This document shows, piece by piece, positions 1 through 64,000 of a DNA stretch of 64,000 nt. The notes under the pieces were generated by a model. It was not told where the DNA came from. It was given only the letters and a program-made list of their open reading frames with translations, and searched no databases. The first letter of the stretch is position 1. The number at the start of each line of letters is the position of its first letter. The position numbers and the translations under genes were made by a program. The DNA comes from Clostridiales bacterium. Lineage in GTDB: Bacteria; Bacillota; Clostridia; Christensenellales; CAG-314. The stretch is from positions 597,841 through 661,840 of the forward strand of contig JAFLVK010000001.1 in assembly GCA_022508345.1 (NCBI GenBank). The letters run 5' to 3'.

Positions 1-2301
1 CACTGGTACAATTACGGCCTGACGGACAGTTTCGCGCGTTACCAAATAATGAAAGGCAAAAACGTATTTCAGCCCATGGGCTTTGACGCGTTCGGCTTGC
101 CTGCGGAAAACTACGCGATAAAAACAGGCGTTCACCCCGAGGATTCAACTCTCCACAACATCGAGGTAATGGAGACCCAGCTCAAAAACATCGGCGCAAT
201 GTTCGATTGGGATCACGAGATAAAAACTTGTCTGCCCGAGTACTACCGTTGGACGCAGTGGATATTTGCCGAGCTGTTCAAGCGCGGGCTGGCGTATCGC
301 AAAAAGGCGCCCGTCAACTGGTGTCCCAGCTGTAATACGGTGCTTGCCAATGAGCAGGTAGTGGACGGTCACTGCGAACGCTGCGACAGCCAGGTAGTGA
401 AAAAGGACTTGACGCAATGGTTCTTTAAAATTACCGACTACGCAGAGGAGCTGCTTCAAGGCTTGGACAACCTGGATTGGCCGGAAAAGACCAAGGCTAT
501 GCAACGCAACTGGATTGGCAAGAGCACCGGCGGCGAAATTGTCTTTGACCTGGCATACAGAAAGGACAGCAAGAAAAAGGGCAGCTTTAAGGTGTTTACC
601 ACGCGCGCAGATACGTTGTTCGGTTGTACCTACGTAGTACTTGCGCCCGAGCATGAGTTGGTGGCAAAAATAACCACACCCAAGCACAAGGCTGAAGTGC
701 AAGCATATATTGAAGAAGTTGCAAAGACCAATGAAATCGAACGTCTGTCCACCGCGAAAGAGAAAACAGGTGTGTTTACAGGTGCTTATGCAATCAACCC
801 CATCAACGGCGAAAAGGTGCAGGTGTGGATAGGCGATTACGTACTTGCCAGCTACGGCACAGGCGCTGTTATGGGTGTTCCGTCGCATGACGCACGCGAC
901 TACAAGTTTGCAGTAAAACACGGCTTGAAAATCAAGCGCGTAATCAAGGGCGCAACGGCTGACGTAGACGACAGCTTGCCTTTCTGCGAATACGGCGTAA
1001 TGGTAAACAGTGGCGAATTCGACGGCATGGCAAGTGAAGAGGGCAAGGTCGCCGTAGTGGAAAAGCTGGCTGGCATGGGCAAAGGTGAGTTGAAAACAAA
1101 CTACCGTTTGCGCGATTGGCTTGTATCCCGTCAGCGTTACTGGGGCGCACCTATCCCCATCATTCACTGCCCGCACTGTGGCGAAGTGCTTGACGAGAAC
1201 CTGCCCGTAAGGTTACCCTACGACGTGGAATTCCGCCCCGACGGTACAAGTCCGCTTGCTAAACACGACAAGTTCATACATGACGTCAAGTGTCCCAAGT
1301 GCGGTGCTGCCGCTCAACGCGACCCCGACACGCTGGATACATTTGTGTGCAGCAGCTGGTACTACCTGCGTTATCCCGATGCCAACAACAGCGACAAGCC
1401 ATTCGACACCGAGTGGATAGACAAGATGCTGCCCGTTGACAAATACGTCGGCGGTGCAGAGCACGCATGCATGCACCTGCTGTACGCGCGCTTCATTACC
1501 AAGGCGCTGCGCGACATGGGTTATCTGCATTTCGACGAGCCCTTCAAGTCGCTTGTTCACCAAGGCGTAATTTTGGGTCCGGACGGCAACCGCATGAGTA
1601 AATCTCACGGCAATGTTGTTTCCCCCGACGATTACGTCAACACTTACGGCGCGGATGTGTTCAGGTGTTACTTGGCGTTTGGCTTCCGTTACATCGAGGG
1701 CGGTCCGTGGTCGGAGGACGGTATCAAGGCAATCAACAAGTGGCTGGACAGAGTGGAAAGATACTACCTCACAGCCTATGGCGAATATCCCACTACCGAC
1801 AGCATGGGCAAGGAGGAAAAAGAGCTCAACCGAGTGCGCCACGCAACAATCAAGGCAGTGGACGCCGACTATCAGGAATTCTCATTCAATACAGCTGTTG
1901 CCCGCATGATGGAGCTTGTAAACGCCATTGCCAAGTACGATCAATTGCCCGTCAAGAACATGGCGTTGTATCGCGCAACAGTAGACGATTTGCTGAAATT
2001 GCTTTGCCCGCTTGCTCCGCATTTCACGGAAGAACTGTGGAGTTCCACAGGACACAGCGGTAGCATAGTGGTTTCCGCATTCCCCACCTACGACGAGGCT
2101 GCGTTAAAGGTTGCCGAGACGGAAATTCTTGTGCAATTTAACAGCCGTCCCAAGGTGCGCTTGACGGTAGATGCGACATTAACCCCTGCCCAGCTGGAAC
2201 AAGAAATCCTTACAGATGCGCAGGTTGTACAGGCCCTTGCAGGCGCAACGCCCAAAAAAGTTATAGTTATACCCGGCAGATTAGTGAATATAATTGTGTA
2301 A
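1..2301 (+). CDS. leuS: leucine--tRNA ligase, 5' end cut by window edge
   Basis: Frame is open from nt 1 ([19 protein letters not shown]...). LeuRS hallmarks: [19 protein letters not shown], zinc-type CPSC..CERC, KMSKS region as NRMSKSHGN. Confidence 0.95.
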
Positions 2302-2351
2302 CAAAAGCTGCTGTGTATTCATAATTTGACAAGTACAAGGAGAAGCATCAC

Positions 2352-3260
2352 ATGAATTTCAGAAAGGAAGCGCAGTTACTTGGCATAGGCAACACTCCGC
2401 TCATTCCCTACGAGGAAGATTTCGACGCGGACATATATATCAAAAACGAAGGCATGAACGCCAGCGGTAGCGTAAAGGACAGAGCAGCGCTGGGTATGAT
2501 ACTCGACGCTGAAGAGAAGGGGCTGCTACACAAAGGCGATACAATAATTGAAGCAACAAGCGGAAACATGGGTATTGCGCTTGCTTACGTTGGTATCAAG
2601 CGTGGCTACAAGGTGCTGTTGACCATGCCGGAAACAATGACTGTAGAGCGCCGACAGATACTGCAAGGCTTGGGCGCACAGCTGGTGCTTACCGAGGGCA
2701 AACTGGGCATGAAGGGCGCAATAGAAGCAGTTGAGCAGTACTCAACCAAGAAAGGACACGTGTGGCTCAAGCAGTTTGAAAATAGCGCCAACGTAACCGC
2801 TCACTACCTGTCCACAGGTGCAGAGATACTGGAGCAGATTGACAGCGTTGACGTAATTGTTGCAGGTGTCGGTACAGGCGGAACACTTATCGGCACAGGC
2901 AGACGTATTCGCGAACAGTTCCCCGATGTGGAAATTGTAGCAGTGGAGCCCGCATCCAGCCCCGTTATATCCCGTGGCGAAAAGGGAGCGCACAAAATTC
3001 AAGGTATAGGCGCAGGCTTTGTTACGGCACTGTACGACCGTGAGCTTGTAAACCGCGTTGAACTTGTTACCGACGAGCAGGCCCTTGAAATGTTCAAAAT
3101 ACTCAACCTCAAGCAGGGATATTGCTGCGGAATTTCGTCGGCTGCCAACATTGTTGCCGCTATTCGCATTGCGCAGGACCCTGCCTACGTCGGCAAAAAA
3201 ATCGTCACCTTCTTCCCCGATGGCGACGACAGATACGGTTCGGTGCTTAATGCTAAATAA
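2352..3260 (+). CDS. cysK: cysteine synthase A (O-acetylserine sulfhydrylase), PLP-dependent
   Basis: 302 aa. Motifs SGSVKDRAALGMI (PLP lysine) and GVGTGGTLIG. RBS aaggaga upstream. Confidence 0.85.
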   Translation: MNFRKEAQLLGIGNTPLIPYEEDFDADIYIKNEGMNASGSVKDRAALGMILDAEEKGLLHKGDTIIEATSGNMGIALAYVGIKRGYKVLLTMPETMTVERRQILQGLGAQLVLTEGKLGMKGAIEAVEQYSTKKGHVWLKQFENSANVTAHYLSTGAEILEQIDSVDVIVAGVGTGGTLIGTGRRIREQFPDVEIVAVEPASSPVISRGEKGAHKIQGIGAGFVTALYDRELVNRVELVTDEQALEMFKILNLKQGYCCGISSAANIVAAIRIAQDPAYVGKKIVTFFPDGDDRYGSVLNAK

Positions 3261-3370
3261 TTCAAAATAACTGAAAAAAAACTGAAGAAATTTTACTGTT
3301 ATGCTATTGACAAAATAAATAAAAGGTTTACAATATATTTAACAATTATTTAATAAAAGGAGAAAAACCC

Positions 3371-3787
3371 ATGAAAAAATTTGCAAAAATAATGGCAGTT
3401 GCTCTTGTAGCAGTTATGGCATTGGCAGTACTTGTTGCTTGCGGTCCCAACAGTGACCCCGATAAGGCAATTGCTGCACTCAAGAAAAACGAATACACAG
3501 CGGCTAAAGATACACTAATCGTTCCTATCGCTCTCAAGGGTCTTGGCGTAAATGGCGTTGATTGTGCTGTTAGCGGTTCTAAGACTGTAAAAGATGGCGA
3601 CAAATCCAAGCTTGAAACAGTTACAATCGTTTACTTCGCCGATGCAGCAGCTGCTAAGGACGCTTTCTCAAAGGTAGAAGAATACGCAAATGATCAAAAC
3701 AAAGATAAGGATTCCGATTGGACCGTTAAGCAATCCGGCGCAATGATTTACTGGGGAACCAGCGCTGCAATCAAGGCTGCTAGATAA
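3371..3787 (+). CDS. small secreted lipoprotein, function unknown
   Basis: 138 aa. Signal peptide with lipobox LVAC-G. RBS aaaggaga. Followed by an intrinsic terminator. Confidence 0.7.
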   Translation: MKKFAKIMAVALVAVMALAVLVACGPNSDPDKAIAALKKNEYTAAKDTLIVPIALKGLGVNGVDCAVSGSKTVKDGDKSKLETVTIVYFADAAAAKDAFSKVEEYANDQNKDKDSDWTVKQSGAMIYWGTSAAIKAAR

Positions 3788-3811
3788 TTGCATTTAAATT
3801 TACAGTTAAAA

Positions 3812-3842
3812 GAACTCCAACGCAATGTTGGGGTTCTTTTTT
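3812..3842 (+). terminator. intrinsic terminator
   Basis: 10-bp stem gaactccaac/gttggggttc, 5-nt loop, then a T-run. Confidence 0.8.
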
Positions 3843-3884
3843 GCCCTGTGGGGGATAGCGATAGTATGACTGAGGGGCTGTTTG

Positions 3885-3913
3885 TTGACACTTGAATTTA
3901 TATATGATACAAT
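3885..3913 (+). promoter_or_regulatory. sigma-A type promoter for the trpS operon
   Basis: TTGACA, 17-nt spacer, extended -10 TGaTACAAT. About 35 nt upstream of the trpS ATG, so there is no room for a T-box leader. Confidence 0.6.
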
Positions 3914-3947
3914 TTACAATACCACTAGTATGTAACAGAGGTCGGTT

Positions 3948-4955
3948 ATGGACGAAGTTATTAAAAAAAGAGTATTTTCGGGCGTGCAACCCACAGGCAA
4001 GGTAACGCTGGGCAACTATCTGGGTGCAATTCGCAACTGGAAGCCCTTGCAGGAGGAGTACGACTGCCTGTACTGCGTTGTGGACTTGCATTCCTTGACA
4101 GTTACGCAAGTACCTGCCGAGCTTCGCAAAAACACAATGGATCTTGTTGCACTTTACATCGCTTGCGGAATTGACCCGTCGAAAAGCGCGCTGTTTATTC
4201 AGTCGCATGTGCACGAGCATGCCGAGCTGGCTTGGATATTGGATACCATTGCGTACGTCGGCGAGCTTAACCGCATGACTCAGTTCAAGGATAAATCAAG
4301 GAAGCACGCGGATAATATAAACATGGGGCTCATGAACTATCCTGTGCTTATGGCAAGCGACATTTTGCTGTATCAAACGGATGTGGTGCCCGTAGGCAAG
4401 GACCAGGTTCAGCACTTGGAATTGGCAAGGGATATTGCTCAGCGTTTTAACGCGCGCTACTCCGACACGTTTGTAGTTCCCGAGGGGCTGCTCAGCAAAA
4501 GCGGACAAAGCATCAAGAGCCTGCAAGACCCCGGTGCCAAGATGTCCAAGTCCGACCCCAATGACAACGCGCTCATTTCGTTGACCGACGATGCCGACAC
4601 AATCAGGCGCAAGCTTAGGAGAGCCGTCACGGACAGCGACACCTGCGTACGCCACGGTGCGGACAAGCCTGCAATTACCAACCTACTCAACATCTACACA
4701 TTGTGCAGCGGGCTGAGCATTGCAGATGCGGAAAAGACATTTGAGGGCAAGGGCTACGGCGAATTTAAGGATGCAGTAGCGGATGCAGTTATTTCCGTAG
4801 TGGAGCCCATTCAAGCGGAGCAAAAGCGACTTCTTAGAGACAAAGCGTATCTTGAAAGCGTATTGAAGCAGGGCGCAGACAAAGCATCGTATCTTGCGCA
4901 AAAAACCTTAAGTAAGGTGTACCGCAAGATTGGTCTTATACCGCGTATCAGATAA
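3948..4955 (+). CDS. trpS: tryptophan--tRNA ligase
   Basis: 335 aa. Class I motifs SGVQPTGKVTLGNYLGA and GAKMSKSD. Confidence 0.92.
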   Translation: MDEVIKKRVFSGVQPTGKVTLGNYLGAIRNWKPLQEEYDCLYCVVDLHSLTVTQVPAELRKNTMDLVALYIACGIDPSKSALFIQSHVHEHAELAWILDTIAYVGELNRMTQFKDKSRKHADNINMGLMNYPVLMASDILLYQTDVVPVGKDQVQHLELARDIAQRFNARYSDTFVVPEGLLSKSGQSIKSLQDPGAKMSKSDPNDNALISLTDDADTIRRKLRRAVTDSDTCVRHGADKPAITNLLNIYTLCSGLSIADAEKTFEGKGYGEFKDAVADAVISVVEPIQAEQKRLLRDKAYLESVLKQGADKASYLAQKTLSKVYRKIGLIPRIR

Positions 4956-5803
4956 TGTTTGGATATTTAGACATAGAAAAGGACAAACTTGTACAGGAGC
5001 GTGGCTTGTGGCAAACATTTATGTGCGGCTTGTGTTTTTCCACCAAAAAGCTGTACGGCGACTATCCTCGCATGTTTATAAGTAACGACGTCAACTTTTT
5101 CAACGTACTGTTCCACAGTGTAACAAATGCCGACGTGTCGGTTACAAACAAGAGGTGCTTTTCGCACCCGATACGCGCAAGGTCGGTGCTGGACACAACG
5201 GAGCTTACAGACAAGCTGTCCGTTGCAAACGTGCTGTTGACCTACTGGAACATCTACGACGATACAATTGACGGTGGCAGTGTAAAGAAAAGCTGCGCGC
5301 TTCGCTTGTTCCGCAAGTCCTACCGCAAGGCGAAAAACAACTTCCCCGAGCTGGACGAAATGCTAGCCAGGCGTTACGGAGAGCTACGCGAACTGGAACA
5401 AAGCCAATGCGGAAGTATCGACCGTGTAGCGCACGACTTTGCCGAGCTTAGCCGAGACTTCGCCGTGCTGGTGCTGGGCGAGCAGGCAAGTGAACACCTG
5501 CAAACGCTGTGCTACAACCTTGGCAAGTGGATATATCTCATTGACGCGCTGGACGACGTGGAAAAGGACATCAAACGCCACAATTACAATCCGTTTGTAT
5601 CCTGCTACGGCGCAAAACACGCTAGCGACCTCAAGGCGAAATACGACGATATAAGTTTTGAAATGTACGCTGTGTTAAACCGCATTGCGCAGTCATATAA
5701 TGACCTGAATTTAACAAAATACACTTGTATATTAAATAACGTACTGTTTGACAGTATCCGCAACAAAACCAAGCAAATATTGACTAGATATAAAACGGAG
5801 TAA
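4955..5803 (+). CDS. conserved hypothetical protein (DUF5685-like from memory)
   Basis: 282 aa. ATG overlaps the trpS stop (TAATG). N-terminal CGLCFSTKK motif. I recognise no catalytic motif. Confidence 0.5.
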   Translation: MFGYLDIEKDKLVQERGLWQTFMCGLCFSTKKLYGDYPRMFISNDVNFFNVLFHSVTNADVSVTNKRCFSHPIRARSVLDTTELTDKLSVANVLLTYWNIYDDTIDGGSVKKSCALRLFRKSYRKAKNNFPELDEMLARRYGELRELEQSQCGSIDRVAHDFAELSRDFAVLVLGEQASEHLQTLCYNLGKWIYLIDALDDVEKDIKRHNYNPFVSCYGAKHASDLKAKYDDISFEMYAVLNRIAQSYNDLNLTKYTCILNNVLFDSIRNKTKQILTRYKTE

Positions 5804-5805
5804 CA

Positions 5806-6423
5806 ATGATTTACAACGCATACGAAATATTGGGCTTAACTGAATCTGCTACAATGGAGGAAGTGGAAGCCCGCTATCAGGAGCTGCGCGCTAAATTGCA
5901 ACGCGACAGATTTCTGCCCGGCGACGAGGGTGAAGAAGCATCGGAAAAGCTTCAACAGCTGGAAGTAGCCTACCGCGACATCAAGCTGCAGCAGGAAGAG
6001 CAGCAACAGACGGAAAAGTTCACTGAGGACGCCGACTACAAAACAATTCAGGAGCTGGTAACATCCGGCAATCTGGACGAAGCGCAAAAGCTACTGGACG
6101 AACGCACAACTCGCGATGCCGAGTGGCACTACATTCAGTCCATACTGTTTTACAAGCGCAATTGGTTTTTGGAAAGCAAAACTCAGTTGGAGCTTGCCTG
6201 TCAGATGGAGCCGGACAACATCCGCTACAAGCAAAGCCTGGAAAAGCTGACGAAAATACTTGCCAGCAATACAATCAGCCCCGATCAACTGCGCACCGGT
6301 TCACGCCCTGTGGACGGTGAGCAACAGTACGGTTACGGCAACGGCTCTTGCACAGGCAGCAACTGTCTTGACTGTTTGCTGTGCAACATGTGCTGTAACT
6401 GCTGTATGCGTGGTGGCTGTTAA
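5806..6423 (+). CDS. J-domain-like protein lacking HPD, with TPR-like middle and Cys-rich C-terminal tail
   Basis: 205 aa. N-terminus YEILGL..EEVEARYQELRAKL resembles J-domain helices, but the HPD position reads QRDRF. Tail is GSCTGSNCLDCLLCNMCCNCCMRGGC. Confidence 0.55.
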   Translation: MIYNAYEILGLTESATMEEVEARYQELRAKLQRDRFLPGDEGEEASEKLQQLEVAYRDIKLQQEEQQQTEKFTEDADYKTIQELVTSGNLDEAQKLLDERTTRDAEWHYIQSILFYKRNWFLESKTQLELACQMEPDNIRYKQSLEKLTKILASNTISPDQLRTGSRPVDGEQQYGYGNGSCTGSNCLDCLLCNMCCNCCMRGGC

Positions 6424-7058
6424 TGAACAAAGCAAAGCTAATTGCTACAAGCGCAGTGTGCAGCGCGGTGGCGGCAGTGTGCTTGCTACTTGCAAGCGTG
6501 TTTCCCTACGGCGTGCTGGTTTACGCTGTGATAGCATCCATAGCGGTGGCAATGCCGTTGCTGATTGACGGACGGAACTTGACATACTCGCTATTGGTGT
6601 ATGCCGCAAGCCTGGTGGTGGGTGCTCTTAGCGGAACGCTAATCGGAAATATAATATCCGTTGCGCCCATTGTAATTTTTTGCTTGCCATTTGCTATCGT
6701 CAAGGTGTACGGCGAAACACTCAAGGTGACTGCAAGGGTGGAGCACACCGAAACGCTGGAAGACCCATTCGGACAGGGAGACGACAGGCAGGTTGTGGCA
6801 GTGCAATTCAACGGAGAAAAGCGCTTGCCAACTGCCGTTAAATGGATACTTTACTACGTACTGCTGGAGTTGGGTGTAGGACTGACGTTGCTTGTAACCT
6901 ATTACCTTACGCCCACGGTTATCGAAAGGGTGTACAGTACGGAATGGCTGTTTTGGTTGCTTGTTGCAGCGGCGCAGCTGATTGTTCCGCTGTACGACCT
7001 GCTACTGCACGGTTGCCTTATCGGCGCAGTTAAAGCAATGAAAAGAGTTATCAAGTAG
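6423..7058 (+). CDS. polytopic membrane protein, function unknown
   Basis: 211 aa. ATG overlaps the upstream stop (TAATG). Several hydrophobic spans flank a charged central loop. Confidence 0.6.
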   Translation: MNKAKLIATSAVCSAVAAVCLLLASVFPYGVLVYAVIASIAVAMPLLIDGRNLTYSLLVYAASLVVGALSGTLIGNIISVAPIVIFCLPFAIVKVYGETLKVTARVEHTETLEDPFGQGDDRQVVAVQFNGEKRLPTAVKWILYYVLLELGVGLTLLVTYYLTPTVIERVYSTEWLFWLLVAAAQLIVPLYDLLLHGCLIGAVKAMKRVIK

Positions 7059-7157
7059 TCGATTTTGCGTTTAGTGGCGTAAAACTGTTGACAAAATGGA
7101 TAAATTGAGTTATTATAGTCAAGCATTGAAGAGATGAGCTCAGTGCCAATTTAATAT

Positions 7158-7235
7158 CGCGGGGTAGAGCAGTCCGGTAGCTCATCGGGCTCATAACCCG
7201 AAGGTCGTGTGGTTCAAATCCCGCCCCCGCAACCA
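7158..7235 (+). tRNA. initiator tRNA-Met (CAU), CCA encoded
   Basis: Cloverleaf readable by eye. C1:A72 mismatch (cgcgggg/ccccgca) and three G-C pairs closing the anticodon stem (tcggg CTCATAA cccga), both initiator hallmarks. The 5' T-stem strand has 6 nt (gtgtgg) against 5 (cccgc). Confidence 0.85.
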
Positions 7236-7240
7236 GTGAA

Positions 7241-7270
7241 AGTACCAAGTTGAAGCTTGGTACTTTTTTT
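7241..7270 (+). terminator. intrinsic terminator after tRNA-fMet
   Basis: 9-bp stem agtaccaag/cttggtact followed by T7. Confidence 0.8.
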
Positions 7271-7287
7271 GACTGCTCTACCCCGCG
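7271..7287 (-). repeat. perfect inverted copy of tRNA-fMet nt 1-17
   Basis: gactgctctaccccgcg is the reverse complement of 7158-7174 (17/17). Confidence 0.95.
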
Positions 7288-7299
7288 ATGCAGAAGTGT

Positions 7300-7510
7300 G
7301 AGCAGTCCGGTAGCTCCTCAGCCGAGGCACAACGTGCCGACCGCCACGAGCGAAGCGAGTATCGGGCTCCTCAGCCGAGCGCGAAGCGCGACCGCCACGG
7401 AGCGTAAGCGGAGTATAACCCGAAGGTCGTGTGGTGACGGAATTGATTGCGTAGCAAATCCAATTCCGTCGCAACATCGTTGCCTCTTGCAAATCCCGCC
7501 CCCGCAACCA
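7300..7510 (+). pseudogene. tRNA-fMet-derived mosaic (pseudo-tRNA or tRNA-like structured RNA) with three insertions
   Basis: 7300-7316, 7361-7369, 7415-7435 and 7491-7510 are identical to tRNA segments 7167-7183, 7184-7192, 7193-7213 and 7216-7235. Insertions lie at 7317-7360, 7370-7414 and 7436-7490. Confidence 0.8.
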
Positions 7511-7511
7511 A

Positions 7512-7556
7512 TTAATTGACCCCTCAACCTTAAATATGACTGAGGGGCTAATTAAT
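7512..7556 (-). terminator. hairpin downstream of the DUF262 gene (weak terminator / islet boundary)
   Basis: cccctca/tgagggg stem inside an imperfect 16-bp inverted repeat (attaattgacccctca / tgaggggctaattaat). There is no strong T-run. Confidence 0.4.
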
Positions 7557-7565
7557 ATTTACATT

Positions 7566-9665
7566 CTATTCCGAAAATACCTCTATAGAAAATTTATCTA
7601 ATAAATTAAACATTTCAGAGATTTGCCGTGCATAAAATCTTGCTCTTTCTGCACTCAAACAACCTTCTACAAATATTTGTGTATTATCTACTTCGCGCGC
7701 GTCAATTACTTTTTCTCTATCAAAGGTAATGATTGGATCTTTACCTATTGGGTTTCTGCTGGATGTAGCTTTATGTATTGTATGACTCTTTGCTATTTTT
7801 TTGAATAATACCTGATTACTCTTATTGAGTATTTTACAAACCTCTAATAAAAGATCACGCCAAGTATCCACAGGAATTGGTGTACCATCATATATAAGAT
7901 ATTTGATTGATGTACCTGTCACTGAAATATCTAAATCTGATAAAGCGTAAACTCCATTAAAGCTACCATTCTTGCTTTTTGATTGATATTTTCTCTCTCT
8001 TACTAGAGGTGCAGTAATAGCTATACATAATCTATCAGAAACATCGTCATTTCTTTCTTTTATCTGTAATTCTGTCCAATCAGAGTAACTCGAAGCTATT
8101 TCAGATGTAACCGCAAACTGAACGGATTTTAAGTTCTTAATTTTATCTGCCCAAGGTTTATTAGAATTTTTGGAATTATATCCTTGTGATATTGGAGCCA
8201 GATTTCCTATACAGTTAAGGTAATGTTCATAAATTCTATCGGCTTCTAGCTCTCCGCCCAGATTATTAATCCACCAGTCGGTTAGCGTTTGTGGCATCAA
8301 ATGCTCGGTAGTAACTTCATCAATTGGAACAGGAATATTTTTTGTTTCGTATTCTTCTAATTTTAACAAAGCAACGCGCGCATACGGTATGTCGATATGT
8401 TCCATAAGTGCTTGTTTAAATTCGGCATTATCTGGATAACGTCCAGAGGGATTAGCGCTGTTAGAAAGCTCGTAAAGAATTGAATCGTACTCTAAAGGTA
8501 TCTCTCCATTGTTTAGTAGTTCAAGTAAGTTTTGTATGACTGAACGTAAAGCCCCTCCACCACCAGATGGCGAAACAACACGATAGCGCAACATAAAATC
8601 TGATAAAAGATTTAATATTTTGTAGAGTTTACTTTTATCTTTGTCATACAATTTGTTGAACAAATACAAGTACAATGGATATAGGTCATTTGTCTTTAAA
8701 CAATTCAAGTATTTTATTGCATGGTTAAGTTTTTTTGTGGGGCAAGTTTCATTGATAAACCATTCATAATACTTTGATAAGTGATACATTTCCTTCAGAA
8801 TATCCAAATGTGCTGTTCCCGTAGAGTCAAAATGTTCACGGAATGTTTTATATATTTTGTCTCGAGGTATATCACTAAATAGATTTAATATTAGATAGTC
8901 TCTTGCGAACCGTGATATATTGTCATTTTGTATGGTTTGTTCTATCTTGAGCCAATAATCTGTATACAGTAAATCTTGTTCTGTAGATGTGTTAGCCAAT
9001 AATAAATAATTTCGTATCAAATCAGCAGGTTCTAATTGCTTGCCTGTCGAGTTTATCTTTTCAAAAACAGTTTGTACCTTGCTTAAGTCATTGTCAATTT
9101 GTAAATTTACGTCAACGATCTCAAACTTGGCTAATGTGTCGTACAAATCTTGAATTGAAACCTTTGATTCTATTATGCGAGTTTTAAAATACTCGAAATT
9201 AAGAATTGTGTTGTTCTTTTCGTTAGATGTTTGACCATTAATTATCCCAACAAAACAATCAGAATCATATGCTGTTTGCTTTAGTCTTATCCTGTACTTT
9301 TCGTTTTGAGTGCGATTAGTCAAAAAATCAGCAATAATATTCTGACGAATTTCATCGTTATCAGTTAAATCTCTTAATGCGCATAATAAAAGTAGTATGG
9401 TTGTTATTCTTTGTTGTCCATCAACAAGAATATATTCTTGAAAAGTTGCGCCGCTGTTTTGACCTAAGTAATAAACTATATTACCAAGATAATGTGATTT
9501 TTTGTTCTTATATGTTTGGAGTAAGTCATTAAATAACTCTTCACATTGTTGAGTATTCCACTCATAGTTCCTTTGAAAAGGTGGAATAATAAATACTTTG
9601 TTTCTGCCAGAAATAAAATCTAAAATATTAACATCGCTAGCTTTCATAAACGTCTCCTTTTTCAT
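7566..9665 (-). CDS. DUF262/DUF1524 (GmrSD-like, ParB-type NTPase + His-Me nuclease) protein with an extra C-terminal domain
   Basis: 699 aa. N-terminal FIIPPFQRNYEW and LVDGQQRITT (DUF262). Central EHLMPQ...IGNL...NSKNSN (DUF1524/HNH-like). About 170 aa of unassigned C-terminus. Clearly AT-richer than its neighbours. Confidence 0.75.
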   Translation of the reverse strand: MKKETFMKASDVNILDFISGRNKVFIIPPFQRNYEWNTQQCEELFNDLLQTYKNKKSHYLGNIVYYLGQNSGATFQEYILVDGQQRITTILLLLCALRDLTDNDEIRQNIIADFLTNRTQNEKYRIRLKQTAYDSDCFVGIINGQTSNEKNNTILNFEYFKTRIIESKVSIQDLYDTLAKFEIVDVNLQIDNDLSKVQTVFEKINSTGKQLEPADLIRNYLLLANTSTEQDLLYTDYWLKIEQTIQNDNISRFARDYLILNLFSDIPRDKIYKTFREHFDSTGTAHLDILKEMYHLSKYYEWFINETCPTKKLNHAIKYLNCLKTNDLYPLYLYLFNKLYDKDKSKLYKILNLLSDFMLRYRVVSPSGGGGALRSVIQNLLELLNNGEIPLEYDSILYELSNSANPSGRYPDNAEFKQALMEHIDIPYARVALLKLEEYETKNIPVPIDEVTTEHLMPQTLTDWWINNLGGELEADRIYEHYLNCIGNLAPISQGYNSKNSNKPWADKIKNLKSVQFAVTSEIASSYSDWTELQIKERNDDVSDRLCIAITAPLVRERKYQSKSKNGSFNGVYALSDLDISVTGTSIKYLIYDGTPIPVDTWRDLLLEVCKILNKSNQVLFKKIAKSHTIHKATSSRNPIGKDPIITFDREKVIDAREVDNTQIFVEGCLSAERARFYARQISEMFNLLDKFSIEVFSE

Positions 9666-9982
9666 TGGTTAATTGATTTTATTATATCACAAACTTACCA
9701 GAAGGTCTACAAGTATATTTTCTTTAATGGCTAAACAAAGTAGTGTTTAATAATGTATATATATAATATTATTTTGAAGATGAAGACTAATTATTTTTAT
9801 CCTAGGCTGCTTATTATATAGAAACTGTACCATACCATTGAAATAGTGTGGCGCGCTGACTGCATCAGATTTTACAGGCTGTTCTTTCTTTCAAATTTTG
9901 TCTATTTCAGGATTTATGTCCGTGAGTATTATGTAATTTAGTTCAATTAGTGGTATAATAGAATAAGTAACGGAGGTTAATT

Positions 9983-11602
9983 GTGAAAAAATTTACAGTC
10001 ATTGTTCTATTTGTCGTATTGTTATTTACTTTTTCCGCGTGTTCGCTGTTGAATAATACAGGTGGTGGGCAAGGCGACGGAACTACAACGCCCGATTCGG
10101 AGGAAAACTACGAGTTCGGCGACGACATCAGCTACAACAACGACAAGTTCTACGAGGATTACTCGGAGGAGGAAAAGGAACTTTACTACACACTTTGGTC
10201 GGAGAAGACGAAAATCAATATTCAAATTGACATCACTCCATTAGAGCTTGCAAAGATAAACGAAGCAATGGACGACTACACTGCCAATCCGCGCAACACA
10301 GCAAAAGCTGACACTTACCGCAAATGCAACCTCACTATCACAGTAAATGACACGTCCTACTACTACGAAGAGGTGGGTATCCGCATGCGCGGCAACACCT
10401 CGCGCAGATACTTCGCCAATAGCGACGGCACCATTTACGACTTCGTGCATTTTCGCTTTAACCTAACCGAAACATTCGACGGCGAAGAATACGAGAATGG
10501 CGCTTGGGGTAAGGAAGCTTATCACGACTGGAGCGGTGACAAGGCCGGTCGCAAGGCGCGTAAAAATCGCAGCTTTGCCACAATGGAAAAGTTCTACTAC
10601 AAGTGGAACAAGAATTACGACCAAACCTACATTCGCGAAGTTTACGCAAACCGAATGTTCCAGGCTTACGGTATACTTGCCCCGCATATCACGCTTACCC
10701 AAATTCAACTGTTGCAAAATGGCGCAATGGAAAATCTGGGCGTCGGCGGACTGTATGAAACGATAGACAAGGCCTTTATCAAACGCAATTTCGACAAATC
10801 GCGCAAGGGTGGGGATCTTTACAAGTGCAGTTGGGGTGCAGACTTCACGTCGTATTCCGGCAAGTGTGGTGTGGAAACAGCAACGCATGCATATACCTAT
10901 GCGTTGAAAACCAACGACGACACAACCTCGGAAGATTACAACAACCACGAATATCTCAAAGCGTTTATCGATATGTTGAGAAACAGGCAAAATACCAGGG
11001 GCTTCAAAACCAAACTTGAGGCGATGGTGGATATGAACTACTTTACACGTTTTGAGGCTGTAAACTATCTGCTTGGCAATCCCGATTGTATCCGCAACAA
11101 CTGCAACAACTTCTACATTTACTTTGTACCTGTTGAGGGCGAAGATAAATCGACAAGTAAGGCGTACATCATTCCGTACGATTACGACCGTTGCTTGGGC
11201 GCGGATGTGGATTGGAACCCCAAAGAGGACAGCATGGTCAACGCCAAGCCCTACGACAAAAACGGCAGTATTGAATGTAACAATCCGCTTTACACCAAGA
11301 CCATCTTGAACGGCGGACTGGCTGAATACAAGGCAATGTACAAGTCTAAAATACAGCAAGTGCTTAACGGTAATTGGTTCAAGTACGAAACATACAAAAA
11401 GTTGTTCAACGCGTACAAGGCAAATTACAGCAGTGTGGCAATGCCCTCGGAGGCAATAATTGCTCAATGCGGCAATCATATCCGAATGGACCGCTTTGTG
11501 TTTAGTGAAACGGAAAGCAGCGACATTAACCGCAGCGACGTCAACCTGACCGTCAAGCTGTATATGGAACAAAAACGCCACACGGCAACTACAAGCATGT
11601 AA
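9983..11602 (+). CDS. CotH-family (atypical kinase-like) secreted lipoprotein
   Basis: 539 aa with a GTG start. Lipobox FSAC. Motifs GIRMRGNTSR and IIPYDYDRCLG are typical of CotH. Confidence 0.65.
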   Translation: MKKFTVIVLFVVLLFTFSACSLLNNTGGGQGDGTTTPDSEENYEFGDDISYNNDKFYEDYSEEEKELYYTLWSEKTKINIQIDITPLELAKINEAMDDYTANPRNTAKADTYRKCNLTITVNDTSYYYEEVGIRMRGNTSRRYFANSDGTIYDFVHFRFNLTETFDGEEYENGAWGKEAYHDWSGDKAGRKARKNRSFATMEKFYYKWNKNYDQTYIREVYANRMFQAYGILAPHITLTQIQLLQNGAMENLGVGGLYETIDKAFIKRNFDKSRKGGDLYKCSWGADFTSYSGKCGVETATHAYTYALKTNDDTTSEDYNNHEYLKAFIDMLRNRQNTRGFKTKLEAMVDMNYFTRFEAVNYLLGNPDCIRNNCNNFYIYFVPVEGEDKSTSKAYIIPYDYDRCLGADVDWNPKEDSMVNAKPYDKNGSIECNNPLYTKTILNGGLAEYKAMYKSKIQQVLNGNWFKYETYKKLFNAYKANYSSVAMPSEAIIAQCGNHIRMDRFVFSETESSDINRSDVNLTVKLYMEQKRHTATTSM

Positions 11603-11705
11603 CGCCCTGCTTGGTAAGTGACAAAAATATTATTTGTATTTTATTTCTCGCAGTTTTTTGTAGCTTAGTTTTGTGTATACTAAAGGTGTAAAACAGGAGG
11701 TAGAT

Positions 11706-11888
11706 ATGAAAACTAAGGTAAACGAAGATTGCATTGGTTGCGGAATGTGTGTGGAAGTGTGCCCCGAGGTGTTTGAAATAAACGGGGACGGAATGTCGCA
11801 TGTGGTGGGTGATCCCGACGCTTGCGCCGACCAAACCCTTCAAGCTGCTGAAATATGCCCCGTTAACGCCATAGAAGTGCAACAATAA
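11706..11888 (+). CDS. small 4Fe-4S ferredoxin
   Basis: 60 aa starting at an ATG preceded by aggagg. Motifs CIGCGMCVEVCP and a distal ICP. Confidence 0.8.
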   Translation: MKTKVNEDCIGCGMCVEVCPEVFEINGDGMSHVVGDPDACADQTLQAAEICPVNAIEVQQ

Positions 11889-11919
11889 TGTTTTTATGAT
11901 AGACAAAGCATTATGACAG

Positions 11920-11935
11920 ACATACTATATGTTGT
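11920..11935. promoter_or_regulatory. NrdR box 1
   Basis: acatactatatgttgt, a 16-bp near-palindrome matching the acaCwAtATaTwGtgt type. Confidence 0.6.
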
Positions 11936-11953
11936 GGCAAAAGTGAAAAAATA

Positions 11954-11969
11954 ACACAATATATTGTGT
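11954..11969. promoter_or_regulatory. NrdR box 2
   Basis: acacaatatattgtgt, a perfect 16-bp palindrome. Its centre is 34 bp from box 1 and it abuts the -35 element. Confidence 0.7.
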
Positions 11970-11977
11970 TTATATCG

Positions 11978-12006
11978 TTGACATATAGTGCGAAGTGTAA
12001 TACAAT
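11978..12006 (+). promoter_or_regulatory. nrdD promoter
   Basis: TTGACA, 17-nt spacer, TACAAT. Confidence 0.65.
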
Positions 12007-12042
12007 AGTAGCACTCCCATTTGGGGGCAACACGAGAATAGA

Positions 12043-12079
12043 ACCGACGTTTTAGCTACGAACTAAATGTCGGTTTTTG
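12043..12079 (+). promoter_or_regulatory. terminator-like hairpin in the nrdD 5' leader (possible attenuator)
   Basis: About 12-bp stem accgacgtttt-ag/ctaaatgtcggt with one wobble and one bulge, followed by TTTTT. Lies about 30 nt upstream of the nrdD ATG. Confidence 0.45.
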
Positions 12080-12109
12080 CCACCTTTTTGGGGAATACGG
12101 AGGAGAACT

Positions 12110-14473
12110 ATGTATCAAGTAAGAAAGAGAAACGGTCAAATTATCGATTTTAAGCTTTCTAAAATCAGCCAAGCAATCACGGCTGCTTTTGAAGGAGAAG
12201 AAAAGCCCTACAGCTCTGACGTTATCGACATGCTGTCGCTAAAGGTTACGGCAGACTTCATGGACAAGGTCAACAACGGCATCGTATCCGTTGAGGACAT
12301 TCAGGACAGTGTGGAGACGGTGCTTATTCAAGCCGGCTACGCCGACATTGCCAAGGCGTACATACTGTACCGCAAGACGCATGAAAACGCTCGTAAGGCA
12401 GGCGAGACCTTCCTTGATTACAAATCCGTAGTGGACAACTATCTAAAGATTGCCGACTGGCGCGTAAAGGAAAACAGTACCGTTACCTATTCGGTGGGAG
12501 GCTTGATTCTCAGCAACAGTGGCGCAATCACAGCTAACTACTGGCTCAGCGAAGTGTACGACGAGGAAATTGCCAATGCTCACCGCAGCGGTGCAATTCA
12601 CCTGCACGACCTCAGCATGCTTTCCGGATATTGCGCAGGCTGGTCGTTAAAGCAGCTCATCCAAGAGGGTCTTGGCGGTGTGGACAGCAAGATTACCTCC
12701 GCCCCTGCAAAGCACCTTGCAACGCTGTGCAACCAGATGGTAAACTTCATCGGTATCATGGCAAACGAATGGGCAGGCGCTCAGGCGTTCAGCTCCTTTG
12801 ATACATATCTTGCACCCTTTGTAAAGGCAGACAACCTCAGCTACGACGAAACAAAGAAGTGCATCGAATCTTTCATATACGGCGTAAATATCCCCGGACG
12901 TTGGGGTACACAGGCACCATTCAGTAACATCACGCTGGACTGGACTGTACCCGATGACCTTGCCGAACTCAACTGTATTGTAGGCGGTAAGGAAATGCCC
13001 TTCAAGTACAAGGACTGCAAACGCGAAATGGACATGGTAAACAAGGCGTTTATCGAAACCATGATTGAGGGCGACTACAACGGACGCGGCTTCCAATACC
13101 CCATCCCCACCTATTCCATCACCAAAGATTTCGACTGGAGCGAAACGGAAAACAACAAGCTGCTGTTTGAAATGACGGCTAAGTACGGTGCGCCGTATTT
13201 TTCCAACTACATCAACAGCGACATGCAACCCAGCGACGTTCGTAGTATGTGCTGCCGTTTGCGTCTTGACTTGCGCGAACTGCGCAAAAAGTCCGGCGGT
13301 TTCTTCGGAAGCGGTGAAAACACAGGTTCTGTGGGCGTTGTAACAATCAACATGCCCCGCATTGCATATCTAAGCAAGGACGAGACGGAATTTTTCAAGC
13401 GTCTGGACAAGATGATGGACATCTCCGCCCGCTCACTCAAGATCAAGCGTACAACTGTGACCAAGCTTATGGAAGCAGGCTTGTATCCGTACACAAAACG
13501 CTACCTTGGCACATTTGACAGCCATTTCTCTACAATCGGCTTGGTGGGCATGAACGAAGCTTGCCTCAATGCTAAATGGCTTGCTTGCAACCTTGTGGAC
13601 AAGCGCGCACAAGAATTCACCAAAAAGGTGTTGAACCACATGCGTGAGCGCCTAAGCGACTACCAGGAAAAGTACGGCGACTTGTACAACCTGGAAGCAA
13701 CCCCTGCCGAAAGCACATCCTACCGCTTGGCAAAGCACGATGCAAAGCTGTACCCGGATATGATTTTCGCAAGCAAAAAGGGCGAAACTCCCTACTACAC
13801 AAACAGCTCGCACCTGCCCGTAAGCTACACGGCAGACGCATTCGACGCGTTGGATATTCAGGACGAATTGCAAACGCTGTACACGTCAGGTACGGTATTC
13901 CACACATTCCTCGGTGAACGCTTGCCCGATTGGAAGTCGGCAATGAAGCTTGTGCGCACAATTGCTGAGAACTACCGTCTTCCCTACTACACAATGTCGC
14001 CCACCTATTCCGTATGCTCCGAACACGGCTACCTTGTAGGCGAACAGTACGAGTGTCCGCACTGCCACAAGAAGACGGAAGTGTACTCGCGTATCACAGG
14101 CTACTACCGTCCCGTACAAAACTGGAACGACGGCAAGGCTCAGGAATGGAAGGAACGCAGAACCTACAAGCCCGACCAAAGCACGTTGAAGAAATGCCTG
14201 TTTACCCACGAAGAAGAACAGGTTAAAGAGCAAGTAAGCATTGCAAAGCCCATTTTGTTCGTTCAGGACAACTGCCCTAACTGCAAGATGGCAGAGCTGA
14301 TGCTGGGTAAAGCCGGCGTTGACATCGAAGAGGTAAACGCAATGCAAAATGCCGAGTTATCCAAGAAATTTGCAGTAAAACTCACTCCCACGTTAGTAGT
14401 TCAAGAGGGCGACAGCTACAAGGTGTACGAAAACGCAAGTAACGTACGCAAGTATATTGAGAGTGTTAAATAG
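12110..14473 (+). CDS. nrdD: anaerobic (class III) ribonucleoside-triphosphate reductase with a fused C-terminal thioredoxin-fold CxxC domain
   Basis: 787 aa from the ATG after ggaggag. N-terminal ATP-cone, GAIHLHDL, CCRLRLD, Zn site CSEHG..CPHC, glycyl-radical motif SRITGYY. An extra tail carries CPNC (Cys codon at 14273) in an ILFVQDNCPNCK...TPTLVV context. Confidence 0.9.
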   Translation: MYQVRKRNGQIIDFKLSKISQAITAAFEGEEKPYSSDVIDMLSLKVTADFMDKVNNGIVSVEDIQDSVETVLIQAGYADIAKAYILYRKTHENARKAGETFLDYKSVVDNYLKIADWRVKENSTVTYSVGGLILSNSGAITANYWLSEVYDEEIANAHRSGAIHLHDLSMLSGYCAGWSLKQLIQEGLGGVDSKITSAPAKHLATLCNQMVNFIGIMANEWAGAQAFSSFDTYLAPFVKADNLSYDETKKCIESFIYGVNIPGRWGTQAPFSNITLDWTVPDDLAELNCIVGGKEMPFKYKDCKREMDMVNKAFIETMIEGDYNGRGFQYPIPTYSITKDFDWSETENNKLLFEMTAKYGAPYFSNYINSDMQPSDVRSMCCRLRLDLRELRKKSGGFFGSGENTGSVGVVTINMPRIAYLSKDETEFFKRLDKMMDISARSLKIKRTTVTKLMEAGLYPYTKRYLGTFDSHFSTIGLVGMNEACLNAKWLACNLVDKRAQEFTKKVLNHMRERLSDYQEKYGDLYNLEATPAESTSYRLAKHDAKLYPDMIFASKKGETPYYTNSSHLPVSYTADAFDALDIQDELQTLYTSGTVFHTFLGERLPDWKSAMKLVRTIAENYRLPYYTMSPTYSVCSEHGYLVGEQYECPHCHKKTEVYSRITGYYRPVQNWNDGKAQEWKERRTYKPDQSTLKKCLFTHEEEQVKEQVSIAKPILFVQDNCPNCKMAELMLGKAGVDIEEVNAMQNAELSKKFAVKLTPTLVVQEGDSYKVYENASNVRKYIESVK

Positions 14474-14481
14474 GTATTAAG

Positions 14482-15387
14482 ATGTATGATATCGTAGTTA
14501 TTGGCGGTGGACCTGCGGGTCTAACCGCCTCGCTATATGCGGCGCGTGCCGGCAAGAGCGTAATGCTACTTGAAGCAAACGCTTTCGGCGGGCAGATAGC
14601 CACAGCGCCAAGAGTGGAAAATTACCCATCTGTTGCAGAAACGACAGGCGCACAGCTAGCCGACAAAATGTTTGAGCAAGCAGTGTCGCACGGCGTGGAA
14701 TTTGACATGGGCACTGCTAACATAGAAAAGACTGATTTCGGTTTTAGGGTTACTACCGAATATTCAACCTACGACTGCCTGTCGGTGGTAATATCCACGG
14801 GTGTATCCCACAAAAAGCTGGGGCTAGCAAGTGAAGAAAAGCTAGCCGGTAACGGTGTGTGCTACTGTGCCGTATGCGACGGAGCATTTTACGCTAACAA
14901 GCCCGTATGTGTGGTGGGTGACGGCAACAGTGCAGCTCAGTATGCGCTGTACCTTGCGGAAATTTGCAGTGAGGTTCACCTGCTCACCATGTTCGACAAG
15001 CTGTTTTGCGACAGGGAACTGACAGACAGAATAGTTGCCAATGACAAAATCAACTGGGTACAAAATGTTACCGTTAGCGAGATTTTGGGCGAAAGCAATG
15101 TGGAGGGCGTAGTGTACCGTGATAGCGACGGTGCAATCACCTACCTTGATTTGGAGGCGGTTTTCGTTGCGATAGGGCAGGTTCCGCACAATACACAGTT
15201 TGCCCCTCTTGTGCAACTGGACGAGAAAGGCTACATTGTTGCAGGCGAAGACTGCAAAACCGACTGTGAGGGAATATTTGTTGCGGGCGACTGTCGCACC
15301 AAGAAGGTACGCCAATGCACAACAGCCGTCGGCGACGGTGCGGTAGCGGGTTTTTCCGCCGCAATGTATGTAGACAAGTTAAGTTGA
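14482..15387 (+). CDS. thioredoxin-reductase-like flavoprotein lacking the NADPH HRRxxxR signature
   Basis: 301 aa. GGGPAG FAD motif and CAVCDG redox disulfide. The second nucleotide site is VGDGNSA, followed by VHLLTMFDKLFCD where E. coli TrxB has VHLIHRRDGFRAE. Confidence 0.8.
   Translation: MYDIVVIGGGPAGLTASLYAARAGKSVMLLEANAFGGQIATAPRVENYPSVAETTGAQLADKMFEQAVSHGVEFDMGTANIEKTDFGFRVTTEYSTYDCLSVVISTGVSHKKLGLASEEKLAGNGVCYCAVCDGAFYANKPVCVVGDGNSAAQYALYLAEICSEVHLLTMFDKLFCDRELTDRIVANDKINWVQNVTVSEILGESNVEGVVYRDSDGAITYLDLEAVFVAIGQVPHNTQFAPLVQLDEKGYIVAGEDCKTDCEGIFVAGDCRTKKVRQCTTAVGDGAVAGFSAAMYVDKLS
15329..15384 (+). repeat. direct repeat DR1a (3' end of trxB-like gene)
   Basis: 56 bp, 55/56 identical to 17019-17074. 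Confidence 0.95.
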
Positions 15388-15411
15388 ACTAACACAAGCC
15401 AGTTCGTCGCA

Positions 15412-15433
15412 GAGAGTACAAAAACTACCGTCG
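15412..15433 (+). repeat. terminal inverted repeat, left (TIR-L) of the AbiH cassette
   Basis: gagagtacaaaaactaccgtcg. Its reverse complement matches 16993-17020 (14-bp perfect core gtttttgtactctc plus cgacggt, with an indel). Confidence 0.75.
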
Positions 15434-15510
15434 TGAGACTGGCGCAAAAGTAAATAAGGAATTATTAAGGACCTTGTGCAAACAGGGCCCTTTTTCTATA
15501 TTTAATACTA

Positions 15511-15554
15511 AATATGGGCCTGCGCGGGGTTGTCCGGCCTTGCGGACTGGGTGC
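15511..15554 (+). repeat. direct repeat DR2a
   Basis: aatatgggc[ctgcgcgggg]ttgtccggccttgcggactgggtgc. It matches 16958-16991 except for the bracketed 10-nt insertion and contains the hairpin gtccg/cggac. Confidence 0.85.
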
Positions 15555-15575
15555 TCAAAGTTGTTACCTTGAATA

Positions 15576-15604
15576 TTGACAATGGTTTTAATAGCCATTA
15601 TAAT
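15576..15604 (+). promoter_or_regulatory. consensus promoter of the abiH-like gene
   Basis: TTGACA, 17-nt spacer, TATAAT. Confidence 0.65.
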
Positions 15605-15641
15605 ATTGAGGGATTATACACAAAGGAGATTGGGTATACGA

Positions 15642-16889
15642 ATGACATCACAACTTCTTATTTTAGGAAATGGTTTTGACCTTCAATGTGGATTGAAGTC
15701 CAGTTACAAAGACTTTTTTCGTCAAGCAATACTTTATGCAATTACTGAAAGATTTGGTCTTGCACAAATGAAGTACGGAGTTGCAGGTTTTTGGGAAAAT
15801 TTATTGTATGAATACTATAAGAAATATGATAATGATGATTATAAATGGTGTGACATCGAAAGTATAATTAAAAATACACTTTGGGACATGGGGCTTGGGA
15901 AAAAAAATACAGACGGTATTGTGAAAAATATATTGGACTGTGTAAACAACAAATGTTTTCCAAACTATGACTCTACAAAAGATTCAATAGAGCTATTTCT
16001 GTCAAAATACTGCTTCAATTTCTTTATCAAACTTTCTCCAAGGCACAAAGTATGCAGCGACCAAGAAAAAGTACGATTACTTATAGAACGCCTATTGTTA
16101 GAGTTAAATAATTTTGAAAGACGGTTCTGTAAATATATTAAGAATAATATTGTAAACCAAAAAAACGGAGAAGAAATAAATGAAGGATATATTATCAATG
16201 CTGTTAATTTGCTTGCAAAACTTACGGGGTTTTCTAACAATGTATTTAAAAGTATTAATAACATAATTAGAGAAGAAAGAAGATACTACGAAGAAGAACA
16301 TCAGCGTGCGACAGTTGCTGGTTTCAAGAACATAAACGTATTGAAGGAAGAATTTACCAAAGTTAAAAATATACATATCTTAAGCTTTAATTACACGGCG
16401 CTTTTTGATATATTAGGCGTTCCAAGTCCATGGGTATATAGTAATGTGCACGGTAAACTATGCAATGAATTGTGTTCTGAAAATTGTCTTTCTTCAAGTA
16501 TTATATTTGGAATTGACGACAAGTTAATACAGTCACAAAGTGAATACAATGACTTGCGAGTATTTAGTAAAACCTATAGAAAGATGTTTAATACAAGTTC
16601 ACCCGAAAGCGTATTGCCAAACAACGATGAAACAGTAGACATTAAGTTTTACGGGCACTCGCTTAGTGAAGCAGATTACTCCTATTTTCAGAGTATTTTT
16701 GACTATTACAATTTATATGGAAATAGTAGCGTAAGTCTATATTTCTATTATTCGGAGAATTATGACCCCACCGATGCGGTTTATCGGCTGATAAATGAAT
16801 ATGGTAAAACCTTGACAAACAAAGACCAAGGCAAAAATTTGATGCACAAATTGTTATTAGAAAATAGAATTAATATACAAAAAATATAA
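15642..16889 (+). CDS. AbiH-family abortive-infection protein
   Basis: 415 aa from the ATG. The N-terminus LLILGNGFDLQCGLKSSYKDFF is the characteristic AbiH start. AT-rich relative to its flanks. Confidence 0.75.
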   Translation: MTSQLLILGNGFDLQCGLKSSYKDFFRQAILYAITERFGLAQMKYGVAGFWENLLYEYYKKYDNDDYKWCDIESIIKNTLWDMGLGKKNTDGIVKNILDCVNNKCFPNYDSTKDSIELFLSKYCFNFFIKLSPRHKVCSDQEKVRLLIERLLLELNNFERRFCKYIKNNIVNQKNGEEINEGYIINAVNLLAKLTGFSNNVFKSINNIIREERRYYEEEHQRATVAGFKNINVLKEEFTKVKNIHILSFNYTALFDILGVPSPWVYSNVHGKLCNELCSENCLSSSIIFGIDDKLIQSQSEYNDLRVFSKTYRKMFNTSSPESVLPNNDETVDIKFYGHSLSEADYSYFQSIFDYYNLYGNSSVSLYFYYSENYDPTDAVYRLINEYGKTLTNKDQGKNLMHKLLLENRINIQKI

Positions 16890-16957
16890 TTTAAACAGCG
16901 TACTTTTAATATAAAATGCGGTATAATACGCTTACAAGGTACAGTTAACTATGTAGG

Positions 16958-16991
16958 AATATGGGCTTGTCCGGCCTTGCGGACTGGGTGC
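16958..16991 (+). repeat. direct repeat DR2b
   Basis: Matches DR2a without the 10-nt insertion. Confidence 0.85.
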
Positions 16992-16992
16992 C

Positions 16993-17020
16993 CGACGGTG
17001 CCAACGGTTTTTGTACTCTC
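16993..17020 (+). repeat. terminal inverted repeat, right (TIR-R)
   Basis: cgacggtgccaacggtttttgtactctc, the inverted match to TIR-L. It abuts DR1b. Confidence 0.75.
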
Positions 17021-17074
17021 GGCGACGGTGCGGTAGCGGGCTTTTCCGCCGCAATGTATGTAGACAAGTTAAGT
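17019..17074 (+). repeat. direct repeat DR1b (displaced copy of the trxB 3' end)
   Basis: 55/56 identical to 15329-15384. It would encode ..GDGAVAGFSAAMYVDKLSHSK*. Confidence 0.95.
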
Positions 17075-17100
17075 CACAGTAAGTGAAGCTAAATGTTATC

Positions 17101-17135
17101 AAAAAAAGAGAGTACAACGCATGTACTCTCTTTTT
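17101..17135. terminator. bidirectional intrinsic terminator
   Basis: A-run, stem agagagtaca/tgtactctct, T-run. It sits between the displaced trxB end and the convergent dehydrogenase gene. Confidence 0.8.
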
Positions 17136-17149
17136 CAATATTTATCGAT

Positions 17150-18163
17150 TTAGTTTATTTTTACAATTTTTGATTTCAGTCCCGTATCAAAGGGGTTTAT
17201 CTTCGACATTTCCTTGTCCAGGTTGTCGAAGCTGATTGTTGCGCCTATCAATGGGTCGATATTGACGGTATCCGTTACCAACAGATTGATTGCCGACGAG
17301 TAGTTGCCTGCGCCATTGTAAACGCCGAAGATGTTGAGGTGCTTGCGACATATTTGCGCTACCGACAGCTTGCTGTCCTTGTTGCTGTAGCCTGCAAGGC
17401 AAATGTTGGCATTGAATGTTACCACACTGTAAACGTCTTTCATGTTGATGTCGCTGTTGGAAAGCAGTATCAGCTCCTTGCATTTTCTGCCACCTGTTAC
17501 AGCAAGTATTTCCTCTTCTACGTCCGTTTCGTCGGGGTTGAAGCAGTACATTACTCCCAATTCTCTTGCCATATCAAGCAGTTCAACGCGACTACTGATG
17601 AGTACGGGCACCGCTTGATAGTAAGCTATCAATTGAGCCAATATCAAGGCTTGCTTGGTTTCGCCGAATATTGCAATGTGGCGACCTTTTTCCAAATTCA
17701 GCGCGTCGCAAATGTTGAGACAAAATGCAACCATGGGTACAAATAACGCCTTTTCATTGCGAAGTTGATCGGGCAAGGTGTGTAGTTGAGAGTAGGGCAA
17801 ATCAATAAAGTTGCAAAGCAGCCCATTGCAGTTGTAACCAAGCTCCTTCAAATTGGAGCAATTGGTGTAATTGCCACTTTTGCACTCATCGCAAATCTCG
17901 CATGGAACGCACGGTTCAATTACCACCCTGTCCATTTTGCGCAGGATTGGATTGTCGCCGTGAACAACCGACACAACACCCACAGCATATCGCCCTATGA
18001 TAAAGGGATATTTGCGCTTGGCTGCACCGGTGTAAATTTCGATATCGGAGTTGTTTAACAAAACCTCTTCAATCTTGACCTTTATTAAATTTTCAGTTAT
18101 CTCGGTAGGTTGGGATTCCTGCAAGGTAAGTTTGCCGGGCTCCTCAAGTATCCAAGCTTTCAT
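17150..18163 (-). CDS. medium-chain (zinc-type) alcohol/polyol dehydrogenase family protein
   Basis: 337 aa. Structural-zinc Cys cluster CVPCEICDECKSGNYTNC and an MDR-like layout. The catalytic GHE motif is non-canonical (GRYAVG). Confidence 0.6.
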   Translation of the reverse strand: MKAWILEEPGKLTLQESQPTEITENLIKVKIEEVLLNNSDIEIYTGAAKRKYPFIIGRYAVGVVSVVHGDNPILRKMDRVVIEPCVPCEICDECKSGNYTNCSNLKELGYNCNGLLCNFIDLPYSQLHTLPDQLRNEKALFVPMVAFCLNICDALNLEKGRHIAIFGETKQALILAQLIAYYQAVPVLISSRVELLDMARELGVMYCFNPDETDVEEEILAVTGGRKCKELILLSNSDINMKDVYSVVTFNANICLAGYSNKDSKLSVAQICRKHLNIFGVYNGAGNYSSAINLLVTDTVNIDPLIGATISFDNLDKEMSKINPFDTGLKSKIVKIN

Positions 18164-18174
18164 AAAGCCTCCAA

Positions 18175-18271
18175 TTTAGCGATTTTTAAGCATCACAATA
18201 CTGTGTTGCCTTTACGTTTGCCCTCGGTCAAGCCGCAGGCGCCTTGTCTTGCTCGCTTCTAAATCGCTAAA
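18175..18271 (+). repeat. intergenic structured repeat, copy A (short form lacking the central hairpin)
   Basis: Core ttttaagcatcac...gctcgcttctaa is flanked by the locus-specific inverted arms tttagcgattt/aaatcgctaaa. It aligns with copies B and D. Confidence 0.7.
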
Positions 18272-18478
18272 ATTACATATGCTATCTTATAGAAATGATA
18301 CCATATACGTTTACATTATACCACTCATTGAAAAAAAAATCTAGCATTTTTGTACTTTGAACGAATTTTGCTGATTTTACGTCAAAAACCGTTACATGGG
18401 GTTAAAAAAATGACTTTTTACGCATTATCTTGATTTCCGTAGCCCATTTATGGTACAATATGTGTAAGGAGATAAAAT

Positions 18479-19126
18479 ATGAAACTGCAATATCTTGGAC
18501 ACGCAAGCTTTCGCATAATTAGCGAGATGGGAACTACAATAGTGTGCGACCCGTACAAAAGCGACTGGGTAGGCTTTGACATGGCACGCGTAAGGTGCGA
18601 TGTGGTAACAATGTCACATCATCATGGGGATCACGACTGTATGGAATCCATCATTGGTTCACCTGCCGAGCTGGACGTGGAAATAGCCTGCGCTGCAGAC
18701 GACATTGCCATTGAAAGCATTGAGACGTTCCACGACAGCGAAAAGGGCGCAAAGCGTGGCAAAAACCTTGTGTTTACATTTCTGGTAGACGGGCTCAAGG
18801 TTGTGCACATGGGTGACATTGGCTGTTTCGACCAACATGTGGTGGAAAAAATAAAAAATTGCGATGTACTTTTGCTGCCTGTTGGCGGCACGTTCACTGT
18901 GGACGCTGCGGGTGCCAAGTGGTACGTTGATAACGTACAGCCCAAGATTGTAATTCCCATGCACTACAAAACGGATGAGCACAGCTTCGACGTGGACGGT
19001 GTAGACAAGTTCCTGTCTTTGTTTGCAGCGGAAGCGGTAACGGTCAGTCCGTCCGACACGTTGACATTGTACGATGCTCCCGATAACGAAGCGCCCCAAG
19101 TGGTGGTTTTGCAGCGTTTTAAATAA
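18479..19126 (+). CDS. MBL-fold metallo-hydrolase
   Basis: 215 aa. HHHGDHD motif. TGgTACAAT promoter and aaggag RBS upstream. Confidence 0.75.
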   Translation: MKLQYLGHASFRIISEMGTTIVCDPYKSDWVGFDMARVRCDVVTMSHHHGDHDCMESIIGSPAELDVEIACAADDIAIESIETFHDSEKGAKRGKNLVFTFLVDGLKVVHMGDIGCFDQHVVEKIKNCDVLLLPVGGTFTVDAAGAKWYVDNVQPKIVIPMHYKTDEHSFDVDGVDKFLSLFAAEAVTVSPSDTLTLYDAPDNEAPQVVVLQRFK

Positions 19127-19160
19127 TGTTTGATGTTGTCATTGCAAAATTGTTAAATTA

Positions 19161-19194
19161 AAAACCGTCCTGGTAACAGGACGGTTTTGTTTTG
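19161..19194. terminator. bidirectional intrinsic terminator
   Basis: 12-bp stem aaaaccgtcctg/caggacggtttt with a gtaa loop. Confidence 0.8.
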
Positions 19195-19206
19195 CTTGAG
19201 TGCAGT

Positions 19207-19704
19207 TTACTTTTTCGTAATTTCGATTTTTTCCAGGATAACCTTGTCTTTTTTCACCCGTTTGGTAAGGTGTAAATGGTTTTCCAACACGGTCATGAGA
19301 AATACAACCTTGTCGTAGGCATTGGAGTAGATTTCAAAACCCCTTTTCTTCTTGAAATACTTGATATGGCTAAAGTAGATGTTCAGCAAATTTTCCACAA
19401 TTTCAAGATAGTTAGCTATCCTGTATTCGGATATGTTGCCCTGCTCGCCAAATTCCAATATCGCATCGGCGCGCGCCATAAATTCCGCCAAGCTCAGGCA
19501 GGTACCCTTCTCCTGGATAAACTCAAACAGCACCTTGTCTGCAAAGTCGAAAAAACGGTACGTTATCATCGCGGTATGTTGCTTGTCGTTGGTTCGCGTA
19601 TAGCAAAAAAAGTTTTCCAGCGTCAATATGTCGTGAATCTTGCGTATTTCGTTTGTGATATTGTAGTTTTTTTCAACTATTTGGTAAATGTTTTCCTTGC
19701 TCAT
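19207..19704 (-). CDS. hypothetical protein (orphan, no recognisable motif)
   Basis: 165-aa ORF, somewhat AT-richer than its surroundings. Lies downstream of tRNA-Ser on the same strand with its own promoter-like TTGCAA..TAAAAT. Confidence 0.5.
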   Translation of the reverse strand: MSKENIYQIVEKNYNITNEIRKIHDILTLENFFCYTRTNDKQHTAMITYRFFDFADKVLFEFIQEKGTCLSLAEFMARADAILEFGEQGNISEYRIANYLEIVENLLNIYFSHIKYFKKKRGFEIYSNAYDKVVFLMTVLENHLHLTKRVKKDKVILEKIEITKK

Positions 19705-19888
19705 AGTTTACTCCGAAATCAATTACGTATATTTTAGCATATTCACCTGCAAATTGCAATAGAAAAGAAAACACAACTGATAACCCGTTTTGTCAAAAGT
19801 GCAATGCGCTGATGGCGACAAGCAACAAGGAACAAAACAAAAAGAGCACTGTACAAAGTGCCCTTTTCTGTTGCGAACAAAAAACATA

Positions 19889-19977
19889 GTCGCCCTATTG
19901 GCGGAGAGAACAGGATTTGAACCTGCGGAGGCTGTTAACCTCGCACGCTTTCCAAGCGTGTGCCTTAAACCGCTCGA
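19889..19977 (-). tRNA. tRNA-Ser (GGA), long variable arm, CCA encoded
   Basis: Reverse complement reads GGAGAGATGGTCGAGCGG...CACGC TTGGAAA GCGTG...GGTTCAAATCC...CTCTCCGCCA. Confidence 0.9.
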
Positions 19978-20086
19978 CCATCTCTCCAGGATGGTCAACT
20001 GTTTTTGGTTGCCTACATAGGATACCAAAATTTTGCAAAATAGTCAATTGTTATTTGTACAATTTCGAAATATTACTTTTTGTTGG

Positions 20087-20743
20087 CTATTTCGTGTGCA
20101 AGCACAGCTCAATTAGCTTGCCCGATATTTTCGCCTGGCGAAGCACGTCTTGCGTTACCTTTTCACCGTTTTTCACCATGACTTCACCCTGAAAGTTGGT
20201 GATGGTTTTGTCCGTTATCTTGCCAATAAGGAAGGAAAAGTCGCCATATTTGCGATTTTGCATCCAGCGTGAGTACACAGCCTTTTGCTTCAGCTTGGGC
20301 TTTGCTGTGTTGTCCTGCGGTGCAGTGGCGGTGGGGGTGGTTACCTGCTTTTTGCTGACGGGTGTCCGCGCACGGATAAGCGCAACGTCCTTTACGGCGT
20401 ATATCTTGCCCCTGCTGTATTCGGTACCGTCGATTAGCGTAATTTTGCTGGGCTTCAACGTGTTGCCGAACTCCACTTCGTAAATTTTTCCAAGATATTT
20501 GCCGGTGGTGTCGTAGGCAATCTTGCCAACCAGTTTTTCTCCACCCTCCATTTTGTTTGCGTCAATCACGCTTACGGCGTCCATTACGGAAAACACCTTT
20601 TCGGCGCTGTACCTGCCTGTATCCGTTTCAAGCGCGCCCAGCCCCGTAGCTTTGTCGTAAACAAAGTCGCTTATCTGACCAAAGTCCTGAGCGGAATTGA
20701 CGTCTAACAAGTTTTTCCCAACCAACTCACTTATTTTGTACAT
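20087..20743 (-). CDS. PRC-barrel domain protein
   Basis: 218 aa. The N-terminus ISELVGKNLLDV...GQISDFVYD...G is YlmC/PRC-barrel-like, and a second similar module follows. Confidence 0.5.
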   Translation of the reverse strand: MYKISELVGKNLLDVNSAQDFGQISDFVYDKATGLGALETDTGRYSAEKVFSVMDAVSVIDANKMEGGEKLVGKIAYDTTGKYLGKIYEVEFGNTLKPSKITLIDGTEYSRGKIYAVKDVALIRARTPVSKKQVTTPTATAPQDNTAKPKLKQKAVYSRWMQNRKYGDFSFLIGKITDKTITNFQGEVMVKNGEKVTQDVLRQAKISGKLIELCLHTK

Positions 20744-20942
20744 GGCTATCTCCTTTACTGATGAACAATCCGTTACAAATTATTTTGCTTGATTATGTTT
20801 TGTTACAATATACTATGCTCAAATGCGCGCAGTCTGAACAAAACTTGCCCGCTCTTTTTGTCGGTTTTGCTAATTTTCACTTGCAAATTTGCACATACTA
20901 TTGTAGAATGTTATTACTAAATCAATCACAAGGAGACGTCTT

Positions 20943-21125
20943 ATGATAACCAAGGATATGAAAATTGTAGAAGTTTTGCAAGTTAAGCCGGAATCTGCTC
21001 AAGTTTTCGGTAGCTACGGCATGGGTTGCATTCACTGTCTAATGGCTCACCAGGAAACAGTTGAAGAAGCAGCTGCTGCTCACGGTGTAGATGTGGAGGA
21101 GATGCTCGCCCAACTCAACGCTTGA
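20943..21125 (+). CDS. DUF1858 (hybrid-cluster-protein-associated redox disulfide) domain protein
   Basis: 60 aa. MKIVEVLQVKPESAQVFGSYGMGCIHCLMAHQETVEEAA is typical of DUF1858. Confidence 0.7.
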   Translation: MITKDMKIVEVLQVKPESAQVFGSYGMGCIHCLMAHQETVEEAAAAHGVDVEEMLAQLNA

Positions 21126-21244
21126 GCGGTTATAAGCATCGCAATACATTGTTAAACTTCACATTTTATCGGGTCATGTACGTCTAGTACACTCCCCTTA
21201 AAAATGTTCGTTTGCCTCGTCTTGCTCGCTTCTAATCGCTCAAG
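21121..21244 (+). repeat. intergenic structured repeat, copy B (full form)
   Basis: Outer 12-bp helix cttgagcggtta/taatcgctcaag overlaps the upstream stop codon. Core ttataagcatcgcaatacattgtt... Central hairpin ggg-tca-tgtac-gtcta-gtaca-ctc-ccc. End core gctcgcttctaa. Confidence 0.75.
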
Positions 21245-21445
21245 CGGGTACTGTACAAGTGACTGCCACAAGCAGACGAATAATCTAACTATTGATATGC
21301 AATACCGAAATGGCTCCCCAAAGTACCGGGGAGCTGTTTCCGTTTAAAGACTGAGATGCTGTAAAATTTCAAAATGCGGTATTGACTTGATGTGCTTTCA
21401 ATGGTACAATAATAGTAGAAAATCTGTTAATAAAAAGGAGACTGT

Positions 21446-21922
21446 ATGGAACCTGAACGCGTGTTTACTAGAGGCTTGGAAGTAATGGAGGAAAATTTTA
21501 GTCACATGGTGGAAATGAGCTTGGCATCATCAGCCAACGACGTGGTGGCGGTACGCGACGTACACGCTTACTATCACGAGGGCAAGATGTATGTTTTGAG
21601 CAAAACTACCAACACATTTATGCACCATATTGCAGTTTGCGCAAATGTTGGACTGTGCCACGGCTCACACAACATGCAGGGCGTTGCAAGGTCTTTGGGG
21701 CACCCATGTGAACCGCAAAACGAAGAGCTGCGCAAGAAATTGAAAAAGCAATTTTCGCTCAATTACACCGATTACGTTACCGAATCGAACCCCGATATGC
21801 GGATAGTGGAAATCACGCTTACCAATGCGGAAACGTATACGCGTTACCACCGCTACGAGATAGACTTCGTGGCGAAAACAGCAGTGCGCGACCACACTGA
21901 ACCGCTATTTGTATACAGATAA
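21446..21922 (+). CDS. pyridoxamine-5'-phosphate-oxidase-like (split-barrel) protein, tentative
   Basis: 158 aa. Size and overall pattern resemble PNPOx-like FMN-binding proteins. No diagnostic motif verified. Confidence 0.35.
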   Translation: MEPERVFTRGLEVMEENFSHMVEMSLASSANDVVAVRDVHAYYHEGKMYVLSKTTNTFMHHIAVCANVGLCHGSHNMQGVARSLGHPCEPQNEELRKKLKKQFSLNYTDYVTESNPDMRIVEITLTNAETYTRYHRYEIDFVAKTAVRDHTEPLFVYR

Positions 21923-22015
21923 GCCCAACCAAATAATTGATGTAATACAAAAAAACAGCTCCCCTTGATACAAAAGAGGGGAGCTATATTTTTATCAATT
22001 GATAGGGAAACAGAT

Positions 22016-22564
22016 TTACAGCACTTTCCAGCTTTTCAGCAGTGTGTCCACGTCGGTGATTTCTGCGCCGTAGGTGCCTACAAGGTACTTGATGCCGTAG
22101 TCGTAGTCCTCCTGGGTGAAGCAGTCTGTTGCGTCCTTTGCAACAATGATGTTGTAGCCAAGGCAGTACGCATCGGCAGTAGTGTGGCGAACGCACATGT
22201 GCGTGTGCAGTCCTGTCATTATTACCGTGTCTACGCCCAGCTCGTGGAGTAGCAAGTCAAGGTCGGTATGGAAAAATCCGCTGTAACGGCGCTTGGGTAC
22301 AACGTAATCGGTTGAGCACAAGTTCAGTTCGGGTATTACCTCGGCACCCTTTGTGCCTGCTATTGCGTGGTCACCCCACAGCTTCAGCTCGTGGTCAACG
22401 CCGCGAATGTGCGCATCATTGCAGAAAATTACAGGAACTTTCGCCTTGCGCGCCCCGTTCAGCAGCTTTGCCGTTTGCGGTACAATTGCTAAGCCGCGGT
22501 CGCATTTCAACGCGCCTGTAACAAAGTCGTTTAACATATCTACTACAAGTATTGCCTGTTTCAT
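22016..22564 (-). CDS. isochorismatase-family cysteine hydrolase (nicotinamidase-like)
   Basis: 182 aa from the ATG after agagg. Motifs ILVVDMLNDF and TGLHTHMCVRHTTADA (nucleophile Cys). Confidence 0.8.
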   Translation of the reverse strand: MKQAILVVDMLNDFVTGALKCDRGLAIVPQTAKLLNGARKAKVPVIFCNDAHIRGVDHELKLWGDHAIAGTKGAEVIPELNLCSTDYVVPKRRYSGFFHTDLDLLLHELGVDTVIMTGLHTHMCVRHTTADAYCLGYNIIVAKDATDCFTQEDYDYGIKYLVGTYGAEITDVDTLLKSWKVL

Positions 22565-22625
22565 TGTTTTACCTCTTTGTAAGTTTTTTATTGTAAGTGT
22601 AGTATATGCAAATGTCAAAATTTCG

Positions 22626-22874
22626 CTATTGGGTAATAGGGGGATTTTTGACATCTAATATTTCAACAAAATAGTACAGCTTGGGGTCGTCAATCAGCAC
22701 CTTGTCGCCCTTTACGTGATTCATCAAAGCCTTGGCTATCAGGTGTTCGGCGGATATTATATTGCGCGACAAATCGGTGTAGCTCGATATGCAATAGGTC
22801 TGTGGCTTCAATGTAAATTCGCGACGTATTGTTACCGTCGAGCCGTATCCCACCCTGGCAAGCTTGCTGTACAT
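22626..22874 (-). CDS. GreA/GreB C-terminal-domain-only small protein
   Basis: 82 aa from the ATG with an AGGAGA RBS. The pattern VGYGSTVTI...ISAEHLIAKALMNHVKGDKV resembles the Gre C-terminal domain. Confidence 0.45.
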   Translation of the reverse strand: MYSKLARVGYGSTVTIRREFTLKPQTYCISSYTDLSRNIISAEHLIAKALMNHVKGDKVLIDDPKLYYFVEILDVKNPPITQ

Positions 22875-23007
22875 GACTTTCTCCTGTTTGAAATTATACA
22901 CAGTTTAGCACATTTTCATTTTAAACGCAAGCAACAAACATATATGTTGATTTTAACTTGCTGCAGTGGTATAATTATACTTAGAAAAATCACAAAGGAG
23001 CATTGTT

Positions 23008-23565
23008 ATGAGAAAAAATTTCGGTAAAAAGTCGTGGCTGTTTCCCTGCCCCGTGCTTATCATTGGAACCTACGACGACAAGGGCAACCCCGACGCAATG
23101 AATGCCGCATGGGGTGGAATTTACGACACAAACCAAGTAATGCTGTGCCTTTCCGACGATCACAGGACGGCGAAGAACATTTTGCTCAAAAAGGCATTTA
23201 CCGTTAGCTTTGCAGACAAAAAGCACGTTGTTGAAGCGGACTACGTTGGTATCGTTTCGGCAAATGACGTACCCGACAAGCTAAATAGAGCTGGCTTGCA
23301 CACCGTAAAGAGCGAATTTGTCGACGCGCCGATCTTGACGGATTTCCCCTTGGCTATCGAGTGCGTGCTTGACCATGTAAATGAGGACGGAATAATTGTG
23401 GGCAACATTGTCAATGTTTCCGCCGACGAAAGTGTACTGGACGGCAAGGGCAACGTGGACCTTGGCAAGGCAGATATCATTGCCTACAACTCGGCACAGC
23501 ACGATTACCGCGTACTGGGTGACAAGGTGGGCAACGCATTCTCCGACGGCAAAAAGATAAAATGA
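23008..23565 (+). CDS. flavin reductase family (flavoredoxin-like) protein
   Basis: 185 aa. PCPVLIIGTYDDKGNPDAMNAAWGG is typical of the flavin reductase-like FMN-binding domain. Confidence 0.75.
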   Translation: MRKNFGKKSWLFPCPVLIIGTYDDKGNPDAMNAAWGGIYDTNQVMLCLSDDHRTAKNILLKKAFTVSFADKKHVVEADYVGIVSANDVPDKLNRAGLHTVKSEFVDAPILTDFPLAIECVLDHVNEDGIIVGNIVNVSADESVLDGKGNVDLGKADIIAYNSAQHDYRVLGDKVGNAFSDGKKIK

Positions 23566-23596
23566 CCAAAACACAAGTAACGGTGTTAAAGTAAAG

Positions 23597-23632
23597 AAAA
23601 AGCGTAGTTTCTAGCTGAACTACGCTTTTTTA
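23597..23632. terminator. intrinsic terminator
   Basis: Stem agcgtagtt/aactacgct flanked by A- and T-runs. Confidence 0.75.
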
Positions 23633-23683
23633 TTGTTTAGGTATTAAATGTTACACTCAGTATTCGCCCGTGCGGCAAGTACC

Positions 23684-24469
23684 TCAGCGGCGAAGTGCAA
23701 AAGCTTGTGCAATTAGCTGAGATAGCTCCTTTGTGGCGCTGGCAACCACTCCGTTGTCGCCGAACTTGTAGGGCTGTCCGTCAAGGTTAGTGAGCACTGC
23801 GCCCGCTTCCTGACACATGAGCATTCCCGGGGCGATATCCCACAAGTTGCGTGTGATAACAACCGTGCCGTCCGTCCTGCCTGCCGCAACAAAAGCGAAA
23901 TCGATACAAGCCGCGCCAAACATGCGAATTTTCGCAATCTTGGTAAACATGTGTCCAATGGCTGCGTGCTGTCGCTGTGCAACATCGGGGGTTTTGTAGT
24001 GAGGGTAGTCGCCAAAGCTTACAAGCGCGTTGTTGAGCGTTCCGTTGTGCTTTACTTCCACGCGTTTGCCGTTGAGGAAGCACCCACAGCCCTTCTCTGC
24101 AACCATAGTTTCGCCGAAGTGGGGCAGGTAAATGACCGCAAACACAATTTCGCCCTTTTCCAACAGTGCGCACTGTACGCCGTACAAGGGCAGGTTGCCG
24201 CTCATATTGCAGGTGCCGTCAATGGGGTCTATTGTCCAGGTGCGGCCTACGATTTCCTGCGTGCTGCTTGTTTCTTCACCGTGAATTTTGTCGTTGGGGA
24301 AGGCTTTGAGTATGCTCTCGGTCAATTCCTTTTCTATGCCTATGTCAATGTTGGTTACCAAGTCGAATTGCGTTTTTTGCGACACGTTATCAATGCCGTG
24401 CTCGGCGTACTTGGCGTATATTCGTTTTATTTCTTGAACGATATAGTCCTGTTCTCTTTGATATTTCAT
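23684..24469 (-). CDS. inositol monophosphatase / CysQ-family phosphatase
   Basis: 261 aa from an ATG that overlaps the upstream stop (TAATG). Motifs HGEE, WTIDPIDGT and WDIAPG. Confidence 0.8.
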   Translation of the reverse strand: MKYQREQDYIVQEIKRIYAKYAEHGIDNVSQKTQFDLVTNIDIGIEKELTESILKAFPNDKIHGEETSSTQEIVGRTWTIDPIDGTCNMSGNLPLYGVQCALLEKGEIVFAVIYLPHFGETMVAEKGCGCFLNGKRVEVKHNGTLNNALVSFGDYPHYKTPDVAQRQHAAIGHMFTKIAKIRMFGAACIDFAFVAAGRTDGTVVITRNLWDIAPGMLMCQEAGAVLTNLDGQPYKFGDNGVVASATKELSQLIAQAFALRR

Positions 24470-25503
24470 TACCACTCTACCTCCAGTGCCACTGCCGACT
24501 CTTTTAGATAATTGTACGCCTTTTCGCAAAATTCGAACACAGGCGAATTGCTAGCTTGACGTTCCACCAAAAACGACGGATTTTGTATGCCGGGAATGTT
24601 GTTGGCGTAATATTGCAAAATCAACTTGTCGTCAACGAAAATCATGTTCATGCGCGGTTGTTTGTCGTATTTGTAAAGCGTAAAGTTTTCGCGATTTTTC
24701 GTCAGCCTGTCGTAAAAACCAAGCGCGGTGTCGATGTTGACGTTGGTGATGGTTTTTATGCGGTTGGGGCGTTGATGCTCCTCCTGCTCGCGCTGTTTTG
24801 TAAACAGTCCGTCCGGGTCCAAAAACAGCATTTCAATGCTGCCGCCGTTTTCAATACAGTTGATGATTGCCTCGGGGTTTATTCGCGCGGTCAGCTCCGA
24901 ATTGGATATGCCAACAACGCGTACGCTCTTTGCTGTGGCTATCAGCTCGTTAAATTTGCAGCTTTGGTTCATTGAAGCGCGGGTTGCAAACACTTCCTTT
25001 ATCTCGTTGGTTATTTGCGTTTGTTGCCACGTTGTACATGTTTCCAGCCTGGAAATCACCCACTGGTAAATCTGGTCAAGGTTGTCCTCGTCGTAGTAGA
25101 AGTGCGTGCGGTTGGCAAACAACTCGTGTATGTGCTGCTCGTCTCCCTTGTGAAAATTGCCGCACACAACTGCCTTGGCGTTGGTAACGGATGTTTCGTC
25201 CAGTTGCGTCATTGCGTAAAAGGCGTCAATTTCAGTGGACAGCTCGTAGTGGCGCATGGGGTTGATTTTGCCGTTTTCCAGGCGGTGAAGCCCGTCGGTG
25301 CAAACCAGCAAAAACACGCGCGAACGCATTACTTCGATAATGTTTGCCTTGTACAAATCCTTGTTGGCGTAGGGGAAGTAAAAGCATTTAAGTCCGTGTT
25401 GCGTCAGGTAATTGTGAATTTTGTCTGCATACTCACGTGAACCGTTAGCTTCGTAGCTGCCGTGATAAGCGATAAATACGTCGTATGTTTTGTTGAGACT
25501 CAT
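24469..25503 (-). CDS. TIR-domain protein with an unassigned ~170-aa C-terminal domain
   Basis: 344 aa. N-terminus YDVFIAYHGS...SRVFLLVCTDG...HYELSTEID fits the bacterial TIR pattern, including a candidate catalytic Glu. The C-terminal domain (VRVVGISNSEL..IEMLFLDPDG..MIFVDDKLILQYY) is not confidently assigned. Confidence 0.6.
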   Translation of the reverse strand: MSLNKTYDVFIAYHGSYEANGSREYADKIHNYLTQHGLKCFYFPYANKDLYKANIIEVMRSRVFLLVCTDGLHRLENGKINPMRHYELSTEIDAFYAMTQLDETSVTNAKAVVCGNFHKGDEQHIHELFANRTHFYYDEDNLDQIYQWVISRLETCTTWQQTQITNEIKEVFATRASMNQSCKFNELIATAKSVRVVGISNSELTARINPEAIINCIENGGSIEMLFLDPDGLFTKQREQEEHQRPNRIKTITNVNIDTALGFYDRLTKNRENFTLYKYDKQPRMNMIFVDDKLILQYYANNIPGIQNPSFLVERQASNSPVFEFCEKAYNYLKESAVALEVEW

Positions 25504-25697
25504 GTTTCGCTGCTCCGATATTTATTTTCTCAATGATACCATATAACAGGCTGTTGTTGCAAGCGCTACGGTAAATTTTGTTGTCGTGAGCGATATCGCA
25601 GTGTGTGGACATTAAATGACAGGTATTTTGCAAAATTGCTACTTGTGTTGTCGCCATTTGTGGTACAATGTTGTCAAAGGAGTGTGCGGTGGAGTAA

Positions 25698-26243
25698 ATG
25701 TACGGTTTTGCAGTAAACAGCAAATTGAAGCAGTTGATTGAGGAGTGCTTGCAGCTTATGGAGGAGTTGCAGGTACCCGTGAGTACATCTGTTTACTTCA
25801 AGGAGTGCAAGGGCTTTTCCCGCTTCGGCTACTGCAAAAGGAATACAAATACCGCAAGCAGGAGAGAGCGGGCATTTCAGTACACAGTTGCAATCAACAG
25901 ATATTTTTTGCATGACGAAGATTGCAAAACAACAATAATACACGAACTGCTGCACACAATCGGCAGCAAGCTGGGCCACACGGGAGATTGGAAAAAGTGG
26001 GCGAAGTATGTCAACGCGCACACGCCATACAACGTCGGGCGCACGGCAAGCTTCGAGCTGCAGCCCATTGCCTACCGCAACCGCAGGATCAGCACAGGCA
26101 ATTACGACCCTGCGACCATGGACGTTGCCGAGTGCCCCAAGTGTCACATGCGTATCTACATTCGCAAAGAGCGTGGTGTAAAAGCAAGCGGTGCAACCAA
26201 ATACATCTGCAAAAAGTGCAAACAACGTATCCGTTATATTTAG
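25698..26243 (+). CDS. SprT-like zinc metalloprotease with a C-terminal zinc ribbon
   Basis: 181 aa. HELLH motif plus CPKC...CKKC. Confidence 0.7.
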   Translation: MYGFAVNSKLKQLIEECLQLMEELQVPVSTSVYFKECKGFSRFGYCKRNTNTASRRERAFQYTVAINRYFLHDEDCKTTIIHELLHTIGSKLGHTGDWKKWAKYVNAHTPYNVGRTASFELQPIAYRNRRISTGNYDPATMDVAECPKCHMRIYIRKERGVKASGATKYICKKCKQRIRYI

Positions 26244-26274
26244 AAAAATGTCAAATATTGCTCAATTATTTTTG

Positions 26275-26303
26275 TTGACTTTTAACTGCGTATGCTGTAT
26301 AAT
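26275..26303 (+). promoter_or_regulatory. promoter of tRNA-Arg
   Basis: TTGACT, 17-nt spacer, TATAAT. About 20 nt upstream of the tRNA. Confidence 0.65.
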
Positions 26304-26322
26304 GTGTTAGCAAAATGAATAT

Positions 26323-26399
26323 GCGCCCTTAGCTCAATTGGATAGAGCGTTGGTCTACGGAACCAAAGGTTAGGGATTCGAGCTCCTTAGGGCGCGCCA
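26323..26399 (+). tRNA. tRNA-Arg (ACG), CCA encoded
   Basis: GCGCCCT..GCTC AATTGGATA GAGC..TTGGT CTACGGA ACCAA..AGGGA TTCGAGC TCCTT AGGGCGC GCCA. Confidence 0.9.
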
Positions 26400-26404
26400 C
26401 AAAA

Positions 26405-26446
26405 AAAGTCGTACTTTGATGAAAGCAAAGTACGACTTTTGTGTTT
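26405..26446. terminator. intrinsic terminator
   Basis: 14-bp stem aaagtcgtactttg/caaagtacgacttt. Confidence 0.8.
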
Positions 26447-26480
26447 GTTGTTATTTAATTTAATCCGCGACGGTTAATTA

Positions 26481-27947
26481 TTATTCGTCGTCGACCTCAA
26501 CTTCAGGTGTTGCGCTAGCAGGCGTTTCGTCCTTGGCAATTGTTTTCATAACCTTCTTTTCGTTGTAGAACAGCAGGATAACTGCGCCAAGTATACAGAA
26601 TGCTACAGCTACGGCTCCTACAATGGTCATGCCCAGGGTGGAAGCGGTGATGTCGTTGCTGTCGGTGTTTTGCGTGGTGCCGATAATGGCAAGAGATGTG
26701 AACAACACCATAGCAAGCGATTGACCGAACTTCATTGCAAACGTACGCGCTGCAAAGTACATACCCTCGCGGTTTTCACCTGTGTCAACGCCGTCTGCTT
26801 CGGCAACGTCAGCAACAATGGACTGGGGAATAATACCAAGCAGTGCCATGGGGAATGCTGCAATCACGCAAATAAGCACGCCGAACACTACGCCGGGGAT
26901 TGCGCCTATGCCAAGCAGTCCGGGGTTTTCGGCAGTTCCGAGAACGCCAATCAGCGTTGCGATAACGTATGCAAGTGCCAAACCTAGGAAGCCTGCAATT
27001 GTAAGCTTCTTTTTGCCGAACTTCTTAACCAGCTTGGATACAATGGGGTAGAATGCTGCAGAAAGCACAGTCATGCCGCCAAGGAAGTACATTGTGAACG
27101 CTTCGCTGATGTTCATGGACACCTTTACGAAGAAGGGCAAACCCGTTTGGAAGAGGGTCAATCCCACCCAGTACATAAGGTCGGAACAAGCAAATGTGCG
27201 GAAGTCCTTGTTTTTGAATGTTGCGGCAAGCGACTTGAACATATTTGCGTTGGACGGTTCCGTATCGACAAATTCCTTTTCCTTAATAAGGAATGTGGGA
27301 AGCAACATGCAAACGGCAGCAATAACTGCAAGCACGATAAAGCATATACGGTAGCTCCAAGCAAAGCCAACGCTTCCGCGCAGCAAGCCTGCCAGTACGA
27401 AAGGCGTGTACGCCAAGAGCGTTCCCGCAAAGTAGGTAAGCGAAATTGCCGTGGATATAAACATACGGTCATCTTGGGTTTTGCCGAACTCCGAAATGAG
27501 CGCGTTGTAGGGAGTGCAGTACATTGTCATGAACAGATAGAACAGAACAATGAACACCGAAATCCAAACGATATTCCAACCGCTAATTTCCGACTTGGGT
27601 GCGCAGAAGAGCAACACGGTTACTACAGAAAGCGGAATTGCTGCATATTGCATAAAGGGAATACGGCGTCCGCGCTTGTTTTTGCTGCGGTCGGATAGTG
27701 ATGCAATCAGTGGGTCGCTTACCGCGTCGAATACACGGCTTAACGCTGTTACCAATCCCAACACGGTCAAAAATCCGCCGATAACCAGCCCCGGCACGAT
27801 GTATTGGATAGCGCCGCCCTCTACAATGTCCGCCTCGGTGGGCAAGTAAAAGGTAACAAACCAAGCGCTGATGATACCGCTCAGTGTTGACCAACCGAGT
27901 TGACCTATCGCAAATATCCACATTTGCTTTTTCGATAGTCTTTTCAT
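26481..27947 (-). CDS. MFS/GPH-family (glycoside-pentoside-hexuronide:cation symporter-like) transporter
   Basis: 488 aa, about 12 TM. LSDRSKNKRGRRIPF is the GPH-type loop motif. Confidence 0.7.
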   Translation of the reverse strand: MKRLSKKQMWIFAIGQLGWSTLSGIISAWFVTFYLPTEADIVEGGAIQYIVPGLVIGGFLTVLGLVTALSRVFDAVSDPLIASLSDRSKNKRGRRIPFMQYAAIPLSVVTVLLFCAPKSEISGWNIVWISVFIVLFYLFMTMYCTPYNALISEFGKTQDDRMFISTAISLTYFAGTLLAYTPFVLAGLLRGSVGFAWSYRICFIVLAVIAAVCMLLPTFLIKEKEFVDTEPSNANMFKSLAATFKNKDFRTFACSDLMYWVGLTLFQTGLPFFVKVSMNISEAFTMYFLGGMTVLSAAFYPIVSKLVKKFGKKKLTIAGFLGLALAYVIATLIGVLGTAENPGLLGIGAIPGVVFGVLICVIAAFPMALLGIIPQSIVADVAEADGVDTGENREGMYFAARTFAMKFGQSLAMVLFTSLAIIGTTQNTDSNDITASTLGMTIVGAVAVAFCILGAVILLFYNEKKVMKTIAKDETPASATPEVEVDDE

Positions 27948-28229
27948 GATTTCCTCCTAATACATATTTATCTTGCGTCGAATTCGCAATCTTTAAGTTT
28001 AGATTAAGATACGCTTATTGTAGCACATCTAAATGCGCCAATCAATACCTTTTGAAAATTTCCGATGTAACTGTTGCGCAAAAAGCAAATCAGCGCTCAA
28101 TTTTGTTTTACATATTGGGTTGCTGTATGTTATAATGTTTGAGCTTTGGCTTTTTTGCCTATTATATATGGATAAAAGGGCTATATCATTACACTTGATA
28201 ACGCCTAGGAGTTGTGGTACAATATACAT

Positions 28230-28805
28230 ATGAACGGTTACGATTTCGACAACACAATACTCGACGGAAACAGCACGCGCAGGTTCGCCTTTTTTTGCAC
28301 GGCACGTCTTCCGTATCTGATTATATTTGTGCCGGTGATAGTGATTGCTTCGCTTTTGCGCGCTTTGCGTATCATAAGCATGAACAAATATCTTCACATG
28401 TTGGAGTGGTTCATTGCGCTTGTGCCAAATGTCGACAAGTTCGTAATCAAGTTTTGGGACAAAAACATGAAGCATATCAAGCCGTGGTATCTCAGTCAAC
28501 GTCACGACGACGATATCGTCATTTCCGCGTCCCCCTATTTTCTCGTTGTAGAAGCATGCAAACGCTTGGGTGTTGCTTGTATTGCTACCAATCTTGACAC
28601 GCATGCGCGCCTAAACGGTCACAAGCATGTTTACGGCAAAGAAAAGGTAACAACATACAAAATTGTTTACGAGGATAAGCCTCTTACAACATATTACTCC
28701 GATTCCATGTCGGATATCCCGATGTTTATGTTTGCCGAGCGCGGATATTTTGTAAAGGGGCACAAGGTAAAGCTGCTTTACGAAAACGGCGAACGCGTAG
28801 ACTAA
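28230..28805 (+). CDS. HAD-superfamily (subfamily IB-like) phosphatase
   Basis: 191 aa. N-terminal DFDNT (DxDxT). The ATG lies 6 nt after a TGgTACAAT -10 element. Confidence 0.65.
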   Translation: MNGYDFDNTILDGNSTRRFAFFCTARLPYLIIFVPVIVIASLLRALRIISMNKYLHMLEWFIALVPNVDKFVIKFWDKNMKHIKPWYLSQRHDDDIVISASPYFLVVEACKRLGVACIATNLDTHARLNGHKHVYGKEKVTTYKIVYEDKPLTTYYSDSMSDIPMFMFAERGYFVKGHKVKLLYENGERVD

Positions 28806-28911
28806 CACCTTGCCGGTGTTAATTACATTCTTGCAATAATGAAAGCTCCTCTTGTACAGGGGAGCTTTTTTTGTGGTTTGTAGGCATTTGTATATTGCAA
28901 AACGGCTGTGC

Positions 28912-29742
28912 TCAAAACTCAACGGGAGCAGTTACCTGTACTTGCTCGCCGGTGTAGGGGTGCGTAAAAGCAAGCTGTTGGCAGTGTAGCATGATGCGTT
29001 CGCCGGCTTTTGCGCCGTACAGTGTGTCGCCCACAATGGGGTGCCCAATGGCTGCAAGGTGTGCGCGTATTTGGTGGGTGCGGCCTGTAACTGGCGTAAC
29101 GGTAAGCAGTGTTGTGCTGCTTCGCGTTTCGCGTATTTGGTAAACGGTGTGCGCATTTTTGCCCTGTTCAACGTCAACTACCGTTTTGTTTTGACTGTCC
29201 AGGCGTGTTAGCGGCAGTGTAATTTCACCGTCCGCTTCCAGCTGTCCTTCCACCAGCGCAACGTAGCTTTTTGCAATTGTGTGGCTTTGCTGCAATGCGT
29301 TGAGCTTTTGCGCAGTAACCTCGTCCAGTGCACCCAGCACCAAGCCGCTTGTTGTTTTGTCCAGGCGCGTAATTATTCGCAGTTGAAAGCTGTTGCCAAA
29401 GCTTGTTGCAAGCATATTGCCAAATGTGTCCGTCTTGTGCGCTCTGTCGGGGTGTATGGGCACACCGTAGGGCTTGTTCGCAATGTACAAATAGTTGTCG
29501 GCAAACAGTATTTCGGCTGGGGTGGAAGCAAATACGGGCGTTTCCAGACGTTCATCCGTTGCAAGAGTAAGCGTATCGCCTGCTTTCAGTATTTGGGTCA
29601 CGGTGACGGGCTTGCCGTTTACTGTCATCACACCGCCGTATTTAAAGCGCTTTACCTGCGTGGTGGAGTACCCCTGTTGCAACAGGTATTGCCTGAGGGA
29701 GATTCCGTCATGCTGCTCGGTAATGTTTAAGATTAGTTTCAT
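28912..29742 (-). CDS. RluA-family 23S rRNA/tRNA pseudouridine synthase
   Basis: 276 aa. S4-like N-terminus and catalytic motif ITRLDKTTSGLVL. Confidence 0.85.
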   Translation of the reverse strand: MKLILNITEQHDGISLRQYLLQQGYSTTQVKRFKYGGVMTVNGKPVTVTQILKAGDTLTLATDERLETPVFASTPAEILFADNYLYIANKPYGVPIHPDRAHKTDTFGNMLATSFGNSFQLRIITRLDKTTSGLVLGALDEVTAQKLNALQQSHTIAKSYVALVEGQLEADGEITLPLTRLDSQNKTVVDVEQGKNAHTVYQIRETRSSTTLLTVTPVTGRTHQIRAHLAAIGHPIVGDTLYGAKAGERIMLHCQQLAFTHPYTGEQVQVTAPVEF

Positions 29743-29896
29743 ATGGATATTGTACAATAATGAAGTGAAATTTACAAGCCGTCGTTGTCAAATGTAATTG
29801 TGTGAAGTGCGTAATTTTACTATTGACAGTGACGGTGCAAAAGTAGTACAATAAAAGCAGCTACAAAAGTATATGTGTACTAAATGGAGAACTACC

Positions 29897-30433
29897 ATGA
29901 AACACTTCACAGTTGACCTCAACGGTTTTACAGCAGAACTCCCCATACTACCCCTTCCCAATGGCGTAAACATTGCATTTTTCAACCTGCACGGCAATGT
30001 GGAGCTTACCGAGCATTGCGGCAAACAGCTTGCAAAGCTTGTTTCCGACTGCGACGTACTGCTTACGGCAGAGAGCAAGGGGCTGCAGCTCACTCACGTC
30101 ATCGCGCGCGAGTTGGGGCACAAATTTTACGCTGTTGCGCGCAAATCCAAAAAGCTGTACATGCAAGACGGCTTGGAGGTGACGATAAACAGCAGTATCA
30201 CAACGGGTAACCCACAAAAGCTGTACATTTCCAAGCACGATGCAGAATTACTGCGTGGCAAAAAGGTGGGTATCATTGACGACGTTGTATCTACAGGCAA
30301 CAGCCTTGTAGGGCTGGAGGAGCTTGTTGAACTTTCCGGCGGTGTGATACACAAAAAGGCTTTCGTGCTTGCAGAGGGCGCAGCTGCTGAGCGCAAGGAC
30401 ATCTGCTATTTGGGCGTTATCCCCTTGCTGTAA
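29897..30433 (+). CDS. phosphoribosyltransferase (adenine/xanthine PRT-like)
   Basis: 178 aa. PRPP loop VGIIDDVVSTGNS. Confidence 0.7.
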   Translation: MKHFTVDLNGFTAELPILPLPNGVNIAFFNLHGNVELTEHCGKQLAKLVSDCDVLLTAESKGLQLTHVIARELGHKFYAVARKSKKLYMQDGLEVTINSSITTGNPQKLYISKHDAELLRGKKVGIIDDVVSTGNSLVGLEELVELSGGVIHKKAFVLAEGAAAERKDICYLGVIPLL

Positions 30434-30555
30434 GCTAAACTGAAAAACAAAACATCAAGCGACCGCAACAGGTCGCTTTTTTATATCGGTGCGTATAACT
30501 TGCAATTTGGTGTTTTTTAGGGTATACTATTGGCAATTATTACTAGTGGTGAAAT

Positions 30556-32133
30556 ATGGCAACTTGTTACGAGTTTCTACATGGCGGCGTTAACCGCAAC
30601 GGATATATCGTGTACTACGGGCACAGGTTAGCTATCTCTCAATTCCTGCAGGATATTGAGAGCTTTAGTGGCGCGCTTGTGTCACTTGGGCTGTGTAAAG
30701 GGGATGTTGTTACCCTGTACTTGCCAACGTGTCCGCAAGCGCTTGTTGCCTTTTACGCATGCAGTAAGCTGGGCATGATTGCCAATATCATTCACCCGCT
30801 TGTTCCCGTCAATTTGCTGGCGGAAAACCTTGCAAAAACACGCTCCAAGGCATTGCTGTTTTACGATGCAACCGTCAAGGATGAACGTCCGCTTGTAGCG
30901 CTCAATCAGTTGCTCATTCGTTGCAGCATTGCCGATTACGTAACGGTACGCAAGCCTGTGTACAAGCTGTACTCACGCTGTTCCGGCAAGCGCGTAAGCG
31001 AAATTGCGACCTACGTTCAATTGTTGAAAATGGGGAACCTAGTACCCACAAAGCTTGCGGGAAAGGGGGAAGATTTGCTGTGTTACATGCACAGTGGCGG
31101 CACAAGCGGTCAACCCAAGATTGTAATGCTCAACAACGACGCATTCAACGGCGTTACCGACGGAATGTTCAAGATGTATCACCCAACTGTACATCAAGGC
31201 GACTTTAACCTGGCAACCTTGCCTGTATTTCACGCTTACGGCTTGTGTTCGGCAATGCACGGACCGTTGTCAGTGGGGTACAACCTGATACTGGTGCCCA
31301 AGTTCGACACCAAGGCGGTGAAGAAGTATTTGAACAAATACTGTGTTACGGTGTGGAGCGTTGTTCCTGCCATGCTCAAAAAGATGCTGGCAAACAACAC
31401 CTTTGACAGCAAGGGGTTAGCTAGCCTTGACGTCATCTGGTGCGGTGGCGATGTGTGTGATGAAAGCCTGGTGGAGCGTGTGGACGGCATACTCATGAAA
31501 CGCGGCACCCATGCTAGGCTTATGCGCGGTTACGGGCTTACGGAAGTGTGCGGCGTGTGCATTGTCAACAACTACGACTACGAACAAAAGGGCAGCTGCG
31601 GACGTCCCATGCCGGGCAACTACGTGGAGATATGGAACGACAGCAACATCACGCTTGGCGAAAAGGAGCTGGGCGAAATTGTCGTGAGCGGTAACGGCGT
31701 TATGAGCGGATATATCGAGGGGGAGGACTGCCTTGTTGACAAGGAGGGCAAAACCTGGGTAAAAACGGGTGACGTCGGCTATCTTGATGACGGGTACTTG
31801 CACATTGTGGACAGGAAAAAGCGCTCGTTAAAGATTGCTGCGGTCAACGTGTTCCCCGCTCAAATTGAGGAATGCGTAAAAAAGCTTGATTTCATATCCG
31901 AAGCGTGCGCAGTGGGTGTCAAGGTGGATGGCAAGCAGTACGTCAAGGTGTTTGTAACGCTCAAGCAGCCCACAGGTTACGAGACCGTCAAGCGGGAAGT
32001 GACAAACATCTGCAAGCAGAACCTAATTCAGTACGCCGTGCCCTATTTCGTGGAAGTAATCGACGAAATGCCCAGGACGGACTTCGGCAAAATTGATTAC
32101 AAATCGTTGAGTGGCTTATATTTAAATAAGTAA
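30556..32133 (+). CDS. AMP-dependent synthetase/ligase (acyl-CoA ligase family)
   Basis: 525 aa. Motifs YMHSGGTSGQPK, YGLTE and GDVGYLDDGYLHIVDRKK. Confidence 0.8.
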   Translation: MATCYEFLHGGVNRNGYIVYYGHRLAISQFLQDIESFSGALVSLGLCKGDVVTLYLPTCPQALVAFYACSKLGMIANIIHPLVPVNLLAENLAKTRSKALLFYDATVKDERPLVALNQLLIRCSIADYVTVRKPVYKLYSRCSGKRVSEIATYVQLLKMGNLVPTKLAGKGEDLLCYMHSGGTSGQPKIVMLNNDAFNGVTDGMFKMYHPTVHQGDFNLATLPVFHAYGLCSAMHGPLSVGYNLILVPKFDTKAVKKYLNKYCVTVWSVVPAMLKKMLANNTFDSKGLASLDVIWCGGDVCDESLVERVDGILMKRGTHARLMRGYGLTEVCGVCIVNNYDYEQKGSCGRPMPGNYVEIWNDSNITLGEKELGEIVVSGNGVMSGYIEGEDCLVDKEGKTWVKTGDVGYLDDGYLHIVDRKKRSLKIAAVNVFPAQIEECVKKLDFISEACAVGVKVDGKQYVKVFVTLKQPTGYETVKREVTNICKQNLIQYAVPYFVEVIDEMPRTDFGKIDYKSLSGLYLNK

Positions 32134-32243
32134 GACTCCTTTGCTAAGGAGTCTTTTTTGTGCTTGCTAAAAGGATTGTATTGTGGTACAATGTACCCTG
32201 CATACATATGCGTTAAATAAAGATTGGACAAAAAGGAGCAACT

Positions 32244-33605
32244 ATGAGAGTTGTTATCGTAGGCTGCGGAAAGGTGGGCAAAGCCATCATCGACAGCATG
32301 GCAGAGGACAAACACGATATTATCGCAATTGACAACAACAGCAAGGTAATTGAGGACATTACCAACACCTACGACGTAATGGCGGTGTGCGGTAGTGCAA
32401 CTTCACGCGAAATGCTGCTCACAGCGCGCGTACCCAAGGCGGATTTGTTCATTGCCGTAACGGAAAGCGACGAGGTTAACATGCTGTCCTGCTTTTTGGC
32501 GCGTCGAATGGGCGCAAAGCACACGGTTGCGCGTATTCGCGAAACGGAGTACAACGAGGACGGACTGGACTACATCATCAAGGAACTGGACCTGTCCATG
32601 GCGTTGAACCCCGAGCGTCTAACTGCCGAAACGCTGTTCGACCAGCTCAAATTGCCGTCGGCTGTCAGCGTGGAGTACTTTGCAGGCAAAAAACTGCAAA
32701 TGATGGAGTTAATCATCAAGGAAGGTTCACTACTGCAAAATGCCAGCCTCATGGATATACGCAAAAAGTGCAATGTACAGTTCATTGCATGTGCGGTGCA
32801 ACGTGACGAAGAGGTAATCATCCCCACAGGCGCATTTGTGCTGGAAGAGGGTGACAGGGTTGCCTTCATGGTAAAGCGCGGCGACACGCACAGGTTCCTC
32901 AAGAGTGTGGGAGCAGTGCAAAAGCAAGGCCGCGACGTAATCATCCTCGGCGGCAGCACAACCTCGTACTACTTGGCAAAGATACTTGCCTCCAACGGCT
33001 TTTACGTCAAGATTATCGAACGCGACGAGCAACGCTGCGAGGAACTGGCAGAAATACTGCCTGCAGGCGCAACACTGATTAACGGCGACGGAATGAACCA
33101 TGACCTGCTGTGGGAAGAGGGTATCAAATCGACGGACGCATTTGTTGCCTTGACGGGTACAGATGAGGAAAACATCCTCATTTCGTTCTACGCAACAAGC
33201 CAGGAAGTACCCAAGGTTATCGCCAAGGTAAATCACTCCGAGCTTGCCGAGCTTGCGGAAAAGCTGGGCTTAGATAGCGTAGTTACCCCGCGCAAGCTTG
33301 TTGCCGACGTGTTGACAAGATACGCGCGTGCACTTAAAAATACTCTTTCCAGCAAGGTTGAAACAATGTACAGCCTCATGGACGAAAGAGCGGAAGCGTT
33401 GGAGTTCATGGTGCTGTCCGACTGCAAGCTTATTGGCGTTCAATTGAAGGATATGAAGCTCAAGCCCAACTTTATCATTGCGGGAATCATTCGCGGTAAG
33501 GAAACGATAATCCCCACAGGCGACGACGAAATTAGGGAAGGGGACAGCGTAATAGTGGTTGCGACTGATGCGCACTTGTATGATTTGAGTGACGTCTTGA
33601 GGTAA
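32244..33605 (+). CDS. trkA: Trk potassium uptake system NAD-binding subunit
   Basis: 453 aa. Two RCK/NAD modules (VVIVGCGKVG and VIILGGSTTSYY). Confidence 0.85.
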   Translation: MRVVIVGCGKVGKAIIDSMAEDKHDIIAIDNNSKVIEDITNTYDVMAVCGSATSREMLLTARVPKADLFIAVTESDEVNMLSCFLARRMGAKHTVARIRETEYNEDGLDYIIKELDLSMALNPERLTAETLFDQLKLPSAVSVEYFAGKKLQMMELIIKEGSLLQNASLMDIRKKCNVQFIACAVQRDEEVIIPTGAFVLEEGDRVAFMVKRGDTHRFLKSVGAVQKQGRDVIILGGSTTSYYLAKILASNGFYVKIIERDEQRCEELAEILPAGATLINGDGMNHDLLWEEGIKSTDAFVALTGTDEENILISFYATSQEVPKVIAKVNHSELAELAEKLGLDSVVTPRKLVADVLTRYARALKNTLSSKVETMYSLMDERAEALEFMVLSDCKLIGVQLKDMKLKPNFIIAGIIRGKETIIPTGDDEIREGDSVIVVATDAHLYDLSDVLR

Positions 33606-33747
33606 TTTTGAAAGCACATTCATCGCGTGATGCGGGCTACGTGTGTCAACTGACTTGGTCACGTACGCCTAGTACGCTCCCTGCGGACAGATTGTCCCCT
33701 GTTGCCCACCTAACGCGCGACTGCACTCTCAAAAAATAGCTTTTTAA
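33606..33747 (+). repeat. divergent member of the intergenic structured repeat family (copy C)
   Basis: Shares the central hairpin with a compensatory change (gg-tca-cgtac-gccta-gtacg-ctc-cc at 33657-33680) and core-like ends ttttgaaagc / gctttttaa. The interior differs. Confidence 0.45.
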
Positions 33748-33766
33748 GGAATTATGGTAATAAAAC

Positions 33767-35299
33767 ATGAATTATAGGATGATATTTAGCACCTTGGGCA
33801 GGATTGCGATAGTGCTTTCTGTTCTCTTGGTGATACCGGCAGTGCTTGCGCTGAGCCTGGGTGAATCAAGCTGGTGGGCTATTGCTACCACCGTGGGTAT
33901 TTCCCTAGTTATCGGATTGGTGCTCATGCTGTGTATCAAGCCCAAAGACAAGGTGATTTTCGCCAAAGAGGGCTTGATTATCGTGTCGCTATCTTGGATA
34001 TATGTTTCGGCTATTGGCGCGTTGCCCTTTGTTATCAGCGGTGCAATTCCCAATTACATTGACGCTTTCTTTGAGATGTGCAGCGGCTTTTCCACTACGG
34101 GCGCAACGATACTTACAGGCGATCAAATTGACGCAATGTATCTTGTGGACAAGGGGCTTTTGTTTTGGCGAAGCTTTACCCACTGGATAGGCGGCATGGG
34201 CGTTATCGTATTTTTGATGGCGTTTGAAACGGGTTCGTCGGATAGGGGCATGCATATTCTCCGTGCCGAGATGCCCGGACCCATTGTGGACAAAATCGTA
34301 CCCCGCGCACGCAACACTGCGAAGATACTGTATCTGCTGTACATCGGCTTTACGGTAGCGGAAGCTATCGCGTTAATAATTGTAGGCGCTTGTACCAAAT
34401 TACCCAATGGCGAAATGCTGTCCTGGGGAGAAAATATATTCGATGCCGTTGTGCATGCTTTCGGTACGGCAGGTACGGGCGGTTTTAGCGTAAGGGGCAT
34501 TAGCATTGCCTACTACGGCGCGGCATATCAATGGATAATTACAGTGTTTATGATACTGTTCGGTATCAACTTCAACCTGTACTACCTAATGCTGCTCAGG
34601 AAGTTCCGTCAGGCGTTTGGATCGCGCGAGCTGTGGATATTTATTGCAATAATCGTCGTTTCTGCTACGGCATTGTCGATAAATATTGCAACGGCGGTAA
34701 CTGATTTACCGTTTAGAGATAACGCGCACGATGTAATTCGTCATTCGTTGTTCCAAGTGGCGGCGTTTATCAGCACAACGGGCTACAGTTCTATACCCAA
34801 CGGTTACAACATCAACAATTTCCCGTTGCTCAGCTTGGGCATACTGTTTTTGCTTATGTTTATCGGCGGTTGCGCAGGCTCTACGGGCGGCGGTCTCAAG
34901 GTTTCCCGCGTGGTTATTCTGTGCAAAGCGGTACAAAAGGAGCTTCGCCGTGTTCTTCACCCGCGACATGCCAACGCAGTCAAGTTCGAAGGCAAAATCA
35001 TTGCCGACGAAACGCTACACGGTGTAACAAGCTACTTTGGTTTGTACATGCTGTTACTCGCAGCAACCTTCATTGTGCTTTGCTTTGACGGTGGCACGGG
35101 TTTGAGTGTGGAAACAAACATCACAGCGGCAGTATCCTGTATCAACAACATCGGTCCTGCTTACGGTGTAGCTGCAAGCGGCTACTACATGTACAACTGG
35201 CTGTCCAAGATTGTGATGTCATTTGCTATGCTTATCGGCCGTTTGGAAATCTACCCGATACTACTGATGTTTTCCCCCACAACCTGGATAAAGCGGTAA
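33767..35299 (+). CDS. trkH: Trk/Ktr-type potassium transporter membrane subunit
   Basis: 510 aa, polytopic. Selectivity-filter-like GFSTTGAT, GTAGTGGFS and STGGGLK repeats. Confidence 0.85.
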   Translation: MNYRMIFSTLGRIAIVLSVLLVIPAVLALSLGESSWWAIATTVGISLVIGLVLMLCIKPKDKVIFAKEGLIIVSLSWIYVSAIGALPFVISGAIPNYIDAFFEMCSGFSTTGATILTGDQIDAMYLVDKGLLFWRSFTHWIGGMGVIVFLMAFETGSSDRGMHILRAEMPGPIVDKIVPRARNTAKILYLLYIGFTVAEAIALIIVGACTKLPNGEMLSWGENIFDAVVHAFGTAGTGGFSVRGISIAYYGAAYQWIITVFMILFGINFNLYYLMLLRKFRQAFGSRELWIFIAIIVVSATALSINIATAVTDLPFRDNAHDVIRHSLFQVAAFISTTGYSSIPNGYNINNFPLLSLGILFLLMFIGGCAGSTGGGLKVSRVVILCKAVQKELRRVLHPRHANAVKFEGKIIADETLHGVTSYFGLYMLLLAATFIVLCFDGGTGLSVETNITAAVSCINNIGPAYGVAASGYYMYNWLSKIVMSFAMLIGRLEIYPILLMFSPTTWIKR

Positions 35300-35478
35300 T
35301 TGCTTATTAGTTTCGGAATAATTAGTAATCAGTACACATGAATAGCTCGAACTTACAACAGTTCGGGCTTTTTTTTACGTTTTTTTCAATAAAATATTCA
35401 ATATCAATGAAATAAACTTGACTAAATAACTTGTATAGTAATAAAATAGTAACTAATTTTCATTTTAAGGAGGGTCAC

Positions 35479-37857
35479 ATGAAAAAGTTTGCAATAATAT
35501 TGCTATCAATAGTGTTGATTGCTGCATGTATTACAGTAGTTTCCTGCAAAGAGGATCAGGAAAGTTGCAGTCACAGCTGGGGCGATTGGGTAGAAACCGC
35601 AGCGGCTACTTGTACAGCAGATGGTGAACAAACCCGCACATGTAGCAAGTGCAAAAAGGTAGAAACTCAATCCATTGACGCGTTGAAGCATCAAATTCTG
35701 ACAGAAGACGGTGAACTGTCATCGTGCAGAAATGTTAATATGACTGTCGGTGCTGAATGCTCTAATTGCGGCGAGTTGCTGACGGGAGACGATCTCGTAA
35801 ATGCTGTAGACCACAAATCATTTACAACAATAAAGTCTGTGGCTCCCACCTGTACGGAAACCGGACTTTCTGAAGGTCTCAAATGTTTAAACTGTGGAAC
35901 CGTAATCAATGAACAAGAGGAAGTTGAAGCTTTAGGACATGATGTAGTTGATGCGCCGGCAACAGTGGCTAGCTGTACGGACAATGCCTACACGGCAGGT
36001 ACCGTTTGCTCTCGTTGCGGTACGTATTTCAGTGGTCACGAGTTGGTTGAGGAAGCTTTTGGACACAATTTTATCAGTGGTGATTACTTTACGCTTGTAA
36101 GGTGCGCAAACAACTGCGGAATGTACGGCAGTAAAACCGGTGGCAATCCGTTTGAAACGGAATTTGTCTTCGACTTTGACGAAACAAAGCAAGAAGAAAT
36201 TGACATTCTGTATCATGAACTTCAAACTGCTCTTGACGGAACAAACAGTGAAGTGGATTATAATGAATTTGTGACTCTGTTTGAACAGTTTGATGACGAG
36301 GTTGGCTACATTCAAGCACAGTACCAATTTGCGCGTATTCTGAATGACATAGAGTACAGCGCAGAATCTCGCGCAACGCTAGCAGTAGTAAGCGAATATT
36401 ACAACACGACAATTGCAAGATATTACAAGCTGTTCAAGGATATCGATGGATCTAAATTCAGAGCTCAATTTTGGGCTGATACGGAATGGGATGAAGATTA
36501 CATTAATTATGTTCTCAGTCTTGCAGATAGCTACGATGCTGACAACCGCAATGTAGTAGATGAAATTCTTGACGCGTACGAAGACCTTTTGGCAGCTATA
36601 GGCAACAGGAAGATGACTAACAAGCAACGTCTTCAATTATTTGAGTTGTACAGTAGGCTTGTAGAAGCTAACAACAGCATTGCCCAAACTGCTGAGTACG
36701 ACAACTACATGGAGTATGCTTACGAAAGAGTGTACGAAAGAGATTACTCTCCCGATGAAGTAGTGCATATGCGTGAATTCGTCAAAGAGTACATAGGTCC
36801 CATCGTTGCCGAGGTTGCAAACGCTTACAAGGCTTGGGAAGAAGCTTATAGCGCAAGAGGCGGTTGGACAAATCGAGCAAGTCAGCTGTACTACTCGCAA
36901 TATGTAGGCAATTGGATGTGGGGCAACCCCAACAACTATTTGGATGATGCCGAGCGTTTTGGAATGATTTTCAACAGCCGTCAAAGCATTGCCGACTATT
37001 TCAACTTCCTCAGTGATGGGGATGCTTCCGTTGATTTCTATGGCGCGTTGAATAATCTGTTTGAAAAGGGTAACTTTTTCATGGGTCAAAATACTAACAT
37101 AACAGCTTACACTTGGTATGTATATTCAACAGGTACTCCCATTTTGGTATTTGGTGGCGATTCCAACTATCAGGACACGTTCACATTCATACACGAATTC
37201 GGTCACTATTACCAATTCGTACACAACGATTTGCTCAGTGTTCCCATGGACCACGACGAAACTCAATCACAAGGCAACGAAATGCTGTTCCTTGCTTGGC
37301 TTCGCGAGAATATGCCCGTAGGCGTTGGCGAAGGCTTCGAAATATTGGAGCTGGAACAACTGCTCAATATGCTTGGATCTATTGTAATGTCTACGGCTGT
37401 TGACGAATTTGAGTATCTTGTGTACACGGGCGCTACAACATTGACGGACGGTACAACTCCTGTTCCCATGGTTGACGGTCAAGACCTTATCGACTACGCC
37501 ACACTGTACGAGTTGATTTTGAAAACCTACTGGACAGATATCGGATCATTTTTCAACACAAGTTACTGGATGTACGTAACATTTAGCAATCCTGCTTACT
37601 ACATCTCCTACGCAATGAGCGCTTTGCCCTGCATTGAGCTGTATGCAAAAGCAGGTAATGACGGACTGAATGCTGCAAGAGATAGCTATTTGAAGCTGTT
37701 TACATTCTCTTCAGACGATACGTTTGTTGCAGAAGACAGCTTTGGGGAGCTGTACGTTACAAAAACATATCAGGAAGTTCTCAACTGGGCAGGACTTAGC
37801 GGACCTTTCCAAGAGAATCTGTACCAAAGCATTAAGACGTACTTTGAGAGCAGATAA
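35479..37857 (+). CDS. secreted lipoprotein: four tandem Cys/His modules plus an HEFGH zinc metallopeptidase domain (M3/PepF-like, tentative)
   Basis: 792 aa from the ATG after aaggagg. Lipobox VVSC. HExxH present as FIHEFGHYYQF. Confidence 0.55.
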   Translation: MKKFAIILLSIVLIAACITVVSCKEDQESCSHSWGDWVETAAATCTADGEQTRTCSKCKKVETQSIDALKHQILTEDGELSSCRNVNMTVGAECSNCGELLTGDDLVNAVDHKSFTTIKSVAPTCTETGLSEGLKCLNCGTVINEQEEVEALGHDVVDAPATVASCTDNAYTAGTVCSRCGTYFSGHELVEEAFGHNFISGDYFTLVRCANNCGMYGSKTGGNPFETEFVFDFDETKQEEIDILYHELQTALDGTNSEVDYNEFVTLFEQFDDEVGYIQAQYQFARILNDIEYSAESRATLAVVSEYYNTTIARYYKLFKDIDGSKFRAQFWADTEWDEDYINYVLSLADSYDADNRNVVDEILDAYEDLLAAIGNRKMTNKQRLQLFELYSRLVEANNSIAQTAEYDNYMEYAYERVYERDYSPDEVVHMREFVKEYIGPIVAEVANAYKAWEEAYSARGGWTNRASQLYYSQYVGNWMWGNPNNYLDDAERFGMIFNSRQSIADYFNFLSDGDASVDFYGALNNLFEKGNFFMGQNTNITAYTWYVYSTGTPILVFGGDSNYQDTFTFIHEFGHYYQFVHNDLLSVPMDHDETQSQGNEMLFLAWLRENMPVGVGEGFEILELEQLLNMLGSIVMSTAVDEFEYLVYTGATTLTDGTTPVPMVDGQDLIDYATLYELILKTYWTDIGSFFNTSYWMYVTFSNPAYYISYAMSALPCIELYAKAGNDGLNAARDSYLKLFTFSSDDTFVAEDSFGELYVTKTYQEVLNWAGLSGPFQENLYQSIKTYFESR

Positions 37858-38088
37858 GCTGCACAGTAACAATTAACAACTAAAAAAGCGCAGGCAACTT
37901 GCTTGCGTTTTTTTGTTGCAAGAGAGTATTTCAATCTTTCATTCTCCAAAGAGAAAAATGAAATAGTTGCCTCGTGGGCGAAACGCATATATTAAAGCAA
38001 ACTGAAAGATAGTTCTCATTTTCTCGCAAATATATTGACTATTTTGCAAATTAAGATTAAAATTAATGTGCTAATTTGGAGGCAATAT

Positions 38089-39813
38089 ATGAAAAAATTT
38101 ACTGCAGTTTTAGTGGCATTGGTAATGATACTTACCTGTATTGCAATGGTTGCATGCCAAAGCACGGTACTGGTGTATCTGGAAAACTACGACGGCAAAA
38201 TGACAAAAACGATAGTTTACGACCCTAGTAATCCGTTGCCCATACCTGAACGCGAGGGCTACGTTTTTGGCGGCTGGTACACCGATAGAGACTTAACCAC
38301 GCCCTTCGTCAATGGTACAAAAATGGACAGCAATTTCCATGTGTATGCCAAGTGGACGGCTAAACAACAAGGCGGCGGTCAAGGTGGCGGAAGTGGTAAT
38401 CAGGGCGGTGGCAGTGGCAATCAAGGCGGTGGTAGCTCAACCGGCACACCCTCCAACGTAATGCCAAAACAAACGTACAACAGCAGCACCTTCGACAAGA
38501 GCAACCTGCAACAAAAAACAATGCAATATGACGAGTCGCAGGGCTACGACCCTGCAATTGGGTTGCCCTCGACGGGAAGTTACCATGCGTTGGTGATACC
38601 GGTGGAATTTACTGGCGAATCCTTTACCCAACAGGAACTTGACGACCTGGAAAAGTCCCTCAACGGACCTGCTACAGATACCGGTTGGGAAAGCGTTTCC
38701 ACCTACTACTCCAAGTCATCCTACGGTGCACTCAACCTAACATTTGACGTTCAACCTGCTTATCAAGTGCAGTACAGCGCCACTTACTACGGTAATTACA
38801 GCCAAAAGGACAACGACGGATACTATCACACGGGCGAAGAGCTTATTTTGAAGGAAGCGCTTGGCCATTACGAAACCGTGCTTGACCTAACGAAATACGA
38901 CTCCAATGGCGACGGTTGCATTGACGCTGTGTATCTCATTTATTCCACAGACGTTGACTACGAAAACGGCGACAGCCTATATTGGGCATTTACCACATGG
39001 TACTACGGCGACGAAGAATACGACGGGCTGTATGCATACTACTTCCTGTTTGCAGGAATAGATTTCATATACGAAAGCACGTCGAAAGACGATTTCTCAG
39101 GTGCCGAGAAAATATCCGGTTTGAAAATCAACGCTAGCACGTACATTCACGAAACAGGTCACCTGCTTGGCTTGGACGACTACTACGATTACGACGAGGA
39201 AAGCGGTAGCAACGAAGGACTTGGTGGTGCAGACATGATGGACTACACCGTGGGTGATCAGGGCGTGTACTCTAAAATTATGCTTGGTTGGATTGAGCCC
39301 ACAATTGTAAACGACACAGCAACCGTAACCATCGAAAGCTTGCAAAAGTCAAGTGGTGTAAGGGCGATACTCATTCCGCTAAATTTCAACAACTCTTACT
39401 TCTGCGAATATCTGCTGATTGACCTGTACACGGCGGACGGTTTGAACGGATTGCATGCAGGTGCAACTAACTCGTATCTGTACGAAGGAGCGGAGTTCGG
39501 TGTGAGAATTTATCACGTATCGTCTTCTATCAACAATCCGTACAACGAGAACAGCGCGTACGGTTCCTTTACGGACTACAACAACACAGATACGAATATT
39601 GCGCTTATCAGGCTGGTTGAGGCGGACGGCGAAAGGAAATTTGCCAGCTCAAACGGTTTGGCTGCTAAGTCCGACCTGTGGAAGAAGGGCGACAAGCTTT
39701 CCAGCGTATTCAAAAACTACACGCGCAACGACGGCAAGACACTCTGCTTCGATATTGAAATTGTAAGCGTTTCTGCTGCGTCGGCGACAATCACCGTTAC
39801 CTTTGCGGACTAA
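38089..39813 (+). CDS. secreted lipoprotein: InlB B-repeat (Flg_new-like) + Gly-rich linker + M6 (immune inhibitor A-like) metallopeptidase
   Basis: 574 aa. Lipobox MVAC. GYVFGGWYTDRDLTTPF. GGGSGNQ repeats. HETGHLLGLDDYYD. Confidence 0.6.
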   Translation: MKKFTAVLVALVMILTCIAMVACQSTVLVYLENYDGKMTKTIVYDPSNPLPIPEREGYVFGGWYTDRDLTTPFVNGTKMDSNFHVYAKWTAKQQGGGQGGGSGNQGGGSGNQGGGSSTGTPSNVMPKQTYNSSTFDKSNLQQKTMQYDESQGYDPAIGLPSTGSYHALVIPVEFTGESFTQQELDDLEKSLNGPATDTGWESVSTYYSKSSYGALNLTFDVQPAYQVQYSATYYGNYSQKDNDGYYHTGEELILKEALGHYETVLDLTKYDSNGDGCIDAVYLIYSTDVDYENGDSLYWAFTTWYYGDEEYDGLYAYYFLFAGIDFIYESTSKDDFSGAEKISGLKINASTYIHETGHLLGLDDYYDYDEESGSNEGLGGADMMDYTVGDQGVYSKIMLGWIEPTIVNDTATVTIESLQKSSGVRAILIPLNFNNSYFCEYLLIDLYTADGLNGLHAGATNSYLYEGAEFGVRIYHVSSSINNPYNENSAYGSFTDYNNTDTNIALIRLVEADGERKFASSNGLAAKSDLWKKGDKLSSVFKNYTRNDGKTLCFDIEIVSVSAASATITVTFAD

Positions 39814-40004
39814 CAAATTATTTTAAATAAAGGGCTATCGCCTAGTGCGACAGCCCTTTTTTATGTCGTCGAATGGGAAAACATTGCTTAACAGTGATTT
39901 TTTCCACACGTTGACATGTATGTCTGTAATATGGTATAATATATACGAGAAAATTTACTCTTAAGCAATTTAGTGTAATTTTTATACTTTTTACGGAGGT
40001 ATAT

Positions 40005-43000
40005 ATGACAAAATCAAGAAGACTAATCGGCATTATGCTGTTAGCTTGCTTTGCATTGACTGCTATTATCGCAGTGGGCGTATTCGGTGTGGGAAGTTAC
40101 CGCGCTGTCGCCGCCGAGATGACAAACGTAGACAACTACTACGGCTTGCAGCTCGACACTGCCGAACAAAAGGCATTTTACCAAGCAATGCAACAAATGG
40201 CTAAGCTGGACCCGTCGGGCAGCAGCATATTTATTCGCGGTGAGGACTACGACCTTGTAGCCAACAATCATGTTACGCAGTCGCAGCTTGAAGCGTACGC
40301 CAACGGTGACAATACGCTTCTCGACGCTATGGGTGCGGCTCGTGACGCATTCTACACCGATTACGACGATATTTTCTACGTTGACTTTGAGTATCTGTCT
40401 TTGCGCGTAACGCAGGATACAAGCGGTAATTACCACGCGTGCCTTGGCGCAGGCAGAAGTGACACTTACTGGACGAAAGGCTTTGAAAGTGAAGCGCAAA
40501 TCAGGAGCGCAATTACCGAATATCAAACGGAGCTAAACAAAATTGTCAATCTTGCCAAGGCAGCAGAGGCTACCGATGAACAAAAGGAAGATTACGGCGA
40601 TGAATTTGCAATACAAATTGCGCAAATAAGAAAGGCTCACGCCGAGATTGCAAAGCGTAGCGTGTACAGGCTGGAAAGTAAAGCAAGTGCAGGCAACGAA
40701 AAGCATGTAAGGACCCCCTACGGTACACTTGTAGTAGGCGAAGCACTTTGCGAGGGCTACAGCCGCGCATTCAAGGCAGTAATGGATAAGCTTGACGTTC
40801 CTTGCGTGCTTATCAACGGCGGATACCGTCACACGGAAACCCAAATAGAGGAACACATGTGGACCTACGTTCAACTGCTGGACGGCAAGTGGTACGCAGT
40901 GGACATGACCTTTGACGACATCAACCTTGACGACAAAGTTAATGGCAAGGAAGTGGGCAGATCCCCCGTTGAGCAATTCGACAGGGAAGCTAATGCAAGA
41001 GCAATCAATGAGATGGGCTACTACTACAGCGAGGAATATTTCTTGAAGGGCTCAATGATCATGGACGTTCACCATGCGCTCAGCCCCTACAAGTCGGCAG
41101 TGCAATATGCATTCAGTTATCCCGAGCTTAGTTTCTACAACGTAGGCAGCGAAGAAACAGTTACCGAATACATAAAGGTTGTTCAAGCTCCAAGTGTTGA
41201 AGCATCTAACTCCACCGATATTTACATAAGCGTGCTTATTGACGGCGAGTGGTGCGGACATGAGGCAGCAGCGAAAAAGGGATACTATTTCCTGATTAGA
41301 TACGAGGGTAACTATCTTCCCGAAAAGATTGGTGGCGGAAAGCTTACCGGCGGTGATTTGGTTACAGACGACGAAGAGGGTACGTTTAAGGCAGAGTATT
41401 CCACAGGTTACGTGTGGGCTTATGTGTACAACCCCACCTTCCCCGAGCCTTTGTACGGTAACCTTTACAGTGAGGGCGATTATTCGGTTATCAGAAACGA
41501 AAGCAAAGCTCTTGGCTTTGAAGTTGCAGTAACAACCACTCCCCCGCGCGATTACCACAACACAGGCGACATTGACAAAATTGCCCAAATGACAACATTT
41601 ACGGGTGACCCATCGGTGTTTTACGCTCGTACAGGGTTCCTTCCCGTCAAATACGGCGACCCCAACTATCAACCCGCGCCGCACATTGTAAGGGCAACCC
41701 CCGTTACCACCAGCAGACTGGCCGTTGGCCCCACCTACGAGGTTAAGATTGAGTACGACCAGCTTCTTATGCTGCCGGAAGGTCAGGACTTCCAATACTC
41801 CGTGTACGGTATGCGCCCGGGCGGTGAAATACTGAAGGGTACAAATGCTGTTCCCATTTCCGTAATTACAAACGTGCAATGGTACGGTGGTGAGCTTACA
41901 GACGAAGGGTTTGACAATTCCTACGTAACCTTTACCTTTACTCCCAGCAAGTACTTTGCGCACGACAGCATTTACTATATGTTCGACTTCAACCTGATTG
42001 GCGTAAATTCGGGCAAGCAGGTAAACACCCTCGAATATGCTGCGTCTAATTCGACAGGATACTGTTCACTGGGTGTGCCAGGCTACAACTGGAGAATATT
42101 CGGTCAACCTCAACTTCTTGAGGCAGACGACCTATCCAGAGAGGGCTGGATAGATTCCAACGGCAACACAATCACTAACACTAAGGATAGACTTGCCCTT
42201 GTTGTAACCACTCCCAGCCAACAGCAGAACAAAGAAATGAACAGCTTGATTGAAAATGAGCTTGGTTTTGGTCAGGACGACGTGGACAAGGGTGGATTCG
42301 AAAGCTTTACCTACAACATTCAACTCACCATTTGCAAAGCGTGCGTCATCAAAACGGGCGAAGCGGTGCGTGTTTCCATAGGCTTCCCCGAGGGCTTCAC
42401 TTACGACTCGTGGATGGATGGCGTAACATTCACCATGTATCACTTCATTCATGACGAACAAAACAACATCACGGGTGTTGAGGAAATCCCCATTACCGTA
42501 ACTCCTTTGGGACTTATCATCCAAGTAAACAGCTTTAGCCCCTTTGCTCTTGTTGTAACCAAGGGTGATGCTCAGCAAGATCCGGAAAAGACCGTTGTTA
42601 TCCACAACAGCAATGGCGGAAGTGCCTATGCAACGGAAGAAGACGGAACCCACTCCAAGACGTTTAGCATAAATGAAGGCGAATCGCGCAATGTTACAAT
42701 CAAAGCTAACAGCGGTTACGTTATCCAATCGATCAAAATCAACGGTGTTGTTGAGCCGACCAACTTTGAAAGCACAAAGACACTGACCCTCAGCTACAAA
42801 GATTTGACAGCACAAACCATTATCGAAGTAAACTTTGTTGCGGAATCCGTCAAAGACGCTGATGAAAGTCGCGGACATACATCTGTTGTTCAACAGCTTA
42901 AAAAAGCTTTGATTAGTTTGGCTAAATCGTCAGTTTCCGTAAAAGAGGGCGAACGGATAGAGGTTGCAGCAACCGTAACTGCTTACGGCGAAGCAAATAG

Positions 43001-43319
43001 CTATCAATGGTACAAAGACGGCAAGCCGATACTCGGTCAAACGGGCAAGACACTGCTGATAAAGCATGCACATACATCTGATGCTGGCAATTATACCTTG
43101 GCAGTAACCTCAAAATACGGTTCGTCGGTGGTTGTTGCTAGCAGCAGCGAGCTTGCAGTAAGCGTTGCAGCTGATAACACAGGAGCTTCCGGCGACGGAG
43201 GCGGACTTGGCACAGCTGAACTGATAACATTGATTATCAGCTTGATAGGCGTTTGTGCAATAGGCATATTCATTGCAGTGCTTCTCAACACGCGTTCAAA
43301 GAAAAAGAACACGAAATAG
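40005..43319 (+). CDS. large surface protein with a transglutaminase-like cysteine protease core, Ig-like domain and C-terminal TM anchor
   Basis: 1104 aa. CEGYSRAF...EEHMWTYVQL..WYAVDMTFDD (Cys-His-Asp core). NSYQWYKDGKPI..DAGNYTL (Ig I-set-like). C-terminal hydrophobic span followed by RSKKKNTK. Confidence 0.6.
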   Translation: MTKSRRLIGIMLLACFALTAIIAVGVFGVGSYRAVAAEMTNVDNYYGLQLDTAEQKAFYQAMQQMAKLDPSGSSIFIRGEDYDLVANNHVTQSQLEAYANGDNTLLDAMGAARDAFYTDYDDIFYVDFEYLSLRVTQDTSGNYHACLGAGRSDTYWTKGFESEAQIRSAITEYQTELNKIVNLAKAAEATDEQKEDYGDEFAIQIAQIRKAHAEIAKRSVYRLESKASAGNEKHVRTPYGTLVVGEALCEGYSRAFKAVMDKLDVPCVLINGGYRHTETQIEEHMWTYVQLLDGKWYAVDMTFDDINLDDKVNGKEVGRSPVEQFDREANARAINEMGYYYSEEYFLKGSMIMDVHHALSPYKSAVQYAFSYPELSFYNVGSEETVTEYIKVVQAPSVEASNSTDIYISVLIDGEWCGHEAAAKKGYYFLIRYEGNYLPEKIGGGKLTGGDLVTDDEEGTFKAEYSTGYVWAYVYNPTFPEPLYGNLYSEGDYSVIRNESKALGFEVAVTTTPPRDYHNTGDIDKIAQMTTFTGDPSVFYARTGFLPVKYGDPNYQPAPHIVRATPVTTSRLAVGPTYEVKIEYDQLLMLPEGQDFQYSVYGMRPGGEILKGTNAVPISVITNVQWYGGELTDEGFDNSYVTFTFTPSKYFAHDSIYYMFDFNLIGVNSGKQVNTLEYAASNSTGYCSLGVPGYNWRIFGQPQLLEADDLSREGWIDSNGNTITNTKDRLALVVTTPSQQQNKEMNSLIENELGFGQDDVDKGGFESFTYNIQLTICKACVIKTGEAVRVSIGFPEGFTYDSWMDGVTFTMYHFIHDEQNNITGVEEIPITVTPLGLIIQVNSFSPFALVVTKGDAQQDPEKTVVIHNSNGGSAYATEEDGTHSKTFSINEGESRNVTIKANSGYVIQSIKINGVVEPTNFESTKTLTLSYKDLTAQTIIEVNFVAESVKDADESRGHTSVVQQLKKALISLAKSSVSVKEGERIEVAATVTAYGEANSYQWYKDGKPILGQTGKTLLIKHAHTSDAGNYTLAVTSKYGSSVVVASSSELAVSVAADNTGASGDGGGLGTAELITLIISLIGVCAIGIFIAVLLNTRSKKKNTK

Positions 43320-43419
43320 AGCAACTAACATGACAGCTGAATAAAAGATAACCTCCTGTGGTTGAAAAACTGCAGGAGGTTTATTTATAAACGCGTGAAA
43401 ACAAAATTCCAATAGATAA

Positions 43420-43448
43420 TTGACAAAGACTGCAAAACAATATATAAT
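43420..43448 (+). promoter_or_regulatory. promoter of tRNA-Thr
   Basis: TTGACA, 17-nt spacer, TATAAT. Confidence 0.65.
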
Positions 43449-43460
43449 AAACAAGGTTTT

Positions 43461-43536
43461 GCTACTATGGCTCAGCAGGTAGAGCACGTCCTTGGTAAGG
43501 ACGGGGTCACCGGTTCAAATCCGGTTAGTAGCTCCA
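43461..43536 (+). tRNA. tRNA-Thr (GGU), CCA encoded
   Basis: GCTACTA..GCTC AGCAGGTA GAGC..CGTCC TTGGTAA GGACG..ACCGG TTCAAAT CCGGT TAGTAGC TCCA. Confidence 0.9.
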
Positions 43537-43540
43537 AAAA

Positions 43541-43573
43541 AGGCACTGTCCATATGGCAGTGCCTTTTTTTTT
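43541..43573 (+). terminator. intrinsic terminator
   Basis: Stem aggcactg/cagtgcct followed by T9. Confidence 0.8.
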
Positions 43574-43630
43574 GCTGGTGTTCGTTTAAAACGCTCACTC
43601 GACAAATGCTCCTTGTCGCTGGCTTCTCTT

Positions 43631-44341
43631 TTACAGGTCTTCAAGGCGCTCGATGGAGTCGATTTCGGGGTTTTGAGACATAAATTCAAATAGCTCCGTC
43701 GCCAAGAATTTTATTTTGGGATATATTACCGCTTCGGCAACAGTCCTGTCCTCGTTTTTTGTAAGCTTTACTCGGTGGAACGCATCTACACCGAAGTATT
43801 CCATCAGCTTTTCCTTGCTTTCGTTGGTATAGGTGAACTTGACCATTAGCATGTGTATGTTGTTGCGACGAATGCGCTTGGAGTGCAGTATTGTCTGTAC
43901 CACAAGTATCAACACCAGTACACCCACTGCAACAAGTATCTGTCCCATTGCAATGCACATGCCCAACGCTGCCGTTGCCCATATGCCAGCTGCCGTTGTA
44001 AGTCCGCGCAAGCTTTCTCTGCGGAAGAAAATCATGCCTGCTCCCAAAAAGCCCACTCCGGAAACTACCTGTGCGGCAATTCGCTCACCGTCAACGCCCG
44101 CTGCGGTACCTGCGGCGATAGAAGTGGAAATGCACGTAAACAGTGCCGAAGCGCTGGCTACGATAAAGTGTGTTGCCAAGCCTGCTTCTTTGTGGCGGCG
44201 CTTGCGTTCAAAGCCTACTATCAAGCCGAAGAGCCCGGCAATCAGTACGCGCAGTAACGCAACCAATTCGTCCTCCCAGCTTACACCCACAATGGGGCCG
44301 CTGAACACTTCGGTAAATGTTTTTAAAGCTAATAAATTCAT
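43631..44341 (-). CDS. MgtC/SapB-family membrane protein
   Basis: 236 aa from an internal ATG. GLIVGFERKRRHKEAGLATH signature. Confidence 0.75.
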   Translation of the reverse strand: MNLLALKTFTEVFSGPIVGVSWEDELVALLRVLIAGLFGLIVGFERKRRHKEAGLATHFIVASASALFTCISTSIAAGTAAGVDGERIAAQVVSGVGFLGAGMIFFRRESLRGLTTAAGIWATAALGMCIAMGQILVAVGVLVLILVVQTILHSKRIRRNNIHMLMVKFTYTNESKEKLMEYFGVDAFHRVKLTKNEDRTVAEAVIYPKIKFLATELFEFMSQNPEIDSIERLEDL

Positions 44342-44478
44342 ATTTTGCCTCGCTAGTGAAATAAGTAAATTACAGTTACAGTATTTTAGCACAATTGAAA
44401 ATTTATTTCAAGGGCTAACTGCAAAAAAAGTACGCAGATTTGACCTCTGCGTACTTAAAATATGTCAATTTGCCTGTT

Positions 44479-45381
44479 TTAGTTACGTTTCAAGCGTTTG
44501 TCTTCCCCTGTGAGCTGAGCAACGAAAGTAGTGTTTTGATCCACAAGACGGGAGAATATCCGTTCGTCGTATCTTTCACGAATATTGGCAAGCGTCAGGT
44601 TGGTGCTGATAAATGTTTGCTTGCCGCGTGCAATACGCTCGTTAATCACTGCAAAGAAATATTCGGCGGTTACGTTTTTGTAAACGGTTTCCGTTCCAAG
44701 GTCGTCTATTGCCAGCACGTCAACGTCAATCAGGTTGTCGAGTATCGCTTGTCTGCTTTCAAAGTCGTCCAGATGCGCCTCGAGAAAGCTGCTGTTCAAG
44801 CTGTACGCCGTAACAAACAGTACGCTCAAGTTGTGTTCCATGCACAGATTGGCGCAAGCGGTGAGCAGATACGTTTTGCCCGAGCCTGTGTTGCCTGTCA
44901 AGAGCATGTTTGTTTTGCCGTCCAAGCAAACCTCACGCGCCTTTTTGTAAACAGCAAGATTGTGCTTGCTTGTTTCCTTGGCGTTGTTGAAGGTGTAGCT
45001 TTTGTTAATTACGTTGCTGTCGGCAACAATAAGCTTGCGAATTTCCTCTTGCAAGCAGCTGCACTGCTTGCCGTCAGCGTAACCTGTGTCTGCACATTTG
45101 TGACAGTGGTATTGCGGAGCAAGAGCGTTTTGGCTTAGTCCTAGCTTCTTCAACAATGCCGATTGCTTTGCTTGCAGTTGCTTTATTTCGCTGTGCAATT
45201 GTTGGCTGTCGCCGTTACCCATTGCAAAGTTTACTTGCGCCTGCCGCAATTGACTTTCGATAGATGTAAAATCTGCATTATTGCGTAAACTAGATAGTGT
45301 ACGTTCTGCTTTGTCTTCTGCTGCAAAGCGACGTTCGTCTATTACCCTTTTGGCTTGCTGTAACAGTTGTTGTTTGTTCAT
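44479..45381 (-). CDS. dnaI: DnaI/DnaC-like helicase loader ATPase
   Basis: 300 aa. Zn-binding CHKCADTGY..CSC and Walker A LLLTGNTGSGKTYL. Confidence 0.7.
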   Translation of the reverse strand: MNKQQLLQQAKRVIDERRFAAEDKAERTLSSLRNNADFTSIESQLRQAQVNFAMGNGDSQQLHSEIKQLQAKQSALLKKLGLSQNALAPQYHCHKCADTGYADGKQCSCLQEEIRKLIVADSNVINKSYTFNNAKETSKHNLAVYKKAREVCLDGKTNMLLTGNTGSGKTYLLTACANLCMEHNLSVLFVTAYSLNSSFLEAHLDDFESRQAILDNLIDVDVLAIDDLGTETVYKNVTAEYFFAVINERIARGKQTFISTNLTLANIRERYDERIFSRLVDQNTTFVAQLTGEDKRLKRN

Positions 45382-46829
45382 TAGTCCTCCGTGTCAAGTA
45401 CGGTAAATAATGCGCTTATCTCGTCGTCGGTGTAGCTTCTGCGTTCCATATCCTTGCCTGCAATAACAGTGGCGGTGGTAGCGGTGCTCTGTGCGTTGTT
45501 GCTCTTGTGCGATTTAGCCTGCTCAACAGTTGATATGCCGTTGTTTTTGTAGTCTGACAATATTCTGTTGAGATAGGTCAAGGGATTTGTCGCGCCAGCT
45601 GAAAGCTCCGCAGCGTAGTAGATAACGTCAAGCGGCATGCTCCAGTCTTCCGTCCATGTTTTGTACAGTGCCCTGTCATTGGCAATGGTACGCCTTACCA
45701 AGCCGCATTTGTACAGAATGGACTGTATTGCCTTGTCCGTGTTTGCCAGCGTGCCGAGATATGCATCCAGCGAAGTGAGGTTGGTTACACCCTTTTTGTA
45801 CAGCTTGTCAATGATAGCGTCCAGCCCGTTTAGCGAACGTATGCCACTTGTAAAGCTGTACTTGGCAATGGCAATCAGTGTTTCGTCGTCGTATCCCTTG
45901 CGTAGCCACTTGAGTACGTATTCCTCAATTACCGAGTCCAGGCTTTGGTAATATACGCCGATAGTGCGGTTGATGGCTTTTGCCAGTTCGTACAGATGTG
46001 TCTTTTCCTGCTCGAAGGCGTATATTTCCTTTTCGGAAAATACTCCATTGCGGTAGTACTGTGACAGTAGGTTGTCAAGTCTAAACAGTCCGCCCGGCTT
46101 GCATTTCTTTGCTGCGTAAAGAATTGCTTCTCCACTAAAACCGTACTCCTTAGACCACTTTTCGTAGTTTTCACGGTCTTCATAATTAATACTGCGTACT
46201 ACGTGCAATATCTTGAAAAGAATGTGCAGTTCGCTATCGTACTTTTGTTGTGATTTTAGGTTGTCCGATACTGTGGCAAGCATAGTTGCGCCCTTTCTTA
46301 ATTGACTGCGGGCAACTGCAAGTATGTACGGGTAGTTTATGTCGTTTCCTTGTAATTCAACGCAGTATCTTGCTACTGCTACTAGTGCTGCGGGGTCAAA
46401 TGTGGTGTCTTCAAGGAACGAATAGTACTCGTTGTACTCGTTTACACTAATCATTCTTCCGCTGATTGCGTCTTGCATATCTTTCGTGAATTTGGTATAT
46501 TTACTAGGCTTGAATTTTTTGTAAGCCAAAGTAGATCCTTGTAGCGAACGATAAATTATTCGAATGGTATCAGTTTGGATAATATCTACAAGTCCCAGTT
46601 CTTCCCAATATTGAAATGTGCGAATAACGTCCTCGCAAGAGATATCGAACTTGCGCGCGATGGTTTCGCAGGAATTGTCGTCGCCGTTGCTATCCGACAA
46701 AGCCAAGCCAAAAAGATAAATTGATGCTTTGATATCTGCCGCGTCAGGAAGATAATTGAAAATGAATTTATTGTCAACGATGGTAAATCCGCTGTCGATA
46801 AATTGTTTTTCTTTGTTGCAGAAAGCCAT
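45381..46829 (-). CDS. DnaD-domain replication initiation / membrane attachment protein (B. subtilis DnaB-like)
   Basis: 482 aa. Its stop overlaps the start of the dnaI-like gene, which is the usual Firmicute dnaB-dnaI arrangement. Repeated DnaD-like segments. Confidence 0.55.
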   Translation of the reverse strand: MAFCNKEKQFIDSGFTIVDNKFIFNYLPDAADIKASIYLFGLALSDSNGDDNSCETIARKFDISCEDVIRTFQYWEELGLVDIIQTDTIRIIYRSLQGSTLAYKKFKPSKYTKFTKDMQDAISGRMISVNEYNEYYSFLEDTTFDPAALVAVARYCVELQGNDINYPYILAVARSQLRKGATMLATVSDNLKSQQKYDSELHILFKILHVVRSINYEDRENYEKWSKEYGFSGEAILYAAKKCKPGGLFRLDNLLSQYYRNGVFSEKEIYAFEQEKTHLYELAKAINRTIGVYYQSLDSVIEEYVLKWLRKGYDDETLIAIAKYSFTSGIRSLNGLDAIIDKLYKKGVTNLTSLDAYLGTLANTDKAIQSILYKCGLVRRTIANDRALYKTWTEDWSMPLDVIYYAAELSAGATNPLTYLNRILSDYKNNGISTVEQAKSHKSNNAQSTATTATVIAGKDMERRSYTDDEISALFTVLDTED

Positions 46830-47059
46830 AAATTACCTCATTTGTCAAGAAAGTATTGATTATTTTTACATAGTAGTGTATAATATATCCGATTTGCCAG
46901 ACGCAAAACGACGTATATTATATTACCGCTCACTGCATTTGCGGTGTACACATTAGCGGTGACAATAATTGTAACATAGTTTAGCGCCATTATCAACCGA
47001 TTTGTTGAAAATTGGTGTATTAAACCGATGATTCATTAAAGTAGAAACGAGGTGCCAAA

Positions 47060-50000
47060 ATGAAAATTACCAAGGTAATCGCGACGGACACTCAAACCAA
47101 CGAAAAACAAACATTCACCTTCGGCACAGCTGCCGACGGTCTTGGTGTAGTTACCACGCGTGGCGGACGGCTCAACAATTACTTCGAATTTTGCTTCAAG
47201 GAAGATACCGAGTGTAGCCGTGACGTAGAAATGGAATTTTGCATCGATAACGACGAGTACTCACTTGCGCGGCTTCACAACGAGGACGGCACAACGCGTT
47301 CCGTACTCAAAAAGATGGTGGACGGTCGCTATCAGGTGGTTGCACGTTCTCGCGCGGTCGAGTTTATCGAGACTATCATTGAAGAGCAGCTCGAGGACTT
47401 GCGCAAGTCCAACTACATCAGCAACAAGGCAGTGGAAAACTTCCACGGCGACTTGAAGATATTTGACGAAATACGTATCCTATCCGAAGTGCAGGAAAGC
47501 ATAGCCCGCGCATCTGCCGAGGCGAAGTCGCTAAAGGACAACGCCATGAAGCGTGTAAAGGAGTACTCCGTCAGCGCAATGACCCCTGCAACCACCGAAC
47601 AGCTGGAAGCAATAAACGGCGAGCTGGACGGCGTTGCCCGTGACATCAACGTAGCAACGGCACAGCTGGGTGAACTGAAGGCAAAGCAAAACGTGGAGTC
47701 CATTCGCGCTGATATTGAAAGAGAGCTGGAGGATTCCCAACAGCAGTACAACAGGCTGATTGCCCGTCAAGAGGACATAGAGGAAGCGAGGAAAACCGTG
47801 CAGCTTCGCGACGACGTGGAGATGCTCATTCCCAAGGTGAAAACACTGCGCTCCATTGTGGAACAGCGCGGCGAACACGAAAAGATGCGCTACGCCATCA
47901 CAAGCGAGCTGGAATGGCAGGAAAACGAGCTTCAAAGCATCAACCAACAGCTGGAAGAAAAGGACCGTCAGTACGCTACGCAACAGGACAAGCGTAGCCG
48001 TGTGGAAGCTATCAACAACGAGCTGGCTTACATTGCAACACTGTACGAAAAGAACAAAAAGCTCAACGAAACGCTGCTTGACCTCAACGACAAGGAACAA
48101 CGCCTATCCGCCGAAAAGGCAATGTACACCAACAAGCTTGACCAGGTGGAAAAGACAATAACGGAAGTGCGCGACAGCCTTGACGCATTCCACATTCCCG
48201 CGCGTTCCGTAGGCGAACTGCTTGAAGCGGTGCGTATCGACGTCAAGATTGACGAGGTTACCTCACAAACGGAAAAGCTGGAAAGCGAAATCGCCGTAAA
48301 GGAAAGCCAAATTGCCGAAAAGGAAAGCAACCTGGTTGTACAGGTAAAGCGTTTCCGCGCAGTTGCCGAACTGGACGTAGCAGTTACGCCCATCAAGGCT
48401 AAGGATACGATATTGCAGGTTTTGGATGCAAAGTATTCCAAGCTGGAATCGATAAATCTGTCGTTAAAGGAAAAACAACGCAACCTTGAACGTGCAATGG
48501 AGGACTACAAGTACCGCATACTGCAGCTTGAGCAATCGCGCGCACGCCTGGAAGCGGAACGTGACAAGACAATGCTCCGCAAGCAGGAGGAGTTCAAGCG
48601 CGAAGTGTACCTCAACAGTCAAAAGGTGTACAGCGACGACGCGTCCAGTGTGTTTGCGGTAACGGCAAACTTCCACGACCACGAGATTGAAGCGTTAAAC
48701 CAGGAAATTACTGCACGCAATTTGGACAGAGATTTGCTGCTTGAGCGCGCATATCAGCTGGAAGGCTCCATCAAGGAAATCAAGCGTCATATAGAAATTA
48801 ACAGCGCGGAAATGGAAACACTCCAGCGCGAAAAGGACAACATCAACAAGCGCTACAACGAGATTGTTACGCAAAACAGCAGCGAAGTGGTGTTCAACTA
48901 CCTCAAGGCGCTCAACAGCGACAACGGTACCAAATACTTGCTGGATATTCAGTCGGATGCAGTGCGCAGCGAAGCGGAACTGAACGAACTGAAACGCTCC
49001 ACCGAAACGTCACGCGCCAAGCTGTCCGCATTGAAATCGCGCTTGAAGTATTTGCGCGAAACGCAACAGCAGCTGGACGACACGCGGGCATCAGTGGACA
49101 CTCTTGTTACCACTAATGACAAGCTCAAGGACGAGCTGACGGACATCGGCGGTAGACTGTCTGCAGGTTACGAGCAGTACAAGGCAGTTACCCGCCAACT
49201 GGAAAGTATCGAATCCAAGCTGGACGACGTTCGTGGCGCAATCATGGAAGCAAGCAAGACAATCAAGGTCAACGAGGACCAGATTGCAGCAGCTACGCAA
49301 AAGGCGCAAGTTATTGCCGGCGGTGAGGATATCGAACAGGCAATTGCCAACCTCAGATACGAGCTGGGCGACGTGGAAAGCGAACGCAACATGCTTATCG
49401 ACTCCAAGCAGACGTTGGAAAAGGACATCTTCAAAAAGCGTCTTGAACAGGAAAAGACCAACTGGCTGTACGAATCCAAGTGCCGTGAGTACGACGAGCT
49501 GTATCAGGAATTGAAGTTCGAACTCAATCTCAAGGGCTTGGACATCGACAAGATTTCCGAAATGGACCTTGACAACAACGTGGACGGACTGCGCAAGGTT
49601 ATCACCGAATTCGACACCATGCGCCGAAGCCTTGGGGAAAAGATTGATAATTTGTACTCAATACTGAAAAATCAACCTGCTCCCACCGTTACGCAAGCGG
49701 AAATTGATGCAAAACAGCAGGAAATTGACCTGCTTCAAACACGTCAACGCGAGTTGGAGGAAAAGCGCAATCAACAATTTAACGTATATGTTGCGGCAAG
49801 CACAGCACGCACCAAGATGAGCGTGGCGGCAGCGGAAGCACGCACATTGAGCAATCTTCGCGAAACGCTTAGCCAAAACGAAATTGTTAACGTGCTCATC
49901 AATGACAAAATCAAGTCCATGTTGGACATCGCAACCAAGTACATCAACGCATTTGCAGGAACAAAGGGCAGCTACAAGCTTGTTGCGGACAACTTCACGC

Positions 50001-50224
50001 TGAAGCTGGGCTTCAACGGAGACGTGATTGCTTACGACGACCTGCCGCAAAACATCAAGACGGCGGTGTACACAAGCGTGATACTGAGCATACCCAACAC
50101 CGACACGTCCGAAGGCAAATGGCTTGTGTTCGATGAGCGTATCAACATTGACAGAAAGCTGCTGTCCGATATGCTGCTTTCAGTAGACGACGTAAGCTAC
50201 GTTGTAGGCTACGAAAAAGAGTAA
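47060..50224 (+). CDS. giant coiled-coil protein with degenerate Rad50/SbcC-like head (no P-loop)
   Basis: 1054 aa. The N-terminus MKITKVIATD..FTFG..DGLGVVTTRGGRLNNYFE matches the SbcC-type start, but GxxGxGKS/T is replaced. About 900 aa are heptad-rich and E/K/Q/L-rich. The C-terminus KWLVFDERINID is Walker-B-like. Confidence 0.55.
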   Translation: MKITKVIATDTQTNEKQTFTFGTAADGLGVVTTRGGRLNNYFEFCFKEDTECSRDVEMEFCIDNDEYSLARLHNEDGTTRSVLKKMVDGRYQVVARSRAVEFIETIIEEQLEDLRKSNYISNKAVENFHGDLKIFDEIRILSEVQESIARASAEAKSLKDNAMKRVKEYSVSAMTPATTEQLEAINGELDGVARDINVATAQLGELKAKQNVESIRADIERELEDSQQQYNRLIARQEDIEEARKTVQLRDDVEMLIPKVKTLRSIVEQRGEHEKMRYAITSELEWQENELQSINQQLEEKDRQYATQQDKRSRVEAINNELAYIATLYEKNKKLNETLLDLNDKEQRLSAEKAMYTNKLDQVEKTITEVRDSLDAFHIPARSVGELLEAVRIDVKIDEVTSQTEKLESEIAVKESQIAEKESNLVVQVKRFRAVAELDVAVTPIKAKDTILQVLDAKYSKLESINLSLKEKQRNLERAMEDYKYRILQLEQSRARLEAERDKTMLRKQEEFKREVYLNSQKVYSDDASSVFAVTANFHDHEIEALNQEITARNLDRDLLLERAYQLEGSIKEIKRHIEINSAEMETLQREKDNINKRYNEIVTQNSSEVVFNYLKALNSDNGTKYLLDIQSDAVRSEAELNELKRSTETSRAKLSALKSRLKYLRETQQQLDDTRASVDTLVTTNDKLKDELTDIGGRLSAGYEQYKAVTRQLESIESKLDDVRGAIMEASKTIKVNEDQIAAATQKAQVIAGGEDIEQAIANLRYELGDVESERNMLIDSKQTLEKDIFKKRLEQEKTNWLYESKCREYDELYQELKFELNLKGLDIDKISEMDLDNNVDGLRKVITEFDTMRRSLGEKIDNLYSILKNQPAPTVTQAEIDAKQQEIDLLQTRQRELEEKRNQQFNVYVAASTARTKMSVAAAEARTLSNLRETLSQNEIVNVLINDKIKSMLDIATKYINAFAGTKGSYKLVADNFTLKLGFNGDVIAYDDLPQNIKTAVYTSVILSIPNTDTSEGKWLVFDERINIDRKLLSDMLLSVDDVSYVVGYEKE

Positions 50225-50430
50225 AAATAACGTGTTTAAATACAAAAAAGACTGATTTACACAATCGGTCTTTTTTTCGTTTGCGCGCAATTATTCCTGC
50301 ATTTTGAGGCGTGAATAAATGATATAAATTTGTCAATATGTATTGCTTTTTTTGTCGAAGTAATGTAATATTTTAATATTAATTTATTTTACACAATAAG
50401 CTGATTACATACGGCTTACAAGGAGAATTT

Positions 50431-51513
50431 ATGGCAAAAGAGCCCAAGAAAGTAATCGAATACAACGGCAGTAACAGCGTGTTGGCGCACAAGTGTGAGA
50501 TAACCGATTTCAAGTCGGACAGCCTCCTCATTGTGGATCAATCTCAGCAGGCGCTGTTTTACAAGGACGGTCAAGTAGAGGGACCTTTTACCGCCGGCAG
50601 ATACACCTTGCCCACAAGTAACATACTTACATTCCGTCAAAAGTTTGCAAGACTGTTCAGCAGCGACAAGGATAAATTTACCAAATTTTCCTGTGACGTT
50701 TATTTCGTAAACACGGTACAGGACGTGCCCATCAAATGGGGTACTCACGACAGGTTTCTTGTAAAGGACCCCGTTTATTCGGAAATAGTAAACGTAGGCG
50801 CATACGGTAGTGTAAAGGTCAAGGTGTCCGACCCCACTCGGTTTGTGGTTAGCATTGTAGGTACCATGGGCGAGTACAACCTTGAGCGACTGTCCTACTC
50901 CGTGCGTACGGAAATCAACACCGTGCTCAAGACTTACCTGTCGTCAACCATAATCGAGCAAAACACCAGCCTGTTGGAAATTCAACTCAAGCTGATGGAG
51001 CTTTCCGCAGCTGTTGAAGGCAAGCTCAACGAACGACTTGCCGATTACGGTATTACAGCGTTGCATTTCAATATCGAGGATATTTCGGTAGACGACGCGT
51101 CCAAAGCAAGGCTGTTGGAGGCGCAAAAGATATTTAACATCGAGCGCAATTCGCGCGTGCAAACCAACGCCGACGTCGACCGCCTTGCAAGGATGAGTGA
51201 GGCTCAGCTTGTTGCCGATTACAACCGTACGGTCATGATGGGCGAAGCGCAAGCAAGGGCGCGCGCAGCGCAGGGCTACACCTACGCCGACGAACAGCAT
51301 TGGAAAACGCAACAGGCAATGGCGTCTAACCCCGGGTTTGTACGAGCTGGAACTACGTTGCCCGGCATGGTGCCGCCTCAAGCTGCAAGCGTAACGGAAC
51401 AGCAGGTGCAAACGGTAACAGACTGCCCCAAGTGCGGTTGCCCGTTACTGGCGCGCACAACAGTTTGCCCCAACTGCGGTTACGACATAGCCGACGAACA
51501 CAACGACAAATGA
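50431..51513 (+). CDS. SPFH/Band-7 family protein (YdjI-like) with a C-terminal zinc ribbon
   Basis: 360 aa. The pattern [16 protein letters not shown]...[10 protein letters not shown] is typical of the YdjI / virion-core-like SPFH family. C-terminal CPKCGC..CPNCGY. Confidence 0.65.
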
Positions 51514-51884
51514 AACAGCGTAAACAAGTGCGCGTAAGGGACTTGGTTGTTTACTTTTGGTTACAGCTTGCCTTGCTTGCTACACTGTGGACCGCTTTCG
51601 GCGTTACGGTGGGGCTCAACTTGTTGCCTATCCCATGGTGGGCGGTGCTGCTAGTAACGCTGTACCTAGCCTACGCGCCGTTAAGATTTTTCGCCATAGG
51701 TTGCGTACTCATGTACAAGGCGTATTCGCCCGTGTCGGGTAGTGGGGTGTGCAGGTTCACGCCAACCTGCTCCACGTATATGGTAATTGCCATCAACAAA
51801 TACGGGCTTGTGGTGGGCATCTTCAAGGGTATCCGCCGTCTGTTACGGTGCAAGCCACCTAACGGCGGTGAGGATTGGCCTTAG
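51510..51884 (+). CDS. YidD-domain protein with an N-terminal two-TM extension
   Basis: 124 aa. ATG overlaps the upstream TGA (ATGA). YidD signature [10 protein letters not shown]...[16 protein letters not shown]. Confidence 0.75.
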
Positions 51885-51976
51885 GCTCATACTTTCGCCT
51901 CTTGTGTTAAAGAGGACAAATATCGAATTGAAAATTTTATAAGAAAATTATTTATAAAATAAAAAGGAGTAACAAC

Positions 51977-54553
51977 ATGCCAAACTTCAAGACATTGACC
52001 TGCCCCAGCTGTGGCAGACCGCTGCTTTATGACTTGGATGCGCAAAACGCCGAAGCTCAAAAGATTGTGTGCGACGCTTGCGGAAACGAGTGGGACGTAA
52101 GAGCAATCGAGGGCAGAACAGATAGTATTGCTAATGTGGGTGTGTACGAACAGGAAATGAGCGATGCCGCTACTGTTTCCTATATCGACGATTCCGTGTC
52201 GGCGTTGGCGTTTTTGGAAAACTATTTCGAAAACTACGAGTGGGACGACTTCAACATGACCTCATCTATGAGTATCCCCACCGTTGACAAGATTGTCGAA
52301 AAGCTGATTGTAAAGCAGGGCTCCGTTGCTGCAACATGGCAATTGCAATTTATGTCCATTGCTACACCCTTGCTGAAAAAGGTGCAAGGCTTGCTTATAC
52401 TTGAAGCGCATTTCTTTGACGAATTTGCCAAGACCGGCGACCCCGCAAACGGATTTATCTATTTCGATTCCTATCAGTCCATTGCAAGAAAGCTTGTTGC
52501 TGAGGGCGACAACTTGGTAAAGAAGATGTCCAACGCCATCAAGTACTTCAAAAAATATGGCGGCAAACAGACCGAGCTTGCCGGCATGGAAAAGCAACTG
52601 AAGTTTATCCAGGCGCAAATGGCTCAGATAAAGGTTGTCAAGTCCTATACTGAAATGCCGAAATTTGCCAAGGGTGTGGAGCAAAACCGCAAAAGAGTTG
52701 CCAGCGAACTTGCACAAAAGGGCATTGATGCCGAACAGGTGTACAAAGACGCAGTAGCCGATTTCGAAACGGACGTTGACCGTCGCGCTTTGCTTGCCAG
52801 GTTCGATTCAATCAGTGGCTACAGGGATGCAAATGACTACGCAGACAAGCTGGATATATTCTACAGCTTCAGCTTCGACGAGGGTGTTCTTATCAGATTG
52901 GGCGACAAGTACTACATCTTGCGCCGTGTGTCCGCAGCTGCATTTAACCCTGCAACCAAGGGCCCCGAAGAGAGTGAATCCGCTACAGCTGCTCAACAAA
53001 GCTTTAGCCTGTTCGAAATAGTGGACAAGGAACCGCAAGCTACACCCAAAGTTAAGAACATCACCAACATCCTCACTACATATGCAGGTTACCTTATCTA
53101 TATCAAAAATTCCTCCGAGCTGTGCATATTCAATCCTTTTGACGACACCAACGCAGCAGAAACGGTTGTGCTGAGCGCAAAGAGGGGCGATTTCGAGGAC
53201 GGCAACGGGGATATCAACTTCTTTATCGAGGGCAAGTATCTGTTTGTTACCCGCAAGCTCAAGGCTGTTGTAGCCGAACAAAAGAAAGGTTGCTTTGCCA
53301 GCCTGTTCAAAAAGCCCGCAAAGATAAACATCACTACAAGAAACAACTACGAATTGCTTGTGCTGGATATGTCCTGCGGCACTGTTGAAACGGCAGTTCC
53401 CGAAATGATTGACATCATGGACAACTTTGACGGACACATCTTCTACACAACGCACGAAGTGGTAGAGGGTATCGGCAAGGAAAAATTCTTCGTTTACAAC
53501 GCTTTGGACAAGTCCACCAAGGAAGTGCTTGACGCCAACACGGAAATTGTTGACGTAATAGGCGGCAAGGTTATTTACTTCATGTGGACCCCCAACGCGC
53601 TTAACAAGGATATGTATGCGCTGGATCTTCACGAGGGTAGCTCCACGTTGCTGGACAGAAACGTATTCGATTACTACAGAAACATCGAGGGTAAAGCTTA
53701 CTACTTCGTTGGTAACCAAACGGTTAAAACGCTGTACTCCGTTAACACGGACGGCACAGGCAAGATGGAAATCATGCAACATGCCAACAACCTTGGTTCA
53801 AGCTTGGGCGTACGCAACGGCTGGCTGTACCTGCAAAAGGGCACCGGCGTTAATGCAGCTATCAAAAAGGTGAGAGCAGACGGTCAAAAGACCATCACGC
53901 TGTGCACCCAGTTCAAAAAGCTTATCTGCTTCAAGGACGGCTACGTTTACTACGTTGATGCGCTGGATACATTGCGCGTGGTGCGCGAGGACGGCACAGG
54001 CAACAGGGAAGTGCTCAAGTCCGTTGGAAAGATTGTCCACATTTCGAACGACGCCATTTACCTGTTGAAGAAGGAGCGCGTGGGAGTAGTGGACAGCTCC
54101 GGCGTTAGCTACCGTTCCAACTCACTGTACAAGGTGGATATCGACGGACACAACCTCACCAAGATTGTATTTGACGTATCTGCTGCTCAAGTCAACGAGT
54201 ACAACCATGACGAATTTTATCTGTACAAGACCAATATAAAACGCTACAAGATTTCCACCCCCGTTGACAAGGACAACTACAACGAGGAATACGTAGATCG
54301 CGAAATCAAGTCGCTTGTGCTGTTCAACACAATTGACGGAAGCTTCACCGACGTGGCTGTATTCGGCAAACCCGTTCGTCCCGATGACGTAACATTCAAG
54401 CCCGGCTGCCTGTTCAAGAAGAAGATTACCAAGTCCACAATTGTGGAGGAAGTTCCCAACAAGATTACCTACAGCAGAAAGGGTAAAATGAAGGCGGGCG
54501 CTATCGGGGTTGAGCAGTTGACTCAAACCTTGGCGGAAAACGCGAAAAAGTAA
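51977..54553 (+). CDS. N-terminal zinc-ribbon protein with a C-terminal DUF5050-like beta-propeller
   Basis: 858 aa. CPSCGRPL...CDACGNEW. The C-terminal half has repeated blades (GKVIYF.., GKAYYF..LYSVNTDGTG, NGWLYL..VRADGQ, DGYVYY..VREDGTG, AIYLL..LYKVDIDGHN). Confidence 0.55.
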   Translation: MPNFKTLTCPSCGRPLLYDLDAQNAEAQKIVCDACGNEWDVRAIEGRTDSIANVGVYEQEMSDAATVSYIDDSVSALAFLENYFENYEWDDFNMTSSMSIPTVDKIVEKLIVKQGSVAATWQLQFMSIATPLLKKVQGLLILEAHFFDEFAKTGDPANGFIYFDSYQSIARKLVAEGDNLVKKMSNAIKYFKKYGGKQTELAGMEKQLKFIQAQMAQIKVVKSYTEMPKFAKGVEQNRKRVASELAQKGIDAEQVYKDAVADFETDVDRRALLARFDSISGYRDANDYADKLDIFYSFSFDEGVLIRLGDKYYILRRVSAAAFNPATKGPEESESATAAQQSFSLFEIVDKEPQATPKVKNITNILTTYAGYLIYIKNSSELCIFNPFDDTNAAETVVLSAKRGDFEDGNGDINFFIEGKYLFVTRKLKAVVAEQKKGCFASLFKKPAKINITTRNNYELLVLDMSCGTVETAVPEMIDIMDNFDGHIFYTTHEVVEGIGKEKFFVYNALDKSTKEVLDANTEIVDVIGGKVIYFMWTPNALNKDMYALDLHEGSSTLLDRNVFDYYRNIEGKAYYFVGNQTVKTLYSVNTDGTGKMEIMQHANNLGSSLGVRNGWLYLQKGTGVNAAIKKVRADGQKTITLCTQFKKLICFKDGYVYYVDALDTLRVVREDGTGNREVLKSVGKIVHISNDAIYLLKKERVGVVDSSGVSYRSNSLYKVDIDGHNLTKIVFDVSAAQVNEYNHDEFYLYKTNIKRYKISTPVDKDNYNEEYVDREIKSLVLFNTIDGSFTDVAVFGKPVRPDDVTFKPGCLFKKKITKSTIVEEVPNKITYSRKGKMKAGAIGVEQLTQTLAENAKK

Positions 54554-54571
54554 TTAAACTACTAAATAGTA

Positions 54572-54611
54572 CAAAAAATGGCTGTTTGAAGTGTTCAAAC
54601 AGCCATTTTTG
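54572..54611. terminator. bidirectional intrinsic terminator
   Basis: 14-bp stem aatggctgtttgaa/ttcaaacagccatt flanked by A- and T-runs. Confidence 0.85.
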
Positions 54612-54648
54612 TTATTGTTCAATTGTAAAACTTGCACGGTGTGCCAAT

Positions 54649-55194
54649 CTAGCGTTCGTTTGGTTGGAGCGTAACCTTGTACAGCTCGCGGTAGCTTGCG
54701 CCCTGCTGCCCGAAAACACTTTCGTAAAGCACCACGTCGCAGGCGTAAAAGGGCATGTTGTACACTTTAACGCTCTTGGTTACCTCCGAAAAGGGCAACG
54801 TGAAGCTCTTTTTGCGAATGAGCGTTACGTGCGGACGGTATGCGCGGTGTTCCACTTCGAAGCCGCTTGATTCCAGCTTGTCGCCCAGCATGTCGTGCAG
54901 TGCAGTTAGCTCGGCATTCTGTCTTAGCTTGGCACACACGATGTCGCTTGCGCGTAGCATTGCAAATTGCGTTACTGCAAGCTCGGGTGCGGGCAAGTGG
55001 GCAATTTGGTCCATTGCACTTTGAATATATATCAGGTCACTCGGCTGGACGTTGCCAAGGAAGTGCAGCGTTATGTGAAAGTTGTCCTTTTTGACAAAGT
55101 TTCCGCCGCAGCTCAACTCGGCAAACTGATTTTGTGAGCGCTCAAGGTTATCTTTTGTTTTTTGCGGTAGTTCCAACGCAACAAATACTCTCAT
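54649..55194 (-). CDS. thpR: RNA 2',3'-cyclic phosphodiesterase (2H family, LigT/ThpR)
   Basis: 181 aa. Two HxT/S motifs (FHITLHFLG and PHVTLIRK). Confidence 0.85.
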   Translation of the reverse strand: MRVFVALELPQKTKDNLERSQNQFAELSCGGNFVKKDNFHITLHFLGNVQPSDLIYIQSAMDQIAHLPAPELAVTQFAMLRASDIVCAKLRQNAELTALHDMLGDKLESSGFEVEHRAYRPHVTLIRKKSFTLPFSEVTKSVKVYNMPFYACDVVLYESVFGQQGASYRELYKVTLQPNER

Positions 55195-55322
55195 ATTTCA
55201 CCTATGAGAGTATTGTAGCATAAAATAACATATTTTACAACCTCTCCGTCGTCCTTTCGGTCGACATCTCCTATTGTACGGGGAGGGCTTTGCTTTATAA
55301 AATAAAGTAAACATCCAGTAGG

Positions 55323-55447
55323 GGTGAGAGGTTAGAAACGAGGGAGACGAGGCGCACGCGGCTTGACCGACAGGAGTGTACTAGGCGTACATGACTGAGG
55401 ACAAACGCAAGTGCAACAATGTATGCCGATGCTTATAATCTCTCACC
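55323..55447 (-). repeat. intergenic structured repeat, copy D (full form)
   Basis: On the minus strand: outer helix ggtgagag/ctctcacc, core ttataagcatcggcatacattgtt, central hairpin cag-tca-tgtac-gccta-gtaca-ctc-ctg, end core ctcgtttctaa. It starts 2 nt after the peptidase stop. Confidence 0.75.
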
Positions 55448-55448
55448 T

Positions 55449-56933
55449 TTAGTCTGTTACTTTGCCGATGATTTCCTTGCCCTCAAGGAAGTTGCTGAAG
55501 ATGGAACCAATTTCCTTGCTGCTGGCATTTACAAAGCAAGCTACCATCATGCTTGGTTCGGCAACGGTGTATTGTCCTTCGTCGAAGTAGTTGGACAGCG
55601 CTTTCCAAAATCTTGCTGAGCCCATTGCTTCGTACACGCTGTTGAACATCAGGCTACCCTTGACGTAGGTAAATATTACGTATTCGTTGTCGTTTTTGTA
55701 TTCGTGCACGGCGCGCATGGATCTGTCCACGTCACCGTAGTAGTTGCTCAACACGTCAACGTAGGATGTGTAGGTCTGTATGCAGCCCATCATGCTTCTG
55801 TTGAGAGATTTGCCGCCTGCTGAATCCATGTACAGATAGGTTACGTATTCGCTCAAGCCCTCATCCATCCAGGCGTTGTTTATCTGGTCGTTGCCTATTA
55901 TGCCGTAAAACCACTGGTGCGCCGTTTCGTGTGCAATTGCCTCCTGGTAGGAGCTTGACCCGCTTGTTATCATTGTCAGGCAGGGGTATTCCATTCCGCC
56001 GTAGCAAAAGTCCGTTTCTACCACGCTGTATTGCGCGTAGGGATATTTGCCTACGTTCTTGTTGAGGTAGTCCAGCATTCCAACGGCTGTTGCAAGGCTG
56101 GTTTCGGCGTCGGCATCGGCGAAGTAGTAGTAATTTACCTGCGTGTCGCCCACTGTTGAAGTTAGCTTCTTGAAGTTTTGCGACAGTACAAAAGCAAAGT
56201 CGCGCACTGCGTTTGCCGAATAGGTGTAGGTTGCTGTGCCGTTTTGCGAACGCGCTTCTTCAAGATTACCTGTGGAGGCAACAATGTAGTTTTCGGGCAG
56301 TGTCAGCGAAACATTGTAGTTGGCTACGTCCGTAACAAATGGGTCGCCTACGTTGTAGTAGGGAGATGCGGTGTAGTTGCCGTTGTCGATGTGGCACAGC
56401 ACGGGGTAAAAGTTGCCCAGGTTAACTGCGTTGTCCGTGTATCCCAGGCGGTGCATGATGTTGGCTAGCGTCACCTCGTAGGTCATCTCCACCGTAACCT
56501 TTTGGTCGGGGAACAGCTCCGTGTTCAAGGGAACGGACAGTATGTCCATGTCCTGACCTTCGATGGTGTAGGCAACGGCGGTTCCGTCCACCTTTACGCT
56601 GTCAAATGCAATGTCGCCGTAGCTTTTGCCGTTGGGATATGCGCGTGCGACGTACACGTTGGGTACAACGCTATTTGCTGCATCCTCGCGGTATTGGTTT
56701 GCGTAAATGTGAAATAAAATCTTAGTAAAGCTGTTTTCACTGCGGTTGGTGAGCGTTACCGTTTGCGTAGCGGACAACACGTGCGCTTGATCGTCGTACG
56801 ATGCAACAATAGTGTAATTGTCGCCGTTTTTAGTTGCTTGCTTCATTTTGTCGTTTTTGCAAGCGACAAGTGTCAGGCATGCGCATGCAATCAGCAAGCA
56901 CACAACAAGTAGGATACACAAGATTCTCTTCAT
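55449..56933 (-). CDS. M1-family zinc aminopeptidase-like lipoprotein
   Basis: 494 aa. Lipobox LVAC. HETAHQW-x-WMDEG (HExxH-x18-E). Confidence 0.8.
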   Translation of the reverse strand: MKRILCILLVVCLLIACACLTLVACKNDKMKQATKNGDNYTIVASYDDQAHVLSATQTVTLTNRSENSFTKILFHIYANQYREDAANSVVPNVYVARAYPNGKSYGDIAFDSVKVDGTAVAYTIEGQDMDILSVPLNTELFPDQKVTVEMTYEVTLANIMHRLGYTDNAVNLGNFYPVLCHIDNGNYTASPYYNVGDPFVTDVANYNVSLTLPENYIVASTGNLEEARSQNGTATYTYSANAVRDFAFVLSQNFKKLTSTVGDTQVNYYYFADADAETSLATAVGMLDYLNKNVGKYPYAQYSVVETDFCYGGMEYPCLTMITSGSSSYQEAIAHETAHQWFYGIIGNDQINNAWMDEGLSEYVTYLYMDSAGGKSLNRSMMGCIQTYTSYVDVLSNYYGDVDRSMRAVHEYKNDNEYVIFTYVKGSLMFNSVYEAMGSARFWKALSNYFDEGQYTVAEPSMMVACFVNASSKEIGSIFSNFLEGKEIIGKVTD

Positions 56934-57205
56934 TGACTTCTCCCTAAAATATACTTTTCAGTTACAATCTTATGAGAGAGCGCCTTGCTTTATGCGAATA
57001 AAACATCTGTAATGCACAATTTGCTGTGTACTTTATTTGCAAAATTATCATATATTGTATATATACCTTTTAATAATGGTGCGGTTATTAGCGGCTAAAA
57101 GGCTCTCTTATACTAAATTTTGCTATAAAAGTCAATATTTTACGTCAATAAAAAAATAAAAATCCGTTTTTTCGCTTTTTAAACGTAAAAATTACTGTAA
57201 TTTTG

Positions 57206-57235
57206 TTGACTAATAGCAAATTTTTATGGTAAAAT
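57206..57235 (+). promoter_or_regulatory. promoter of the ABC transporter operon
   Basis: TTGACT, 18-nt spacer, extended -10 TGgTAAAAT. It leaves a leader of about 230 nt. Confidence 0.55.
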
Positions 57236-57473
57236 CTATCCATTATCAACTGAGAATAGTTAACTCGCCTTAAAATTTTTAAGTTTAACGGCTCCGAAGG
57301 TTCTCCAAGGTTGTACGATTAGCTTGAAATTTAATAGTGATTTATGCACTCGGAATGTACGGGCGGGAATTTGCACTTTTTCAGTGAGATAGTGTTACGC
57401 CTTGTTGCGGTCCGAGATTTTTTATTTCTCGGTGCATATAAAAAGAAAAACAATATATTATGGAGGAAAAACA

Positions 57474-60400
57474 ATGAAAAAATCTAAGATGATTGTTGCA
57501 TTGCTTATCGCTCTCATGATGGTATTTACGGTAGTTCTGTCTGCTTGTAACAAAGACAAACATACCCATACTTTCGCACAGGAGTGGAGTAGCAATAGCA
57601 CATATCACTGGCACAAAGCCACTTGCGAACACACAAGTGAAGTGTCCGACAGAGGAACTCACGAGTTGGATGGCAACAATGTTTGCAAGGTTTGTGGCAG
57701 AAACTCGTCATTGGACGAATATCGTAGCTACATTTCTGCTGACCTTGGCGATATCAAAAACGCTATCGGTTCGGTAAGCACTACTGTAGACGCAGCAGTT
57801 AATGAGGCTTACAATGCAGGTCTCGAAGCAATTCAAAGCGCAAACACTGTTTCTGCAATCAAATCAGCTTACGACAATGCAAAGAGTGCTATGGTACACT
57901 GTGTTCCTTTGGCTAGCGGTATTTATGACTACACAGGTCTGTCCCAAGCTGGTAAGACGGAAATTCTTGGTTTGTTGGAATCTTACGCTGTTCGTACAGG
58001 TTTGACAGGCGTTTCTCTGTTTGAAAACGGTTCTTACGTAATGTACAATCCCCGCGTAACTCTCGGTACAGAGAACTACATCACAGGTTACGGCTTCGGT
58101 GTGTTGAGTGAAGGTGCTATTACAGCAGATCTTACTTACGAGCAAACTCAAGCTTGGAAGAGATACTATCACTCTCTCAACTCACAAGACCCTGGTGGAA
58201 TGAACACTCTTAACGATAAGGGCTCTGAAACAGACGACTTCTACAGCTACGTTGCAGCAAGCTATTACACAGTGTTCATGAACGCAACCAAGGACGGTTA
58301 TGATTGGGTTCCCGAGCTTGCAGCAGGCGAAGTTGAACCTGTTGGCGCATTGAACGAATCAGGTCAAACAAATCACTGGAGATTTGAGATCCGTCAAGGT
58401 TTGAAGTACAGCACACTTGGTAAGTATGCAAATGAGTACAATGACCTTGAAGTACAACCCGAAGACTTCATTACTCCGTTCAAACTTTTGCTCAACCAAG
58501 GAAACAACTACTATCGCGGTACTTCATTGGCAAATAGCACAGGCGCAAGCACAATTGCTGGTGCAAAGACTTACTACAATGCAACCGCAGGTAAACGTAA
58601 AGGTATCCTGACTGAAGAAGAACAGAAATTTGAAGATGTTGTTGGCGTAAAGGTTGTTAAAGAAGGTGACAAGTGGTACTTCGACTATACTCTTGGCGCA
58701 AATGTTACAGCTTGGTATGCTAGATACTACATCAGCAGCAGCCTGTATATGCCCATTCCTGCATCTTTCATTGAAAAAGTAGGCGTTGACGCTTACCTTG
58801 GTTTCACAACCAACGGAAGTGATTCTCCCGTTGACAACACCTTGTCACTTGGTGCTTACACGCTTGAAAGATGGGATAGCAACCAACAGATTGTTTACAA
58901 GAAGAATACTAACTACGTATATTCAGATAGCAAGTATTCTATTGAAGGCGTTCACATCAACATTGTTCCCGGCACACTGACCAATCCTAACCTTGCATTT
59001 GAAGAATACCTTGCAGGTCACATTGACGCAGCGTCCATTCCTCAAGATTATCTTGAAGAATATGCTAACAAGCCGGAAACTCGTAGAACAACCGGTAACA
59101 ACGTGTTCAAGCTTAACATGAACGCTTTGAATGCACAAGACTGGGATTACTTCTTTGGTGCAAACGGTAGTATTACACAAACACCTACGAGCAAACGTTG
59201 GGTAGTTGAGCCTGCAATGAGCAATGCTCACTTCCGTAGTGCATTGAGCTTCGCTCTGAACAGAAACGAATTTGGTGTAAACATTGGACGTGTATCTACA
59301 GTTAACTACTTCTCAAGTAACTACATGTCCGACCCCGAAAACGGTATTGCTTACAACACAACTGAAGCGCATAAGAGAGCTATCAGTGGTTTGATTAACG
59401 ACGATACGGATGAAAACGGATATTCACTGGAGCTTGCAAGAGACTACTTCCGTATGGCTATTCAGGAATTGGAAGCTGAAGGACTGTACACTCGTGGCAC
59501 TCCGCAAAATCCCACTAAGATCCAAATCGAAATTGCTTGGCAGACTCCTAGTAACGAAGAGCAATATCATAAGTATGTAAAACAATACTGGGAAGATGCA
59601 TTCAACGATGTATCCGTAACAGGCGGTTGCTATCAACTGGAAGTAGTGTTCTGGGTAGGTAACAGCTGGGACGATGTTTACTACAACAAGATGATGGTCG
59701 GTCAATTCGACGTTGCATTCGGTTCCATTTCCGGTAACTCTCAAGACCCACTTGGATTCATGGAAGTTTTGTCTGCAAACCAAACCATCTCCGGCGACAT
59801 GACGTTGAACTGGGCAGTTGATACAAACGATCCTTATGCAGACGTTCTTGTTTACAACGGACTTCTTTGGTCATATGATGCTTTGCATCAATCTACACAA
59901 CAAGCTACCAAGGTTGTTGGCGGTAAGTTGGTACAATACATTGCACCCGATAACGCTGGATTCGAATTTGACCAAGACAGAGAAAACCTTCTCACAACAA
60001 TCACCATTGATGTTGCTGACGGTGTTGTAATTGATGAAATCACCTTCCTTCTTTATGGTGTACTTGGCGGTGATGATTACATGAATGTACTTGATGTTAT
60101 TGGTGACCCCGTTGCCGGTAACGGTACACTTACCTACTCACTGTCTATCTCTGTAGAAGAATTGCTTACACTCGACCCAGGTTACTTTGCCGACTACACA
60201 TCAATTTTGGTATACGTTTCGTACCATGTACCGGCAGACAACATCGAAGTTGAAGACCTGTTGCTCAAACAATACTCAGTTGAGATTGCAAGCAGCTACG
60301 GTTTGTCTACAGTAGTTGAGAATGACGATTCCTTCACAGTAAGCGTAGATATGAAGCTTACTAAGGGCGTAACGATTGATGACATATACTTCACATTCGA

Positions 60401-60692
60401 GGGTTATACCGAGGATCTTGATTGGGGTTATGTGCTTCTTGAAGACTTCGACGTTACTGAAGGCGAAGGTTACATCACAATTACCTTCACGGTTAGTAAG
60501 TCGGCACTTGAAGAATCCGGAATCAGCGGTGAAGTAGTTCCTCATCCGACTCAACAAGGTAAATTTGTAGACCTTTCCGGTTATCAATCTCTCTATGCTT
60601 ACGTGGTACTTGATGATGCTGGAGAAGTTGAGTTCAATACAGCTTATTGGAATATGGTTCTTGTCCAACCTGCACCTGTACAAGCTGAGTAG
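57474..60692 (+). CDS. oversized family-5 (Opp/Dpp-type) ABC substrate-binding lipoprotein
   Basis: 1072 aa from the ATG after ggagg. Lipobox LSAC. The assignment rests mainly on context with the OppB/C/D-like genes and on the central SBP_bac_5-like region. Confidence 0.6.
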   Translation: MKKSKMIVALLIALMMVFTVVLSACNKDKHTHTFAQEWSSNSTYHWHKATCEHTSEVSDRGTHELDGNNVCKVCGRNSSLDEYRSYISADLGDIKNAIGSVSTTVDAAVNEAYNAGLEAIQSANTVSAIKSAYDNAKSAMVHCVPLASGIYDYTGLSQAGKTEILGLLESYAVRTGLTGVSLFENGSYVMYNPRVTLGTENYITGYGFGVLSEGAITADLTYEQTQAWKRYYHSLNSQDPGGMNTLNDKGSETDDFYSYVAASYYTVFMNATKDGYDWVPELAAGEVEPVGALNESGQTNHWRFEIRQGLKYSTLGKYANEYNDLEVQPEDFITPFKLLLNQGNNYYRGTSLANSTGASTIAGAKTYYNATAGKRKGILTEEEQKFEDVVGVKVVKEGDKWYFDYTLGANVTAWYARYYISSSLYMPIPASFIEKVGVDAYLGFTTNGSDSPVDNTLSLGAYTLERWDSNQQIVYKKNTNYVYSDSKYSIEGVHINIVPGTLTNPNLAFEEYLAGHIDAASIPQDYLEEYANKPETRRTTGNNVFKLNMNALNAQDWDYFFGANGSITQTPTSKRWVVEPAMSNAHFRSALSFALNRNEFGVNIGRVSTVNYFSSNYMSDPENGIAYNTTEAHKRAISGLINDDTDENGYSLELARDYFRMAIQELEAEGLYTRGTPQNPTKIQIEIAWQTPSNEEQYHKYVKQYWEDAFNDVSVTGGCYQLEVVFWVGNSWDDVYYNKMMVGQFDVAFGSISGNSQDPLGFMEVLSANQTISGDMTLNWAVDTNDPYADVLVYNGLLWSYDALHQSTQQATKVVGGKLVQYIAPDNAGFEFDQDRENLLTTITIDVADGVVIDEITFLLYGVLGGDDYMNVLDVIGDPVAGNGTLTYSLSISVEELLTLDPGYFADYTSILVYVSYHVPADNIEVEDLLLKQYSVEIASSYGLSTVVENDDSFTVSVDMKLTKGVTIDDIYFTFEGYTEDLDWGYVLLEDFDVTEGEGYITITFTVSKSALEESGISGEVVPHPTQQGKFVDLSGYQSLYAYVVLDDAGEVEFNTAYWNMVLVQPAPVQAE

Positions 60693-60726
60693 AGATAAGT
60701 TTTATTAACTTAAAAAGTTTGACAAT

Positions 60727-60758
60727 GTTGCCCGACCCGACTTGTCGGGTCGGGCAAC
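60727..60758 (+). other. GC-rich perfect hairpin between the SBP and permease genes (no T-run)
   Basis: gttgcccgacccgac / gtcgggtcgggcaac, 14-15 bp. Confidence 0.6.
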
Positions 60759-60890
60759 TGACAAACTGACTGTGATGGGCTTAAATAACATTAAGCCTTA
60801 TCGTTTTATTTAACAATATCCACAATGCAACGAATTTCAATGTGATGTGTGTCACATTGAACTTGGTTACATTGAAAAGGAGAAATACTT

Positions 60891-61928
60891 ATGTGGAAAT
60901 ACATAGCAAAAAGAATATTATTAGCGCTTTTAACAGCTTTTATTATTCTGTCACTGACATTTATATTGATAAAGCTACTGCCGGTACAAAGGTTTTTGGG
61001 AACGACAGAACAGCGTACAGCATACTACGAAAATGAAGTACGTTTGGGATATCTGTATTCGTCTGATGCGGAAATAGACGGTATAGACTACGCAGACAAG
61101 ATAACCTACGATGACGGCTCAGTGAAGTATTACTACAAGACGCCTGTTATGCAGCAGTACTTCAACTGGCTTGGTAATATTGTCACCAAGTGGGACTGGG
61201 GTAAGTCCGTGGAGATCAAACCCAACGTGGATGTTACTGTTATCATTGGAGAGCGTATAGGCACTTCAATGAAGCTCAACATCATTTCTGTAATATTCTC
61301 GGTACCTATCGGTATTGCATTGGGTATTTGGGCTGCGCTTAAGAAGAACTCGTTGACGGACCATATCATTTCAACAATTGTTATGGTGTTTATAGCATTG
61401 CCAGGATTTGTATTGATAACCTTCCTGATGCTGATGCTGTGTTACAGAAACGCTATTCTGCCATCACAGTGGCCCAATCCTACCGACCCGACTTCAAGAA
61501 AGGTGTTAGGTTACATATTGCCCGTCTTTTGTCTTTCATTCAGTTCCATTTGCGGTTACTGCCGTTTTGTTAGGGCAGAGCTGTGCGAGGTTATGGAAAG
61601 CGAATACCTGCTGCTTGCACGCACCAAGGGCTTAACGCGCGGCCAGGCAATCGTACGCCACGCATTGAAAAACGCAATGGTGCCGATCTTCCCATCCATT
61701 ATCGCTGAGTTTCTTAGTATCATGGGTGGCTCGATGATTTTGGAGGGGTTGTACGGTATCCCGGGAATCGGCGACTTGTTTATTAAATCAATGTCTGCAA
61801 GTGCACCGGACTACAGCGTGCTCTTCGTTGATATGGCAATATTTACTACATTTGGACTGCTTGCGGGCGTGTTGCTTGACATGTCCTACGGATTTATAGA
61901 TCCTAGAATACGTATGGGGGCGAGATAA
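60891..61928 (+). CDS. ABC transporter permease (OppB/DppB-like)
   Basis: 345 aa. Typical N-terminus KYIAKRILLALLTAFIILSLTF and an EAA-like region LLARTKGLTRGQAIVRHALKNA. Confidence 0.85.
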   Translation: MWKYIAKRILLALLTAFIILSLTFILIKLLPVQRFLGTTEQRTAYYENEVRLGYLYSSDAEIDGIDYADKITYDDGSVKYYYKTPVMQQYFNWLGNIVTKWDWGKSVEIKPNVDVTVIIGERIGTSMKLNIISVIFSVPIGIALGIWAALKKNSLTDHIISTIVMVFIALPGFVLITFLMLMLCYRNAILPSQWPNPTDPTSRKVLGYILPVFCLSFSSICGYCRFVRAELCEVMESEYLLLARTKGLTRGQAIVRHALKNAMVPIFPSIIAEFLSIMGGSMILEGLYGIPGIGDLFIKSMSASAPDYSVLFVDMAIFTTFGLLAGVLLDMSYGFIDPRIRMGAR

Positions 61929-61929
61929 T

Positions 61930-63816
61930 ATGAACAAACAACAATTTGAACAATTTAACTCCATCCCAAAGGAAAAATTTGCCTTTGCAACGCAGAGCGA
62001 AAAGCTTCATGACAAAAAATTAGACACAAAACCCACTACATTTGCGCGTGACAGCTTCAAGCGTTTTTGCAAAAACAAGGCATCAGTTGCGGCATCAATC
62101 ATTCTTGGTATTATCATTTTGTTGGCCATTTTTGTGCCTGTTTTCTCCTCGTACGGCATTGATAGAGTTAGCGCTGCCGAACGGTTCCTCGAGCCTAAAT
62201 TGTTCGAGGCAGGTACAGGCTTTTGGGACGGTACGAAAAAGTATACCAATATGGTTTACGACATTGACAATGAAGTTCCTGCGGGAATGTACAAACCTGC
62301 CGTGATGAATCTTGTTGTTGACAGCGAACCTGTGTTGTCTAACCAAGCATCAACCTACGGCAGGGGAGGATACGTCATATTTGAAAATCAGACATCAAAC
62401 GGCTCGACTATCAACATGCTTACATCTGATACTTTTGCTGTTACTGCATCTGGCAACTATTCGGTAACGCTTGACTTCGGTGATACGGATAATGTTGGCG
62501 AAAGCAAGCTGGGAGAATACCGCATATACCTGAGTGGTGGCGATGAACCGGTGGTGCTTAGAGATTGGTCGCGTAACTACAGCGACGCTACATTTAACAT
62601 TAGCAACGCTTTGACAACTGCCAATTTGGATGTGATTGCAAATGCCCGCCTTGTATTTGAACTGAAGTCTGAGGTAAATGTAAATAGCTACATTTTGATA
62701 AAAAGCTGTGTGTTTACCGCTAATGAAGGTGTGTCCAATTTGGAGCGTCTGACTACCGTTGGTTTTACTGACGCTACGCAGATGGTGCTGATTGCAAAAG
62801 ATGAAATGGGTAATTTCCCAGACGGTTACTGGTCCTGCACAGGTAGAAAGGGTGTGTATGCATCGGCTGTATATTACTGCTCCTTCACCTATGACACGTA
62901 TGCTGCCGTTTACGATCAAACTGAAGTGGTGTATGCGAAGTCGGACCTTGAAAGATTTGAGGCAGAGGGCTTGTGCGAATACGATCCCGCTATCGGCCCC
63001 GAATCATTTGTAAGATTATCGGACAAGTGCCCCATTGACAGCATTGTCTCGCAAAAGCTGAATTCCCGTACGGGACAACTGATTGAGGTTACTGCGTTAA
63101 GCTACCGTTACAGACAAATGGGATACAGCAAGATGCCTAAATTTATTTTCGGAACGGATAGCAGCGGTATTGACCTGTTTACCCGTATGTTCCAAGGCTT
63201 ACGCACGTCACTTGTATTGGGTGTTTGTACATTTGCATTCTGTTTTATGTTCGGTCTTGTGTGGGGAGCTATCTCCGGATACTTCGGTGGCGCAGTGGAC
63301 CTTGCAATGGAACGGTTTACAGATATCCTAGGCGGTGTACCTTGGATAGTGGTTATGACTTTGTGTATCTTGCACCTAGGCAACAACTTCTTTACATTCT
63401 TCCTGGCGCTGTGTTTGACAGGTTGGATGGGTACGGCAGGACGTACAAGAACGCAGTTCTATCGCTTCAAGGGTATGGAACACGTATTGGCTGCAAGAAC
63501 CCTTGGCGCAAGCGACTGGCGATTGATTTTCAAGCACATTTTGCCTAACTCACTGGGTACAATCATTACCTCTGCGGTATTGATGATCCCCAGCGTAATA
63601 TTCAGTGAGGCAACATTGGCGTACTTGAACCTCGGTTTGCAGGGCGTAGCATCATTTGGTGTTTTGCTGTCCAACAACCAACAGTATCTTCAATCGCACT
63701 CCTACTTGATAATTATTCCGTCAGTAGTCATGGCGCTGCTTATGATAAGCTTCAACCTGTTCGGTAACGGCCTCAGAGACGCGGTCAACCCGACATTAAA
63801 GGGATCGGAGGGATAA
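61930..63816 (+). CDS. ABC transporter permease (OppC/DppC-like) with a ~350-400 aa extracytoplasmic insertion after TM1
   Basis: 628 aa. The C-terminal third has GTDSSGIDLFTRMFQGLRTSL and the permease core. Confidence 0.8.
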   Translation: MNKQQFEQFNSIPKEKFAFATQSEKLHDKKLDTKPTTFARDSFKRFCKNKASVAASIILGIIILLAIFVPVFSSYGIDRVSAAERFLEPKLFEAGTGFWDGTKKYTNMVYDIDNEVPAGMYKPAVMNLVVDSEPVLSNQASTYGRGGYVIFENQTSNGSTINMLTSDTFAVTASGNYSVTLDFGDTDNVGESKLGEYRIYLSGGDEPVVLRDWSRNYSDATFNISNALTTANLDVIANARLVFELKSEVNVNSYILIKSCVFTANEGVSNLERLTTVGFTDATQMVLIAKDEMGNFPDGYWSCTGRKGVYASAVYYCSFTYDTYAAVYDQTEVVYAKSDLERFEAEGLCEYDPAIGPESFVRLSDKCPIDSIVSQKLNSRTGQLIEVTALSYRYRQMGYSKMPKFIFGTDSSGIDLFTRMFQGLRTSLVLGVCTFAFCFMFGLVWGAISGYFGGAVDLAMERFTDILGGVPWIVVMTLCILHLGNNFFTFFLALCLTGWMGTAGRTRTQFYRFKGMEHVLAARTLGASDWRLIFKHILPNSLGTIITSAVLMIPSVIFSEATLAYLNLGLQGVASFGVLLSNNQQYLQSHSYLIIIPSVVMALLMISFNLFGNGLRDAVNPTLKGSEG

Positions 63817-63817
63817 T

Positions 63818-64000
63818 ATGGAAAAGAAATTAGAAGTTAAAAATTTAAGAATATCCTTCCGTACCGATGCCGGTAAGGTACAGGCGGTTCGCGACATCAG
63901 CTTTGACCTGTACAAGGGCGAAACGCTGGCAATCGTTGGTGAATCCGGTAGCGGAAAGTCGGTTACAAACCGAGCTATTATTGGAATACTTGCCAACAAT
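63818..64000 (+). CDS. ABC transporter ATP-binding protein (OppD-like), 3' end cut by window edge
   Basis: LEVKNLRISF...GETLAIVGESGSGKS (Walker A). Confidence 0.85.
   Translation, partial: MEKKLEVKNLRISFRTDAGKVQAVRDISFDLYKGETLAIVGESGSGKSVTNRAIIGILANN

Follow-up and report, generated by a model that had tools for sequence, protein, structure and literature searches.

Positions 7300-7510 of the window (the whole stretch of DNA analysed, 64,000 nucleotides or 64 kb long) contain four blocks identical to the tRNA-fMet gene at 7158-7235, arranged in tRNA order and split by three insertions. This mosaic is probably a non-functional second copy, derived from a tandem duplication of tRNA-fMet together with its terminator and invaded by small hairpin elements, among them members of a family that we term EL. 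The mosaic itself is probably junk without cellular function; the interest of the locus lies in the EL family and its homing to tRNA loops rather than in the mosaic. The features of the region are as follows.

7088..7116, + strand: promoter of the functional tRNA-fMet, TTGACA-17-TATTAT (promoter search)
7158..7235, + strand: functional initiator tRNA-fMet (ARAGORN; Rfam RF00005, 58.9 bits)
7239..7273, + strand: terminator T1, an 11-bp hairpin followed by a T-run (inverted repeat I4 and sequence reading)
7271..7289, - strand: perfect inverted copy of 'AT' plus tRNA nt 1-17 (repeat I1, 19/19 complementary to 7156-7174)
7300..7316, + strand: mosaic block 1, tRNA linear nt 10-26, D arm (BLAST 17/17; repeat D3)
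7317..7360, + strand: Ins1, EL copy 1, 44 nt, at GCTC^AT (tRNA 25/26) (pattern match; nhmmer)
7361..7369, + strand: mosaic block 2, tRNA nt 27-35, 5' anticodon stem through C34 (first 9 nt of repeat D4; sequence reading)
7370..7414, + strand: Ins2, EL copy 2, 45 nt, at GCTC^AT inside the anticodon (34/35) (pattern match)
7415..7435, + strand: mosaic block 3, tRNA nt 36-56 (BLAST 21/21)
7436..7489, + strand: Ins3, a 54-nt double hairpin in the T-loop, replacing one base (RNA fold; orthologues)
7490..7510, + strand: mosaic block 4, tRNA nt 58-78 including CCA, with the empty site of Ins4 (BLAST 21/21)
7511..9894, no strand: swapped cassette right after the mosaic CCA, GC 30-34% (composition profile)
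7511..7556, no strand: hairpin opening the cassette, within the swapped segment
7566..9665, - strand: GmrSD gene (type IV restriction) in the cassette (Pfam GmrSD_N and GmrSD_C)

The region lies in a chromosome of anaerobic Firmicute type, as indicated by the flanking genes for LeuRS, TrpRS, DUF5685 and NrdD. The working tRNA-fMet has a CAU anticodon, the C1-A72 mismatch, an encoded CCA and a bulged U in the T stem, and its sequence is identical in the related contigs L002, L125, L127, L128 and L233. Its promoter, which accompanies the gene in relatives too, is the sole sigma-70-like site in 7000-7700, and a search of that interval gave no promoter for the mosaic. Gene and mosaic are separated by 64 nt, and the terminator-like T1 hairpin with its T-run stands between them. 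ARAGORN calls no tRNA in the mosaic, even following in silico removal of EL. Rfam 15, searched over 6900-7800 at E values up to 1, returned nothing credible except the real tRNA (the few other matches, in the window region, L207, L152 and L133, fall far below gathering thresholds). Two ORFs overlapping the mosaic, 7214-7507 (- strand) and 7250-7519 (+ strand), were rejected as protein-coding because L002 and L128 differ from the window there by frame-shifting indels. The tRNA-Ser, tRNA-Arg and tRNA-Thr genes of the window have no partial copies within it, and no third copy of the tRNA-fMet 3' end occurs anywhere in the 64 kb.

A preliminary description of this DNA had recognised the tRNA-identical blocks and their colinear order, which BLAST and repeat searches bear out, and had considered the 5' acceptor strand to be missing. 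No sense copy of that strand accompanies the mosaic in the window, but a perfect 19-nt inverted copy is present at 7271-7289, ending 10 nt upstream of the first block. The same inverted 19-mer is found in L002 and L128, while L127 has a normal sense 5' end in its place. We infer that 7271-7289 was left behind when the 5' end of the second copy underwent a small inversion or template switch.

The history of this copy was followed in relatives, defined as contigs encoding the same upstream 211-aa neighbour protein or its homologues. L002, in which the neighbour protein is 100% identical and the tRNA has the same orientation as in the window, carries the mosaic with a few point changes and with an additional 28-nt insertion, Ins4; it also has a second copy of T1, located after its 221-aa gene. 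L128 (neighbour identity 83%, same orientation) has the order tRNA, T1, inverted 19-mer, mosaic and, 3' of the mosaic, a T1-like hairpin; Ins1 is absent, Ins2 is shortened, and Ins3 and Ins4 are present. In L127 (86%, inverted orientation) the second copy follows T1 immediately and is of full length, its 5' end being in sense orientation (CGCGGGGTAGAGC); Ins1 is absent, Ins2 is 86 nt long, and both Ins3 and Ins4 are present. Point changes and one deletion affect the anticodon stem and variable region of the mosaic in L128 and L127. The second copy is reduced to CGCGGGGT after T1 in L125 (78%, same orientation), and the tRNA stands alone in L123, L124 and L234 (77-85%, inverted) as well as in L233 (77-85%, same orientation).

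Judging from these sequences, we conclude that the mosaic is likely to be copy 2 of an old tandem duplication of tRNA and terminator rather than an att remnant, because a full-length copy is found in L127 and a second copy of the terminator in L128 and L002. Ins2, Ins3 and Ins4 would be old, with Ins1 a later gain at the second GCTC^AT. Ins4 appears to have been cleanly lost in the window strain, the 5' end of the mosaic scrambled within one sub-lineage, and the second tRNA-fMet copy deleted repeatedly among the relatives. The preliminary description had called for a comparison of empty and occupied tRNA-fMet loci; these relatives supply it, with Ins1 polymorphic and several relatives devoid of the second copy. 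Its first option, an att-site remnant struck repeatedly by a tiny sequence-specific element, survives as far as the element is concerned (a dispersed 44-nt family, polymorphism of Ins1), but the scaffold that was struck appears from L127, L128 and L002 to be a tandem duplicate of the tRNA gene and its terminator, not an integrase att remnant.

The second copy has diverged unevenly. Between the window lineage and L128 or L127, the tRNA-derived blocks of the mosaic are 96-97% identical, compared with 55-64% at third codon positions, 50-62% in the DNA upstream of the tRNA and the flanking intergenic DNA, 61-75% in T1 and 69-70% in Ins3. Ins2 is 80% identical between the window and L128, and the Ins4 of L002 is 100% identical to that of L128 and 89% identical to that of L127. 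The adjacent working gene may convert the tRNA blocks of the mosaic and so keep them nearly identical to itself. Gene conversion explains the conservation of these blocks, not that of Ins4, which speaks for some function or for recent exchange. In the window strain, Ins4 itself could have been cleanly removed by gene conversion or else by exact excision.

Ins1 and Ins2 have in common CTCAGCCGAG-hairpin-GACCGCCACG, a gapped pattern that occurs at 2 places in the 64 kb (Ins1 and Ins2 themselves) against 0.00 expected from 100 shuffles. Pattern matching places both exactly at GCTC^AT (positions 25/26 and 34/35), confirming the paralogy and common junction that had been proposed for them; the hairpin sequences of the insertions are likewise as first given. 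Ins1 is missing in L127 and L128, where the uninterrupted GCTCATCGGG is found, whilst Ins2 has an orthologue at the same site in L002, L128 (shortened) and L127 (86 nt, with nested 'GA-hairpin-GA' modules). We rejected an origin of Ins1 as a recent local duplicate of Ins2, because the two insertions, roughly 70% identical by reading, differ in both hairpins and because one tandem duplication cannot yield the observed order.

Ins3, originally described as 55 nt replacing two T-loop bases, is in fact 54 nt long (7436-7489) and replaces a single base. Its RNA fold has an energy of -21.7 kcal/mol (z = -5.2), and its orthologues in L002, L128 and L127 reveal a compensatory change, GCAAC/GTTGC to GCGAC/GTCGC. 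A check of the insertions in relatives, also proposed at the outset, shows both Ins2 and Ins3 kept in all three of these contigs. By eye, the right part of Ins3 resembles the right flank of EL in L133, L205 and L055. Ins4 is a 27-28-nt hairpin insertion in the 3' acceptor strand of L002, L128 and L127; nhmmer detects none in the window, where the site is cleanly empty at 7490-7510, and finds no further members of the Ins3 or Ins4 families among the fetched loci. Hairpin-forming insertions from at least three different families have landed in the mosaic.

The search for the Ins1/Ins2 consensus in genomes and metagenomes that had been suggested in the preliminary description recovered copies in many other Clostridia contigs. 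The EL consensus is 44 nt long and reads CTCAGCCGA-hairpin 1-GAACGCCACGA-hairpin 2-GAGT, that is, two direct 'GA-hairpin-GA' modules between conserved single-stranded boxes. A pattern scan of GTDB genomes gave five real loci in five species, all gut Clostridia (L005, L027, L055, L087 and L117); most of its 120 matches were discarded as chance hits in high-GC genomes, the pattern being too loose. A stricter scan of metagenomes yielded approximately 40 real copies, located in contigs of gut or rumen-type Clostridia. The cultured Pumilibacter intestinalis, one of the five GTDB carriers, has 2 copies within 8 kb. In the window, nhmmer detects just 2 copies in 64 kb, both in the mosaic, a density judged on fragments as opposed to complete genomes.

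Hairpin 1 begins 9 nt from the 5' end of EL. Its sequence is free to vary while pairing is kept: base pairs form in 88% of cells, with 29 double-sided and no one-sided changes, and no G-U intermediates occur among 150 cells. The covariation score is 0.54 compared with 0.10 in shuffles (0/500 shuffles reach 0.54), and every slid control falls far below the real score. Hairpin 2, which stops 4-5 nt from the 3' end, has a GNA or GNRA-type loop on a short GC stem, together with tandem G-A brackets and AC/GT closing. EL folds no better than its own shuffles (z about 0), and the structural evidence is therefore the covariation alone. The ends of the element (CTCAGCC... and ...GAGT) are not complementary in any of 31 aligned copies, hence there are no terminal inverted repeats. 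A hammerhead-like core (CCGA-stem-GAAC) was considered and rejected: equivalents of U4 and A6, both positions of the hammerhead core, are lacking, and the window copies have GACC.

Scans of 2.9 million IMG/VR viral contigs for EL, Ins3 and Ins4 produced nothing beyond chance or coding matches. No Rfam family except tRNA was matched in L207, L152 and L133 (E up to 1), and neither Rfam 15 nor the literature searched yielded a description of EL or of its homing to tRNA loops. No transposase or recombinase capable of moving EL was identified; a rough IS200-type probe, which makes for a weak test, found no Y1 transposase or TnpA match in the window or the fetched loci.

Insertion of EL is seamless and occurs at Y(C/G)^AT. 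Across 31 distinct flank pairs, the element is always followed by A (+1, 31/31) and mostly then by T (+2, 27/31), and it is preceded by a pyrimidine at -2 (31/31) and, in 28/31, by G or C at -1; the 5' flank is otherwise weakly conserved. There is no target-site duplication, as removal of Ins1 and Ins2 restores the tRNA exactly, and the same applies to the T-loop copies. Most EL copies reside in the T-loop (GGTTCG^ATTCC, 57/58) or the anticodon loop of tRNA copies or fragments that adjoin an intact tRNA of the same kind. Other sites are the inside of an anticodon stem (L087), position 8/9 of a tRNA-Thr pseudo-copy, in antisense (L137 and L203), and non-tRNA palindromic repeats, at GTC^ATTGCGAG (L117, L132 and L158). 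Following in silico removal of EL, a tRNA-Arg (L152) and tRNA-Thr (L137 and L203) are called, each beside an intact gene for the same tRNA, and several further loci have an intact tRNA no more than about 150 nt away from EL. The interrupted copies in these loci are truncated or mutated. These contexts point to an insertion that acts on DNA, with products surviving only in dispensable tRNA copies, and argue against splicing: antisense copies, non-tRNA sites and decayed hosts beside intact tRNAs all indicate DNA-level insertion rather than an intron, as does the lack of G-U intermediates in hairpin 1.

We propose that spare tRNA copies beside an intact gene absorb EL insertion at no cost, and that in the present case a short inversion or template switch would have scrambled the 5' end of the mosaic. 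An enzyme that recognises hairpins, of the kind found in IS200/IS605 or REP-RAYT systems, may have acted in trans to move EL, with single-stranded DNA as the mobile form. Seen from the bottom strand, the element would go in 3' of ..AT, and our guess is a 'peel and paste' process on the loops of extruded tRNA-gene hairpins. A single-strand model is suggested by the size of the elements, since 44-90 nt can hardly recombine as double-stranded circles, and by the strictly Watson-Crick hairpins, the asymmetric ends, the lack of duplication and the entry 3' of ..AT. It is also suggested by the GNA loops of EL, which match the d(GCGAAGC)-type mini-hairpin, a structure very stable in DNA.

A broader reading is possible, if somewhat doubtful, in which EL represents an undescribed class of ultra-small (44 nt) structured element of gut Clostridia whose seamless homing is directed at loops exposed on tRNA-shaped DNA or RNA, at 57/58 in the T-loop and at 34/35 in the anticodon loop. 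Such elements would make or mark layouts of an intact tRNA with an EL-tagged partial copy, as well as tandem arrays of tRNA minihelices that carry CCA, and the fMet mosaic would be one of their products rather than mere junk. Two mechanisms fit this reading: a new hairpin-guided insertion of single-stranded DNA, or new tRNA-like small RNAs with an EL module.

The layouts in question are stereotyped. At least 10 independent loci (named examples are L139, L142, L152, L153, L171, L191 and L215) have an intact tRNA, a terminator plus 35-110 nt, a further 5-10 nt resembling the left half of the target, EL, and a tRNA copy that runs from the insertion point as far as CCA; some also have a decayed 5' tRNA copy upstream. 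Insertion into decaying duplicates, taken alone, accounts for this arrangement only in part. It looks like attL-element-attR, which keeps an att-type model alive for those loci. Such a model would have the mosaic and the EL-bearing tRNA fragments as att products of site-specific integration, with EL as part of the attP arm of integrase-less elements mobilised in trans, or as a recombination site, and not as an independent transposable unit. Besides the recurrent layout, units of EL plus tRNA 3' part form tandem arrays in L207 (at least 5), L164 (3) and L142 (2), the sequence left of EL is common to two different tRNA-Arg loci (L142 and L152), and EL lies 580 nt from a tyrosine integrase gene in L177 and 121 nt from a serine recombinase gene in L138. 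The GmrSD cassette of the window starts exactly at the mosaic CCA, where the 3' part is without Ins4; L002 carries a 221-aa ORF and a T1 copy at the position of GmrSD. (The early remark that the mosaic sits at the edge of a defence islet was correct, the neighbour being a single GmrSD gene.)

We nevertheless consider the att-type model unlikely as a general account, and it misfits the fMet mosaic, in which a whole-gene duplicate holds the insertions in its interior and Ins1 came in by itself, with no other DNA. The second copy amounts to a full-length gene that has a terminator copy to itself (L127 and L128), in keeping with tandem duplication, and both Ins1 and Ins2 (25/26 and 34/35) have tRNA sequence on either side. 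No integrase gene adjoins the mosaic, and the window contains no further att-like copy of the tRNA 3' end. The absence of EL, Ins3 and Ins4 from the viral contigs also counts against integration, as do circles of 44-90 bp, which are too small for double-strand recombination.

Also to be weighed is that the mosaic encodes a structured RNA of tRNA origin with a function as decoy, regulator or tRNA mimic, the insertions being extra arms on a tRNA core and transcription coming from read-through of T1 or from the opposite strand. The high identity of the tRNA blocks and of Ins4 (89-100%) relative to third codon positions would fit such an RNA, as would the compensatory changes in both Ins3 and EL hairpin 1. 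Each insertion is moreover a self-contained hairpin unit that would leave the cloverleaf helices intact, a terminator-like hairpin is found 3' of the mosaic in every lineage, and the tandem arrays in L207 and L164, whose repeat is a minihelix of acceptor and T-arm carrying EL in its T-loop and a CCA, resemble units of a processed RNA. Against this, no promoter was found, and the terminator-like hairpin and T-run of T1 precede the mosaic. The window, L002 and L128 have the 5' acceptor strand in inverted orientation and L127 has it in sense, the locus is lost or was never present in L123, L124, L125, L233 and L234, and the number of insertions varies between strains. The mosaics of L128 and L127 have accumulated point changes and a deletion in the anticodon stem and variable region. 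EL also occurs antisense to tRNA copies and in non-tRNA repeats, and no Rfam family is matched. The decoy or regulator put forward as the second option of the preliminary description is thus without direct support, its putative 5' end being scrambled and the locus lost in close relatives, and we judge an RNA function of this kind to be quite improbable.

That the insertions are true tRNA introns (archaeal-type or of a new self-splicing kind) in an expressed split or interrupted tRNA gene is extremely improbable: they are short, structured and located at several positions of one tRNA, their paralogy at different positions recalls intron transposition in the Thermoproteales, and many EL copies are sense-oriented in T-loops, but the host is bacterial (C1-A72 initiator tRNA, bacterial genes), the 5' acceptor strand is inverted, sequence reading finds no 4-bp helix joining the Ins1 or Ins2 junctions so as to put the splice sites into 3-nt bulges, an Rfam search (E up to 1) matched neither group I introns nor other ribozymes, EL is antisense in tRNA-Thr copies and inside an anticodon stem in L087, and an intact copy of the same tRNA stands beside the interrupted one.

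If EL really moves by itself, it would be among the smallest insertion elements known, with a target set in part by hairpin-loop geometry in tRNA genes, which would bear on how single-stranded DNA enzymes choose their sites. The cultured carrier, Pumilibacter intestinalis CLA-AA-M10, makes the element experimentally tractable. For annotation, mosaics of this type carry a risk in metagenome-assembled genomes, where they could pass for split or intron-bearing tRNAs or for new non-coding RNAs. Spare tRNA copies serve as landing pads and as junctions for swaps of defence cassettes (GmrSD in this case), and such swaps are useful for reading the genome plasticity of uncultured gut Clostridia.

Several known systems invite comparison. 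The tRNA genes of archaea (Thermoproteales) contain multiple short introns, and cyanobacterial tRNA-fMet contains a group I intron. The mosaic resembles the Thermoproteales genes in its several short structured interruptions, the anticodon loop included, with related sequences at different sites. It differs in its bacterial host, the lack of a bulge-helix-bulge, the otherwise broken copy and the presence of EL in antisense and outside tRNAs. In group I tRNA introns the core exceeds 200 nt and includes P3-P9, and the 5' exon ends in U, whereas the insertions of the mosaic are 44-54 nt long, the exon ends in C and there is no group I core. EL is unlike a classical MITE, as it has neither terminal inverted repeats nor a target-site duplication. 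With regard to att sites, Williams is said to have described in 2002 displaced tRNA fragments at attL/attR, with the anticodon loop and T-loop as the classical crossover sublocations. The mosaic is similar in being a partial tRNA copy beside an intact tRNA, and integrase genes lie near some EL copies; it is dissimilar in being a whole-gene tandem duplicate with internal insertions and no integrase or element body between the copies.

Closer parallels exist among small mobile repeats. The small dispersed repeats (SDRs) of cyanobacteria, reportedly described by Elhai and colleagues in 2008, are said to insert into one another. EL is likewise tens of nucleotides long and nested, with copies in each other and in other repeats that build up mosaics, although phylum and sequences differ, and we know of no report that SDRs home into tRNA loops. 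REP/REPIN sequences are typically imperfect palindromes or inverted doublets present in tens to hundreds of copies per genome. By contrast, EL has two direct 'GA-hairpin-GA' modules with no palindrome or inverted doublet, seems to occur in few copies (2 per 64 kb here) and prefers tRNA-like hairpin loops, and its conserved boxes are unrelated to GTAG-type REP heads; the weak TnpA probe revealed no RAYT gene in the fetched DNA. REP/REPINs, which RAYT transposases mobilise, are nevertheless dispersed non-coding repeats of just 20-100 nt that form hairpins (Bertels and Rainey 2011, PMC3116915), and like them EL has no terminal inverted repeats, no target duplication, conserved single-stranded nucleotides with covarying stems and a presumed mobilisation in trans as single-stranded DNA (PMC3116915).

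Seamless insertion and loss without target duplication is a property that EL has in common with IS200/IS605 elements and PATEs. The TnpA of IS200/IS605 works by 'peel and paste', and PATEs are miniature derivatives of these elements. At 44 nt, EL is several times shorter than known PATEs, and its target motif comprises 2-3 nt with just the AT side fixed, as opposed to the strict 4-5 nt of IS200/IS605. Within the fetched loci, and subject to the weakness of the TnpA probe, no tnpA or tnpB was seen near EL, nor a full-length parent IS with EL ends. EL does have a sub-terminal hairpin near each end and asymmetric ends, as IS200/IS605 elements do, and like their derivatives it is too small to move in any form but a single strand. 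In target choice EL resembles ISDra2, which inserts after TTGAT: on the bottom strand, EL similarly enters 3' of ..AT.

Copies of EL, the dispersed 44-nt, two-hairpin element that forms the first two insertions of the tRNA-fMet mosaic (7300-7510), were found in other genomes within tandem arrays, where each 90-180-nt unit consists of a tRNA 3' portion with EL in its T-loop. All four arrays are located immediately 3' of an intact tRNA.

Tandem EL/tRNA arrays
L207 1-500
L164 11780-12100
L145 9980-10100
L142 6700-7180, minus strand

In the tRNA-Gly array, the unit corresponds to an acceptor plus T-arm minihelix that ends in CCA and carries EL in the T-loop. A further mosaic (L087 7730-8000) consists of several consecutive degenerate tRNA-like fragments, their number being a lower bound as the array runs past the end of the contig piece examined; EL occupies an identical anticodon-stem position in two of these fragments.

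By visual comparison, the right part (ATTCCGTCGC..GCTCCTTAC) of Ins3, the 54-nt double-hairpin insertion in the mosaic T-loop, recurs in other genomes, where it flanks EL copies on the right. In L205, this flank is followed by CAAATC and a tRNA-like 3' end, and an approximately 100-nt left extension is common to L055 and L205. The recurrence beside EL suggests that Ins3 is a member of a larger family of elements that are associated with T-loops and extended on the left by about 100 nt. Longer EL variants, in which at least 70 nt of AT-rich sequence replace hairpin 2, may represent less-deleted relatives of a parent element.

Ins3-like right flanks of EL
L133 250-350
L205 8780-9020, minus strand
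L055 1-200, minus strand
Longer EL variants
L215 9579-9700, minus strand
L170 807-940
L214 5926 onward, minus strand

EL insertion also targets a second, abundant family of small palindromic repeats in these Clostridia, GTCATTGCGAG-hairpin-CG(T/C)GGCAATC, with the insertion site at GTC^ATTGCGAG.

GTCATTGCGAG-hairpin-CG(T/C)GGCAATC repeats
L117 3660-3960
L117 2200-2480, minus strand
L132, L158, L187 and L179

At the tRNA-fMet locus itself, the cassettes of the window and its relative L002 have been exchanged, and the exchange point coincides exactly with the pseudo-tRNA's CCA. The window contains neither an integrase nor a second att-like repeat.

Exchanged cassettes
Window 7511-9894: one low-GC GmrSD gene
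L002 6109-6950: 221-aa membrane ORF, then a second copy of T1, the terminator of the functional tRNA-fMet

An additional repeat family, gctcgggtattcgtg...caccctcgc, occurs in the same intergenic region in relatives (L234 3110-3310; L127 1195-1230). The block of tRNA-fMet and promoter, together with the mosaic where it exists, has opposite orientations in close lineages (L123, L124, L127 and L234 versus the window, L002, L125, L128 and L233), indicating that it underwent at least one inversion.

The T stem of the functional tRNA-fMet (7158-7235; T arm at approximately 7205-7227) contains an additional bulged U (GUG-U-GG / CCCGC), which is present in all relatives. In L124, the bulge is flanked by compensatory changes (CAUGUGG / CCCAUC), showing that the bulged U is a genuine and unusual trait of the initiator tRNA in this clade.

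Follow-up and report, generated by a model that had tools for sequence, protein, structure and literature searches.

A two-gene, NrdR-controlled operon of a gut Clostridia bacterium probably encodes the sole RNR of this organism together with its private reducing system, in which a thioredoxin-reductase (TR) paralogue would be fed by a protein carrier. The probability of this reading is estimated at about 0.7. The analysis established the anatomy of the locus, the fold, the key residues and the conserved pairing of the two genes, and from these we infer the electron-transfer steps and the donor. With each turnover, NrdD, a class III RNR, should form a disulfide between Cys175 and one of the finger-loop cysteines. 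This disulfide would be re-reduced by a tethered thioredoxin-fold (Trx) domain with a CPNC motif on a flexible linker of about 25 residues. The co-transcribed TR paralogue would in turn re-reduce the tethered domain via FAD and Cys129/Cys132. Its own electrons probably come from a protein carrier and not from NAD(P)H, since the site for the 2'-phosphate of NADPH is lost and the pyrophosphate motif is degenerate.

The locus and its genome

The window is the whole stretch of 64,000 nucleotides that was analysed, and all positions are counted from its first letter. The following features were assigned:

11706-11888, plus strand: gene for a 60-aa single-[4Fe-4S]-type ferredoxin (Fer4_13, 53.4 bits), a neighbour and not a conserved part of the module
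11920-11935 and 11954-11969, plus strand: two 16-bp NrdR-box-like palindromes, read from the sequence
11978-12006, plus strand: sigma-70-type nrdD promoter TTGACA-17-TACAAT (11 of 12 consensus matches)
12007-12109, plus strand: structured 5' leader (MFE -32 kcal/mol, z = -3.57 versus shuffles), whose hairpin and subsequent U-run span about 12041-12079
12110-14170, plus strand: NrdD proper with ATP-cone (PF03477), catalytic barrel and glycyl-radical domain (PF13597, 626 bits)
14171-14245, plus strand: charged NrdD linker, about 25 aa long (aa 688-712), whose single cysteine is Cys696; pLDDT <50 for aa 693-708 in a full-length NrdD model that is otherwise poor
14246-14473, plus strand: predicted C-terminal Trx-fold redoxin domain (aa 713-787), based on AF2, Foldseek, a profile match and the invariant CPNC
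14482-15387, plus strand: low-Mr TR paralogue, 301 aa, with FAD motif, CxxC and remodelled pyridine-nucleotide site
15472-15487, plus strand: terminator-like hairpin and T-run 3' of the TR gene

The coordinates and all sequence statements of the initial annotation were borne out on re-check. This includes the 60-aa ferredoxin gene just upstream of an NrdR-box promoter, where the two palindromes abut the promoter of nrdD, and the TR gene with its FAD and CAVCDG motifs, which starts 8 nt past the nrdD stop. NrdR itself is also encoded in this genome (TIGR00244, 197 bits). The nrdD leader matched no Rfam family. The nrdG gene, correctly reported to be missing from the window, is located about 70 kb upstream of nrdD (G000:C1:539049-539618; TIGR02495, 204 bits, over cut-off). 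The genome comprises 1.4 Mb and is 94.9% complete. NrdD is its only RNR: a single NrdD is encoded, and neither a class I/II RNR nor a PFL or PFL-like gene was found at this completeness.

NrdD and its fused redoxin

NrdD (12110-14473) has 787 aa and consists of an ATP-cone (aa 3-92), an NRDD domain (aa 121-686) and the C-terminal extension. NF006126 (1103 bits) and PF13597 (626 bits) both score over cut-off. The glycyl-radical motif RITG664YY is located near the C-terminus, with the Gly codon at 14099-14101. An inspection of the active site, of the kind that the initial annotation had proposed, revealed the thiol-type set Cys175, Cys381-Cys382 and Glu529. Cys175 aligns with the beta-A Cys of Thermotoga maritima NrdD (4COI), and the finger loop Met380-Cys381-Cys382-Arg383 (MCCR) with SCCR of the same enzyme. 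Glu529 (in NLEATP) occupies the position of T. maritima Glu495 (NIE495QV), whose column is the one defining the proton-donor Glu (PMC9669993). Cys175, MCCR, Glu529 and Gly664 are invariant across 120 fused homologues. With an RxxGY motif and NRDD domain, a double finger-loop Cys, the beta-A Cys and the Glu, NrdD is, as judged by its residues, a thiol-capable class III RNR that belongs to the double-cysteine/glutamate (NrdD2-like) type. With the Met of the MCCR loop, it also retains what is considered necessary for formate use. Formate might thus be used as well, and the thiol route may not be the sole one: of the double-Cys NrdDs, 83% have retained this Met and might accept either reductant (PMC9669993).

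Past the glycyl-radical Gly664, NrdD continues for 123 residues, in agreement with the roughly 120 aa annotated. CPNC (Cys722-Pro-Asn-Cys725) begins at 14273 and is invariant in the tail across the 120 fused homologues; a cis-Pro loop follows at Thr759-Pro760 (TP760T). The AF2 model of the tail (pLDDT 91.2) has the order beta-alpha-beta-alpha-beta-beta-alpha and matches thioredoxins in Foldseek with TM 0.65-0.75 and probability 1.00. The tail profile matches the Pyrococcus glutaredoxin-like PDO at 2e-8, and the Pfam families Glutaredoxin (21.2 bits) and Thioredoxin (19.2 bits) are hit below their gathering scores. The topology of the fold, a CxxC where helix 1 begins and the cis-Pro loop were all found as in redoxins. 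Hence, the tail is confidently predicted to be a thioredoxin-fold domain, as had been supposed from the sequence. In other genera, the linkers comprise 21-60 aa and contain at least two Cys in 14 of 29 cases.

The thioredoxin-reductase paralogue

TR carries the FAD motif GGGPAG (aa 8-13), the redox motif CAVCDG with Cys129-AV-Cys132, and FVAGD270, all invariant in the TR alignment. Its pyridine-nucleotide pocket is formed by G146-D-G-N-S-A-A-Q153, where GGGxxAxE would be expected, and T169-M-F-D-K-L-F-C-D177, in place of HRRDxxRA. Over the complete NADPH-TrxB signature VxxxHRRDxxRA, TR reads VHLLTMFDKLFC. In a HMMER alignment with solved NTRs, VHLLTMFDKLFCD stands opposite VTIVHRRDTLRAQ and GDGNSAAQ opposite GGGDSAVE. 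The score for TIGR01292 is 294.9 bits, below the cut-off of 343.45. The absence of the arginines for the NADPH 2'-phosphate, noticed initially, was confirmed, and the replacement pocket residues are conserved across the clade. Close relatives read GDANTA and have lost the second Gly as well.

That the pyrophosphate motif is degenerate speaks against NADPH and NADH alike. A pocket remodelled from NADPH to NADH specificity, with electrons flowing from NADH via TR and the tail to NrdD, would fit the conserved G-x-G-x-x-A spacing (GDGNSA) and the GGGNSALQ kept by the Q-type relatives described below. Furthermore, NADH-preferring TRs without HRR exist, namely T. maritima TR and Desulfovibrio vulgaris TR3 (PMC5627308). 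However, the end of beta-2 lacks an acidic residue (its positions are Thr169, Met170 and Phe171), Asp147 lies within the pyrophosphate loop and GDANTA of the clade members is without the second Gly. The NADH-type TR3 keeps GGGxxAxE, whereas GEGxxAxN is found in the NAD(P)H-independent TRi (PMC5627308). NADH is therefore an unlikely donor.

A protein carrier as donor would be in line with a TR scaffold without NAD(P)H-binding motifs, which is the type of the flavin thioredoxin reductases that depend on ferredoxin (FFTRs). However, when the alignment with FFTRs and NTRs suggested by the initial annotation was made, TR did not group with the characterised clostridial FFTRs: solved FFTR-type chains score 107-124 bits and NADPH-TRs 180-212 bits. 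The entries 6GNA, 6GNC and 6GND, which we take to be Clostridium acetobutylicum FFTR structures, are found at the bottom of the PDB list with 115-124 bits. Membership of TR in the characterised clostridial/cyanobacterial FFTR group was rejected on these scores.

A complex of TR and the tail, the modelling of which had also been proposed, received a score of 0.55 in the prediction, against 0.00 for the best control. At least 93% of contacts are shared between the runs, and pLDDT for the partner is no lower than 84. Among solved complexes, 58 of 80 attain the mark applied, as do 2 of 110 mismatches; at scores of up to 0.60, it is reached by 7 of the 80 solved complexes and by both mismatches. 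As TR-Trx complexes have been solved, the pass may reflect only a likeness to them. The predicted docking lends weak support to a TR-tail partnership.

The candidate electron carrier

The genome encodes a PFOR (1897 bits) and two small ferredoxins, the neighbour of nrdD and a clostridial-type 2x[4Fe-4S] protein encoded elsewhere. Neither a flavodoxin over cut-off nor a rubredoxin was found in the 94.9% complete genome. For these reasons, ferredoxin is the best guess as donor, the most plausible one by elimination and analogy and not by linkage. That reduced ferredoxin made by PFOR is the carrier in this genome has nearly even odds.

The initial annotation proposed a self-contained chain from ferredoxin via TR and Trx to NrdD. 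The Trx tail, the thiol-type NrdD and the conserved nrdD-TR pair of this chain stood up; the adjacent ferredoxin as its dedicated donor did not. The ferredoxin gene has the orientation of nrdD and precedes it by 220 nt, and a homologous cassette occupies the same spot in the sister species (L049), the closest relative examined. PFOR is present, alternative carriers were not found, and Clostridia FFTRs use ferredoxin (PMC10880999, PMC12796991). However, the nrdD promoter and NrdR boxes sit downstream of the ferredoxin gene, which is thus outside the nrdD transcription unit. In the sister species, the cassette is inverted relative to nrdD between collinear flanks. No ferredoxin ORF is present in the 835-bp spacer of L050, a relative of the same group, and no ferredoxin homologue within 4-5 kb of nrdD in seven more distant fusion loci (L012, L014, L015, L051-L054). 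In addition, the second ferredoxin would be available from elsewhere in the genome. A three-gene chain with its own ferredoxin is accordingly improbable; the adjacent gene encodes one of two candidate carriers and is not dedicated to the unit.

Two further proteins encoded in the genome, a TrxA with the canonical WCGPC and a second TR paralogue, could serve NrdD, too. An HRR-type TR was not found in the 94.9% complete genome.

Distribution of the fusion and the TR lineage

Of 400 genomes sampled from the class, 77 encode a redoxin-tailed NrdD, and so do 51 of its 217 genera. The frames are nearly always about 790-830 aa long. A TR gene is located directly downstream in 44 of 69 fused nrdD loci examined and in all nine related loci viewed in detail. 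With both the fusion and the TR gene behind it recurring in many genera, chance does not account for this arrangement. A TR next door is not strictly required by the fusion, because 25 of the 69 lack a TR gene within 1.5 kb downstream. No description of the breadth of the redoxin-NrdD fusion or of its private TR was found in the searchable literature.

Three pocket forms occur among the TRs of the 44 loci: HRR (13), Q-type (26) and the TLFDK-type of the window (4). In a tree built with the pocket columns removed and no FFTR reference sequence among the taxa, all 48 nrdD-linked TRs form one group (SH-aLRT 95). This group leaves out the second TR paralogues of the host (G000) and of four genomes of the same order (G009, G300, G168, G113). 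As it holds HRR-type (NADPH-type) beside remodelled members, the TR lineage looks dedicated to NrdD, with the donor site changed inside the lineage.

The same conservation bears on a purely protective or regulatory role of tail and TR. NrdD could be formate-driven in vivo, with tail and TR maintaining the cysteines of the active site or the zinc site in reduced form upon oxygen exposure, and the Met of MCCR, linked to formate chemistry and common among double-Cys NrdDs, would suit this. Against it speak the missing PFL-like gene in the 94.9% complete genome, the invariant Glu529 and extra Cys, and a TR gene in translational proximity (8 nt) that many genera, NADPH-type members included, preserve behind the fusion. 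This role is quite improbable. Still far less credible is a decayed, inactive TR: the score below the TIGR01292 cut-off and the name 'FAD-dependent oxidoreductase' given to relatives by their sources are outweighed by invariant FAD, CAVC and GD motifs, clade-wide conservation of the replacement residues and an open reading frame that is intact and tied to the sole RNR.

Implications

The nrdD-TR pair is probably essential in this organism, whose small genome has one RNR and lacks a detectable NADPH-type TR. A wider scenario is possible, albeit doubtful: one TR lineage dedicated to redoxin-fused NrdD in gut Clostridia may have dropped NADPH at least twice (TLFDK-type and Q-type), and in organisms like this one, without an HRR-type TR, the PFOR-made ferredoxin pool would directly supply dNTP synthesis as well as all thiol-disulfide reduction. 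If so, DNA replication would be tied to low-potential carbon metabolism instead of NADPH. Outside the formate paradigm, the reductant of class III RNRs is known for only a few enzymes. With redoxin fusions in about one fifth of the sampled Clostridia species, and with many of these carrying a private reductase whose donor site comes in three natural variants, among them the canonical NADPH one, a widespread test case is at hand. A biochemical comparison of these variants would reveal how strict anaerobes re-route the electrons for DNA-precursor synthesis and what reduces NAD(P)H-independent TRs, e.g. those of the TRi type.

Comparison with known systems

The established precedent for the chain proposed initially is reportedly NrdD3 of Methanosarcina barkeri with NrdH and a ferredoxin:disulfide reductase, said to have been described by Wei et al. 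in 2015. There, a chain from ferredoxin via the disulfide reductase and a small redoxin to the class III RNR is said to be encoded beside nrdD. The reductase is reportedly an Fe-S FTR-like enzyme and not a flavoprotein, and the redoxin a separate protein. By contrast, the redoxin is fused here, the reductase is of the flavoprotein type, and the Glu missing from NrdD3 is present (Glu529).

NrdD2 of Neisseria bacilliformis and T. maritima is thioredoxin-dependent with Trx, TrxR and NADPH, according to the accounts of Wei et al. 2014 in PMC9669993 and PMC4493059. The double-Cys finger loop, the beta-A Cys and the active-site Glu are shared, as is the predicted route of the electrons from a low-Mr TR via a Trx-fold protein. 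Here, however, the redoxin is fused, TR is encoded in the operon and lacks the NADPH site, and the loop reads MCCR instead of SCCR. The similarity to the T. maritima enzyme is modest (133 bits).

Clostridial FFTRs, i.e. ferredoxin-dependent flavin thioredoxin reductases (PMC10880999, PMC12796991), have in common with TR the low-Mr scaffold with FAD and CxxC, the lack of a GxGxxA/HRRxxxR signature and the occurrence in anaerobic Firmicutes with PFOR and ferredoxin. They differ by weak similarity and other pocket residues, and the present lineage is NrdD-tied and includes HRR-type members. D. vulgaris TRi (GEGxxAxN, VxxxTQGK) is reduced by neither NADPH nor NADH, whereas the NADH-using TR3 keeps the pyrophosphate motif (PMC5627308). 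TRi resembles TR in the acidic residue of the pyrophosphate loop (GEG there, GDG here), in Thr for the His of HRR and in the exchange of E for N/Q at the end of the pyrophosphate motif. In contrast, its 2'-phosphate motif is TQ/NGK instead of T[LM]FDK, and it is monocistronic with a free Trx as partner and no RNR link.

One grx::nrdD fusion, from Lachnospiraceae bacterium TWA4, has been listed from a RefSeq search but not analysed (PMC6187632). In the same work, Grx::NrdB of Facklamia ignava was shown to act as RNR reductant (PMC6187632). This fusion is class I, N-terminal and glutathione-dependent, unlike that of NrdD. Common to both is a Trx-fold domain joined to the RNR polypeptide as its own, here presumed, reductant.

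The probable nrdD transcription unit and the neighbouring ferredoxin gene

The window spans C1:597841-661840 of the source genome (1.40 Mb, completeness 94.9%). Three genes occupy its plus strand between 11.7 and 15.4 kb. They encode a ferredoxin, NrdD and a homologue of the low-Mr thioredoxin reductases (TR).

Features of the nrdD locus (window coordinates)
11706-11888, plus strand: single-cluster ferredoxin, 60 aa (Fer4_13)
11978-12006: promoter TTGACA-17-TACAAT, between the ferredoxin gene and nrdD
12007-12109: nrdD leader (-32 kcal/mol, z = -3.6) with a strong hairpin, then a U-run, about 30 nt 5' of the start codon
12110-14473, plus strand: NrdD, 787 aa, ATP-cone and NRDD domain (NF006126, 1103 bits)
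14482-15387, plus strand: TR homologue, 301 aa, starting eight nt after nrdD

The interval between the ferredoxin gene and nrdD holds two NrdR-box-like palindromes followed by the promoter and the structured leader, and a terminator-like hairpin is located 3' of the TR gene. This layout suggests a transcription unit composed of nrdD and the TR gene, to which the ferredoxin gene would not belong. The leader hairpin could act as an attenuator; spacer and leader yielded chance-level matches only in Rfam.

The initial annotation had included the adjacent ferredoxin in an electron chain, which is not borne out by related loci. In the close relative L049, whose NrdD tail is 82% identical, the ferredoxin cassette of about 190 bp is inverted, window 11690-11878 corresponding to L049 3710-3521. 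Collinearity is retained on either side (window 11492-11588 and 11889-11984), and no clear inverted repeat was found around the cassette. In L050, a second relative from that group, no ferredoxin ORF is present between the upstream gene and nrdD, and no ferredoxin homologue was detected within 4-5 kb in seven more distant fusion loci (L012, L014, L015, L051-L054).

Downstream, an AbiH-family gene (PF14253, 74 bits; 15576-16889) separates the TR gene from a zinc-ADH gene (17150-18163, minus strand). The ADH gene comes immediately after the TR gene in L049 and L050, which makes AbiH in the window appear to be an inserted gene.

NrdD with a fused redoxin domain

Gly664 of the RITGYY motif (14099-14101) and the CPNC motif (from 14273) lie exactly where the initial annotation had placed them. 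The thioredoxin/glutaredoxin-like module that it proposed for the C-terminus is supported by a structure model of the tail (aa 706-787, computed with 41 homologous tails), which displays a Trx fold (beta-alpha-beta-alpha-beta-beta-alpha) at a pLDDT of 91.2 and is matched by PDB thioredoxins at TM 0.65-0.75. The top match of a tail profile is the glutaredoxin-like PDO of Pyrococcus (~2e-8); Pfam matches the single sequence at sub-threshold scores only. Among the tails there is little or no variation in CPNC, the T-P cis-Pro loop and ENASN. The full-length AF2 model of NrdD (mean pLDDT 63), built on a shallow alignment of close relatives, is unfit to position the tail relative to the active site; in this model, confidence is good for the tail and low for the charged linker (aa 688-712).

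Within a sample of 400 genomes of the same class, the tail was detected in 77, which belong to 51 of 217 genera. Therefore, the fusion is widespread in this class. Frames containing the tail almost always comprise 790-830 aa, and nearly all carry CPNC, with a few CPKC, CPQC, CAKC or CVNC. The literature searched lists just one grx::nrdD fusion, which a RefSeq screen had returned (PMC6187632), and no paper characterising the fusion or its TR was found there.

In a HMMER alignment to Thermotoga maritima NrdD (4COI), MCCR (380-383) is opposite SCCR, Cys175 opposite the beta-A cysteine and Glu529 opposite Glu495. All three elements are invariant across 120 fused homologues. According to criteria in the literature, the double-Cys loop and the Glu mark thiol-dependent chemistry; with the leading Met of the loop, components of formate use are likewise present (PMC9669993, PMC4493059). 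The genome under study encodes one NrdD. Neither a class I or II RNR nor a PFL-like enzyme was found in it: NrdD is its sole RNR, and it has no obvious internal formate source.

The activase gene nrdG, which the initial annotation had noted as absent from the window, is found intact about 70 kb from nrdD (C1:539049-539618; TIGR02495, 204 bits; Radical_SAM and Fer4_12). A system defective for want of nrdG is thereby rejected. Within the segment C1:537549-541118 (L010), it directly follows a psuG-like gene (Indigoidine_A). In L015, psuG, nrdG, nrdD and the TR gene are contiguous, an order which implies that a rearrangement split off the activase gene in the lineage of this genome.

The reductase and its lineage

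TR carries the FAD motifs and CAVC. It reads VHLLTMFDKLFC at the site of VxxxHRRDxxRA and GDGNSAAQ at the site of GGGxxAxE of NADPH-dependent enzymes, and its score is under the TIGR01292 cut-off. Its top solved relatives are the Firmicutes-type NADPH-TRs 7AAW and 4GCM (~210 bits). Chains of the type of the clostridial flavin thioredoxin reductase that depends on ferredoxin (FFTR) are much weaker at 107-124 bits (5NII as well as 6GNA, 6GNC and 6GND, which we take to be C. acetobutylicum FFTR structures), a comparison made on PDB bit scores.

In nine related loci studied in detail, the TR gene directly follows the fused nrdD, and an nrdG-type radical-SAM gene usually adjoins. Of the 69 fused loci taken from the class sample, 44 have a TR gene at most 1.5 kb downstream; the other 25 have none at that distance. 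The pyridine-nucleotide site of these 44 occurs in three forms.

Pocket types of TRs encoded downstream of fused nrdD
Q-type, 26 of 44 loci: QNLxxxTGE, GGGNSALQ kept
HRR-type, 13 of 44 loci: canonical HRR pocket
TLFDK-type, 4 of 44 loci: as in the window, found in the window's own order
Unreadable, 1 of 44 loci: contig end

In an IQ-TREE phylogeny built without the two pocket regions, all 48 nrdD-linked TRs form one group (SH-aLRT 95), from which the second TR paralogues of the genome under study and of four same-order genomes are excluded. The window TR falls within a 14-row TLF clade (SH-aLRT 97), and HRR-type members neighbour both remodelled types. This pattern suggests a single TR lineage tied to NrdD, with at least two changes of its donor site. 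HRR being the general state of the TR family, the changes are inferred to run from HRR to the other pockets.

A first FastTree that included the pocket columns placed P0264, P0339 and P0290, none of which adjoins nrdD, in the clade of the window. A reading of the TLFDK motif as the mark of a single clade, living also without NrdD, was rejected, since P0264 and P0290 leave the nrdD-linked group when these columns are omitted (P0339 is absent from that tree). One TR homologue with the TLFDK motif (L060 4001-4915) comes from a metagenomic contig of 84 kb and has no nrdD in its vicinity; its neighbours are ClpP-protease, PhoH-like and RecD2-like helicase genes, and the setting looks phage-like. 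It is outside the nrdD-linked group without pocket columns. Thus, the motif may be convergent in TRs outside this group.

The second TR paralogue of the genome under study (C1:178082-178945; L002 1465-2370, minus strand) also lacks HRRxxxR and reads VAVPQANFTAEE. No HRR-type TR was found in this genome. In three same-order genomes of 0.8-0.9 Mb (L064, L066, L067), the TRs are likewise without HRR (IISKNPELKLK and similar), and G009 has kept one HRR-type TR. These three small genomes and the one under study may be without any NADPH-linked thioredoxin system. The genome under study also encodes a canonical WCGPC TrxA (L017 1492-1803, minus strand).

A predicted complex of TR with the tail is weakly supported (score 0.55, best control 0.00). 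Of 80 solved complexes, 58 reach the docking mark, as do 2 of 110 mismatches; with scores of 0.60 or under, only 7 of the 80 reach it, and both mismatches. At least 93% of contacts are shared between the runs, and partner pLDDT is at least 84. Since solved TR-Trx complexes exist, the pass may come from likeness to them.

Electron donor of the reductase

NADH is not favoured as donor by the sequence of TR. The pyrophosphate loop contains Asp147, the second glycine is missing from the GDANTA of clade members, and the end of beta-2 is without an acidic residue. In addition, the NADH enzyme TR3 of D. vulgaris keeps GGGxxAxE, unlike TRi of the same organism, which has GEGxxAxN and VxxxTQGK and which NADH and NADPH both fail to reduce (PMC5627308). 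With all three arginines lost from TR, NADPH is a very unlikely donor.

Among protein donors, the genome encodes PFOR and two small ferredoxins, the nrdD neighbour and a clostridial-type 2x[4Fe-4S] protein (C1:47893-48060). No flavodoxin above cut-off and no rubredoxin were found in it. Thus, ferredoxin is the best guess by elimination, at somewhat below even odds.

Overall reading and comparison with known systems

Taken together, the module would be a thiol-dependent class III RNR with a tethered redoxin and a private, donor-shifted reductase. The sequence observations of the initial annotation hold and its interpretation does so in part, the adjacent ferredoxin being an improbable chain member. 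The points to be brought out are this negative result, the tally of three pockets, the single lineage in the tree and the lack of an HRR-type TR in the genome.

Two features invite comparison with other RNRs. The zinc-ribbon ligand positions of NrdD, Cys636, His639, Cys649 and Cys652 (window 14015-14065, aa 636-652), are invariant; the site would be Cys3His, where four cysteines have been described in T4 NrdD. The linker of the window NrdD has a single cysteine, Cys696. Among 29 fused NrdDs of other genera (L021-L048), 14 have linkers with a cysteine patch (CC, CxC, CCCC). Such patches recall the shuttle cysteine pairs in the C-terminal tails of class I and II RNRs.

Follow-up and report, generated by a model that had tools for sequence, protein, structure and literature searches.

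A strain-variable AbiH-family insertion bounded by direct repeats of the trxB 3' end in a Clostridiales genome

In the 64-kb stretch of Clostridiales DNA analysed here (the window), the 1,690 bp that separate two copies of a 56-bp direct repeat (DR1) at the 3' end of a trxB-like gene constitute a strain-variable insertion, an element of ~1.7 kb of foreign DNA with one phage-defence gene of the AbiH family. We rate at slightly less than an even chance that the insertion is an att-flanked, non-autonomous integrative cassette moved by a recombinase acting in trans. Such a cassette would be similar to CIMEs, elements which retain attL and attR and have lost their integration and transfer genes (PMC5704250). 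The original prediction named three layers of repeats, an AT-rich AbiH gene and a consensus promoter; all were located at the positions given for them, with the repeats beyond chance.

The element interrupts the end of a trxB-like gene (14482..15387, + strand) encoding an FAD/NAD(P) disulphide oxidoreductase (Pfam Pyr_redox_2, 2e-41). To its right lies a Zn-dependent alcohol-dehydrogenase-like gene (ADH; 17150..18163, - strand), identified by Pfam and, from the loci of relatives, the conserved right neighbour of the site. An empty site with trxB ending in ..LSHSK followed by the terminator had been predicted, and exactly this was found in L083, a strain 98.2% identical to the window, where the order is trxB ending in ..LSHSK, a single DR1 copy, the same terminator and the ADH gene. 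The alignment of L083 with the window extends up to 15384 and resumes at 17019, the exact DR1 boundaries; on the right side of the insertion the two are collinear from L083 position 10848 on, with no mismatch until a difference in A-run length at ~17108. This comparison establishes an insertion/empty-site polymorphism with exact DR1 boundaries. The filled allele is identical in L001/L096 and is also represented by a Logan unitig, which breaks in DR1. Neither the 80 species-level relatives nor 2 additional close relatives show a duplication of the trxB tail, and in many of them ADH directly follows trxB. Because these relatives lack the duplication and the GC content of the cargo is 0.31, against ~0.46-0.51 in the host, the insertion is considered derived.

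The filled and empty strains are 1.8% apart, and the polymorphism is therefore no evidence for recent mobility. This distance is also consistent with a resident islet that entered the gap between trxB and ADH once in an ancestor, descended vertically and was repeatedly deleted by RecA-mediated recombination between the DR1 copies, an explanation which we regard as unlikely but deserving serious weight. The gap is generally variable, with unrelated genes there in other species, and relatives with an ADH identity of 57-60% have a trxB identity of 67-70%, both in keeping with such an islet. However, its absence in more than 80 related species needs many independent precise losses, the cargo GC of 0.31 has not been ameliorated toward the host, and an unselected right DR1 copy would not remain 55/56 identical while AbiH diverged by 37%.

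The attL-like left DR1 copy (15329..15384, + strand) provides trxB with its functional last 18 codons. The right copy (17019-17074), together with the displaced native tail ..HSK and its stop codon, forms the attR-like side (17019..17086, + strand). The two copies match at 55/56 positions, the sole difference being T15351 versus C17041, and the single DR1 copy of the empty allele has the C of the right copy. As anticipated, the right copy reads ..VDKLSHSK* upstream of the intact bidirectional terminator between trxB and ADH (17103..17135), a resident terminator with a 14-bp stem. A 71-nt extension of DR1 reported by the repeat tool had no significance past 56 nt (spacer alignment p=0.57). In the filled allele, the trxB product has 301 aa and ends in ..VDKLS*, 3 aa short of the native 304-aa form found in the empty allele (P0002, C-terminus ..LSHSK), and none of 119 close homologues has KLS as its C-terminus. 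The stop codon TGA (15385..15387, + strand), which directly follows DR1, is supplied by the element. A terminator-like hairpin with a T-run (15472..15497, + strand) is also element-borne, has a homologous stretch in L100, a cassette described below, and probably now ends the trxB transcript. The in-frame TGA at the junction, the terminator 85 nt on and then the cargo promoter follow an order typical for elements targeting gene 3' ends.

DR1 begins (15329) within the left half of a palindrome, CCGTCG-G-CGACGG, which covers the GDG codons of the target (15326..15338, from the CGACGG positions), and the empty allele has the same palindrome (L083 10845/10852). No palindrome with arms of 9-13 nt, at most 2 mismatches and a spacer of 0-9 nt was detected in DR1 or in the hypothetical attP. 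DR1 has no 9-13-nt core-type inverted repeat of the kind typical of tyrosine recombinases, which counts against a cassette. Like ICEs, IMEs and prophages that tyrosine recombinases insert at gene or tRNA 3' ends, the element shares with its target a long segment of identity covering the 3' end, and the gene is rebuilt with an altered tail while its native end is displaced to the far junction. Unlike them, it has neither an integrase gene nor recognisable core-type repeats around the overlap in DR1. The left DR1 copy is 55/56 identical to the host copy and sister species differ at several synonymous sites, indicating that the element's copy is of same-species origin. This also counts against a cassette, since an in-situ duplication would equally yield such a left copy.

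Just inside DR1 lies an inverted repeat (IR) with a perfect 14-mer at 15412-15425 and 17007-17020 and 20/21 matches over 15405-15425 and 17007-17027; by eye it is longer than first noted, matching at 27/28 nt with a 6-nt indel. The left arm (15405..15434) reads CGTCGCAGAGAGTACAAAAAC-T-ACCGTCG, i.e. CGTCGC-A-GAGAGTACAAAAAC-T-ACCGTCG, contains an inverted CGACGG at 15428 and starts 20 nt inside the left DR1 copy. The right arm (16993..17027) has the reverse complement CGTCGCCGAGAGTACAAAAAC-CGTTGGC-ACCGTCG, and its final 9 nt overlap the right DR1 copy. The sequences adjoining the arms, CAGTT and GTGCG, form no duplication. A second direct repeat, DR2, brackets the gene: its left copy (15511..15554, + strand; GC 0.68) carries a 10-nt insert, CTGCGCGGGG, and has in common with the right copy (16958..16991, + strand) AATATGGGC plus an exact 25-nt core, with a small hairpin, GTCCG-gccttg-CGGAC. 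In 2000 shuffles of both non-coding ends, none reached a 14-nt inverted or a 25-nt direct match. The hexamer CGACGG occurs 3 times in the 243-nt non-coding shell versus 0.16 expected (P=6e-4), has a spacing of 30 nt at the right end, in the diverged cassette L101 as well as in the window, and recurs in the target as the palindrome at the DR1 edge. Folding of the hypothetical circular junction gave a long, imperfect hairpin whose loop measures 67 nt (z=-5.6).

The suggestion that cargo is exchanged via DR2 was not borne out: no alternative cargo was seen between the DR2 copies or in the same shell, and neither DR2 nor the IR 14-mer has a further copy elsewhere in the window. Moreover, the shell sequences, with this or other cargo, were not found elsewhere in JGI metagenomes, viral contigs, plasmids or phages, which counts against the cassette, and further copies of the cassette ends were absent from the window and from ~100 fetched loci. 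DR2 fits better as part of one composite att region of ~290 bp.

MICs, IMEXs and integron cassettes are without a recombinase and are moved in trans. The layout is therefore not without precedent, and the claim that no described element class matches it proved too strong, since these three classes and CIMEs all lack a recombinase. Each of the three was considered as a rival, namely an integron cassette with an attC site, an IMEX moved by XerCD at dif, or an IS-derived MIC or MITE moved by a DDE transposase. This group has been largely refuted by the tests presented here, and the chance we leave it is very slim. The attC-like geometry of the circular-junction hairpin and the 28-nt inverted repeats close to both ends speak for it. 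Like integron cassettes, the element has a single promoter-proximal gene, one structured site foldable as a hairpin and no recombinase. Unlike them, it has its own strong promoter and has inserted not at attI but into a gene 3' end, duplicating 56 bp; its outermost IR bases, GTTTTTG/CAAAAAC, have the wrong order and composition for the R''/R' motifs of attC (RYYYAAC...GTTRRRY), and no intI or cassette array is present among the scanned genes of the window. As regards IMEXs, all 4-kb bins of the window have a positive GC skew without a switch, so the locus is not a terminus/dif region; a dif-like 11-6-11 palindrome (28-bp site) is likewise missing from DR1. MICs and cargo-bearing MITEs likewise hold a passenger gene between inverted repeats without a transposase, their movement being in trans. 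In contrast, the IRs here are not at the insertion boundaries (as above, one arm is inside the left DR1 copy and the other overlaps the right one), no short target duplication abuts them, and the element is single-copy in the 64 kb and among the ~100 loci.

The cargo is a 415-aa AbiH-family gene (15642..16889, + strand) with a GC content of 0.31 against ~0.5 in trxB. Its product matches Pfam AbiH (PF14253) with 74.3 bits (cut-off 30.9 bits) through residues 5-356 and spans positions 1-249 of the 260-position profile; the match to the PADLOC AbiH model is confined to the N-terminal 80 residues. A sigma-70-type promoter with 12/12 consensus positions, TTGACA-17-TATAAT (15576..15604, + strand), precedes the gene and is conserved in L100. 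AbiH is the sole ORF with family support between the DR1 copies, the other 290 bp being non-coding. Among 1523 AbiH homologues the nearest shows 65% identity, and the C-terminal 40% of the protein is 40-44% identical to plasmid genes annotated as 'AbiH family protein' in Enterococcus, Listeria and Lactiplantibacillus. The protein belongs to a distinct gut-Clostridia subfamily, and from its family annotation it presumably confers abortive-infection-type phage defence. Lactococcal AbiH has been linked with ICEs, and a Sir2-like fold has been proposed for it (PMC13064643). The cargo resembles lactococcal and plasmid AbiH in its PF14253 match and its association with mobile DNA. However, the proposed fold was not recovered for an AF2 model of the protein (pLDDT 80.5, pTM 0.77): the best Foldseek match in the PDB had E=0.45, with no sirtuin among the top 50. 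A profile search against PDB sequences also gave no match.

A second AbiH cassette (L101), from another species, occupies the same position between trxB and ADH, adjoining the ADH 3' end and thus its C-terminus. Its AbiH protein is 63% identical to that of the window and its coding DNA 68%, but a 45-nt block at the right end (CTGGGTGCCCGACGGTGCCAACGGTTTTTGTACTCTCGGCGACGG; 16984..17028, + strand) is 93% identical. The block takes in the end of the right DR2 copy, two CGACGG motifs 30 nt apart and the right IR arm, and it is an island, as the other non-coding DNA is only 10-45% identical and unalignable between the two. A diverged member at the same locus has thus demonstrably retained the end block, which argues that the cassette ends are functional. 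To the right of the block, L101 does not have a full trxB tail, so its target differs in position or in state, a point against the cassette reading. A third cassette (L100) has the left terminator, a DR2-like stretch in the same place (~75% identity) and the promoter, indicating that the left part of the non-coding shell moves together with the gene. At other loci, close AbiH homologues (L084, L085/86, L097 and L087-95) are without the shell, so the shell is tied to this locus or to mobility rather than to AbiH expression.

These cassettes bear on a quite improbable rival, a one-off illegitimate or homology-facilitated insertion, anchored by trxB homology plus a 2-nt TC microhomology or arising from a staggered break, with DR1, IR and DR2 as template-switching by-products rather than functional sites. 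The full layout is indeed known from one instance at one locus only, L101 and L100 being short contigs with one end each, which also weighs against the favoured cassette. The lack of any recombinase found and the same-species sequence of the left DR1 copy would also suit such an event, as would the join ..GTACTC|TCGG.., which has TC microhomology with ..GCCG|TCGG... Moreover, an 11-mer, AGAGAGTACAA, is common to the IR arms and both arms of the resident terminator, as expected if repair had copied local sequence. However, the right-end block, which includes the right IR arm, is far better conserved in the cassette of another species than the gene DNA, and by-products of one repair event would be neither shared nor conserved. 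L101 thus already makes this rival weaker. The left shell common to L100 and the tidy order of in-frame stop, terminator and promoter also stand against it.

For the resident islet considered above, the 45-nt block would not be a recombination site but would regulate the AbiH transcript; candidate roles are those of a 3' UTR element, an anti-terminator or the beginning of a small peptide. The shared 11-mer allows the right IR arm to base-pair with the left-hand arm of the resident terminator. An ATG-initiated small ORF spans the block (41 aa in the window, 28 aa in L101), and in its frame 2 of 3 substitutions are synonymous. Between the window and L101, AbiH has diverged (63% aa identity) about as far as the flanking ADH tail (~60% over 40 aa, our own alignment). 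Against this, the similarity of block and terminator is missing in L101, which has a different terminator, and the peptide argument amounts to three substitutions and an ambiguous alignment. A search for relatives of the 41-aa junction ORF found none.

The element was predicted to be without a recombinase, and indeed none was found within it, in the 24 kb with precomputed Pfam calls or in the other large ORFs scanned in the window; nor was an integrase with a matching attP found. Together with the empty site and the conserved end in L101, this local absence supports in part the original interpretation as a minimal defence cassette mobilised in trans, but not its cargo exchange or its lack of a described class. 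That no recombinase was found in the element or in the scanned genes of the window also weighs against the cassette.

Among the CIMEs of Firmicutes, those related to ICESt1/ICESt3 occupy the 3' end of fda in Streptococcus thermophilus. The present element is like CIMEs in that direct repeats containing a housekeeping-gene 3' end flank it as attL and attR, integrase and transfer genes are absent, it varies in presence between strains, and it supplies the replaced gene end. It differs in its size (1.7 kb, one gene), its trxB-like target and its ends, where inverted repeats of 28 nt are accompanied by a second pair of direct repeats, and no cognate ICE is known. Descent from an ICE, IME or prophage that had integrated in the trxB tail and lost all but AbiH by internal deletion, i.e. 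a CIME by descent, seems improbable. The attL/attR-like DR1 copies with the target 3' end and the missing integration and transfer genes correspond to the CIME definition, AbiH homologues often reside on ICE-like elements that also carry PcfJ/PcfK genes and serine recombinases, and lactococcal AbiH is associated with ICEs (PMC13064643). In contrast, one gene and ~290 bp lie between the repeats with no gene remnants or pseudogenes, L101 and L100 are apparently as compact around the gene, and no integrase-bearing element was found at trxB in 82 related loci (flanks of 6-10 kb), so that decay from an ICE or IME is not evident.

In the trans-mobilised cassette that we favour, we infer a circular intermediate, site-specific catalysis and a crossover position, with the IR, DR2 and CGACGG sequences as protein-binding sites. 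The circle would have two parts: 1.4 kb of AT-rich cargo, in which the AbiH-family defence gene lies between its promoter and a 3' UTR, and a GC-richer attachment region of ~290 bp, ordered as right DR2 copy, CGACGG, right IR arm, copy of the last 56 nt of trxB, TGA, left IR arm, CGACGG, terminator and left DR2 copy. It would insert by reciprocal recombination between its trxB-tail copy and the chromosomal trxB tail, with the crossover probably at the left edge of DR1, in the palindrome over the GDG codons. Insertion would produce the observed layout: trxB has a functional end 3 aa shorter, with stop and terminator from the element, its native tail now lies to the right together with the resident terminator, and AbiH would be expressed from its own promoter. 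As the recombinase is absent from the element, it must act in trans. A bolder extension, which we consider doubtful, is that minimal defence cassettes with a single gene form a family of which this element is the first to be recognised, each having a compact, hairpin-forming ~290-bp attachment region (CGACGG, 28-nt IRs and DR2 arms) and being inserted in trans by a dedicated recombinase into the conserved GDG/VDG-coding end of trxB-like genes. If true, this would be a chromosomal analogue of integron cassettes that targets gene 3' ends.

Defence genes cluster in mobile islands, and to our knowledge the entry and exit of single genes at core-genome hotspots without a recombinase of their own is poorly documented. 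The locus offers a clean pair of filled and empty alleles, exact junctions and a short conserved end in a diverged relative, which makes the question experimentally tractable. Should no trans-acting recombinase be found, the locus would be a strain-variable islet of the ordinary kind whose conserved non-coding block lacks an explanation; a recombinase, if found, would define a new way in which uncultured gut Clostridia exchange defence genes, and perhaps a compact targeting module as well.

The trxB-like gene follows nrdD and precedes a convergent Zn-ADH-like gene in an uncultured lineage of Clostridia with relatives among Christensenellales and 'Fimimonas' MAGs, for which the best species-level trxB match reaches only 86% amino acid identity. 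All the features that the original prediction had described at the 3' end of this gene were recovered where it had placed them. The 56-bp direct repeat of the trxB 3' end (DR1) matches at 55/56 positions between 15329-15384 and 17019-17074, and its single difference (T15351 versus C17041) is uninformative on the crossover, as about one SNP would be expected in the repeat at the strain-level density of one in 57 nt. Clustering at 90% identity groups the window TrxB with just one other member in about 15 billion sequences, the 304-aa protein P0002, which ends in ..VDKLSHSK. The contig that encodes it, L083, belongs to a sister assembly in the same ENA series and matches the window at 98.2% identity across 20 kb. 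It carries the empty site that had been predicted: its alignment to the window stops at 15384 and resumes at 17019, and its single DR1 is followed by the native tail, the terminator seen in the window and the ADH gene. The filled allele was found again at L001/L096, 100% identical to the window, and as a 1,717-nt Logan unitig with both ends inside DR1, as expected of de Bruijn graph breaks. No trxB-tail duplication was present in 80 GTDB species representatives and 2 further close relatives, indicating that the 1,690-bp insertion at trxB is derived.

The element shortens TrxB by three residues, and the resulting ..KLS C-terminus occurs in 0/119 close TrxB homologues. A TGA at the left junction is followed 85 nt on by a terminator-like hairpin (15472-15497) and then by the cargo promoter, forming a tidy module. 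In related species, the trxB|ADH or trxB-downstream gap holds unrelated cargo with no trxB-tail duplication, namely a 905-aa Flg_new-repeat surface protein (L003, 3858-6575), a 469-aa glycosidase-like protein (L004, 6958-8367), a 1008-aa UvrD/NERD-like helicase with zinc ribbons (L034, 7185-10211) and an alpha-amylase (L099, 7522-9066). The upstream NrdD, an anaerobic ribonucleotide reductase (12077-14473), has a C-terminal glutaredoxin/thioredoxin-like domain and the TrxB-like reductase directly after it, which suggests that class III RNR in this lineage is served by a reductant relay of its own.

Inside DR1, the predicted inverted repeat was found with its perfect 14-mer and 20/21 matches over 15405-15425 and 17007-17027. 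Followed further, the match covers 27/28 nt and includes a 6-nt indel, with a left arm at 15405-15434 (CGTCGCAGAGAGTACAAAAAC-T-ACCGTCG) and a right arm (IR-R) at 16993-17027. The inner direct repeats (DR2; 15511-15554 and 16958-16991) have in common AATATGGGC and an exact 25-nt core, with a 10-nt insert in the left copy. These match lengths were reached in 0/2000 shuffles of the two non-coding ends, and DR2 and the 14-mer are each unique within the 64-kb window. Three copies of the hexamer CGACGG lie in the 243-nt non-coding shell of the element, where 0.16 would be expected (P=6e-4), and the trxB target itself carries a CCGTCG-G-CGACGG palindrome over conserved GDG codons, DR1 starting within its left half. 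Descent of the left shell from the region downstream of the host trxB was considered and rejected, since the spacers align no better than shuffled controls (p=0.57) and a ..KLS end was seen in none of the natural TrxB homologues. With at most one mismatch, the 11-mer AGAGAGTACAA occurs four times in 64 kb, once in each inverted-repeat arm (15411-15421 and 17011-17021) and once in each arm of the resident bidirectional terminator (17103-17135), which is also in the empty allele; IR-R could pair with the left terminator arm as an alternative structure. Because a related AbiH cassette on the short contig L101 retains IR-R despite an unrelated terminator, the 11-mer likeness is either chance (roughly 1e-3, post hoc), a sign that the element arose in this host lineage, or host-specific functional pairing.

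The cargo ORF (15642-16889) belongs to the AbiH family as proposed (PF14253, 74.3 bits against a cut-off of 30.9), is AT-rich (GC 0.31 versus about 0.5 in the flanks) and has a TTGACA-17-TATAAT promoter at 15576-15604 with a 12/12 consensus match. The PADLOC AbiH model gave a partial match, and the C-terminal 40% of the protein is 40-44% identical to annotated plasmid AbiH genes. The subfamily comprises 1523 matches, with a nearest relative at 65% identity, and its contexts vary from ICE-like regions with serine recombinases and PcfJ/K to positions beside DNA methylases or Abi_C. The shell described here was found at none of those other loci, a repeat search around other AbiH homologues (L084-L086 and L097) gave no flanking repeats of comparable kind, and no AbiH relatives were found in viral contigs and phage records. 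For the lactococcal AbiH, a Sir2-like, NAD-depleting mechanism has been proposed (PMC13064643). Our AF2 model was confident (pLDDT 80.5, 38 homologues), its best Foldseek match in the PDB had E=0.45 with no sirtuin among the top 50, and a profile search of PDB sequences returned nothing, leaving that mechanism unconfirmed for the cargo, for which a defence function is suggested by family membership. In the long non-coding region upstream of another AbiH homologue (P0017), itself located beside a DNA methylase, one to three tandem copies of a 196-nt unit with internal hairpins were observed (L085, 5450-5900; L086, 2640-3310), which may form a structured RNA or act as a regulatory repeat.

The L101 cassette belongs to another species and occupies the same trxB|ADH position. 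Its AbiH is 63% identical to that of the window in amino acids and 68% in coding DNA, and about 70 nt past the AbiH stop a 45-nt stretch is 93% identical to window positions 16984-17028, containing the end of the right DR2 copy, CGACGGTGCCAACG, IR-R and GCGACGG, with a conserved 29-nt core, CCCGACGGTGCCAACGGTTTTTGTACTCT. In a sliding comparison this block stood out as an island of 0.88 identity, equal to the best-conserved coding windows, against 0.1-0.45 in other non-coding DNA, and the right-end CGACGG spacing is 30 nt in both cassettes. Beyond the block, L101 departs from the window, with another short tail, another terminator and then the minus-strand C-terminus of an ADH homologue (..LRSKIVKIN*). 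There is no full trxB tail to the right of the block, and we read the L101 tail as ..DGICRRQKNSK*, with a putative junction at the VDG codons. On a second short contig, L100 (AbiH 60% amino acid identity), the left terminator, promoter and a DR2-like stretch, including the counterpart of the 10-nt insert, are in common with the window. Together, the L101 block and the L100 left shell indicate, at the level of sequence comparison, that the non-coding shell is inherited with AbiH at this locus and that its right end is under strong constraint. This conservation considerably weakens the view of a one-off illegitimate insertion with repeats as repair by-products, which we regard as improbable. An ATG-initiated small ORF crosses the block at window 16961-17086 (41 aa) and L101 1436-1522 (28 aa), with M(G)LSG..WVPDGANGFCTL in common. 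Of the three substitutions that separate the two blocks, two are synonymous when read in this frame, and the junction peptide, used as a query, matched only itself; on the basis of only these three substitutions, it is possible that the block codes for a small peptide.

An old resident islet, repeatedly lost by DR1 deletion and with the conserved block regulating AbiH, would agree with the similar divergence of AbiH and ADH between the window and L101, the trxB|ADH gap as a general variable spot, the 11-mer in common between IR-R and the resident terminator, and the small ORF at both loci. But the unselected right DR1 copy is still 55/56 identical, the cargo GC has not ameliorated and many independent losses would be required, and we consider this explanation unlikely, albeit the strongest competitor.

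Other strain differences were observed beside tRNA genes. In the window, tRNA-Met (7157-7234) precedes an inverted copy of its own 5' end (7271-7289), and then comes a second copy of the tRNA in four collinear fragments (7300-7319, 7361-7378, 7415-7435 and 7490-7515), with GC-rich inserts of 36-54 nt between them. The array is present in both strains (window 7157-7515, L083 4210-4600), Rfam recognized the intact tRNA only, and the fragments may be either an array of att-site remnants or an unknown structure derived from a tRNA. Directly past them the strains diverge (window 7503-9949, L083 4558-5468), with a minus-strand GmrSD-type restriction gene (7566-9665, GC about 0.39) in the window and a 221-aa membrane protein between 31-nt direct repeats, which are tRNA-Met terminator copies, in L083. 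It is the second variable spot that is bracketed by repeats and lacks a recombinase, and it lies 6 kb from the AbiH cassette. A third small difference adjoins tRNA-Arg, where L083 (20234-20349, versus window 26323-26403) has about 116 extra nt and a short duplicated or inverted segment.

An insertion with exact DR boundaries would be explained most simply by reciprocal (Campbell-type) recombination between a circular cassette and the chromosomal trxB tail, a model that must also cover the element-borne target 3' end, the element-supplied stop and terminator, and the conserved ends. The non-coding DNA of such a circle would form one region of about 290 bp, running through the right DR2 copy, CGACGG, IR-R, the trxB-tail copy, TGA, the left inverted-repeat arm, CGACGG, the terminator and the left DR2 copy, an order reminiscent of a complex attP flanked by arm sites. 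Its hypothetical junction reads ..GTTTTTGTACTC|TCGGCGACGG..AAGT|TGAACTAAC.., and in single-stranded form is predicted to adopt a long hairpin with imperfect pairing (z=-5.6). The circular form, its enzyme and the crossover point are inferred, as is a binding role for the inverted repeats, DR2 and CGACGG. No recombinase was found in the element, in roughly 24 kb with precomputed Pfam calls or in the other large ORFs scanned, which left out three ORFs at 57-64 kb; the catalyst, absent from the element, would therefore act in trans. For a decayed ICE/IME, no remnant genes were found inside the element and no full-length relative was seen at trxB in 82 related loci within flanks of 6-10 kb, making this origin quite unlikely. 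Exact-pattern scans of IMG/VR (DR2 core, IR/DR1 junction, both DR1 halves and conserved block) gave no match, DR2 and the DR1 3' half were absent from JGI metagenomes, blastn of the whole element against phage and plasmid collections gave no match, and Rfam returned nothing credible on the element. An integron cassette, IMEX or MIC/MITE is highly improbable, each failing a defining feature: the dif/IMEX reading was rejected on GC skew and on the missing dif-like palindrome, and integron attC and MIC/MITE on motif and geometry.

Thus, the original observation is borne out and its interpretation holds in part: the insertion and the empty site stand, while its trans-mobilisation, its DR2 cargo exchange and its claim of no known class are unsupported by evidence; for the last, att-flanked non-autonomous elements such as CIMEs, which retain attL/attR and have lost integration and transfer genes (PMC5704250), already match functionally. 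With its recombinase absent and action in trans, the element would be grouped functionally with CIMEs, and our leading, still tentative reading, which we hold at somewhat less than even confidence, is that the cassette is an att-flanked non-autonomous integrative element with a defence gene, CIME-like and moved in trans. Given the conserved end in the diverged L101 relative, it is likely that these sequences represent a real cassette family.

Follow-up and report, generated by a model that had tools for sequence, protein, structure and literature searches.

A hairpin-forming repeat of about 125 nt at the ends of genes in Christensenellaceae and other gut Clostridia

In this study, we show that the window, the whole stretch of 64,000 nt analysed here, carries members of a genuine repeat family of about 125 nt that forms hairpins and has no name. 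We give a probability of roughly 50% to the reading that it is a non-autonomous, palindromic interspersed DNA repeat, comparable to REPINs and MITEs, that would be passively transcribed into 3' UTRs. Three of its traits are unusual: a strict sense placement on stop codons, conservation that resides in asymmetric internal mismatches and not at the ends, and a closing helix for which neighbouring coding sequence can be the template.

We built a covariance model (R1) from 39 copies; in an unfiltered scan of the entire window it matched copies A, B and D and, weakly, copy C, and nothing else. Copy B (21119-21246, plus strand, full length, 113.9 bits) and copy D (55323-55447, minus strand, full length, 106.6 bits) can be aligned end to end, as can copy A (18175-18273, plus strand, a short form with 85.1 bits) except for its missing central hairpin. 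In copy B a left arm (21119-21129, CGCTTGAGCGG) and a right arm (21236-21246, TCGCTCAAGCG) enclose a core of 106 nt (21130-21235), which holds a conserved 5' block (21130-21153, TTATAAGCATCGCAATACATTGTT), an apical hairpin module (21172-21195, GGTCATGTACGTCTAGTACACTCC) and a conserved 3' block (21214-21235, GCCTCGTCTTGCTCGCTTCTAA), all on the plus strand. Read along the minus strand, copy D consists of a left arm (55447-55439, GGTGAGAGA), a core of 107 nt (55438-55332) and a right arm (55331-55323, CCTCTCACC), and the plus-strand copy A, whose closing helix is TTTAGCGAT/ATCGCTAAA, of two arms (18175-18183 and 18263-18271) around a core of only 79 nt (18184-18262) without the apical hairpin. 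Copy C (33604-33736, plus strand) is a divergent relative, matched over its full length with 15.6 bits (E=0.11); its basal blocks are unique, and it shares only the central hairpin (at 33657-33680, plus strand) and the overall rod-like layout. When folded, every copy gives a single long hairpin with irregularities, with z-scores against shuffles of -3.4 for A, -7.1 for B and -4.0 for D, and of about 0 to -1.6 for C. A type-2 hairpin element was not found in the window.

The neighbours of these copies confirmed by Pfam are a DUF1858 gene, an M1 peptidase, TrkA/TrkH, an ADH and an MBL-fold protein. The first-pass annotation had placed B, C and D at stop codons, and this is indeed where they are. 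The TGA (21123-21125, plus strand) of the 60-aa DUF1858 gene (20943-21125) lies within the left arm of copy B, and a promoter-like site of the next gene (TTGACT-17-TACAAT at 21382-21410, plus strand; gene at 21446-21922), itself outside the element, makes copy B part of the DUF1858 3' UTR. Copy C is located between trkA (32244-33605) and trkH (33767-35299), directly at the trkA TAA (33603-33605), and the TAA of the M1 peptidase gene (55451-55449, minus strand) ends 1 nt before the stem of copy D. Copy A does not follow a stop codon: it lies between the divergent ADH-like gene (17150-18163, minus strand) and MBL-fold gene (18479-19126, plus strand), antisense in a 5' region and 2 nt from the Shine-Dalgarno sequence of the ADH-like gene.

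What holds the family together is a pair of conserved, imperfectly complementary blocks (TTATAAGCrTCGCAATAC and CCTyGTCTTGCTCGCTTCTAA), near-identical base for base across species and surrounded by flanks that cannot be aligned. As read from our alignments (A2 and A3), the outermost layer of the hairpin is a closing stem of 6-14 bp with free sequence, followed inward by TTA/TAA and a T.C mismatch, by AAGC/GCTT and a 3-nt/2-nt loop (rTC/TC), by GCAA/TTGC and a second T.C mismatch, by AC/GT and a conserved 6-nt/5-nt loop (TGyGTy/kCCTy), and finally by a 4-bp helix, a variable helix and the apical module. The latter comes in at least two unrelated versions, GGTCAyGTAC...GTACrCTCC and CTTCGATrACCnAnAAGGTyrATCTCA, which are interchangeable on this one base. 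Measured from TTATAAGC to TTCTAA, the core spans 105-109 nt in most full-length copies; short cores of 79, 87 and 102-104 nt occur as well, and long ones of 130-132 nt contain an inserted mini-hairpin of 26 nt. On the strand that is sense to the gene, pyrimidines face pyrimidines in the fixed mismatches, and this asymmetry is strictly conserved, which implies that something distinguishes the two strands.

The three shared blocks noticed in the first-pass annotation are present at the places given there, where dinucleotide shuffles would lead one to expect 0.00-0.01 matches. Its central hairpin of 3 bp-TCA-5 bp-loop-5 bp-CTC-3 bp is real in B, C and D but absent from A; the inner stem alternates between TGTAC/GTACA and CGTAC/GTACG among the three, and in relatives also reads TTTAC/GTAAA, CATAC/GTATG, TGTGG/CCACA or TTTGC/GCAAA. 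The closing helices of A, B and D are complementary as had been described, but the claim that their outer stems are completely different goes too far, as a yTTGAGnGr-like pattern is common to A, B, C, D and several relatives, and entire subfamilies use a single stem at many loci.

About 55 further copies were identified, so far exclusively in gut MAGs of Christensenellaceae/Clostridia and in gut metagenomes. An exact-pattern scan of one genome per species yielded 10 loci, each from the genome of a different species, in human and animal gut MAGs with the label Christensenellaceae, Clostridia or Clostridiales, and a scan of metagenomes added 45 loci, about 30 of them with true copies. In 308 kb of carrier DNA the model R1 finds 59 copies, and some contigs hold two or three inside 10-13 kb. 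Nested and tandem copies occur as well (L001, L006, L010, L128). The repeat had not been recognised as a named RNA family, which agrees with Rfam 15: at the gathering threshold only four tRNAs pass in the window, and at E<=1 neither strand of four loci with eight copies gave a match to the element. BLAST searches against 72,556 plasmids and 50,697 phage records returned no match. Viral contigs were considered as carriers and rejected, since their 88 15-mer matches contained zero full elements and are attributable to chance.

Running a covariance model on the window and related DNA, a check that had been put forward along with the first description, thus recovered further copies, and the covariation among them is far above that of shuffles. 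Our set for this analysis comprises 24 copies of one subfamily with 33 consensus pairs, or 792 cells (A3). Of these cells 94.1% are paired, against 77.6% in shuffles, and 124 have changed on both sides, against 35.1 ± 4.8, a number that none of 500 shuffles reached; on four of five measures 0/500 shuffles match the observed values. Changes on both sides affect 21 of the 33 pairs, and sliding the partner by 1-3 columns lets pairing fall to 34-49%. Whole helices switch: AAGC/GCTT becomes AAAC/GTTT, ATAC/GTAT or AACC/GGTT, and GCAA/TTGC becomes GTTA/TAAC (in five copies) or GAAA/TTTC. Even within a species, the closing stem of copy A reads GCGAT/ATCGC in the window and GCGGT/ACCGC in another strain (L012). 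As such, the covariation is strong, beyond both shuffle and slid controls. Some minimum free energy folds propose a three-way junction instead, in which each block forms a hairpin with itself; the cross-block switches from GCAA/TTGC to GTTA/TAAC contradict it.

Is this, then, a structured RNA? The covariation, together with the constant length of the core and with blocks that stay invariant across species while the flanks cannot be aligned, would suit a serious rival to our reading, namely a cis-acting host RNA whose sense hairpin presents U.C mismatches and loops to a sequence-specific protein or RNase and thereby stabilises or processes the upstream mRNA. The type of complementarity points the other way. 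One-sided changes amount to 8 cells against 124 double ones, and G.U pairs are as rare as A.C (14 each of the 792 cells in A3; 39 G.U and 27 A.C in the wider alignment A2), so that the signature of wobble pairing, with G.U well above A.C, does not appear. Moreover, folding predictions favour the complement of the sense strand in 38 of 39 copies, with a mean advantage of 8.3 kcal/mol; the pyrimidine-pyrimidine mismatches of the sense strand become G.A on the complement, including tandem GA. From the few one-sided changes, the equality of G.U and A.C and the better fold of the complement, the pairing looks as if it is kept as Watson-Crick complementarity of DNA, and not in the wobble-tolerant manner of RNA. 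The family, the rod, the covariation and the sense placement in 3' UTRs or between cistrons all stand from the earlier suggestion of a 3'-UTR or ncRNA family, while the pair statistics carry no RNA signature.

The position of the copies, on the other hand, is what makes the host-RNA alternative serious. We classified 51 distinct copies by the long ORF that immediately precedes them: 28 are in sense orientation only, one is in antisense only, and four are ambiguous; the remaining 18 come second in a tandem, have a terminator before them or are located where a contig ends. Where a long sense ORF precedes (32 copies), the stop codon has an offset of -16 to +3 from the 5' block in 26. Usually it begins 7-16 nt ahead of that block, within the closing stem or 0-5 nt before it, and in six copies it is the TAA inside TTA-TAA-GC. 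A downstream terminator or the next start codon follows after 20-190 nt, and five copies abut the T-tract of an upstream terminator. Judging by this position, the copies would be carried on mRNAs as hairpins of 3' UTRs or intercistronic regions, as a host RNA should be, and the closing stem would be opened by ribosomes that terminate at the adjoining stop. Both the 28:1 sense bias and the stop distance of 0-6 nt fit an RNA role better, and a purely DNA-level selfish element does not predict them.

Strand composition adds to this. On their loci, 35 of 36 copies reside on the strand with G>C; the local skew follows gene direction, so that orientation to replication and to transcription are not separable in short loci. 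The sole discriminating case is copy D, which the skew across the window assigns to the lagging strand although it is sense to its own gene, again in favour of a host RNA. Conversely, the genes upstream, as read by eye from their translations, are housekeeping genes without a common function (queA, confirmed by Pfam, ilvE, lysS, an SMC-like gene, a sigma factor, RNase J, ribosomal proteins). Along with the antisense position of copy A in a 5' region, the want of an Rfam relative and the decay of the DUF1858 and M1-peptidase copies in sister lineages, this weighs against a host RNA, which we regard as a tentative explanation, well worth keeping in view and still on the doubtful side.

Comparison of orthologous loci shows how copies come and go. 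At the DUF1858 locus (copy B) the site is filled in the window, in L012 and in L018, the last of which combines the closing stem of copy B with an interior like that of copy D. In L020 only a 5' remnant is left, in L015 and L016 the site is empty and the stop is directly followed by an intrinsic terminator without any palindrome, and in L013/L014/L019 and L017 a different hairpin element occupies it. The copy at the M1-peptidase locus (copy D) is intact in the window only. L160 (protein 88% identical) and L162 (81%) retain the left arm and the 5' block, to which L160 adds an almost perfect copy of this block in inverted orientation, and L161, L163 and L164 have no trace of the element. The queA-tgt locus is filled in five lineages (L005, L128, L154, L155/L156 and L157), in all of which the gene ends in ...TTA TAA, its last codon and stop being supplied by the TTATAA of the element. 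In empty lineages queA ends in ATA TAA (L158) or GAA TAA (L159), followed by an AT-rich spacer of 26-29 nt. Filled or empty, the QueA proteins measure 340-344 aa and have the same aligned C-terminal end position. That this copy has been kept across many species, with proteins 83-100% identical, is a hint that purifying selection, or gene conversion from copy to copy, has been at work.

These sites also bear on a second explanation offered in the first-pass annotation, according to which the element inserts into pre-existing palindromes such as terminator stems; the core would enter the loop, and the palindrome would become its closing helix. Stems that differ between loci around a conserved core, and the copies found directly after intrinsic terminators, would agree with such insertion. 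However, at three loci the trace-free sites show no palindrome and have either a terminator or a brief AT-rich spacer behind the stop; none of the three orthologous series contains the empty site with a retained outer palindrome that the annotation had proposed to look for. Free short hairpins with the common closing stems are absent from 474 kb, the stems lack a T-tract, identical stems accompany the core at many loci, and the left arm at queA is coding sequence. On the strength of the empty sites and the 474 kb without free short hairpins of these stems, insertion into pre-existing palindromes is rejected; it is largely refuted, and we consider its chances very slight.

So where does the closing stem come from? 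There are two situations, which coexist: a stem that moves together with the element, and one that corresponds to the flank. The stem TTCTCCGC/GCGGAGGGA is found after at least 13 different, unrelated genes, with internal switches between CTCCG/CGGAG, CTCGG/CCGAG and CTCTG/CAGAG, and another subfamily carries TTTTAAgGC/GCcTTAAAA. At queA, by contrast with such travelling stems, the left arm consists of the native codons for Cys-Leu-Ile/Phe, in a protein family that always ends in GD[ASC][CM][LMFI][IVF]x, and the non-coding right arm is complementary and changes along with them. The arms match perfectly in L154 (TGTCTAATT/AATTAGACA), contain two G.T pairs after a synonymous change of a Leu codon from CTA to TTG, by two transitions, in L005 (TGTTTGATT/AATTAGACA), and are re-matched to Phe in L155 (TGTTTGTTC/AAACAAACA); the copy of L157 is without a closing stem. 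The G.T pairs of L005 are possible on the sense strand only, a further point for the host-RNA alternative.

Ten complementary bases are beyond chance, and fold-back template switching is their simplest source. Quasipalindrome template switching is a replication error that perfects inverted repeats and can compensate several bases in one event (PMC8794818, PMC7202029, PMC5453318), and it is documented to create or extend hairpins along with compensatory changes (PMC8794818, PMC7202029). It would fit the paired change in copy A, the palindromic remnant in L160, the nested and tandem copies, and the direct duplications of the 3' end with its right arm in L148, L154 and L008. Most likely, then, complementarity is maintained at the DNA level in that one arm is copied from the other by fold-back template switching during replication. 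In this way both partners of a pair would be fixed by a single event, and the stem would grow into the flank, including the last codons of the upstream gene, with partial duplications and perfected remnants left around the copies. Being a mutational process and not an element, however, template switching explains the stems and not the asymmetric blocks or their dispersal.

Which known elements does the repeat resemble? REPINs are doublets of REP sequences that form hairpins and are mobilised by RAYT/TnpA-REP (PMC3116915, PMC8266576). Like them, our repeat is a hairpin of about 100 nt in which a spacer separates two conserved inverted units; it is extragenic, multicopy and free of an internal transposase, and in both a long vertical inheritance goes together with a hairpin kept via paired changes. 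Unlike in REPINs, the units are not palindromes, since the blocks form hairpins by themselves only in some minimum free energy folds, and a conserved tetranucleotide of the GTAG type is lacking. The host is also a member of the Clostridia and not of the Proteobacteria, orientation and stop-codon position are strict, and the closing stem is variable. A phmmer search for an IS200/Y1-like protein, a weak probe with a TnpA query against 1449 ORFs from about 480 kb, a partial sample, gave no match. IS200/IS605-derived PATEs differ further in that their ends form separate subterminal hairpins, whereas here the ends pair together, and in their constant tetranucleotide at the left junction, which is variable here.

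The Correia elements of Neisseria, the enterobacterial ERIC and RU-1 and the pneumococcal BOX and RUP are co-transcribed hairpin MITEs of 100-170 bp. As with these (for RU elements see PMC2759123), our copies are long imperfect hairpins by genes and on mRNAs that can supply codons or stops, and with BOX they have their modular make-up in common. Those elements have defined terminal inverted repeats and usually a target duplication of TA or similar; in our repeat the termini are the least conserved part, such a duplication was not seen, and internal helices covary. Nevertheless, could the family be a cut-and-paste MITE, for instance of the IS630/Tc1 type, duplicating TA within TTAA, with the blocks as transposase-binding repeats and with ends that co-evolve with the transposase? 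Aligned with the reverse complement of the 3' block, the 5' block does give imperfect terminal inverted repeats (TTAtAAGCatcGCAAtAC / TTAgAAGCga-GCAAgAC), and the ends read T-TA-TAAGC...GCTTC-TA-A in almost every copy. Small size, lack of an ORF, high copy number and the joint change of GCAA/TTGC to GTTA/TAAC in five copies are what one would expect as well. Against this, the interior is the most conserved part and the true outer ends vary freely between copies of one genome, the middle and apical helices covary without any need on the part of a transposase, and orientation is strongly biased. For 48 copies, the 8 nt on either side of the stems contain no direct target-site duplication, and about 480 kb around copies yielded neither a transposase nor a long element with the same ends, nor a recurrent neighbouring gene. 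We consider such a MITE improbable. The signal of a TA or TTAA target duplication is inconsistent outside the conserved T-TA...TA-A and was discarded.

The attC sites of integrons are imperfect hairpins of 57-141 nt that are recognised as a folded single strand, in which unpaired bases set the identity of the strand. They share with our repeat the location directly after the stop of a co-oriented ORF, as in the 28 sense-only copies against the one antisense-only copy, and the fact that structure outweighs sequence in part of the site. They differ in that their core sites (RYYYAAC/GTTRRRY) at the base of the hairpin have no counterpart here, where the interior is conserved and the base free, and in that our copies are dispersed after housekeeping genes and not assembled into cassette arrays beside an integrase.

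Left to template switching alone, the conserved mismatches would be lost, and their invariance needs selection. The fixed asymmetric mismatches would give the two strands different identities, which suggests that a putative trans-acting protein reads one folded strand, be it DNA that is to be mobilised or RNA. Mobility of the DNA repeat is likewise something to which the distribution of its copies points. A more far-reaching proposal would be a new strand-marked hairpin element that targets the last bases of genes, copies its flank, up to the final codons of the neighbouring gene, in inverted form and is read as a folded single strand by a putative dedicated protein, which would either mobilise it or use it for a regulon of hundreds of mRNA 3' ends in a keystone family of gut bacteria; this we deem conceivable, if rather unlikely.

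Three other roles were tried and set aside. An intrinsic terminator in either direction would have to do without a terminator call at copy B and with flanks of 29% T on both sides; for an outward promoter (a -35 of TTGCTC with a -10 at the junction), spacers of 16-18 are not enriched and the single peak, at spacer 13, stems from the A-rich arm; and a GGAGG right arm that masks a Shine-Dalgarno sequence is at odds with inconsistent distances to start codons and with subfamilies that have no GGAGG.

Genetic studies of Christensenellaceae and their relatives, gut bacteria that are heritable and associated with health, are almost lacking. At about one per 16-20 kb, the repeat would touch the 3' ends of about a hundred genes per genome. 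If it acts as an RNA, this would amount to a post-transcriptional regulon of large size whose members share a conserved module for protein binding, and if it acts as single-stranded DNA, to a new mobilisation system in Firmicutes. Textbook-quality covariation may come from a mechanism of DNA replication, which is a warning for the discovery of structured RNAs through covariation. At a practical level, the conserved blocks are handy markers for typing and binning uncultured lineages. Finally, the repeat rewrites some protein C-termini and supplies their stop codons, and unrelated proteins thereby end in identical arm-encoded tails, KF-stop and [LI]K[AV]L-stop.

Where the repeat family, a hairpin-forming element of about 125 nt, directly follows a gene, its left arm (the outer closing-stem strand on the upstream side) can be read as the end of the protein. 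An identical ...KF* tail encoded by the left arm is carried by unrelated proteins in the related loci L115 and L152, and a left-arm-encoded ...[LI]K[AV]L* tail is common to unrelated proteins in L001 and L010. Such shared tails show that the element remodels C-termini and supplies stop codons.

The site just 3' of the DUF1858 stop codon, which copy B occupies in the window, is in other species taken by a second hairpin element (L013 3184-3300, also in L014 and L019; L017 2832-2960), with the layout GCTCGnGTAwTCG - stem - CGAACACACTCGyCT ... CTCTAA. The window lacks it, and it is apparently unrelated to the repeat family there. Its presence at this same site suggests that the niche after the stop codon is common to several hairpin-repeat families. 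In one lineage (L013/L014 3394-4135), an insertion of two small HTH (Xre-like) genes separates the DUF1858 gene from the gene that normally follows it.

Decayed copies were also seen. Two independent remnants, in relatives of the DUF1858 locus (L020 2094-2130) and the M1-peptidase locus (L162 2186-2215), keep the left arm and 5' block and both break directly after ...CAATAC, a hint that deletion or cleavage recurs at this position. Another M1-peptidase relative (L160 1834-1904) has the 5' block TTCGGTATAC, then AAAAC, then GTATTGCGA, which is almost exactly the canonical 5' block in inverted orientation. This arrangement resembles the trace that a fold-back template switch would leave.

Within the window, the roughly 100 nt that separate copy D from the conserved ligT promoter (55195-55322) have no counterpart in relatives and hold further small inverted repeats; they may be left over from other elements. 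Four tRNA genes account for every Rfam match in the window (7158-7232; 19902-19987, minus strand; 26323-26396; 43461-43533).

Element copies can themselves carry an insert, the 26-nt mini-hairpin TACTTCGTGCCGTGCAAGCACGGGGC (L109 5679-5704; L114 1642-1667; L133 2807-2832), at three insertion points, all different; none was seen outside element copies among the related loci examined. Lastly, a variant whose 5' block differs, reading GAACGAGTTTGACATTTTGCAATAC, forms tandem arrays (L126 1-233; L138 2573-2800; L145 1379-1771), all from a single metagenome project, Ga0224483.
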